Of a stretch of DNA of 64,000 nucleotides, positions 1 through 64,000 are shown in pieces. Each line of letters begins with the position of its first letter. Within the stretch, counting starts at the first letter, position 1. The notes beneath the pieces are model-generated. The model saw only the letters and a list, made by a program, of their open reading frames with translations. It had not been told where the DNA came from and searched no databases. Position numbers and translations under genes: made by a program. Source of the stretch: Octopus vulgaris (lineage: Eukaryota); assembly GCA_951406725.2 (NCBI GenBank), contig OX597831.1, forward strand, positions 40,300,001-40,364,000, in the 5' to 3' direction.

Positions 1-16664: not shown

Positions 16665-16878
16665 GTTTCAAATCTTGACACAAGGCCAGCAATTGTGGGG
16701 AAGGGTAGAAGTCGGTTACATCGACCCCAGTACTCAACTGGTACTTATTTTATTGACTCCGAAAGGATGACCGGTAAAGTTGGCCTTGGGGGAATTTGAA
16801 CTCAGCACGTAAAGTCGGAAGAAATACCGCAAAATATTTTGTATCGCGAGGTCACAATTCTGCCAATTCGCTGCCCCT
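16665..16878 (-). mobile_element. SINE group B
   Basis: Reverse complement of the group B body (GGAATTTGAACTCAG). Confidence 0.75.
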
Positions 16879-16957
16879 ATAAATCCACATATTACACTAC
16901 AAACTTATGTATGTATGTATGTATGTATGTATGTATGTATGTATGTATGAATGAATG

Positions 16958-17325
16958 CTAAGTCACGCTTGGGCGCTCCTGGTAACATGTAACCCAGTGC
17001 AACCTGTTGTAATGTCGGATCGTCGGCGACTAAAGTGGCCACCCCATCAAGCTTACTTGGTGAGGATGTTGATTGTTGGATACACTACAGGACGAAAAAT
17101 AAGACCGTTCAAATGGCGGAAGAACGCATGAACAGTCAACGGTCATCCAACAACATGCGTACATGTGCATGTATGCACGGGGACGTGGAAATACTTGGGT
17201 TGGTGCCCAGGCGCACGGTTGTTAACCTTGGAGTGGGAGCTCCCCCCTCTGTTGTTGTCATAATATCTCACAAGGAGAGGAAAACTCTGAGAGAAAACCT
17301 GCAACACTGACGATATTCGATGATG
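16958..17325 (+). mobile_element. Probable 5' region of a LINE (RTE-like), split by a mariner element
   Basis: Leader shared with 51170-51310; followed by MRTCACMHGDVE, loosely like a decayed APE-endonuclease start; assignment tentative. Confidence 0.4.
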
Positions 17326-17327
17326 TA

Positions 17328-17893
17328 TTGGGTTGTCCAGAAAGTTCATGCCGATTTATAGTAGCTTATCTTTCGACTTATTTTAGAACATGGTTGAGTC
17401 CATAAAATAGGATTTGACTACACCTCCATTTAGAGCACAGTTTAAGCTATCTTTTCGTGGAAGAAGGTTTATGTTCCTATAACCTGTGTTAATTCTGTAA
17501 ACTTTTAAAATAGAAGATAAGAAAGTTCATTTTCGGCACTTGATACTTTGGGAACCAGACAAAAATTGTTGCAGCTCGGCTGGGATGTGTTACTCCACTT
17601 TCAATATTCACCGGATATTGCTCCTTCGAATTTCCACTTATTCAGGTCTCTGCAGAATAGTCTTAATGGTAAAAATTTCACTTCCTTGGATGGCATAAAA
17701 AGATACCTTGATGAATTCTTTGTTATGAAACCACCTCAATTCTGGGAAGAGGGTATTTTCAAGTTAAAGGAAAGATGGAGACGCATTGTGCAACAAATTG
17801 GTTCATATTTGGTTGATTAAAAATGTAATGACAAGTATTTATTGACCTTTTTCTTTCCTTTAAAAATCGGCATGAACTTTCTGGAAAGCCCAA
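17328..17893 (+). mobile_element. Internally deleted mariner DNA transposon
   Basis: TIRs TTGGGTTGTCCAGAAAGTTCATGCCGATTT / AAATCGGCATGAACTTTCTGGAAAGCCCAA with TA on both sides; LGWDVLLHFQYSPDIAPSNFHLFRSLQN...GIFKLKERW. Confidence 0.92.
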
Positions 17894-18639
17894 TAGTTCT
17901 TTTCGAGTTTATAATGTCCATGTTCAGAGAGTGGGATTCGATTTGTGCAAATCATTTCGCCACTATTAAAAAACATTATCATGCACAGACATCTCTTGAA
18001 GAAAAAATGTAAGACCTATCACAAAATGACTGATTGTAGCCTACGCTACAGGCGATGGCAATATTCGAACACGAGTTTCCAGCCATCATGTTTGTATGTA
18101 TGTATGTATGTATGTATGTATGTATGTATGTATGTATGTATGTATGTATGTATGTATGTATGTGTGTATGTGTGTGTGTATGTACGCATGCATGCATGTA
18201 TGCATGTATGCTTGTATATATGTGTGTATGCATGTGTGCTGAAAATTCGATCAATCAGGTTGTTGTGGGGTTAACAACGAACCTACGTTTACATGTACAC
18301 GAAATTTTAACATATTAGTGAAAATGTCACAAAATATTTTAAAATAAACTTGTCATTTGATTGATTGTTGGGATCATACAGAGTGAGCATTCATTTAAAA
18401 GTACGGTTAGTAGTGTAAGAGAGAAAAATAAAAACGTAAAATGAGAAATGGAAAAATCGAAAATTGAAACAGAAAAAAAAAGGAACAAATGAATGACAAA
18501 ATGGGAGAAAGAAAAGGAGTGTGAAAAATGGGAAGAATATGGAAGATATGATAAAATATACTGATTTATAAAATAACTGAATTAGCTATGTATATGGATT
18601 TTATATATTTTATACATATATGTATGTATGTATATATAT

Positions 18640-18676
<37 letters not shown>

Positions 18677-18703
18677 TATGTATATATACATAAATATATG
18701 CAT

Positions 18704-18760
<57 letters not shown>

Positions 18761-18817
18761 TGTACATACAGATATACATATAGAAATACATACACACACA
18801 CACCTATGTATATATAC

Positions 18818-18872
<55 letters not shown>

Positions 18873-18966
18873 GTATGTGTGAGTATAATATGTGTGTATA
18901 ATAATAAATGTGTCTACATATATATAGATATATACATTTACATACGTGCATTATTCTGTCTATCTA

Positions 18967-19041
<75 letters not shown>

Positions 19042-19179
19042 TGGGGGTGAGAGAGAGAAAGAGAGAGAGAGAGATTGACAAACAGATAAGTAAATAGATA
19101 CATAGATAGACAGAGAAAGAGATAGTTGTATAGATAGATAGGAAGATATACACATAAATACATACATACATACATACAT

Positions 19180-19250
<71 letters not shown>

Positions 19251-19644
19251 TATATATGCATATACATACGTATACGTATATACATACCTACGTACATACA
19301 TACAAACGTACATGCGTAGACGTAAATGAAAAGTACACGAACATGAGGGGTTATAATAAACAGGATTGAAAGAGAGAAATGGAAAAAATCTCAAGAAAAC
19401 CAAAAATGGCAGGCACTTGCATATACTAGAGAGACTTAAATAAAAATTTATATTCACAGTACATGTAAAAATAAGAGGAAAATGAAAAAAAAAAGTGCGA
19501 AAAAGAAGGTAAAGAAAAAGAAAGCGTACCAAAATCATTTTTCATATAAAAATATGATGGGGGGAGGGGTATATCTGTTTCTGTTTATGTATGTGCATGT
19601 TTTGTGTTTGTGTGTATGTGCGAGTGTGTATTGAATATATAAGA

Positions 19645-20715
19645 TACACGAAGTGGTATTATCGAAAAGTTCCCGAACTAGTTCTGTAGCGCGCCAACAG
19701 ATGGCAGCACACATTTGCATGTGCAGTGAGAGCTAGCAGTGACCTTCGTGAGGCAGTGGGCCGAGTGACCTCACTGCGTTTACTTCACAAGTTGTGAAAT
19801 TTATGTCTTTGTGATCACGTGTATACTGTAGTGTGGAGGCGCAATGGCCCTGTAGTTAGGGCAGCGGACACGCGGTCGGAAGATCGCGGTTTCGATTCCC
19901 AGACCGGGCGTTGTGTATGTTTATTGAGCGAAAACACCTAAAGCTCCACGACGCTCCGGCAGGGGATGGTGGCGACCCCTGTTGTACTCTTTCGCCATAA
20001 CTTTCTCTCACACTTTCTTCCTGTTTCTTGAGTAACGCTGCGATGGACTGGCGTCCCGTCCAGCTGGGGAGAACACACACGCCACAGAAACTGGGAAACC
20101 GGGCCCATGAGCCCGGCTAGGCTTGAAAAGGGCGCAGTAAATAAATAAATCAATAAATAAATAAATAAAATACTATAGTCCGTAATTTTATCATGGACAG
20201 AAGTTGTAACAGAACCAACGTGGGAAGTCTGCTATAAAGACATTGAGCCTGCTTCGGAAAGAATATGGCGATGAGGCAATTGCGTCGTAAGCAATGTTTC
20301 GAGGGGCATGGGCGTTTTAAAAGCGGAAAAACGTCCCCGGAAGGCGATGAGCGATCTGGAAGACGTGCCACGAGCGCCACCCCCGAAAATGTGGTATTGT
20401 GCATCAAGAATTCGTCCTCCAAGTCCAGACCTTCAATCATGAGGTCTACTGCGACGTTTCGAAATATTTGAGGTAGGACATTCTGCCTAAGAGACCGCAG
20501 CTATGGAGCGGGAACAACTGGAATTTTCACGGCTACAATATACCCTGTTACTGAGTTCCCCCTCACCCGGGAGTTTCTCACCAAATTCAACAAGATATCG
20601 TCTCCGCATCCACCCTAATTGCCAAATTAAGCGCCTGCAGACTTCCATCCAATGTAGTTCAAAGGTCACCGTTTTGACACCGTTGTCTAATTCACGAGCA
20701 CCAACGGATTAGTTA
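19645..20715 (+). mobile_element. Decayed mariner-family element, interrupted by a SINE; 3' end not found
   Basis: TA-CACGAAGTGG..AAAAGTTCCCGAAC terminus; QCFEGHGRFKSGKTSPEGDERSGRRATS resembles the mariner N-terminal domain. Confidence 0.75.
19833..20169 (+). mobile_element. SINE group C, full length, (TAAA)n tail, ~10-bp TSD
   Basis: tRNA-like head; flanks ATACTGTAGT (19823-19832) and ATACTATAGT (20170-20179). Confidence 0.9.
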
Positions 20716-20719
20716 AATA

Positions 20720-20931
20720 CTCTCTCTTTACTTGTTTCAGTCATTTCGGCTGCGACCATGCTGGAGCACCGCCTTTAGTCGAGCAAATCGACACCAGGAC
20801 TTATCCTTTGTAAGCCTAGTGCTTATTCTATCGGTCTCTTTTGCCGAACCGCTAAGTTACGGGGACGTAAACACACCAGCATCAGTTGTCAAGCTATGTT
20901 GGACGGCAACACACACACAATCATATACACA

Positions 20932-20980
<49 letters not shown>

Positions 20981-21078
20981 GACGGGCTTCTTTCAGCTTC
21001 CGTATACCAAATCCACTCACAAAGCTTTGGTCGGCCCGAGGCTGGCTATAGTAGAAGACACTTGCCCAAGGTACCACA
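20720..21078 (-). mobile_element. SINE group A, 5'-truncated, with internal (TA)n
   Basis: Reverse complement of 31945-32301. Confidence 0.88.
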
Positions 21079-21611
21079 ATACAGTATTTAACTAATGTGT
21101 TGGTTCTCGTAAAAAAAAAAAAGCTCCTTGGTGTATCAGGCTACGAATCGCATAGAATACATAATCCGGTACAATAGAAATACATTAGGAGTGTAAAAAT
21201 TATAAAGAGAGGAAGTATACGTTTATACATCAGGTAAAATTTATTTTACCATTGGATATCCATATTTAACTAAAATTGTTTCACAGCTTAATAACATAAA
21301 TAACTAATAATTCATTTTATTTTATCTTATGAGAAATAATAAATTATTTACCGATTTGTATAAGTATATATATATACATATATAATTAATTAATATAGGG
21401 TGGCAAAAAAAAAATTTTGTAGAATTTTTTTGCCACCAGCGGCCTAGTGGGAAAAAATTAAATAGTCATAGACCATTTATAAGTTCAACATCACAATCAA
21501 GGAACGGCCATAATAGGCCATTCACCCACTAGAAATAACAGCCAAAGCTTCAACCGCAAAATAACATTAATTCCGTAAACCAGGAGAAAATTAAAAAACA
21601 TTTACCCTGTA

Positions 21612-21718
21612 ATTTCTTATACGATGCACCGTTTCATCTACTGTTTAATGGTAAACTAACCTGATTAAATTAAATCAAGCCAATCTTCCATAGGCCCTTA
21701 GATTCCTCAGTAAGAAAT
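21612..21718 (-). ncRNA. Type I hammerhead ribozyme
   Basis: Reverse complement of 22875-22981. Confidence 0.88.
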
Positions 21719-22100
21719 AGCCAGAACGGAACAGATATTTTCACGAGGCATTTCTGTCCCTGCCTCGGCAATATCTGACCTAAAATTTTCAAATCATCGC
21801 ACTCGCGCCAAATTTATCGGCAGCAAATAAATATAAGCCGCCGATTCCATTACGGAATCAACCAGAAAATTCATAATTAATTAATATAGGGTGGTAAAAA
21901 AAATTTTGTAGAATTTTTTTGCCACCAGCGGCCTAGTGGGAAAAAATTAAATAGTCATAGACCATTTATAAGTTCAACATCACAATCAAGGAACGGCCGT
22001 AATAGGCCATTCACCCACTAGAAATAACAGCCAAAGCTTCAACCGCAAAATAACATTAATTCCGTAAACCAGGAGAAAATTAAAAAACATTTACCCTGTA

Positions 22101-22207
22101 ATTTCTTATACGATGCACAGTTTCATCTACTGTTTAATGGTAAACTAACTTGATTAAATTAAATCAAGCCAATCTTCCATAGGCCCTTAGATTCCTCAGT
22201 AAGAAAT
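22101..22207 (-). ncRNA. Type I hammerhead ribozyme (one substitution in stem III)
   Basis: As above, with GAAACTGTGCATCGTA in place of GAAACGGTGCATCGTA. Confidence 0.82.
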
Positions 22208-22874
22208 AGCCAGAACGGAACAGATATTTTCACGAGGCATTTCTGTCCCTGCCTCGGCAATATCTGACCTAAAATTTTCAAATCATCGCACTCGCGCCAA
22301 ATTTATCGGCAGCAAATAAATATAAGCCGCCGATTCCATTACGGAATCAACCAGAAAATTCATAATTAATCAATATAGGGTGGCAAAAAAATTTTGTAGA
22401 ATTTTTTTGCCACCAGCGGCCTAGTGGGAAAAAATTAAATAGTCATAGACCATTTATAAGTTCAACATCACAATCAAGGAACGGCCATAATAGGCCATTC
22501 ACCCACTAGAAATAACAGCCAAAGCTTCAACCGCAAAATAACATTAATTCCGTAAACCAGGAGAAAATTAAAAAACATTTACCCTGTAATTTCTTATACG
22601 ATGCACCGTTTCATCTACTGTTTAATGGTAAACTAACCTGATTAAATTAAATCAAGCCAATCTTCCATAGGCAAAAAAATTCTACAAATTTTTTTTTGCC
22701 ACCCTATATTGATTAATTATGAATTTTCTGGTTGATTCCGTAATGGAATCGGCGGCTTATATTTATTTGCTGCCGATAAATTTGGCGCGAGTGCGATGAT
22801 TTGAAAATTTTAGGTCAGATATTGCCGAGGCAGGGACAGAAATGCCTCGTGAAAATATCTGTTCCGTTCTGGCT

Positions 22875-22981
22875 ATTTCTTACTGAGGAATCTAAGGGCC
22901 TATGGAAGATTGGCTTGATTTAATTTAATCAGGTTAGTTTACCATTAAACAGTAGATGAAACGGTGCATCGTATAAGAAAT
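22875..22981 (+). ncRNA. Type I hammerhead ribozyme with extended stem II
   Basis: ATTTCTTA CTGAGGA ATCTA [long hairpin] TAGAT GAAAC GGTGCATC GTA TAAGAAAT: 8-bp stem I, 5-bp stem II base, GUA site at 22971-22973. Confidence 0.9.
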
Positions 22982-23363
22982 TACAGGGTAAATGTTTTTT
23001 AATTTTCTCCTGGTTTACGGAATTAATGTTATTTTGCGGTTGAAGCTTTGGCTGTTATTTCTAGTGGGTGAATGGCCTATTATGGCCGTTCCTTGATTGT
23101 GATGTTGAACTTATAAATGGTCTATGACTATTTAATTTTTTCCCACTAGGCCGCTGGTGGCAAAAAAATTCTACAAAATTTTTTTTGCCACCCTATATTG
23201 ATTAATTATGAATTTTCTGGTTGATTCCGTAATGGAATCGGCGGCTTATATTTATTTGCTGCCGATAAATTTGGCGCGAGTGCGATGATTTGAAAATTTT
23301 AGGTCAGATATTGCCGAGGCAGGGACAGAAATGCCTCGTGAAAATATCTGTTCCGTTCTGGCT

Positions 23364-23470
23364 ATTTCTTACTGAGGAATCTAAGGGCCTATGGAAGATT
23401 GGCTTGATTTAATTTAATCAGGTTAGTTTACCATTAAACAGTAGATGAAACGGTGCATCGTATAAGAAAT
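23364..23470 (+). ncRNA. Type I hammerhead ribozyme
   Basis: Same sequence as 22875-22981, 489 nt downstream; GUA at 23460-23462. Confidence 0.9.
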
Positions 23471-23587
23471 TACAGGGTAAATGTTTTTTAATTTTCTCCT
23501 GGTTTACGGAATTAATGTTATTTTGCGGTTGAAGCTTTGGCTGTTATTTCTAGTGGGTGAATGGCCTATTACGGCCGTTCCTTGATT

Positions 23588-23636
<49 letters not shown>

Positions 23637-23639
<3 letters not shown>

Positions 23640-23930
23640 TAATCCAAACGGGAAAACAGAAAAAACAACAACACAAGGAGGTGGAACAATTAAAGTATTA
23701 TTATTAGGCGCCCAGTATGACGTTTCGAGCGGAGCTCTTCGTCGGAAACATAAGAGAAAGAAAGATCCCGAGGTGGGCGAACGGAGGGAAAAAAAAACGC
23801 GACTGGTTTTTTACGAAGTAAACATGCTGAAAGGCCGGAAGTTTTGGACAACAGGGGCTGGTTTTTAAAGACAGAAGAGCGGAAAAAGGAAGGTTGGTAA
23901 CAACTCGATGAATGGGAAGAATAATGTGTA
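23637..23930 (-). mobile_element. Short minimal-HHR repeat; HHR motif at 23715-23749 with mutated core CCGACGA
   Basis: Minus strand gttt CCGACGA a GAGC tcc GCTC GAAAC GTC atac; homologous to 12861-13067. Confidence 0.65.
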
Positions 23931-24083
23931 TGTGTGAGTGTGTACGTGTGCGTGTGTGTATGTGTGTGTAAGGCGAGATAAAAAAATGTATATGTTAGTG
24001 CGTGCGTCTGTGTGTAATATATATATATATATATGGAAGCCTATAAGTATTTATAAAATCACAAGAATATATATATATATATG

Positions 24084-24155
<72 letters not shown>

Positions 24156-24164
24156 AATTATATA

Positions 24165-24480
24165 TAAAAAATACAAAATGGGACAAGAACGCAAAACACA
24201 CAAAGAGACGACACAAAAAACGGACGGGTCATTCGAAGCCTCTAATATTCAGTCAGGAACCGGATCATCTTCGCAATTTCGGCTGATTAATCCTGCGATC
24301 GCTCCGATCCGGTCAGCCCTAAGGAAAAAATAGGCTACGAGCATTAGATTTCTTGGAAAAAGGATCGAATGTATACGAAACAAGGACAGAAAAACGAACG
24401 ATGCCACACGAATATAAATACCAAAAACAAAAATAAAAATAAAAAACAAGAATAGTAATAACAGAACAAAAACAGCGGGT
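24165..24480. repeat. Unclassified (TA)n-flanked interspersed repeat
   Basis: Complex segment between TA tracts with an A-rich start like the other TA-abutting elements; single copy in this window. Confidence 0.35.
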
Positions 24481-24586
24481 GTCTTATATATACATATATA
24501 TATATGTGTATATACACACAAACATGCACACACACACACATATACGTATATATACAGGCACACACACGTACACTCACATACTCAAG

Positions 24587-24641
<55 letters not shown>

Positions 24642-25069
24642 ACATACATGGTCCCACATAGTTAATAGCGTACTAACACGCACAGTACGGCACCAGTACG
24701 TTTAGTGCTCTTTAATTGATTCTACATGAAACACCAGTACGCTGCGCTATGTTTTCAATTAGTAAATCAGGGAATAGGCTAAAACACGTAGTCCTAAACA
24801 TTTTCTATAATCAGAAATTATTGCTGGCATCTTTTGATGCTTTAATATGCACTTGTGTCAATGCGCCGACAACATTTTTTTCGGTATTTCCGCCAAAAGT
24901 ATTCGTGTAGTCCCTTTTCAGTTCCAGTTGGAGGATTGTGGCCATTCTGGAGCGTCACTCGCACAATTGCTACAGTTTGTAGAGTACTATTTGTGGAGTT
25001 AAATTTTGCTACGTGAGGAATTTAGATACAGCCGTTTGTATTGTATGTGTGTGTGTGTGTGTATGTTTG

Positions 25070-25111
<42 letters not shown>

Positions 25112-25321
25112 TACACAGAGGATTTAGTTACAGGATTTATTAGAATCTCTTGTTCATCATGTTAGCTGGTGAGCAGGCAATCTTCAAGTTTTACCATGCC
25201 TGTTTATCCATATTTAAAACTGACTGAGGATGGTGGATATAATTTATGAATGCGTCAATAAAATGCATCCGAAGCAGTAGATGTTAATCCCCACTTGTGT
25301 TCTTATACATACATACATACA

Positions 25322-25357
<36 letters not shown>

Positions 25358-25411
25358 TGCACATGCACACACACATATATATGTATATGAAGTGGCTATG
25401 AACATTACTTG

Positions 25412-25446
<35 letters not shown>

Positions 25447-25449
25447 TAT

Positions 25450-25525
<76 letters not shown>

Positions 25526-25624
25526 GTATAGATATAGACACATACACACACACACACATATATATATTTGTGTATATGGATGGATGGATGGATGATGGAT
25601 GGATGGATGTGTGGGTGGATGGAC

Positions 25625-25782
25625 GAACTAATGGATTGGCAAAAGAGATCGATAGAATAAGCACCAGGCTTTAAAAAAGTAAATACTGGGATCGAGTAAT
25701 TCGACAAAAAATTCTTCAAAGTGGTGCCCCAGTATGGCCGCAGTCTACCGCCTGAAAGGAGTAAAAGATACAAGATGAAAGA
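25625..25782 (+). mobile_element. SINE group A, 3' fragment
   Basis: GGCAAAAGAGATCGATAGAATAAG...GGTGCCCCAGTATGGCCGCAGTC. Confidence 0.7.
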
Positions 25783-25856
25783 TATTTATTTGCATATTTA
25801 TTTTGCTGGTCGCTGTAGTGTACAGTATATAGCATAAAATATGCTGCTCACCTTTT

Positions 25857-26130
25857 CAATACACCCGGCTCACTGGTGCACGGGAATGTGCAAAACCGGC
25901 GTTTCGACATGTTTTCTCTCGTCAGAAATACTTGTACCTTTGAGACAAAACGAAACCTCTCCTATGACAGATATAAGCACTGATCAGTTAACAATATATT
26001 CGCTGAAAATATAAACAAAGCCAGTGCCTTCGTTGAGGCTCAAGAGTTAGCGAGCTTGTGGCTGGCATGACACAAATTGTCGAATTATTGGTGCCCGAGA
26101 AACCCGTGCGCCAATGAGCCGAGCCTATTG
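25857..26130. mobile_element. MITE with ~28-bp terminal inverted repeats
   Basis: CAATACACCCGGCTCACTGGTGCACGGG versus the reverse complement of CCCGTGCGCCAATGAGCCGAGCCTATTG. Confidence 0.65.
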
Positions 26131-26660
26131 AGCACACACTCGTCGTAAAAAGAAAAACTTATTTCCTCATGATGTACATCTTTTGCGTCCGAACCTGTCT
26201 GAACGTATTAAGAATAAATATGCAGATATTGTTTCCAGAACTCGCTGTACACGGTGCAAATAGCGATATTTTTTTTTTATAAAGAAACATCACACAACAA
26301 AAGTAGCAATATTAATAGTATCAGAAAAGAGATTTAGAAAAGAGAAGAAAAGAGGAAACGGAGATACGAATAAGGAAAAAGCATGGGAGACAAACTGGAA
26401 CATGAAAAAGCCTGCTCATATCTCCTCCTTATGTCCACCCACCACTAAAATGTCGTCTGCTGCTATGAATCTGTCTATCGTCTGTTGTGTATGGTTATCT
26501 ACGTCCTACGTATTTATCTGTTTTCGTGTTCCAATTTTTTTTCTTCTTATCTCGCTTTACCGATTTTTGTTCGATTCTTTTTTCTTTTATATTCCTTCTC
26601 TTTTATTTCTGCCCTATATCACTTTCTGTAAAACAATATCAATATGTATATGTGTATATG

Positions 26661-26724
<64 letters not shown>

Positions 26725-26920
26725 TGTGCGTGCGTTTGAGTGTTTGCGTATATATACATATATATATATAATTACGTATATATCTGTAACTATATCTATA
26801 ATTAATAAGATGTATGTGTGTATGTGTCTAGATCTAATCCTTGATGCATTATTACACGCAAACACGATATCTGTCTATCTATCTATCTATATCTATCTAT
26901 ATCTCTCTCTATATATATAT

Positions 26921-26975
<55 letters not shown>

Positions 26976-27472
26976 TATAGACACACACACACTCACACAT
27001 ACACACACATATATATATATATATAATACATACATACATACATACATACATACATACATACATACATACATACATACATACATACATACAAGCACATCTA
27101 TATATATTGTACGTACATAAATATTTATTTGCGAACGAAAGAAATGATGATCAATACAAGTAGAGTTTATATTTATTAGCAATCGATCGACTGCGTGCGT
27201 ATATGTGCATGTGTGTTTATTTGAGTGAGTATGTATGTGCATACATGTGCATTAAATACATATGAAGGTTTAGTTATGCGTAATAATCAAGTTATTTCGT
27301 CGTTATCGAGTTGTCAGAACACGCCTTTGTATCAATGAAAACTTTGTCCACTAAGAGAACCCACAACCACACACATGCTTTCATACATACATACATACAT
27401 ACATACATACATACATACATACATACATACATACATACATACATACATACATACATACATACATACTTATAT

Positions 27473-28152
27473 ACACGAAGGGCAGCTGAATAGTTCCTGG
27501 CTTTTAAGGATGTCACCAAAGGACTCATCATCATCATTGTTCGACCGTGGTCGAGACAATGGAATTTACCATGCTACGCCAGACTTCACGGTCCACCATG
27601 GCATTACGGAGGTCCTCTTGCTGGATACCTGTATCCCTGGAGATTACATCAGGGTAGGAGAGTGTGCGCCCTCTGGTATTGCGAGTAGATGGCTTCCAGA
27701 GGGGAAGAGTAGAAATTACTTCTTTTTCAGCTCTACAACAATGACCAGCAAACTGGACTCTCCTACCTTTCACAAGAGATGACACAGGTGGTAGTTTCCC
27801 ATATATTTGCATTTTGGTTGGATGGCGCTTCCACGAGAGATTTTGAGCTCTCATAAGGAGGCGAGTGTAGGTTCCATCCAACCGCCTCTCAAGCTTCTTT
27901 GATAACGTCCAGGTTTCTGAGCCATATAGTAGAATTGGTTCGACTGTGGCTTTGAAGATTTCAAGTTTGAAGTCTCTACTTAGATTTGATGACCAAAGGA
28001 CTGGCTGGAGGCCCAACTTTCCGAGTTCTTTTACAGGGCTTAGAAAAACTGAAGGACCGCTGCAATAAGTGTGTGAATCTGAGAGAGGAATATGTTGAAT
28101 AAAATCATAATATACTGATCCTCCTGTATTTTCTTTTACCCAAAGCCAGGAC
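27473..28152 (+). mobile_element. Non-autonomous mariner remnant containing an RTE fragment
   Basis: TIR-like CACGAAGGGCAGCTGAATAGTTCCTGGCTTT / AAAGCCAGGACCTTTTTCAGCGCCCCCTCGTG; transposase C-terminus-like GLEKLKDRCNKCVNL. Confidence 0.7.
27525..28000 (-). mobile_element. 3' fragment of an RTE-clade LINE with a (TGA)n tail
   Basis: IFKATVEPILLYGSETWTLSKKLERRLDGTYTRLLMRAQNLSW...FAGHCCR...DREVWR then stop. Confidence 0.88.
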
Positions 28153-28474
28153 CTTTTTCAGCGCCCCCTCGTGGCTTTTCAGAGATGCTTCGTTTCAATC
28201 TACTCTCTTTTTCACAGATATGGTAACGACAAAGGTATGCTTCTTATTGTAGGTTTGCAGAGAGCTTACCATTCATTCTTACACATTCCTTCCTTTCATC
28301 ATGGATTTATTCATTGAGTATTTTGTCTTTATTGGCTACGACTAACGATAGTATGCAATAGATAACAGGCGTGGTAAGGTTACCGGTGTAGTTACCAGCA
28401 GCCGAACCATGTGACAGGATGGACTAGTTTACACATTACTAGCAGTACTAAGAGTTACCTGACATACATACATA

Positions 28475-29746
28475 CAGGTGTCGGACAAAATAATGGAAAC
28501 ACCTAACATCATGGCATCGTAATTTCGAAATATCTATAAAACCGTCAAAAGCTTGTTTATTTTTATGTTTTTTTATTTATTATTAGTGTTGCTTAATATG
28601 TTTTGCTAAAATTGCTATTTCTTCTCAGATATCATCAGAAAAAGGCAATTCATTATTATGATAGATCTATCGAACTTTCGAAGAGGTCAAATTGCTGGTG
28701 CTTGTATGGCCGGCGCTAGCACAACGAAAACAGCCGAAATGTTTGGTGTATCAAGAAGTATTGTCTAGAAAGTAAAGACAGCCTTTGAGAAAAAGGGAAA
28801 AACCTCGCCGAAACAAAACTGCAGAAGAAAACCAAAACTTTCAGATAGCAACCGTCGAACTCTTAAGAGAATTGTTCGAAAGGATCACAAAAGTATAACT
28901 CCCAAAATTAATGCAGAGTTTAATGACTACTTCGAGAACCCAGTTTTCACAAAACTGTTCGCCGAGAGTTGCACAAAGCCGGATTTCACGAGAGGGCTGC
29001 AATCAGAAAACCACTACTTTCGAAAACGAACTTTGCAAAGTGTTTAAAGTGGAGTAAAAACCGACAGAATTGGTCACTAGAGCAGTGTAAAAATGTTATT
29101 TTCTCGGACGAGTCATTATTTACTTTATTTCCGACCACCGGCCAAGTATACGTGAGGAAACAGCCAAAAGAAGTATTTGACCCAGACTGCCTTCTTTCAA
29201 CTGTTAACAAGGTGGAGGATCTGTGATGATCTTGGGCGGGGGGAGGGGATATATCTTGGAAATCCGCCAGCCCAATGGTTTCCCTTCATGGCAGAATTAA
29301 TAGTCAAGACTATTTAAGCATTTTATCTGATCGAATTCATCCTATGGCTGCGGAACTGTTTCCGGAGGGAAATGCAATATGTCAGGATGATAATGCCCCA
29401 ATTCACACACCTAAAGTTGTTACTGAATGACACGAGGAACATTCTAGTGAAGTTGAACAGCTTATCTGGCCACCACAGTCCCCAGATCTCAATATTATTG
29501 AACATTTATGGTACATTTCAGAAAAACAAGTAATGAGTCGATATCCTCCACCATCATCACTACAAGAACTAGAGACTGTTTTAGCTGAAGAATGGACAAA
29601 AATTCTTTTGGAAACAATTCAAACTTTGTACAAGTCAATATCTCGTAGAATTCAAGCTGTAATTACTGACAAAGGCAGTCCTACCCCTTATTTAAATGAA
29701 TATGTTTGAAACTTTAAGGTGTTTCCATTATTTTGTCCAACCCCTG
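28475..29746 (+). mobile_element. Near full-length Tc1-family transposon with a decayed DDE transposase
   Basis: TIRs CAGGTGTCGGACAAAATAATGGAAACACCT / AGGTGTTTCCATTATTTTGTCCAACCCCTG, TA flanks; RKPLLS, VIFSDES, QDDNAPIH, WPPQSPDLNIIEHLW; stops and frameshifts. Confidence 0.95.
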
Positions 29747-29770
29747 TATATGCACTTATATGTATATGTA

Positions 29771-29849
<79 letters not shown>

Positions 29850-29981
29850 TTATCTATCTATCTATATACATGCATATACGTATACACACACACTTACACA
29901 CACACACACACATATATATATAAATATATATATATATCTCTTTTACTCTTTTACTTGTTTCAGCCATCCGGCTATATGGGG

Positions 29982-30197
<216 letters not shown>

Positions 30198-30574
30198 ATA
30201 TATATATACATGTACATACATATATACATATGCAAAATGCCTTATTGTAATCAAGCCAAATTAATTTTTACAATGCTTACAATAACTTATGACTAAGCAT
30301 ATTTGCTTTATTTTATCCCCATCCTTTTTATTCTGTTCTTTTCCTCTGACTAAACGTATTTTATGGTTGGTCTTCACACTTTGAAACTGTCATCTCTCCG
30401 TTCCGCTGTGAAATTTTAAAGTAGTAAATTCGATTTTCTTTGACAGTTGTTTTCATTTAAAATATATATGAACAAACGCTCGCGCGCGCACACTCCTTCG
30501 CACATTAGTATATGAATATATATACTCATACGTGAGTACATGTACACATACATAAATACACATTCATAAATGCA

Positions 30575-30620
<46 letters not shown>

Positions 30621-30764
30621 CATGCTTGTAAATATATATACCTATATATCAATTTATCTATCTAGCTATATACAAATCTATATCTATATATCCTTCTCTA
30701 TATACACACGGATATGTGTATGTGTCTATATATATATACACAGACACACATATATACATATATG

Positions 30765-30868
<104 letters not shown>

Positions 30869-31871
30869 TACATATATATGTGTGTTTATATATGTATTTA
30901 TTTACATACACAAACGCACATATATATTTATTAATAAGTGATACATGTGTATGTGTGTGTCTCTGTTTCTCTAAGCGCATTCATACACATATAAATACCT
31001 ACATACGTCCATTTATAATTGCACGCCTTGACTCGTCTTAAATATATCATTTGTTATCGTTCTCTTTGAAAAAAAAATATGCTTATGTTACACATTTGTC
31101 TATTTGACGGAACATTGTATTTCATTAGCAAAACATTTTTCTCGTTGGAAGACCAAAGAAACTAGATCACATACATAAATATATAGCTTTATGCTTGTTT
31201 TATTATATCAATATAATACTGTATAAATTGTCTCAGCCGTCCTTTCCTAAAATGTTTAATTTCATATATTGTTTAATGCTATTACGCTTCACTTAAACAA
31301 TTAAGAGCGTCATATTTCTTATCTTTAAATTTATTACACACACAATAAAAAACGAAGTAGAAAAATATCAAAAAGTATAAAAATATAAAAATATAAAAAA
31401 ACGACTGGCGCCATTTTTAATTTTGGTTTAGGTTTCTTTGTTTGGTTGGTTTTGGCCGACATTTTTCTTTCTGTTATTTATCTGCAGACGTTTGATTTCA
31501 TTAAGGGCGTTGAGAGTTAATCAGTTTCCTTTAAATAACCAACCGCCATAATAAGTTATGAAGAGAGTTTAATTTTAGGCTTATAAAATATGCTTTCTGG
31601 TAAGTTGCCATTTTTGTATTTTGGTCTCCTTTGCTAATTTCAAAACAAAGACTGCACAAACGCCCACACACGCAAACGCAAGTACACATACACACACACA
31701 CACACTCACAAGCAAACACGACATACATTCATGCAAACACATTAATTATTGCATACTCTATAAACATTCGTACATGTGATGCTTACCGACCTGTATTTGC
31801 TCAGTTTTCTATCATATAGGACAGCATATAGTTAAGGACCCACAAATTTTAAAATTTACATACATACATAT

Positions 31872-32049
31872 AGGCGCAGGAGTGGCTGTGTGGTAAGTAG
31901 CTTGTTTACCAACCACATGGTTCCGGGTTCAGTCCCACTGCGTGGCATCTTGGGCAAGTGTCTTCTGCTATAGCCCCGGGCCGACCAATGCCTTGTGAGT
32001 GGATTTGGTAGACGGAAACTGAAAGAAGCCTGTCGTATATATGTATATA

Positions 32050-32093
<44 letters not shown>

Positions 32094-32301
32094 TGTGTCT
32101 GTGTTTGTCCCCCTAGCATTGCTTGACTACCGATGCTGGTGTGTTTACGTCCCCGTCACTTAGCGGTTCGGCAAAAGAGAGCGATAGAATAAGTACTGGG
32201 CTTACAAAGAATAAGTCCCGGGGTCGATTTGCACGACTAAAAGGCGGTGCTCCAGCATGGCCGCAGTCAAATGACTGAAACAAGTAAAAGAGTAAAAGAG
32301 T
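31872..32301 (+). mobile_element. SINE group A, full length, internal (TA)/(TG) microsatellite, (AGTAAAAG)n tail
   Basis: A box TGGCTGTGTGG, B box GGTTCAGTCC; more than ten related copies in the window. Confidence 0.92.
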
Positions 32302-32304
32302 ATA

Positions 32305-32561
32305 CATGCATCACGTAAACACATGACCGACCAGGCTATCAGATGTAGTTATACATCGCTGATCACAATGCACATTTGCATTGTTTTAGCCTTCAAATGA
32401 CGCCACCCGTCTGGTTAGGCGAACAGGCCAAAGGAGGTGCTGGAACAAAGTGAAATGAAGTGCTTTGCTTAAGAACACAATATACCACCCAATCAGGGAA
32501 TGGAACCCACGATCTAGAGATCGCGAGTGCAACAGCCTAAACACTAGGCCACGCGCCTTCA
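32305..32561 (-). mobile_element. tRNA-derived SINE, group C-related head with a different tail
   Basis: Minus strand GAAGGCGCGTGGCCTAGTG...GGTTCCATTCC...GTTCTTAAGCAAAGCACTTCATTTCAC; middle shared with 43113-43377. Confidence 0.8.
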
Positions 32562-32812
32562 CGCATACATACATACATACATACATGTATTTATTTACAT
32601 ACACATACATACATACATACATACATACATACATACATACATACATGCATACATGCACACATTCATACATTCATACATACATACACGCATGCATGCGTGC
32701 ATACATATATCTATACATTGGCCACATTATCATTAGCTGCGAGAAAATGTTTTCTTCCCATGAAGCATCATGCGGGAGCCAGGTATCTTCAGCCAACAGG
32801 TCATTGCTACTC

Positions 32813-32850
32813 CAGACTGATGACGAGCAAGACTCAGAAACATGTCTCTG
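32813..32850 (+). ncRNA. Compact type I hammerhead ribozyme
   Basis: CAGA CTGATGA c GAG caaga CTC a GAAAC AT GTC TCTG: canonical core, GUC site, ACATGT palindrome, 4-bp stem I. Confidence 0.8.
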
Positions 32851-33019
32851 ATTGCAGGCCTAGCTGTTGAGGGTGTTTGTCTCCCCTTTGTAAACATAAG
32901 GACACAGGAAGTGTGTCAAAGCCGACAGGAAGCGTTGATGCTTCCTAAGGCTAAATAGCAGTGACGTGATTCCCTTTATGGGACTGTCAGTTTAAGTCGA
33001 CAGTATACAACTGCTCTCT

Positions 33020-33081
<62 letters not shown>

Positions 33082-33124
33082 CGTAATCTAGCTATCTGTC
33101 TGTCTGTTTGCATATATATCATGC

Positions 33125-33289
33125 TTTTCTCCGTTGTTTTTGTTCTCTCCATTTTTTCCTCGTGTTCCTTTCTGTTGAAGAGCGTAGGTTCGAAACGTAA
33201 AAGTCTTTTCCCTTTTTCCAGATTGTTAAACTAATACACCTCCTTGTTCCTACACCTGTCTTCGTCTTCTGTTTTTGTTGGAAATTTTG

Positions 33290-33293
<4 letters not shown>
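33125..33293 (+). mobile_element. Short TA-abutting repeat with a variant minimal HHR (33168-33203)
   Basis: CTTT CTGTTGA a GAGC gtag GTTC GAAAC GTA AAAG; decayed relative on the minus strand near 15425-15510. Confidence 0.6.
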
Positions 33294-33359
<66 letters not shown>

Positions 33360-33435
33360 TATAATCATGCATACATACGTAGGTACGTGCATACATGCAT
33401 TCATCTAGGAGCTAGATGCATACATATATACATAT

Positions 33436-33930
33436 CCCACAGTGTATTTGCAGTACCAGTGCTGATCCCAACATTTGGGATACTTGATTGGTCTGTAGAG
33501 AAAATCCACTCCATAGATATCAAAACCCGCAAAATCCTGATAACAACTGGGAACTTCCACAGAAGCAGTGAAGTTGGAGGGCTCTACCTAAGAAGAAATG
33601 AAGGTGGTAGAGGCCTGAGTTCAGTGCAGGCAGCCTTCAAGTGCCATATGGTATCACTCGGGCCGCACCTGCTAAACAACAGCAGCAAAAACGAATATAT
33701 TAATGCAGTCCTGAAAAGTGAAGTGAGCAATATTGTACGAGTTGGCAGTGAACTCCTCAGGAAACACTCTCTTCCTGATGATCTTCTATACAGCCCCAAA
33801 ACAGCTGGGCTCTCTTACCTCAGAGAAGACCTGGATGGAAAGCACTCAACATACAAAAAATGGGCATGCATGCGTATGTTGACCGGAAGCTTGAAGAAGA
33901 CAGTGGAATTAGCATACATAGATACATGGA
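33436..33930 (+). mobile_element. Dong/R4-type LINE internal fragment
   Basis: FAVPVLIPTFGILDWS..IDIKTRKIL..GNFHRSSEVGGLYLRRNEGGRGL parallels the 43517-44296 ORF. Confidence 0.8.
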
Positions 33931-33984
33931 TACATTATGTTGTTATAGCTGTCCCCTCGTTATCAAGTATGGCCATTGCACGAA

Positions 33985-34440
33985 GCTTAATTGTTACTGG
34001 TGCAGTGATCGAATGTGACTTTTTAGCCCAGCTAAAGATCTGCAATGTCTTGTACAGAATTGGTAACTAAAACCTTTACCAGTAATAGCTGGCTGTAGTT
34101 GTAACTGGGCTTCATGTACCTTTGCATGTCGTTTAAGTCCTCCTGCCGAATTACACTCTCTTCCACATGCCTGACAGATATGATTAGTATGGTGTGTTAC
34201 ACCACCACTAGTGGCCAGGTTGTCACTCATCTGTTTCGCTTTATGACTACGAAGATGACTCTTGAGTCCAGCTTTACTGAGGCAGGGTCTTGCACAGGCA
34301 CTGCATGTCAGCATCATAGGAAGACCCTTCCCATCTGGAAGTGTAACAGCGAAGCCCTTCCTGACATCCCTCACTTTCTCATGTGCAACTCGAGATTTCT
34401 CAAAAGTGGCTGTCCCCTCGTGCACAATCCCTTTCCACAT
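33985..34440 (-). mobile_element. RTE-like LINE C-terminal fragment with three C2H2-type fingers
   Basis: WKGIVHEGTATFE then CSAC..GLKSHLRSH, CQAC..GLKRHAKVH, (Y)QFC..GLKSHIRSLH. Confidence 0.7.
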
Positions 34441-34634
34441 GCATACATACATACTGCCGCTTATAGCAGAAACAGCCGTAAGCTAATGAACATTATTACA
34501 TAACTTTTATTTCTTCCGGTGTCATCTCTTTGTTCTTTTTACTATTCTATATTCACCTAACATTGTGTACTGGATCACAGGAATATTGTGTTCTACATTA
34601 GGTTATTAGTTTAGCTATTCCTAAGTGAAATATC

Positions 34635-34864
34635 TCTTTTAGTCTTTTACTTGTTTCCGTCATTCCACTGCGGCCATACTGGAGCACCGCCTTTTAGTCG
34701 AGCAAATCGACCTCAGGACTTATTCTTTGTAAGCCTAGTATTTATTTGATCGGTGTATTTCACCGAACCGCTACGTTACGAGGACGTAAACACACCAGCA
34801 TCGGTTGTCAAGCGATGTTGGGGGCGGGACAAACACAGACACACAAACATATACACACACATAC

Positions 34865-34915
<51 letters not shown>

Positions 34916-35082
34916 TACATATATATGACGGGACTCTTTCAGCTTCCGTCTATCAAATCCACTCACAAGGCTTTGGTTGGTCCGAGGCTATAGTAGAAGA
35001 CACTTGCCCAAGATGCTACACAGTAGGACTGAACCCGGAACCATGTGGTTGGTAAGCAAGCTACTTACCACACAGCCACTCC
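34635..35082 (-). mobile_element. SINE group A, near full length
   Basis: Reverse complement of 31879-32301. Confidence 0.9.
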
Positions 35083-35129
35083 ATATTATATATATATATT
35101 GTATATTTATAAACCCCCATCTGGAAGAC

Positions 35130-35327
35130 AATACAAAGCCACCAATTTCGGAGCAGGGCTAGGTTTATTACGTCGACCCAGGTGCGCAACTTGCGCTTAT
35201 CTTACCGACTCAGGAAGGATGAAAGGAGAAGTCGACTTTGGCGGAATTCGAACTCAGAGCATAAGGACGGATGAAATGCCGCTAAGCATTTTGCCTGCGT
35301 GTTGACGATTCTGCCAGCTCGCCACCC
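35130..35327 (-). mobile_element. SINE group B
   Basis: TCTGCCAGCTCGCCACC is the reverse complement of the group B head. Confidence 0.8.
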
Positions 35328-35486
35328 TTTAATATAAATAAGATTAATAACCAGCTATATGCCAACGCTTTCATAAATCGATACCATATGTATATATACA
35401 TATATATATATATGTGTGTGTGTGTGTGTTTGCATGTGTGTGTGTGCGTGTGTGTGCACGCGTGGGCATATATACGTATATATGCA

Positions 35487-35528
<42 letters not shown>

Positions 35529-36197
35529 CATATATATACATATACATATACATATACATATGCATATACACAAACACACACACACACACACATATATGAG
35601 GTCGTCTATTTATTTATTTATTTATCACCAACATCACGTATTTATCAATATCATATCCCGTGATATATTCATTGCCTTATTTATTTCCTTCCATTTTTAT
35701 TTCATTTTATTCTATTTTATTTGTTTTCATCCCTGATATACAATATTTATTAATATATATATATATCTCTATTCATCATCATAATGTTGAACCTGGTCAA
35801 ACGAAATCAATAATAGCGCTCGTCAATAACTTTGGTAATCAATCGCAGATTATTTGATTTGATCAATAACGTCATATTTATCAGCTAATCCTTCGAGGGT
35901 GGATTGGGTAGAAATGATAGACGCCTGATCGCAGTTCTAATTTTGATGGATTTTTTTTTCCTTTTTTTTCTTTTTTGTTATTTCAGATTTGCTTTTTGGT
36001 ATATTTTAGTTACGGTCTTTTACTCTCCGAGTTCAAACCCTGAGAATCTTGTAGTGGGAAAAAGTTGATTTATATCCTTTTCTTCATTCACTTGTTCGAG
36101 TCACTGGACTCTGACCAGGCTATGGTACTGCATCGAAGGCTTTTAGTCGAACGAGTAAACTCCAGTAATTTAAAAAAAAAAAGAATTTGATACGTTA

Positions 36198-36553
36198 TTC
36201 TTATTTCTTTATTGCCCACAAGGGGTTAAACATAGAGGGGACAAACAAACACAGACAAAGGCATTAAGTCGATTAGATCGACTCCGGTGCGTAACTGGTA
36301 CTTAATTCATCGACCCCGAACGGATGAAAGGCAAAGTCGACCTCGGCGGAATTTGAACTCAGAACGTAACGGCAGACGGAATACTTATTTTTTTTGCTAC
36401 CTACAAAGGGCTAAACACAAAAAAGGGACAAACAAGGACAGACGAACGGATTAAGTCGATTACATCGAACCCAGTGCGTAACTGGTGTTTAATTTATCGA
36501 CCCCGAAAGGATGAAAGGCAAAGTCGACCTCGGCGGAATTTGAACTCAGAACG
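36198..36553 (-). mobile_element. Two tandem SINE group B body units
   Basis: GGCAAAGTCGACCTCGGCGGAATTTGAACTCAGAACG occurs twice, ~188 bp apart. Confidence 0.85.
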
Positions 36554-37313
36554 CTAATAAGCCACCCTTTTAATTTGTTGTTTAGAATTTTACCGTTTTG
36601 AACATCAATACACGTTTTCAATGGTTTTTCTTATAAGACTGACAAACCTAGGCATTAAGAGCTGCTGATGAGATCTACATCAAAATCTGAATTCGAGATC
36701 CGGCTATGTACGCTGGGGACTAACTTCCTTACATGTTGATCGGTTGAGATACACCAACAGACTAAGTAGGTGAAAGTATGTTTAGTCATTTGTGTGTGTG
36801 TTGATAATTAAATTTGAATATGATAATAATAAAATAAAGTATATAAAAATAATAAAATATAAAAATATGTAAAAGTAAATAATGAACGTTAATAAAAATA
36901 AAGATAGTAAAAATAAAAATAAATCTTCAAAATGCAAACTTATTTTATTCTATGTGTTCGTAATTTGTATTGAGTGTAAATTGAAACAACTGTAGGCAAT
37001 GTTAATAAATGAATTAATTTATATCCATTAAATAACTCCATTTTCTTACATAATAATAGTTAATATTTGTATTATATTTATTGACAGAATACTTCTTAAC
37101 AATATAATATATATCAAACCAGTGTTACTTGGATGGAATTATCCATATAAGCGGTTTATATATCCTCGTAGTGACTATATATATAGTAAAAACATCCACA
37201 TGAAACAAAATGGCATTATATGTACATTTCGAAAATAAAGACACATTTTTTGCTTTTTACTTTACTTTTGCTTTTATTAAACCTACAAACATGTCAGGTC
37301 ATTTTGCTGTACC

Positions 37314-37368
<55 letters not shown>

Positions 37369-37371
<3 letters not shown>

Positions 37372-37563
37372 CAATCCAAACATGAACAAGCAACAAAGAA
37401 CAGCAACACAAGGACGTGGAGTAAGTACAGTGTTATTGGACGCTCAGGAAAGGTAAGAAAATAAAGATTTCACGTTTCGAGCGGAGCTCTTCGTCAGAAA
37501 TATAGAAAAAGTCCAAAGAAGGGAAGACGGAGAAAGAAAATCGCCAACGATACACACGCGATC
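37369..37563 (-). mobile_element. Short minimal-HHR repeat between (TA)n tracts; HHR motif at 37467-37501
   Basis: Minus strand attt CTGACGA a GAGC tcc GCTC GAAAC GTG aaat; homologous to 12861-13067. Confidence 0.7.
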
Positions 37564-37578
37564 GCATATTGAAATGTG

Positions 37579-37636
<58 letters not shown>

Positions 37637-37789
37637 AAATTTAAAGGACTGACCACTAAAATTCGACGGTAAACATGCTAGATATAGAATATGTTCTCAA
37701 ATAAAAATCCATATACATATATACACATACATACATACAAGTAATGTTCATAGTCACTTCAACATGGCTGTCCATTCGAATGGACTTTA

Positions 37790-38209
37790 CTGCGATTTTT
37801 TAATCCCAAGAAAACATCTCCAGCTGGTTAACGACGCACAGCTGCACCCGATATATTGTGAGCAGGGGAGCGAACTCCTACCACCTGTTAGCAACGAGAC
37901 TAGCAGACCAGCCTAGTTTCGGGCTATTTCTGCCTCTTTTCAGTACTGGACACCTTGTCTGCTAGAGATGGCAGTAGCTCGCTACTGCTCACAATATATA
38001 TAATTTCAAGCGAACACACAGTCGCTGATTTTGCACCAAGCAAAAATACTCGTTCTAAAAATTTACCTCAGACATCAAATCAACAGTTGTGCTGACAAGT
38101 AATGTTTGTATCTACTTCTCAACATACCCACAATACCCACATCTCAAATGCAGATGTGCATCGTTGACAAGCCAGAGGAGAAGTCCCCTTGGGGTTAAAA
38201 AATCGCAGC
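37790..38209. mobile_element. Nested inverted-repeat elements (outer arms 37790-37846 / 38149-38209; inner MITE 37851-37998)
   Basis: CTGCGATTTTT.A.CCCAAG...CGA.GCACA.CTGCA is mirrored; inner ATATATTGTGAGCAG / CTGCTCACAATATAT. Confidence 0.7.
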
Positions 38210-38685
38210 TAATGCTTGTTGCAGCATTAGCGATTTTACTTGTTTGTACAACTACTGCGTTGATCTCTTAAAGAGATTTTAGTAGTAGATATGTTTATAT
38301 GTATGTATCCGTTTCCAGTTGTCGCCCTTCGTTTGCTTCAGTGTTTACCATTGTTCAATAATGTGTACCTCAACTCGGCACGAGTGCATCCTTGTTTAAT
38401 TAAATTTATCGTTTCCTCGCCGCATCGTGTTTAGCGCTTAATTCACTATGAAGTTTCGTCTAGTATGAAATAATTTATGAGTTCACGTCTAGCGAGTGTT
38501 ATTCTATTATTGATTATAATTACAGCCAGAAACCTTCATTCAGACCTTGTTATTTCCTTTAGATGAATAAATAATAAAGCATTTGTTAAGAAAAAGACAA
38601 TTGCAGAGCAATAACGGGAAAATAAGATGAAATAAAACAAAAGTAAAATGAAAGCAAATATTCGTTTCTGAACATAGCTTAAAGT

Positions 38686-38753
<68 letters not shown>

Positions 38754-39014
38754 TATTAAATAAATGACAAAGGAACCGAAACTTGTGCAATGAACTTCAT
38801 TAGCTTATGGGCGTTTTTGCTATAAAGTACTTTGAACTCAGAGCTGTGTGCTTGTGCATCATCATATAGCTTCCTCAGAGCTTCTAAAATCGGGTACAGG
38901 TTTATTTGGGAAAGCATTTACATGCGTATCTTTATTGAGTTCTGGCACCAAATCCTTATTATCGCTATACCTAAGCGGAACACCCCCACCACACACACAC
39001 ACACGTATATAGTA

Positions 39015-39245
39015 TATTTGTTTCAGCCATTAGAGTAAGGTCATGCTGGAGCACATTCTGGAACTCTTTAGACGAACAAATTGGCTCCAGTACTTATTTC
39101 TAAGTCAATCCATTTTTTTTGCTGAACCAGTATATTACGGGAACGTAAACAAACGCACATCAACTGTCGGGTGGAGGTGGTGGTGGGGAACAAACACAAA
39201 CACAAAAACAAACACACATACATATATACAGATATATATATATGC

Positions 39246-39276
<31 letters not shown>

Positions 39277-39440
39277 CGCGTGATGGGATTCCACACAGTT
39301 TCCGGTGACCACATTTACTTAAAGATATGACATTGGTAGCCTCAGGATTATAGTTGAAGACACAGGTTCAAAGTGCCACAAAGTAGGATTAAACCCGAAA
39401 CCACATAATTCCTCAGCGGGCTTCTTTACCGCACATCCAT
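39015..39440 (-). mobile_element. SINE group A, old diverged copy
   Basis: TTGTTTCAG..CATGCTGGAGCAC...GAAGACAC...GTGCCAC. Confidence 0.7.
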
Positions 39441-39583
39441 ATTCGGGTTTTCGAAAGAGCTTGGCACAAAATCTATTGTAGTATATATTCCGGCTCTTTA
39501 TTTCCTGAGTTCAAATCCCATGGATGATCCTTTTGGTGGTTGATAATGTAATTGTCCTCAAATTTCTGCCTATAGCAGAAAGA

Positions 39584-40231
<648 letters not shown>

Positions 40232-40235
40232 TAAA

Positions 40236-41190
40236 TGGTAGCGAGCAGGCAGAAACGTTAGCTCGCTGGACGAAATGCTTAGCGGTATTTCGTCTGCCGT
40301 CACGTTCTGAGTTCAAATTCCGCAGAGGTCGACTTTGCCTTTCATCCTTTCGGGGTCGATTAAATGAAGTACCAGTTACGCATTGGGATCGATATAATCG
40401 ACTTAATCCGTTTGTCTGTCGTTGTTTGTCCCTTCTGTGTTTAGCCCCTTGTGGGTAGTAAAGAAATAGGCATTTCGCCCATCGTTACATTCTGAGTTCA
40501 AATTTCTCCGAGGTCGTCTTTGCCTTTCATCCTTTCGGGGTTCAATAAAATAAAGTATACCAGTTACGCACTGGGGTCGATATAATTGACTTAATCCGTT
40601 TGTCTGTCTTTGTCCCCTCTGTGTTTAGCCCCTTGTGGGTAGTAAAGAAATAGGCAATTCGCCCATCGTTACGTTCTGAGTTCAAATTTCTCCGAGGTCG
40701 TCTTTGCCTTTCATCCTTTCGGGGTTCAATAAAATAAAGTATACCAGTTACGCACTGGGGTCGATATAATTGACTTAATCCGTTTGTCTGTCTTTGTCCC
40801 TTCTGTGTTTAGCCCCTTGTGGGTAGTAAAGAAATAGGCAATTCGCCCATCGTTACGTTCTGAGTTCAAATTTCTCCGAGGTCATCTTTGCCTTTCATCC
40901 TTTCGGGGTCGATTAAATAAAGTACCAGTTACGCATTGGGATCGATATAATCGACTTAATCCGTTTGTCTGTCCTTGTTTGTCCCTTCTGTGTTTAGCCC
41001 ATTGTGGGTAGTAAAGAAATAGGTATTTCGCCCATCGTTACCTTTCTGAGTTCAAATTTCTCCGAGGTCGACTTTGCCTTTCATCCTTTCGGGGTTCGAT
41101 AGAATTAAGTACCAGTGGAACACTGGGAACGATGTAATCAACTATTTCCCTTCCCCAAGTTCCAGGCTTTGTGCTTATATTTGAAAGAAC
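40236..41190 (+). mobile_element. SINE group B with one head and five tandem ~180-bp body units
   Basis: TTCTGAGTTCAAATT recurs near 40305, 40490, 40674, 40858 and 41045. Confidence 0.9.
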
Positions 41191-41315
41191 TATTATTCTT
41201 AGTTTATCTTTTGTCTTTCTTACATATTTTCTTGCTGTATCTCTCTGGGCGCTCTTAGGCTTTTGTAATACTGTTGTATTACGACAGCATAGGCTTCAAT
41301 GTACTTCTAATACAG

Positions 41316-41355
<40 letters not shown>

Positions 41356-42042
41356 GTATTAGTATTATCAGAAAACGAAAATATATATATATTCAACGTC
41401 ACCAGAATATGATTCAATACATAAGATCGGTAAACATAAAAAAAAACAAATATATATATATATATATATAAAAAGTGGTTGAATATATATCTGCGCATGA
41501 TGGCCGAGCCATCCATTTAATGAATGTGTGTGCATGTATGTATTCCTTTGTGTATGTGTATGTGTGTGTGTGCTTGTTTGCATGCATTTTGTGTGTATCC
41601 ATGGTTGTATGTGCGAATGGAAGGCTTCAATATCTGCATTTATGTGAGTGTGATTATATGTATATATGCATGTGTGCATATATGTATGCATATACACACA
41701 CGCATATGTATGTATATATACACACACACACGCACACACACACACACGCACACACACACACACTCATACACTTAGAAATGAAGAGAAGTACATGATTATA
41801 CGAGGATTTATGTTCATATTGATACATCGTTATATGTGTACATATGGATAAATATTTTTGCATATATAGATGTGTGTGTGTGCGTGTGTGCGTGTGTGTG
41901 TATTTGTGTATGTAATACATAATATTTATACCTATATGCAAACATATATATATTTATGCTATATATAAATACACACGCACACAACACACATACGCAAGCA
42001 CCCCCTCCATACATATATGGATATAAACTAATATATATATAT

Positions 42043-42120
<78 letters not shown>

Positions 42121-42128
42121 TATAAATA

Positions 42129-42169
<41 letters not shown>

Positions 42170-43021
42170 TATAGATATTCATATGTATGCATACAAGCAT
42201 GTATATATAAACGTATATGTATGTCTATGCGCATAAATATATATACTTACACACAGATACACACACATACGCATATATATTTCATTTTATGATTAGTAAA
42301 TTTCGAATTTTAAAAGTTCTCTTCACTTTCACAATATCGTTTCTGTTTTTTTTTTTATTTCATCAAAACCTATTGTGAAACTAACATAGCGTACATGCAG
42401 AGAAGCACGTTCACGCGCGCATACGCGTACTCATTGTCACACGACTAGTCATATTCGCATCCTCTATCGTTACCATCTTCATCCTCATCATCATCATCAC
42501 GGTCATCATCATCATCATCATCATCAACAACAATTTGAATCAGAGCTTGCCATACTTAAGGAAGTTTCAGCCTCCTATTCCGAAACAAATTTAACTCATG
42601 TAGTCCGTTCTTCTTTTCGCTTAATTATAAATTAAAACCAGTATGTATGTATGTATGTATGTATGTATGTATGTATGTATGTATGTATGTATGTATGTAT
42701 GTATGTATGTATGTGTGTGTGCATGTATGTATGTATGTATGTATGCATGTATGTATGTATGTATGTATGGATGGATGGATGGATGGATGGATGAATGGGT
42801 GGATAGATGTGTGTGTGTATATGCGAATATATAGATGCATATATATATATATATATATATCAAATATATGTATAAATATATAGGTGTGTATGTATAGAAA
42901 TAATTAAGATTCAGTTGAATTAGGTACTTAAATTGAGGCACCAAAGTAAGGTGAATAAAAAGCAAATAAGTAACAAGGATTTCCAGGTATTATTGCGTTA
43001 CGATCGTTTCAGGCGGCGCCG

Positions 43022-45125
43022 TTTAATCAATAGATTATAAGAAAGCTTATAACAGGATTCCACACTCATGTATAAGTGAATGTTTGAGTATGTTCAGTAT
43101 AGCAGATAACATTTAAAAAAATAAATAAATGCGCCCTTTTCAAGCCTAGCCAGGCTCATGGACCCGGTTTCCCGGTTTCTATGGCGTATGTGTTCCCCAG
43201 CTGGACGGGACGCCAGTCCATCGCAGCGTTACTTATTTTTGCCAGCTGATTGGACTGGAGCAACGTGAAATGAAGTGTTTTGCTCAAGAATACAACGCGT
43301 CGCCCGGTCCAGGAATCGAAACTACAATCTTAGGATCATGGTGCTGACACCCTAACCACTAAGCCACGCGCCTCCACATAGCAGATAACATAGGAAAATT
43401 AAATAGCTCTAGCATGAAGAAATGGGAAGTAGATCTCTACTCAGGTGACACACTCTTGGGGAAAGTTAATATCAAAAGAGGAATTTGCCAGAAGGATTCG
43501 CTGTCCCTTTTAATATTTGTTCTGTTCGATCCCCTTCAGTTTAGTATTAAGGAACCCAAAGGCAGGGTATCACTTCAGAAATGGTAAAGGAAAAATTAAC
43601 CATTTGCTCTATATGGATGATCTGAAGCTTTTTAGTAAGAATGAAAAAGAGATAGATTCCTTATTACAGACTGCAAGTCTCTTCAGCAGAGATAAAGGCA
43701 TGGAATTTGTCATAGATAAATGTACAATATTAGTCATGAGAAGAGGACAGGTAGTCGACAGCGAATGCATCCAATTACCACATGACCAGACATTAAAATC
43801 ATTGAAAGGAGGAGAGAGTTATAAGTATCTAGGAGTATCAGAATCTGACAGAATTCTAACTATAGAAATGAAAACGGAAATTGAGGAGTACATCAGAAGG
43901 GTGAGGAAGCTAAAGAAGTCAAAGCTAAATGGTCCCAAACTAGTGAAGTCTGTAAATACCTGGGCAGTATCGTTACTTAGATACTCGGCAGCTTTTGTAG
44001 ATTGGACAAAAACTAAATTAGCAAAGCTAGGCAGAAGAACTAGGAAGGAATTCAATATGTATGGAGGACTCCACCCAAGGACAGGAGCAGCAAGATTAGA
44101 CCTACCTAGAAAGGAAGGTGGAGGAGGATTAATATCAGTGGAAGGCTGCGTGGAGTTAGCTAGAGTAGATATAAACTCCTATGTAGGTAATAGTGAAGAA
44201 AGTTTGTTAAAAGCTGCTAGAGTCACAGCAGGATATAGGGAAACCAAAATACCAAACGAACTTAAAAACCAGAAAAAAACAAAAGAAATTATCTGACTGG
44301 ATGGAGAAGGCGTTGCATGGTAGATTCCCAAAGATAGAGTCAGCAAATGGTAATAGTGAGACATGATTATGGCTGCAGAAGGGAAAGCTGAAGGGGGAGA
44401 CAGAAAGTTTGTTAGTAGCTGCACAAGATCAAGCATTAAGGACTAATTGGATTAAAAGCCAAAATACACAAAAAACCAAGTAGATTCCCAATGTAAATTA
44501 TTCAAATCAAAAGAGGAAAGCGTTACTCATATAGTAAGTGAATGTAACATGCTGACACAGAAAGAATACAAGAAAAGACATGACAATCTAGGGAGAGTAA
44601 TTCACTGGGAGCTTTGTAGAAAGCTAGGATTTCAACATATTGATATATGGTATGAACATGAACCTTATAAAGTACTAGAAAGTAAGAAGTACAAGATATT
44701 GTGAGACTTCAACATTCAGAATAATAGAAGTTAGAAGGCCTGATTTACTGGGTAGTAGATAAAGAAAATAGAAATGCCAGATAATTGACTTTACAGTCCC
44801 AAACGATGAAAAATTTAATATGAGAAGTATAGAAAAAATAGCAAAGTACTAGAACCTAGCCGTTGAATTACAGAGACTATGGAAAGTGCAGTTAAACATA
44901 TCCCAGTAGTTATAGGTGCATTAGGAACTATCGCCAAAGATCTGAACAGATGGATAGAGGAAATGGGCATAAAACCCAGTTTAGTACAGCTCCAGGATAT
45001 TTAGGAGAGGTTTTGGCATCTAAGGTTACTAACAGTAACCCGATAGGTGGGTTCTTAGCATCTAAGGCAACTTGTTGTAGCCCGATGTCAGAATTCTTTT
45101 CTTTTCCAACAGTCTAATCTGTTGA
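43022..45125 (+). mobile_element. 5'-truncated Dong/R4-clade LINE ending next to (AAT)n
   Basis: IDYKKAYNRIPHS, INHLLYMDDLKLF, YKYLG, VNTWAVSLLRYSA, LPRKEGGGGLISVE, CKLFKSKEESVTHIVSEC, RRPDL. Confidence 0.92.
43113..43377 (-). mobile_element. tRNA-derived SINE (group C tail) inserted in the LINE with a perfect 14-bp TSD
   Basis: ATAGCAGATAACAT at 43099-43112 and 43378-43391. Confidence 0.93.
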
Positions 45126-45133
45126 GTGTATAT

Positions 45134-45156
45134 GAATAATAATAATAATAATGATG

Positions 45157-45229
<73 letters not shown>

Positions 45230-45274
45230 TAATAATAATAATAGTAATATTATTATTATTATTATTATTATTAT

Positions 45275-45372
<98 letters not shown>

Positions 45373-45373
45373 A
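45134..45373. repeat. (AAT)n/(ATT)n/(TAG)n microsatellite
   Basis: Direct inspection. Confidence 0.95.
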
Positions 45374-45865
45374 TAAATGCCCTGATGCAGTACCAGGCAG
45401 TGGCTCTCATGGCTTTTGATCTTAACTGATGGGAAGTGTTATCATGTACATTGTTTTGTCTTGGTATAAAAAGTGGGCTACAGCAAATATTCTGCTCAAT
45501 ACCACAGATTTGCTTGTCAGTTGTTTGATCATAATCAGTTGATCGTGTCCCTTAGTGGCTGACGATATGTGCATCTCTGATCACGAGCAGAAGTAGTGGG
45601 GGAGCATCATAGCAATGTGTTGAGAGGGATCCTTTGGAGTTTAGATTATTCACCCTTGGAAACATGGGTGCTTTGTTCACCATCCTTAAACAACCCTTAT
45701 TCAGGAACCTTTTGAGCGGGATAGGCTACTCGACCTGAAGAACATTCTAACTGAGCCCCACTTGCAAAGTCATGCGCTGTTAATCTTGATACAAGATGAC
45801 CACGTCGTGCAGATATGGTTGTAATGCATGTGCCTGGCGTACCCTTATCGGGCTGGTAGTCATGT
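45374..45865. mobile_element. Unclassified ~550-bp interspersed repeat (truncated copy)
   Basis: Collinear with 53135-53690. Confidence 0.85.
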
Positions 45866-46286
45866 TAATCCAATCCACCCAGCTGCAGAAATGAGTTTAG
45901 CCTGGAGAGAGATGCGCTCTGCTAGGCTTCCTTGCCCTAGATAGGCTGCATGGCTGCAGTGCCCCAACGACCCTAAGGGGTTAAAGGACTTGTCAATTGT
46001 CAACCTTGTGTAAAAAGGACAGGAAAGACTGGTCACCTACTCTTCGTGGTCTGAACCCACGTGGTTCATTGGTTGCCCCTAAGGTCTGTGAGATTCCTTG
46101 ATTGGTCCTATACGACAATTACATCTTAACAGGAGACTTTTATGCTGTTGTTATCTTATTGTTATTTGTAGTTATTTTTTACTTTCTTGTAAAACACCAG
46201 TTTCGAATCCTGATCTTTGTGTCTCCCTCATTCAACATCTTGGGCCCTTTTGGTCAATAAAGAAATAACAACTATTCATAGTTATC

Positions 46287-46287
<1 letters not shown>

Positions 46288-46333
<46 letters not shown>

Positions 46334-46472
46334 ATGGTGTTGGGGTGATGGTGACGGTGGTAATGATGTGGTGGTGGTAGTAGAAGTTGAAGAAAAAAAC
46401 AAGAATGAAGTAGAAGACTGAAGAAGAAGAAGGGGAGGAGGGGAGGAGGAGGAGGAGAAGAAGAAGAAGAAG

Positions 46473-46504
<32 letters not shown>

Positions 46505-46909
46505 GAAGAATGAAGAAGGAGGAGGAAGAGGAGAAGGAAAAGAAGAATGAAGAAGTAGGTAAAGAAGAATGAAGAAGGAAAGGAAGAATGAAGAAGTAGA
46601 GAAATGAAGAAGAAGAAGAAGAAGAAGAAGTAGAAGAATGAAGAAGAAGGAGGAGGAAGAGGAGAAGGAAAAGAAGAATGAAGAAATAGGAAAAGAAGAA
46701 TGAAGAAGGAAAGGAAGAATGAAGAAGTAGAGGAATGAAGAAAAAGAAGAAGAAGAAGAAGAAGAAGAAGAAGAAGAAGAAGAAGAAGACGGAGGAGGAG
46801 GAGGAGGAGGAGGAGGAGAAGGAAGAAGGAGAGGGAGGAGGAGGAAGAATGAAGAAGAAGAAGAAGAAGAAGAAGAAGAAGAAGAAGAAGAAGAAGAAGA
46901 AGAAGAAGA
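46288..46909. repeat. (TAG)n/(GAA)n/(GAG)n low-complexity tract
   Basis: Direct inspection. Confidence 0.95.
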
Positions 46910-47498
46910 GTTGGTTCTCAGAAATGAATTTTAAGCAACAGAAAATATCAAATTATCGAAAATTCAAATTTTTAAAATATTTCACAAACAAAATAAAAAA
47001 AAAATCAATCAAAAATATATTTCATTAAAAAAAGATATTTTTGTTGCTATGTCATTTGCTGGAAAGACTTTGTCTATTATTCGAGTGGTTTTCTTGACAT
47101 TTTTTTTAGTGTGTAGGGGGGGGGGCGTTGAGTGGGGGGGCGGGCGTTGAGTGGGTGGGTGGGGGCGTTGGTGCGTGAGGGGAGGGGGAGTGAGGCACAT
47201 TTACGAATAAATCAACGCAAGACGTTACGCTATGACACTGACGCTTCTTAAATATGTACAAACTTACACGAAGAAACACACGCGCACACACATACAGACA
47301 AAAACATACTCACACACACGCACATAAACACACACACACACACATATATATATATATGCATACATACATGCTCATATATGTATATTTGTTTTCTTTTTAT
47401 GGGAATTTGTATGATTAAATAATTCCATATTAAACTGTATAAATTTTCATACATACGTACGTACAGACATGCATACATACACGCGCGCGTGCACACAT

Positions 47499-47531
<33 letters not shown>

Positions 47532-47762
47532 CATGCATACACACACATATATATATATATACACACACATACAAACACGCACACATGCACACGCATATAT
47601 ATATGAATATATATATACATATATATATGCACACATATATATATACGAATATGCATAAATATATATATATATATATATATCCATATATATATATATATAC
47701 ATATATATATCCATATATATATATATATATATATACATTTACATATACATATACATATACAT

Positions 47763-47797
<35 letters not shown>

Positions 47798-47812
47798 TAT
47801 ATACGGATATGC

Positions 47813-47850
<38 letters not shown>

Positions 47851-48208
47851 ACATATAGATATACATATATATATATATATATATCTTTATACATACATAC
47901 ATATATATATATATACATATACACACACACAACGTATTCTAACATATACCTACAAACTGACACATACAAGCGCTTAGAGAGAAACACTCACACCGACTTG
48001 CACAAATGTACGCATTCTATTTGTAAATTTTTGTGGAGGTGAATAGGTTGGGTGGGGGAGGGACAACTTTTCTGCTGCTGCTGCTGCTACTGCTGCTACT
48101 GCTCCTGCTGCTGCTACCGCTGCCGTTGAAGTGATTTCTGTATGGAAATCTTTCAAAAGAAATCCAACTTCGTCACGTGCTCTACTTTTTGAAAATTACT
48201 TATCACAC

Positions 48209-48266
<58 letters not shown>

Positions 48267-48359
48267 CACACACACGCGCGCAAAATATTGTATTAGCTGT
48301 GAAATCCTACCTAAAGCCATGTTGTTTTTTGTTTATATTTTTGTTTCCACTTTAATACA

Positions 48360-48427
<68 letters not shown>

Positions 48428-48507
48428 GACTAATAACAATAAGGACAAAAAATATAACAGATACTATCAATTTTTGAAGTTATATGCCTGTTTCGCACGT
48501 TTTGTTT

Positions 48508-48555
<48 letters not shown>

Positions 48556-48761
48556 GAACGAGTGTATGGTATGTATGTATGCGCGTGAATGTTATTGTGT
48601 GAAACTTAAAAATACGTAACAAAATCGCTTCCATTTTCTAGATACCTACCGCCCTCTCAGTATATGCATGTATGTATGTATACACACGCACATATATTTA
48701 TACACATCTATACATATATCTATATATAAGTGTGTATATATATATATATAAAAATATATAA

Positions 48762-48807
<46 letters not shown>

Positions 48808-48843
48808 GTATGTATATATATATATATACATACATATATATAC

Positions 48844-48879
<36 letters not shown>

Positions 48880-49339
48880 ACTTATATATAGATATATGTA
48901 TAGATGTGTATAAATATATATATATACATACATACATACATATATCCAAACATACATGTGCATCTATGCATATATTTATATGCATACATACATGCATACA
49001 TATACACACATACATCACGCTTATATATATATACATATATATATACATATATATACATTATATAATTAGGGCTTAGTAAAATAAATTACTTTGCCACATA
49101 CTGAACTTGCTAGAAATAGCAGCCAAAAAAGTTTTTTTTGCCATTTCTGCCTCGGTTCTCACCGTTAAAATATAATGTTTGCTAGATAACCCACGTGAGT
49201 GGAAGGGGAGAGCAGTGAACCTTCGCTTGCACATTTTGAATTTGTTGGTACTGGCAGTCTGAACGGGTCTTCTGAGGTGATAAGTCGCCAAAGGGTATGT
49301 TCTTTCTTTTTAGTGCTTCCAAATCCAAAATAAGAAATG

Positions 49340-49400
49340 TTGAGCTGACGAAAGAAATGCTGAGTTTATTTGGCTAATCTAGAAACGTTAACGTTCTCAA
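49340..49400 (+). ncRNA. Type I hammerhead ribozyme
   Basis: TTGAG CTGACGA a AGA aat GCTGAG ttta TTTGGC taa TCT a GAAAC GTTAAC GTT CTCAA. Confidence 0.85.
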
Positions 49401-49904
49401 ATAATCTTTGTACTTGTGATATTTTTTCTGTTTTTACCTCCACACCTTCGTGAGTTATTTTGAGTAAACATTATCTGAGAGAAATTTTCTTTAAGTAGTA
49501 GAAATGGCAAAAAAACTTTTTTGGCGGCTATTTCTAGTAAGTTCAGTATGTGGCAAAGTAATTTATTTTACTAAGCCCTAATTATATAATGTAATATTTT
49601 GAATTCGCCTTAAATGGTCCTTTTACATATTGAATACTTGGTGAAATTGATTAATAACTAATTAATTTTACCCTCAATTGTTGATATTATAATTCATTTC
49701 TCTCTGTCATATTGCCTCGGTTCTCACCGTTAAAATATAATATTTGCTAGATAACCCACGTGGGTGGAAGGGGAGAGCAGTGAACCTTCGCTTGCACATT
49801 TTGAATTTGTTGGTACTGGCAGTCTGAACGGGTCTTCTGAGGTGATAAGTCGCCAAAGGGTATGTTCTTTCTTTTTAGTGCTTCCAAATCCAAAATAAGA
49901 AATG

Positions 49905-49965
49905 TTGAGCTGACGAAAGAAATGCTGAGTTTATTTGGCTAATCTAGAAACGTTAACGTTCTCAA
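49905..49965 (+). ncRNA. Type I hammerhead ribozyme
   Basis: Same sequence as 49340-49400, 565 nt downstream. Confidence 0.85.
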
Positions 49966-50247
49966 ATAATCTTTGTACTTGTGATATTTTTCTGTTTTTA
50001 CCTCCACACCTTCGTGAGTTAGTTTGAGTAAACATTATCTGAGAGAAATTTTCTTTAAGTAGTAGAAATGGCAAAAAAACTTTTTTGGCTGCTATTTCTA
50101 GCAAGTTCAGTATGTGGCAAAGTAATTTATTTTACTAAGCCCTAATTATATAATGTAATATTTTGAATTCGCCTTAAATGGTCCTTTTACATACTGAATA
50201 CTTGGTGAAATTGATTAATAACTAATTAATTTTACCCTCAATTGTTG

Positions 50248-50299
<52 letters not shown>

Positions 50300-50303
<4 letters not shown>

Positions 50304-50468
50304 TTTTCTTTTTATTCTTTTACTTGTTTCAGTCATTAAAATGCGCTGGCCATGCTGGAACACCGCTTCTAGTCGAAGGAATCGATCTCAGGACTTATTC
50401 CTTGTTAGCCCTAGTACTTATTCTATCGATATCTTTTGCCGAACCGCTAGGTTACGGTTACATAAACT
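50300..50468 (-). mobile_element. SINE group A, 3' fragment
   Basis: CTTTTACTTGTTTCAGTCAT...GCCGAACCGCTA. Confidence 0.8.
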
Positions 50469-50485
50469 CACCATTTCACTCGGTA

Positions 50486-50542
50486 ATACTTGCTGATGAA
50501 GGAAAGGTTTTCTGACAGAATCAGAAATCATGATACAAGTAT
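50486..50542 (+). ncRNA. Type I hammerhead ribozyme motif with weak stem II
   Basis: ATACTTG CTGATGA aggaaaggttttctgacagaatca GAAAT CATG ATA CAAGTAT: 7-bp stem I, ATCATGAT palindrome, AUA site. Confidence 0.72.
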
Positions 50543-50812
50543 ATCCAAACACCAAAATATATAGCATTGTGCTATACAGGTATGTTAATTATAAATGTAA
50601 TTAAGATTCCTTTAAATTAGGTACTAAATTGAGGCACCTTGTTAGGTCGGTATAATCTGCATATCCAAACAATATTAATTGTACATTGAATATCAAAACT
50701 CCGTGCAGGAGTATTTGCACCTGATATTCCTGCCGTGTGTACAGACAATGAACCCCATCTGAGTGACTTTCCTTGATAGTCTTGGTCTCACACAGCCTAT
50801 ATTTGTTGACTG

Positions 50813-51037
50813 TCGAGCTGGTAAAATCGTTAGCACGCCAGGAGAAATGCTTAGCGGTATTTCGTCTGCCGCTACGTTCTGAGTTCAAATTCCGCCGAGG
50901 TCGACTTTGCCTTTCATCCTTTCGGGGTCGATTAAATAAGTACCAGCTACGCACAGGGGTCGATGTAATCGACTTAATCCGTTTGTTTGTCTTTGTTTGT
51001 CCCCTCTATGTTTTGCCCCCTTTGGGCAATAAAGAAA
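50813..51037 (+). mobile_element. SINE group B
   Basis: Matches 54285-54433 and 40236-40450. Confidence 0.88.
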
Positions 51038-52275
51038 TATATATTTGCTGACTGCCAAAGTTTTTCTGTATGTATGTATGTATTCATTATGTATGTATGT
51101 ATGTATGTATGCCTGACCCTCCCCTCCCCCTCTCTCTTTACATATGAATATATATATATATGTTTGTCAGGTGAGTCTTAGTGCTAATGGTAACATGTAA
51201 CCCAGTAAAACCTGTCATCGTTAGCGACTTCACCGGTAACCCCACGAAGCCTAGTAGGTAAGGAGGATGGTTTTCGTCGGACACTCTGCAGGACGAAAAG
51301 CAAAACCCTGCTGCTGCTGCTGTTGTGGTGGTGGTGTCGGCAGTAGTGTTCGTTTCTTTTGCTGTGGCCAGAAGGCTTTGAAGTGATTTCTGTCCTAGCA
51401 CAGGTGACATCTCGGCCTTCAACCCTCTGCAGCCACGTAAAGCTTTGTACCCATCTAGTAAGGTTATGAAGTCCGTGATAGCCTCAATGCTTGGTTGATC
51501 CGCCTGTATTAACAACTGCACACCTTGTTCTAACCAGTTCAGCTTCTGTATCCCCTCTATCTGCAGAATAATAGTTTTCTCTTCTAGTAGATGTTGAGTT
51601 TTGGTGGTATATTTAATATTCTAATTTTGAACACCCTTCAGTCAAACTAAATGGAAATTAGGATGAGTTCGACATTAGGTTGATGTTGAGTGATTTTTAG
51701 CTTCCTTTTCTGAGGCGGACCTCACTTCGACAGTCACATATCCCCCACCTTAGATATATCAGCTCTACTCTTCTGAATTGGTCGCAAACATTTTTTTATC
51801 TGCTGGTGTTTTGTCTGCTCTTCTCTTCTACTTCTTGTTCCAATAAATTTGTATAAAACTGTCCGCAAATTAGTTTCATGCTGGACAGATCGAAGAACAT
51901 TCAGTGCCGCATTTCGCCCATATTTCTCCAGCATTTTATACTTTTAAATTCATTTTCATTTGTAAAAAATTTCTTTACCGAGTCGTCGCATCGCATCGGC
52001 GGAACCGCTGACAAGGCATTTGCATGGTTCATTTTTCTTATTCTTGTTTTTCTTTCATTAATAACTTTGCTGGTGGCATTGAAGGTGGATTTTCTGTTGT
52101 TACTAGCGGTAGTGGTGGAGGTGGCAGTGTACTCTCTGGTGTTGTTGCTTTTTGCTCTCATTGATCTCTTGTTGTTCCTGTGATGGTGATGATGGTACGG
52201 AAAGCAACGGAAAGTTACTTTCACGCATTTCACGGAGCTGTATTGTTTTTGTTGTTGTTTTTGCTGCTACTTCAT

Positions 52276-52435
52276 AGGCGCATGAGTGGCTGTGTGGTCA
52301 GTAGCCACATGGTTCCGGGTTCAATCCCACTGCGTGGAACCTTGGGCAAGTGTCTTCTACTATATCTTCGGGCTGACCAAAGTCTAGTGAGTGGATTTGG
52401 CAGACGGAAACTGAAAGAAGCCCGTCGTATATACG

Positions 52436-52472
<37 letters not shown>

Positions 52473-52682
52473 ATGTTTGTGTGTCTGTGTTTGTCCCACT
52501 CCAACATCACTTGACAACTGATGCTGGTGTGTTTACGTCCCCGTAACCTAGCGGTTCGACAAAAAAAACGATAGAATAAGTACTAGGCTTACAAAGTCCT
52601 GGGGTTGATTTCTTCGACTAAAGGTGGTGCTCCAGCATGGCCGCAATCAAATGACTGAAACAAGTAAAAGAGTAAAAGAGTA
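52276..52682 (+). mobile_element. SINE group A, full length
   Basis: Collinear with 31872-32301. Confidence 0.9.
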
Positions 52683-53054
52683 CTCTTGTTGTTGTTACTG
52701 CTGCTGATATTGTCACTGACTTTTACAATTAAGCTGTTTGGCTGTTCTTTTCAGCAGATGAACAACCCTCGTCCAACATCTTACTTTTTTTGAAGCAAAA
52801 ATTGACGGGTGTGCTAGGCTAAGCAATGCACAATTTAGTCCCTTTAGCTGACAGATGAAGAAAAATTAACCAGCTCCCTAAGTTCCTGGTTAGTTTATCA
52901 ATATAACTATAAGAAATATACAATATACAACTTAGCGTAACAAATTAAATAACAACAAAATTACGGGTGTGATGTGCAATACGTATCGATAGACGAACAA
53001 CAATAACAACGACGACGATGCCGACGACGATGAGGGTGATGATGATGATGAAGG

Positions 53055-53112
<58 letters not shown>

Positions 53113-53134
53113 AAATAATAGGAAAAAGGAATAG

Positions 53135-53690
53135 CCTGAAGCAGCACCATGCACTGGCCCTCATGGCTTTTGCTCTTAACTGATTGGAAGTGTTATCATG
53201 TACATTATTTTGTCTTGGTATAAAAGATGGGCTACAGCAAATATTCTGCTCAATTCCACTATATTTGCTTGTCAGTTGTTTGACCGTAACCAGTTGAGCG
53301 TGTCCCTTAGTGGCTGACGATATGTGCATCTCTGATCACGAGCAGAAGTAGTGGGGTAGCATCATAGCCATGTGTTGAGAGGAATTCTTTGGGGTTTGAA
53401 TAACTCACCTCTAGAAACATGGATGTTATGCTCAACATCCTTAAACAACCCTTATTCAGGGACCATTTGAGCGGGATGGGCTACTCGACCTGAAGAAAAT
53501 TCTAACAGGGCTCTGCCTGTAAGGTCATGTGCTGTTTATCTTGATATAAGATTACCATGTCGCGCACATATGGTTGTGATGCATGTGTCTGGCGTACTCT
53601 TATCAGACGGGGTGTCATGATGGGTATACTGGGCTTCGTATATTTGTACTCCAGTTCACTTTGATGACATTCGCTGCTCTCTCACCCAAT
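53135..53690. mobile_element. Unclassified ~550-bp interspersed repeat next to trinucleotide tracts
   Basis: Collinear with 45374-45865. Confidence 0.85.
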
Positions 53691-54284
53691 AATATTAATA
53701 ATACTAATTGTGGGTGATGTACGTAGAAGGTCAGAAATTTCGGGAGAGGATGGTTCGTTGATACTATTGCCACCAGTTATTGACTGATATTCTATTTTAT
53801 CAATTTCGAGAGGAAGAAAATCAAAAGCGACTCTGGGTGGGAATCGAACTCAGAACGTAAAGTACCAAAACAAATACCATCAAGCGTAATAATAAACCAA
53901 TATTATTTTCGTTCCTATATTTTAAATAAAATCTTTTTGTATAGATATACATAAAAAAACAACGAGACATAAAAATCAGTGAGTTCATTAAATTTCTATA
54001 CTTTTATTGTGTTTACAAAAACTAAACAAAAACTAAACAACAAACAACTAACACAAACAAGAAATAAGAAAATTATGTTTAAACACTATAAACTGCTATT
54101 AACTAGTTGACCTTTTAGCTGGGATAAATAAAATTGTAAACTGAAATACATTTTATATTGCTTTCATTCTGCGTATAAACATAAAATTGTCTTTAATATC
54201 CTAGCTATAAAATATGTTTTCTTTTTTGATATAGATGTATCAAAATTATGTGAACCTTTCAGCGGTTATAAAGTGAGGGATGGA

Positions 54285-54433
54285 AGGCGGCGAGCTGGCA
54301 GAAACGTTAGCACGCCGGGCGAAATGCGTAGCCGTATTTCGTCTGCCGTTACGCTGTGAGTTCAAATTCCGCCCAGGTCGACTTTGCCTTTCATCCTTTC
54401 GGGGTCGATTAAATAGATACCAGTCATGCACTG
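54285..54433 (+). mobile_element. SINE group B, 5' part
   Basis: AGGCGGCGAGCTGGCAGAAACGTTAGCACGCCGGGCGAAATGCG. Confidence 0.88.
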
Positions 54434-54463
54434 AAATGTTTCTAGGTTTGAGAGCATCACGAA

Positions 54464-54640
54464 AGGCTTGGTTGGAGGCCCAACCTACCGTGTTCTTTTA
54501 CAGGGCTTAGAAAAACTGAAAGGCCGCTGTAATAAGTGTGTGAATCTCAGAAGGGGAATATGTTAAATAAAATCATAATTAACTGATTCTCCTGTTTTTT
54601 CTTTTACGCAAAGCCATGAACTTTTCAGCCGGCCTCGTGC
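54464..54640 (+). mobile_element. 3' end of a mariner element (same family as 28000-28152)
   Basis: GGAGGCCCAAC...TTCTTTTACAGGGCTTAGAAAAACTGAA...right TIR. Confidence 0.8.
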
Positions 54641-54645
54641 ATATT

Positions 54646-54890
54646 GGCGCAGGCGTGGCTGTGTGGTAAGAAACTTGCTTCACAGCTACATGGTTCCCGG
54701 TTCAATCTCACTGCGTGGCACCGAGGGCAAGTGTCATTTACTATAGTCTCGGACCGACCAAAACCTTGTGAGGCGATTTGGTAGATGGAAACTGAAAGAA
54801 GCCCGTCGTATATGTGTGTGCGTGAATGTATGTGTGCGTGTTTGTGTGTGCATTTGTGTGTGTATGTGTGTGTGCGTTTTGTCCCCCACC
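54646..54890 (+). mobile_element. SINE group A, 5' part
   Basis: GGCGCAGGCGTGGCTGTGTGGTAAG head. Confidence 0.85.
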
Positions 54891-54999
54891 GCGTGGTTTT
54901 ATATCTGCATAGTGCGCAGTCACATGACAGAAATGGTAGAGAGGGATTACTGAAAGAAATTGTGTCACACAAACATAGAACACTTCTATGGAAAACAAG

Positions 55000-55803
55000 A
55001 AGGAATGAGAGGATAAGTAAGAAGAGGGAGAGGATGAGAAGGAAGAGGAAGTGTAGGAAACGGAATAAGTGGAAAAGGTTGCGTTTGTGATGGTGTTTAT
55101 GGTAGAGATGGAGAAAATGAATGAGGAGATAGAGGAAGAGGAGGAAGAAGAGGAGGAGGAGGAGAAGAAAAAGAAGAAGAAGAAGAGGAGGAGGAGGAAG
55201 AAGAAGAAGAAGAAGAAGAAGAAGAAGAAGAAGAAGAAGAAGAAGAAGGAAGAAGAAGAAGAAACTGGCGGAGAGGAAAAGAAGAAAAAGATGTCGATGA
55301 GGATGAAGAAGAAAAAGGAGGGAAGAAATTGAAGGGAAAAAAAGAGCGCGGTGAAGAATAGGAGAAAGGTGAGAAGGAAGGGAGAGGGAGAAGAAGAAGA
55401 AGAAGAAGAAGAAGAAGAAGAAGAAGAAGAAGAAGAAGAAGAAGATGAAGAAGAAGAAGAGGAAGAAGAAGGGAGTTAGAACAACAATAACGACAACATC
55501 ATCATCATCATCATCATCATCATCAATAACAACGGCAATGATAAATAATTGCTGACACAACATTTTGGTTTCCATCTCTGAAGATAGATAACAACCGTAA
55601 TTTTCAAGAAAGAAAGAAAGAAAGTAAGAAAGTATGAAAGAAAAGCAAACAATTATAATAAAATTGATAAATATTTAAATTTTTTTTAAAAAAAGAGAGA
55701 AAAAGAAAAGAACTTTCACAAAAGGCCATTGTCTAGTTTACATTTTTTTTCTTCTCGCCTTTAATGGCAGGAGAGTTCTATTCTCGATGGAGTTTTCAAT
55801 GTA

Positions 55804-55869
<66 letters not shown>

Positions 55870-56168
55870 CTATCTCTCGCTCATTTGATTAATGTTTGAT
55901 TATCTTCGTAAGTGTCAGCATGTTTATAATAAACGCATCTCGGTTGTCGGAGTGCAAACTGTGCGACCTTTTCTTCGATACTGCTTTAACCGCCACCAGC
56001 CGCCATCAACATGACGATCGTCGTCGTCGTCACCACCACCGCCACCACTATCATCATCATCGTCGTCATCATCACCACCACCACCACCACCACCACCACC
56101 ACCACCACCACCACCATCATCATCATCAACGTCGTCGTCGTCGTCGCCGTCGTCGCCGTCGGCGTCGT

Positions 56169-56235
<67 letters not shown>

Positions 56236-56387
56236 GTCGTCGTCGTCGTCGTCGTCGTCAACACCACCATCACCATCATCATCATCATCATCATCAACAT
56301 CATCATCATCATCACCATCACCATCATCATCATCATCATCATCACCACCATCACCATCATCAACATCATCATCATCATCATCATCAG

Positions 56388-56418
<31 letters not shown>

Positions 56419-56474
56419 GTCGTCGTCGTCGTCGTCGTCATCACCACCATCACCATCATCATCACCACCATCAC

Positions 56475-56509
<35 letters not shown>

Positions 56510-56519
56510 CCACCATCAC

Positions 56520-56570
<51 letters not shown>

Positions 56571-57161
56571 TATCATCATCACCACCGTCATCGTCATCAT
56601 TTTCATTATTATCATCACCATAGTCGCCGTCACTGTCGTTATCATCATCATCATTGGCGTCATCATCATCATCATCGTCGTCGTCGTCGTCATCATCATC
56701 ATGAGCGTCTACATCCTCAATTTCTTCCTCCTCCTCCTCCTCCCCCCCTCTTCACCATTATCATCATCAGCATCAGTATCATCGTCATGATCATCATCAC
56801 CACCACCACCACCACCACCATCATCATCACCATCATCATCGTCGTCATGATGATGATGATCATCATCATCATCATCACCATAATCGTTGTCGTTATCATC
56901 ATCATCGTCCTTAGCGTCATCATCGTCGTCGTCTTCGTCGTCACCATCGTCATTATCATTAGTGTTTGCATCCTCCACCTCCTCCTCCTCTACTTCCTCC
57001 TCATCCTCATTATCATCATCATCATCATCATCAACACTACTATCATTACCTCTATCATTACTAGTGCTTACCTTTTCTGTCTCCTTCTCTCTCTCCCCTT
57101 TCTCTCTCGCTCTATCCCTCTGTCTGTCCGTCGCTCTGTCACTTTCCCTACTCTCCCCCTC

Positions 57162-57212
<51 letters not shown>

Positions 57213-57350
57213 CGTTCCCTTTTCGATTCACCGCTGCCTTATATTCAAAGCCATGCTTTAACTATCTTTTTCTCGTGCTTATGTCTGTGTAGAAGAGAGG
57301 GGGAGAGAGAGAGAGAAGGAGAGAGAGAGAGAAAGATGGAGAGAGACAGA
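55000..57350. repeat. (GAA)n, (CT)n, (CAT)n/(CAC)n/(CGT)n low-complexity region with short unique spacers
   Basis: Direct inspection; source of the 505-aa poly-His/Ile ORF. Confidence 0.9.
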
Positions 57351-57626
57351 GAGGAAGACAGAGAAAAAGCTTGTGCGTGTACACGCATATATACTGAAAA
57401 ATACTTTATATAGAGTTAAAAGCCTATGCATGTACATGTAAGTGTGCATGTGTATATATGGGTGCATGTATATGTATATATATGTGTGTGTATATATATG
57501 TGTGTGTATATATATATGTGTTTGTATATATGTGTGTGTGTATGTATATGTGTGTGTATATATCTATAAGTGTATATGTGAGTGTATATGTATATATATG
57601 TGTGTATGCATATGTGTGTATATATA

Positions 57627-57697
<71 letters not shown>

Positions 57698-58328
57698 ATG
57701 TGTGTATGTGTATATGTGTGTGTGTGCAAGTGTGTGTATGTGTGCATATGTATATACACACGTCTATCTCTATATACGCATAATTATATATATGTGTATA
57801 CATGTGTGTATGCATACATGTATGTATGTATGTATGTATGTATGTATGTATGTATGTATATATGTGTGTATGGGGGAGCTACCTGGTCTGTTTATAGATC
57901 TATAACTACATTTTCCTATCTGTCCTTTCCTAATTTATAGTGGCTACGAATGTGATCTGAGAGAATACTCGCTGCTATTTTCAGCGAATTATATGCGAAT
58001 ATATGTCAGCACCCTATTGACAAAAATTGCAAATGAACAATTCTCCCCACCATCTTTCATTCTTACAGTTTGTCTCAGTATTTGTCTTATATTTTCCTGT
58101 TTTCAGAGTAGGCAGCTGAACTAACAGGCTAGTATATTTCATTACCTCAACGAAGTATTTGTCTTTAGAGGCAGTGGGAATTATGATTGATATAGCAACA
58201 AAGAATTGTTCAAGGCAAGGTTTTTCGGCCACGTAGTAAAGGAATCGATGAGTTACCATCATAAACATTAGACTCTATGTTATACAAGTTTCACGACTTC
58301 TAACCCCACCTCTCTTTCTAAGTGTGGT

Positions 58329-58835
58329 TGCAGGCGTGGGTGTGTGGTAAGAAACTTGCTTCCCAACCACATGACTCCAGGTTCAGTCCAACTGCGTGGC
58401 ACTTTGGGCAAGTGTCTTTTACTATAACCTCGAGTGAAATGACTGAATCAAGTAAAAAGAAAGAAAAGAAATATATTTATATATATATATGTATATATAT
58501 ATATATTTATTTATATATATATATATATATACATACATACATACATACATATGTATATACGTATATATGTATGTGTGTCTGCCTTTGTTCTCCCTACTGC
58601 TGGACAATCAGTGTTGGTGTGTTTACGTCCCCAAACGTAGCGGTTCGACAAAGAGACCGATAAAATAAGCACCTGACTTGAAACCCTACCAAAAGTAATG
58701 GTGCTAAAAAAAAAATACGTAAACACTGCGCTCGATTTGTTGGACGAAAAAAACCCTTCAAGGTGGTGCCCCAGCATGGCCGTATTCCAATAACTGAAAC
58801 GAATCAGAAAAAGATAAAAGCTAGAAGATAAAAGA
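58329..58835 (+). mobile_element. SINE group A, diverged
   Basis: Head, internal microsatellite and GGTGCCCCAGCATGGCCG tail. Confidence 0.82.
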
Positions 58836-59284
58836 CGCAAAGATAAGAGCTTAGTGTTGCTAGAATTTAAATGCCAAACTCGAGTGAATCGATATGTCTT
58901 GTCCGTCCCTTTGGCACCATAAAATCCATTGTGAAGAATTCTTTGATACAGGAATAATTTTCGAAGCAGTTGTTGTTCAGTTTTTAGTTCGCTAGAAAAG
59001 ACTGTTAAGTCTTTCAAATTCCTGCACAGCAGGTGTTGGAAAAATCAAAGAACAAGCAACTTTTGGAAATTTTTAGAACTCTTTTAGCATCCTTGCATTT
59101 TTTTTTTTTTTTCCATCTTGCATTAAATTTTTAATGGGTTGGTTCAAATAAGAATAAATAAGCCGTAAGCTCTCCTTTCCAGTTCGCAAAAATATGAAAC
59201 GGTACTTTTAGCTTTCTATCCACGCACACGAGCCATTCAGCTGGTCTTTCATCTTTCATCTTTCATCATTTATCTTTAATCTTT

Positions 59285-59765
59285 AATCTTTTGCTTGTTT
59301 TCAGTCTATGGACTTCGGCCATGCTGGGGCAACGACTTGAAGGGTTTTAATCAAACAAATCGACCCCGGTACTTTTCCCTTCCGCCTGCTACTCATGCTG
59401 CTGTTCTCGTTTGCCTCAACCCCTCAGTTACGGGGACGTAAACAAATCGACACTGGTTATCAAGCGGTGGGGTGGGGAGGGCAAAGCAGACACAAACACA
59501 CTCACACAAACACACACACACACACACACACATACACACATACACACACACAGACAAACACACACACACACACACACAAACACACACACGCACACACACA
59601 CACATGTATATCGATATATATAAACAACGGATTTACGCATAATTTTCGTTTACCAAATTCTGCTATAGTCTGGAGCTAGAGTAGAAGACACTTGCTCAAG
59701 GTGCCACACAGTGGGACTGAACCCGAAGCCACATGGCTGCAAAGCGAGTGCCTAAACCGCACAAC
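59285..59765 (-). mobile_element. SINE group A, diverged
   Basis: GTAGAAGACACTTGCTCAAGGTGCCACACAGTGGGACTGAACCCG. Confidence 0.82.
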
Positions 59766-60691
59766 CTCTTTCTTACATCCTTATCTTAATCCGTCTTCGC
59801 CAATTACGAAGTATTGTGGTGTTATATAACACTAAGCTGCCGCGACCAAATGTTCTTTTATTCGTCAATTCTCAAATGCTGTTATTTTTCAACGGCCGTT
59901 AAAATGTATACTTTATGTTTCTAGTTAAATGAACCGAATGAACAATTATTCTCATTTTAGTGTAAGACGAGCTTGAAGCATTTGAAGAATTGTTGAACAG
60001 AAGAACATTATTTACATTATTTACATTTGACGGATATTTGTCCTCATCTTGCTTGTTGTTAACACAACGTTTCTGCTGATATACTCTCCAGCCACGCACC
60101 CAAATTGCTGGCCTTGTGCCAAAATTAGGAAGGATTCTATTGTTATTTTTCTATTGTTATTTTACTTCAGTTTAGTATGATATTGTGAACTTAACATGTA
60201 GCAACCAAATATTATTTATCGTTGATTGTTCCTTAACGCTATCACAAACCACACAAATCACTCGTCGAGCAAAATTAATCTGAGTTAACAACAGGAAAAA
60301 GGTGAGACAATCTCAGCTAGCGCTGGATTAACGCTTCAGCAAAATAAACACGTGCTTAGAGAAATTGTAAATAGTTTACGGCACATTAGAAATCGTTTTA
60401 AACTTGCTAAAATAAATATTATTGAGTGTGCCTTTCAAAAGGTAAACATTACCTTTCGTATATTTTTAACCTTAATTGCCACAAATTGCTGAGCTAAGCG
60501 TTTATTTTCTCAGTTGAACTATATTAAATATCTCATGAAAACAACTGTGCCACAAGGCAGGCTGGATGCTTTATTTTTACTAAGAAGAGAAGCAGATGTG
60601 TTACGTAAGATTAATTTTGAAGATCTTTCCAACGACTTTGCAATTAAAGAAAATTGAAGAAAACTTTTCAAATATAAATAAAATGGAAGTG

Positions 60692-61202
60692 CCGTAAGTC
60701 CTCGAGTATAGTCCGCCCTTGAGTATAGTACGCAGGGGATTTTTAGGGGGCTGTATCTCTGTAAAACCTAAACCGTGTGTATAATACTCACCCCTTCTCT
60801 AACTTGAGTCAAGGAGGTCTATATAACGTCCTTGGTTTGTAAACTGTATACGGTAACGTCCTTTATTATTATTGTATATATAACATAATGCAAACGTGTA
60901 GCTTTTTTGTGCATTTTGTTTGCAGAAAATAAAGAAATAACAGTAATAACGTTTAATAACTGTTGCTTATTGCAAGTTATAGATGATTCTTTTATGACTT
61001 CATTGCTTTCAGGCTTAGCTTAAGGTATTTTCGCGCCCGACATCACAAAATGCGTCTGAATAAACATTGTCGGACAGCAAATAGAGTCTCGGACATAGCT
61101 TAGAAAATAATTTTCATTTTTAACCTCGTATATAGTACGCACTAGGGATTTTGACCTTTAAAATGTGGGAAAAAAGTGCGGATTATACTCGAGGATTTAC
61201 GG
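60692..61202. mobile_element. Non-autonomous DNA transposon (Tc1/mariner-pogo-like MITE)
   Basis: TIRs CCGTAAGTCCTCGAGTATAGTCCGC / GCGGATTATACTCGAGGATTTACGG, TA on the right (TG on the left); subterminal TATAGTACGCA repeats. Confidence 0.8.
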
Positions 61203-62102
61203 TATACAAAAATAAACATTATTTTCCATCCAACTGTAAGTTTTGTTTCATTTTGAAAAATAAAAATTTATTGTATGGTTTATTGTTGTTTATATTTTGG
61301 ATTACATATATGTGGGGGCACTAAAACCTTTTAAGTGCTTAGGGCCTCTATGGGTCGTAAATCCGACCGTGGTCTCAGCAGGGATACCGACTATCAAAAG
61401 CTTTCCAATATTCCATTTGAGTGAGAGCAATCTGGCCTTTCCCCCCTCCCCCCATGTGCACTGGACTCTAGGACCGTCCCTCGAAGATAGAAGTTAGGTT
61501 ATGACTTGAAAGAAAGAGCTGTCTGTTATTTCTAGCAGACTGAGCGACCAGAAACAAGTTCCTTCGTTCGTTAACTCGCGAGGTGGCTCTGTAACGGGTA
61601 GGGTAAGGGTAGATTTATTAATGAAATTTTGACACATCCTGCAAATAGAACACGCAAGAACTAATTGCTCTTATCAGCTGTATATAGTTTTAGTTAGCAT
61701 TTTTTTAAAAATGTTTTCTTTTATTTATTCATTTCATTTGTTTTATATATTTATTTATTTGTGTGCTTATTTGTTTATTTATTTTTTTGTCAATATTTCT
61801 AATTTTTTAATTACGCTTTCTTTTTCTCTCTTCTGTGTATATTACGTATGATATACCAGTGTTCACACACGCACGTGTTTGTATTGAACACACGCATCCA
61901 CACACACGTATAAATGTATATTTATGTTTATATATATTATATATACATTTTTACACACACACACACACATAAATATATATATGTATGTATGTATGCATAT
62001 ATATATATATATATATATACAATATGTATGTATACGTATTTATATAAATATATATACACACACACATACATACATATCTACACACACATTATGAATACAT
62101 CC

Positions 62103-62149
<47 letters not shown>

Positions 62150-62227
62150 TGTATGTATGTGTGTTTGTATGTGTATGTGTATGTATATCTATATCTATAT
62201 ATATATATATGCGTGTGTATGAATGTG

Positions 62228-62267
<40 letters not shown>

Positions 62268-62419
62268 TGTGTGTATGTATGTATGTATGTATAGTAAATA
62301 TGTATATTATATAAAAATGGAAATACATATATATATATATACACATATACATATGTATCTACATGTGTTTTTGCGTGAGTGTAGACACACATGCACATAT
62401 ATACGTATGGGTATGTATG

Positions 62420-62453
<34 letters not shown>

Positions 62454-62672
62454 TGTATGTATGTGTATGTGTGTGCATACGTATCTATGTATATATCTGT
62501 GTGTGTGCGTGTATGTGTGTCTATGCACGCGTGCATGTGTGCATAGTGCGTGCGTGTGTACAAACCATGTTATACAGATGTCAAGCACTGTTGAACAGGT
62601 AACTAGCTGCAACGATAAGCACGTGTGTGTATTTGTGTGCGTCATATATGTGCAAGTGCGCGCGAGTATGAA

Positions 62673-62704
<32 letters not shown>

Positions 62705-63074
62705 TGCTTGACTGTCTGTCAGTCTATCAGTATGCCTGTGTGCCTCGTCTTGTGTATGTTATCATGCCACAACAAGGTTGCTGGTTAGCTTTCTGTTAGA
62801 TTAATTAAACAACTTGATAAATGATGTATGAGGAACATCGATGTTTAACGCAGTTAAATGTGTGGCAGAAATAAAATTTCCGAAGAATGAAATTGATGAA
62901 GTTTATAATATATGCTCATTCCTCCTACCCCACCCCACACCCCACTCCACATCCCTCACCTCCTACACCATCACCACCACCACCACAACCACCGCCGCCA
63001 CGACCGTCGTCACCACCATCACGAGAAACCATCGTCGCCAGCAACGCCACCAAAATGATAAGTGGGCTTATTAG

Positions 63075-63917
<843 letters not shown>

Positions 63918-64000
63918 TAAAAGCAAACAAAAACACAAAAACGTAAGTGGAAATAAAATAAAAATTGTAACATTTATAAAATTGAAAATGTTGCAGAGAG

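Follow-up and report, generated by a model that had tools for sequence, protein, structure and literature searches.

Positions 21382-23592 of a 64,000-nucleotide stretch of the Octopus vulgaris genome (the window, meaning the whole stretch of DNA that was analysed) hold a repeated, non-coding unit of 489 bp whose copies match at 98-99% and carry hammerhead ribozyme motifs, and the question that the locus raises is what kind of element this is and which enzyme put it there. The locus bears on two general questions, namely which enzyme moves animal retrozymes and whether the ribozyme works when they transpose. A 2020 review describes retrozyme repeats, in the part of it available to us, as lacking a motif that points to a helper (PMC7761336), the one reconstituted Penelope-like element (PLE), that of the anole, did not need its hammerhead in vitro according to the available part of PMC11167929, and the full series of PLE insertion steps is treated as unresolved in the corresponding part of PMC8557442. 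The prior proposal that PLEs mobilise retrozymes rests on co-occurrence and on similarity to PLE pseudo-LTRs (pLTRs). Our analysis places the element in a known class, the non-LTR retrozymes, with a Penelope-type insertion footprint; it is not an autonomous PLE but inserts like one.

The element consists of two head-to-head arms lying in a TA tract, with 2.6 units on the left and 1.9 on the right and with the 3' ends pointing outwards, and not of the one array described in an earlier note made from the letters of this DNA. The left arm (21382-22672, minus strand) comprises 1,290 nt of unit sequence, namely monomer 414-489, two whole units and monomer 1-236, and its 3' end on the minus strand is the 'long' fixed end, 236 nt past the predicted cleavage site. 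The right arm (22670-23592, plus strand) comprises 923 nt, namely monomer 186-489, one whole unit and monomer 1-130, and its plus-strand 3' end is the 'short' fixed end, 130 nt past the predicted cleavage site. At the head-to-head joint (22670-22672) the two arms overlap by 3 nt of microhomology. Monomer positions are counted on the predicted RNA from cleavage site to cleavage site (22974-23462, plus strand, 489 nt, position 1 = 22974), which has a folding z of -6.2 against shuffles, the opposite strand having z = -5.3. The internal plus-strand unit contains the long-end module (23156-23209, plus strand), made up of a strong hairpin (monomer 183-219), a motif at 23188-23202 (plus strand) that has 13 of 15 bases in common with the long end of a PLE family called PLE-A, and site 236, which closes the module at 23209 on the plus strand. 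The short-end module (23559-23592, plus strand) combines a hairpin (monomer 97-118) with site 130.

Two observations of the earlier note hold at this level: both ends abut (TA)n, as a perfect (AT)22 on the right (23591-23635) and a short degenerate run on the left (21365-21381), and there is no open reading frame in the array, no stop-free frame of the unit exceeding 47 aa. Outside the element, 23636-23960 (minus strand) is the 3' end of an older TA-ended repeat family, within which a minimal hammerhead-like remnant lies at 23711-23753 on the minus strand. The TA tail of this older repeat served as the target tract of the insertion. The flanking family was rejected as the parent of the element, being older (83-93% identity), and it shows no RT or GIY-YIG motif of its own in the 1.5 kb beside its 30 loci. 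An assembly artefact was likewise rejected, given that the arms are unequal and have different fixed ends and that both ends recur in contigs of public sequencing runs.

A descriptor scan of both strands of the window finds exactly four type I hammerhead motifs, each with an 8-bp stem I, CUGAGGA, a 5-bp stem II base, GAAA and a GUA site. Two lie on the plus strand, at 22875-22981 (predicted cut after 22973) and 23364-23470 (predicted cut after 23462), and two on the minus strand, at 21612-21718 (predicted cut after 21620 in minus-strand reading) and 22101-22207 (predicted cut after 22109). The coordinates and features are those that had been reported from the letters alone, but the same report called all four motifs complete, and this is not so for the copy at 22101-22207, where a G>T change leaves stem III mismatched and the stem II extension carries a G>A. 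Among 20,000 Markov-resampled monomers, none had a match with at least 17 paired stem positions. A scan with the Rfam hammerhead models, suggested in the earlier note as a check, matched none of the four motifs, neither when the window was scanned at gathering score nor when the limit was relaxed to E=10 for 20000-26000; the stem II extension of approximately 60 nt plausibly explains the miss. In the lone motif the predicted pair probabilities of stem III are 0.10, 0.10, 0.04 and 0.00, and those of stem II 0.95-0.99. As stem III barely forms in this folding model, cleavage by paired motifs is likely, which is how animal type I hammerheads are described as cleaving in PMC4209133.

The unit is widely dispersed in the 2.8-Gb assembly that was searched. 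Forty scored candidates of 1,327 contained 251 matches to it on many chromosomes, with the top family matches being 97-100% identical, and a pattern search of the genome for exact ends with AT directly after them gave 670 of the long and 418 of the short type, with no hits for the reversed-pattern controls. The exact patterns catch 19/35 long and 18/32 short ends of the top-scoring set and thus miss part of the known ends, from which we estimate a family of approximately 1,000-1,400 dispersed loci. We mapped 120 of them, consisting of the window locus, 39 other top-scoring loci and 80 loci picked by end pattern (all remaining C1 matches plus 10 from C2), the last group having one canonical end by selection and the other end free. 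Locus-private substitutions are few (333 in 151,354 nt), so the family is young; it comprises several subfamilies. At least two cleavage sites occur within one arm in 22 of the 80 sampled loci, and in both arms at the window locus. A sister family of ten loci is 64-74% identical over monomer 1-240 and keeps the layout of the ends, and a hammerhead scan of these ten loci found no canonical motif. In public sequencing runs, the unit is present in 20 of 23 rows under four organism labels, none recorded as RNA. Contigs of four such runs span most of the unit and reveal neither strand, ends nor level; both the long and the short end type recur in public-run contigs.

Across these copies the ribozyme core is conserved, whereas the earlier note had named a lack of such conservation, together with a failure to cleave, as evidence against its reading. 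We count 2 substitutions in 952 locus-positions at the 11 invariant core positions, as against 1,342 in 41,301 elsewhere, numbers that are not independent because the loci are related; if positions alone are counted, recurrent variation affects 0/11 core and 94/433 other positions (P ~0.07). Recurrent variation in the hammerhead core is limited to N7 and H17. At N7 all four bases occur (A 10, C 24 and T 25 in 85 loci, any of which can be counted twice), and H17 is A, C (19/91 loci) or, once, U, and never G. A GC to AU swap in the stem III loop, found in 10 loci, keeps the palindrome. In the 12 commonest haplotypes (taken from 82 distinct pattern matches, a few of them unrelated sequence) 99.2% of cells are paired, and covariation among these 12 is non-significant, 109 of 500 shuffles attaining the score.

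With a type I hammerhead in each unit, tandem arrangement, no coding capacity and dispersed copies, the element has the sequence features of a non-LTR retrozyme. The genome also contains at least three young PLE families, PLE-A, PLE-B and PLE-C. A rival explanation is that the unit is the pseudo-LTR of a coding PLE, or else a satellite spread by recombination with the ribozyme as passenger. Vertebrate retrozymes resemble PLE pseudo-LTRs (10.64898/2026.07.22.740005, in the part available), and a few long arrays of 8-15 units show patterns of local duplication. However, the loci are dispersed, short and fixed-ended, the hammerhead core is conserved, and blastn of the unit against PLE-A, PLE-B and PLE-C loci returns only nested copies of the element, with no DNA homology to the three families beyond 15-mers. 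Looking for copies attached to a PLE open reading frame, as had been recommended, points the same way: PLE protein matches lie near 15 of the 120 loci, a TA run intervenes in 14 of the 15, and no arm in the 120 loci runs into a PLE frame of its own. We therefore regard the unit as not being the pLTR of a coding PLE, and both forms of this explanation as very improbable.

Evidence on the mode of insertion comes from the outer ends, where 208 of the 227 arms at the 120 loci end at approximately 130 or approximately 236 against TA. Within such (TA)n tracts any target-site duplication would be masked by the repeat. Two arms are present at 92/120 loci, and of 93 head-to-head pairs 80 combine a short with a long end, none uses the same site twice and 13 include an odd end. 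A few of the odd ends, for example in L125, look like noisy sequence. The two fixed sites are 106 nt apart, which is the length of the 'tail', and the use of two ends, one by each arm, is by comparison with described elements the tail signature of Penelope. PMC8557442 lists among the hallmarks of PLEs an inverted 5' copy and a tail confined to one end, and PMC3846280 likewise describes a tail at one insertion end; for the anole PLE, the available part of PMC11167929 reports an enzyme, predicted to be a dimer, that cuts and extends both target strands and starts at two internal RNA sites, marked by the tail. The earlier note had passed over the most informative features, namely that each arm uses its own one of two fixed ends and that inner ends cluster at the cleavage site, as described below.

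The arms of one locus agree at 420/485 common variants (87%, compared with 11% and at most 21% under permutation), so both arms come from one source. Away from the cleavage site, 7/45 pairs stop at the identical template coordinate, where 1.1 would be expected (p=0.0001). Instead of being primed separately, the inverted arm might come from a lone cDNA that folds back and primes itself, or from a long palindrome that collapses later, with the tail produced by endonuclease resolution; PMC3846280 proposes self-priming where PLE joints are palindromic, and PMC8557442 proposes endonuclease resolution as the origin of the tail, each in the part of the source available. Equal stops in 14/80 pairs fit this idea, as does the greater difference between arms in equal-ended pairs off the cut (0.010 vs 0.004 per nt, on small numbers), as might be seen in older collapsed palindromes. 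Nevertheless, the short-end arm reaches further upstream in 41 of the 80 pairs and the long-end arm in 25, so that neither arm is generally contained in the other, which argues against fold-back; single-arm loci likewise stop at the cut, and two-site initiation has been demonstrated biochemically for a PLE (PMC11167929, available part). We consider fold-back or collapse improbable, and continue with separate priming at two sites.

The inner ends carry a second footprint, which we quantified in the 141 arms of the 80 pattern-picked loci. Within positions 1-30 of the first pass there are 32 stops in 2,890 nt, 6.3 times the baseline (P=1e-15). Stops near the cut end 32/112 first passes as compared with 5/53 later passes (p=0.005), the later passes having no significant excess, and within the haplotypes that stop at all the fractions are 23/46 and 2/14 (p=0.03). 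Single-arm loci stop at the cut in 5/13 cases (0.7 expected); among arm pairs both stop there in 11, neither in 27 and one only in 3, and this joint stopping persists within stopping haplotypes (p=0.0008). The stops fall at 3-28 and not exactly at 1. Arms that stop near the cut have more private variants than other arms (0.0060 vs 0.0014 per nt) and belong preferentially to certain haplotypes; part of the signal is therefore confounded with age and subfamily. The absence of a significant excess in later passes rules out a hairpin block as the cause of the stops. An idea that came from the top-scoring loci, that a cDNA stalls on meeting the other primer site, is unsupported in this less biased set, with a non-significant 6 stops against 3.6 expected at 110-140.

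The simplest reading of an excess confined to first passes is that two classes of template were used, which suggests cleaved linear RNA on the one hand and RNA without a 5' end, probably a circle, on the other. That a circle serves as template is our preferred view, held with modest confidence. In the 316 crossings of the cleavage joint, an indel lies 12 nt or less away in 7 and exactly at the joint in none, and such exact joints fit equally well if multi-unit arms were copied from an uncleaved or partly cleaved linear read-through transcript without any circle. Several features lean towards a linear transcript: some arms have differences between units with period-2, -3 or -5 patterns (L052, L123, L063 and L038), and some variants are common to the arms in different passes. 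Twelve variants, including 110C in the window, are present in both arms but absent from some passes, so a single monomer circle is insufficient for these. From the published side, the available part of PMC11167929 has uncleaved RNA as the main substrate of the anole PLE in vitro and gives no anole PLE RNA ending at the ribozyme site, and 8/9 Xenopus retrozyme dimers stayed uncleaved in vitro (10.64898/2026.07.22.740005, available part). But independent cutting of a linear transcript predicts equal stopping in later passes, in conflict with the 5/53 vs 32/112 and 2/14 vs 23/46 observed, and where an arm covers a position more than once, 505 of 585 common variants are found in all of its passes. 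Coral, mussel and axolotl retrozymes, moreover, are seen as circles (PMC7229834, available part). Hence we judge an exclusively linear template a definite possibility, though an unlikely one, and retain linear pieces together with circles as the working model.

As to the helper, PLE-A is represented by many identical endonuclease copies (among 150 scored of 15,869 candidates), with a unit of 4,618 nt and frames of 753-782 aa that contain RT, a CxxC linker and GIY-YIG. From the linker, a feature used for Neptune assignment in the available part of PMC8557442, PLE-A would be of Neptune type, although Nematis has the same linker. It contains, by eye, a minimal hammerhead of U3-A8 type, with two ends approximately 97 and 145 nt beyond, and 15 of 16 two-armed PLE-A loci are long+short. 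The 13/15 match between the long ends of PLE-A and of our element (shuffle p=5e-5) is attained solely by monomer ends 229-237, and PLE-A-related subfamilies reach 14/16 at the long end; the short end matches weakly (11/15), a score attained at 39 of the 489 monomer positions. The motif common with PLE-A is short and partly a hairpin strand. On the common two-end layout and this sequence match we take PLE-A to be the leading candidate helper, with an even chance of being the right one.

The class could also be right and the helper another PLE, whether PLE-C, PLE-B or one not found. PLE-B (1,025 aa) and PLE-C (1,312 aa) are young and intact, PLE-C ends against TA at two fixed sites approximately 60 nt apart, and the sister family has no PLE-A motif despite the same layout. 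At L068, moreover, a 7-unit arm is joined directly, without TA, to PLE-C, as expected from a template switch, but this is one of 120 loci, has two long ends and could have formed by nested insertion with a subsequent deletion. The best 15-mer match between monomer 1-260 and the PLE-C end region is 11/15 and lies away from the ends, and a relaxed motif pattern found eight places in total, of which two belong to the element's own family, five are PLE-A-lineage ends and one is unrelated. A different helper is accordingly a serious contender, at somewhat less than even chances.

Taken together, the earlier proposal of a retrozyme mobilised in trans by a PLE is supported by dispersed, non-coding copies, a conserved core and PLE hallmarks, and we consider a non-LTR retrozyme with two-site, Penelope-type insertion to be the highly probable explanation. 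The locus would be one insertion of a young family, and a Penelope-like reverse transcriptase-endonuclease acting in trans would have copied it by priming on both sides of a cut in (TA)n. Each hammerhead in read-through RNA would be a site of cleavage, with motifs probably acting in pairs; some of the pieces would stay linear and others be ligated into circles. The putative enzyme, probably a dimer, would cut both strands of the TA tract and start one cDNA at 236 and the other at 130, presumably on the same RNA; what is observed of this step is the pair of fixed ends, used once each by the two arms. Copying of a linear piece would end near position 1 for both cDNAs, and a circle would carry them past the joint for one or more turns, the pattern of arm lengths being what is observed here. 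The two cDNAs would then be joined head to head by short microhomology, as seen at the joints, and a few arrays may later expand by local duplication. The fullest version of this scheme is one in which a dimer of a Neptune-type enzyme twin-primes a single ribozyme-made circle at sites 106 nt apart, PLE-A is the helper by virtue of the shared end motif and the short copies are a record of cleavage in the germ line; we offer it tentatively, as less likely than not in its entirety. For the questions of enzyme and ribozyme role, the family offers many young insertions, strict one-each use of two start sites and a statistical footprint of cleavage. It also supplies a candidate helper whose frames are intact and an RNA that is short and defined, all within reach of an existing in vitro assay.

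The element has much in common with metazoan non-LTR retrozymes, namely a non-coding tandem unit with one type I hammerhead and low GC, a palindromic stem III, many dispersed copies and PLEs in the same genome. Units of these retrozymes are 220-245 nt in coral, 350-390 nt in mussel and 330/350 nt in axolotl (PMC7229834, available part), and the 489 nt found here is above the 170-400 nt given there but within the 51-972 bp of 10.64898/2026.07.22.740005 (available part). The element differs in a stem II extended by approximately 60 nt, and head-to-head arms, two fixed ends, cleavage-site stops and a named helper are absent from the available parts of the retrozyme accounts in those two sources. 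In mainly open-access literature we found neither a described cephalopod retrozyme, although the supplements of PMC7229834 and 10.64898/2026.07.22.740005 may list the family, nor a report of a two-end or cleavage footprint for retrozymes. Circles and cleavage have been demonstrated for metazoan retrozymes, whereas for our element they are predicted.

Endonuclease-bearing PLEs (Neptune, Penelope/Poseidon and Naiad), compared through the available parts of PMC8557442, PMC3846280, PMC11167929 and PMC4209133, are like the element in having a partial tandem with an inverted 5'-truncated copy, a tail at one end, an AT-rich or (TA)n target and a hammerhead upstream of two starts. The tail of the element is longer, with 106 nt as against 30-40 nt for PLEs in those papers and approximately 50-60 nt in PLE-A and PLE-C, and its hammerhead is full-sized where those of PLEs are minimal. 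The non-autonomous MRC1 of Chlamys is likewise a non-coding dependant of a PLE with multicopy head-to-tail arrangement, but elements of this type have a clear 3' sequence in common with the autonomous partner, where our element has only a 15-mer, and the MRC1 clade is described without canonical hammerheads (PMC8557442, available part).

Among other systems, the element differs from autonomous PLEs in having no RT or GIY-YIG frame, and from the plant LTR retrozyme, in which type III hammerheads lie in LTRs, in having type I hammerheads in tandem units. In L1 twin priming, two target ends prime one RNA and give an inverted insertion, with a variable second site and arms that barely overlap. In our element, by contrast, both sites are fixed, and the arms overlap and may exceed one unit.

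The two-end, head-to-head layout of the 489-bp element, a candidate non-LTR retrozyme with one type I hammerhead motif per unit, is also present in a sister family (genomic loci L295-L299, L303-L305, L310 and L312) that is 64-74% identical to it over monomer positions 1-240, counted from the base after the predicted hammerhead cut. The long-end hairpin of the sister family carries compensatory changes, as judged by eye, and some copies begin just after the predicted cut.

Within long arrays of the 489-bp element (L052, L123, L063, L038 and L055), variants occur in period-2, -3 and -5 patterns, which may reflect either multimeric templates or later local duplication. At L068:900-2700, the inner end of a seven-unit arm is fused to sequence of PLE-C, a young autonomous Penelope-like element (PLE) family encoding 1,312 aa; TA is absent between the two, and PLE-C sequence forms the opposite arm. 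This joint may have arisen by a template switch or, alternatively, by nested insertion and deletion.

Beside the 489-bp element, at 23636-23960 on the minus strand, an older and abundant repeat family is represented by its 3' end, which terminates against (TA)n. This end carries a minimal hammerhead-like motif, with the core CCGACGA in the window copy. The family comprises 2,848 candidates, of which the 39 other copies scored show 83-93% identity, and it appears to be a further non-coding dependant of PLEs. Further minimal motifs of the type known from PLE ends lie at 12927-12969 (plus), 37458-37505 (minus) and 25886-25933 (minus). Two copies of a 565-bp unit (49148-50251, plus; 98.7% identity over 540 bp), each with one hammerhead-like motif (49337-49397 and 49902-49962), are possibly another retrozyme or pseudo-LTR tandem.

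The 838-bp tandem repeat at 1-2198 (approximately 2.6 copies, 99.9% identical) is young, and its 207-aa frame has no Pfam match. Three reverse-transcriptase fragments (Pfam RVT_1) and one frame with C2H2 zinc-finger matches, at 43514-44293 (plus), 14450-15037 (minus), 10224-10562 (minus) and 33997-34482 (minus), are probably LINE remains.

Among autonomous PLEs (L210-L229 and L274-L283), the pairing of one long with one short end is kept in 15 of 16 two-armed loci of the Neptune-type PLE-A and, judged by eye, in most PLE-C loci. Since both families keep this rule, it may be general for PLEs of this genome.
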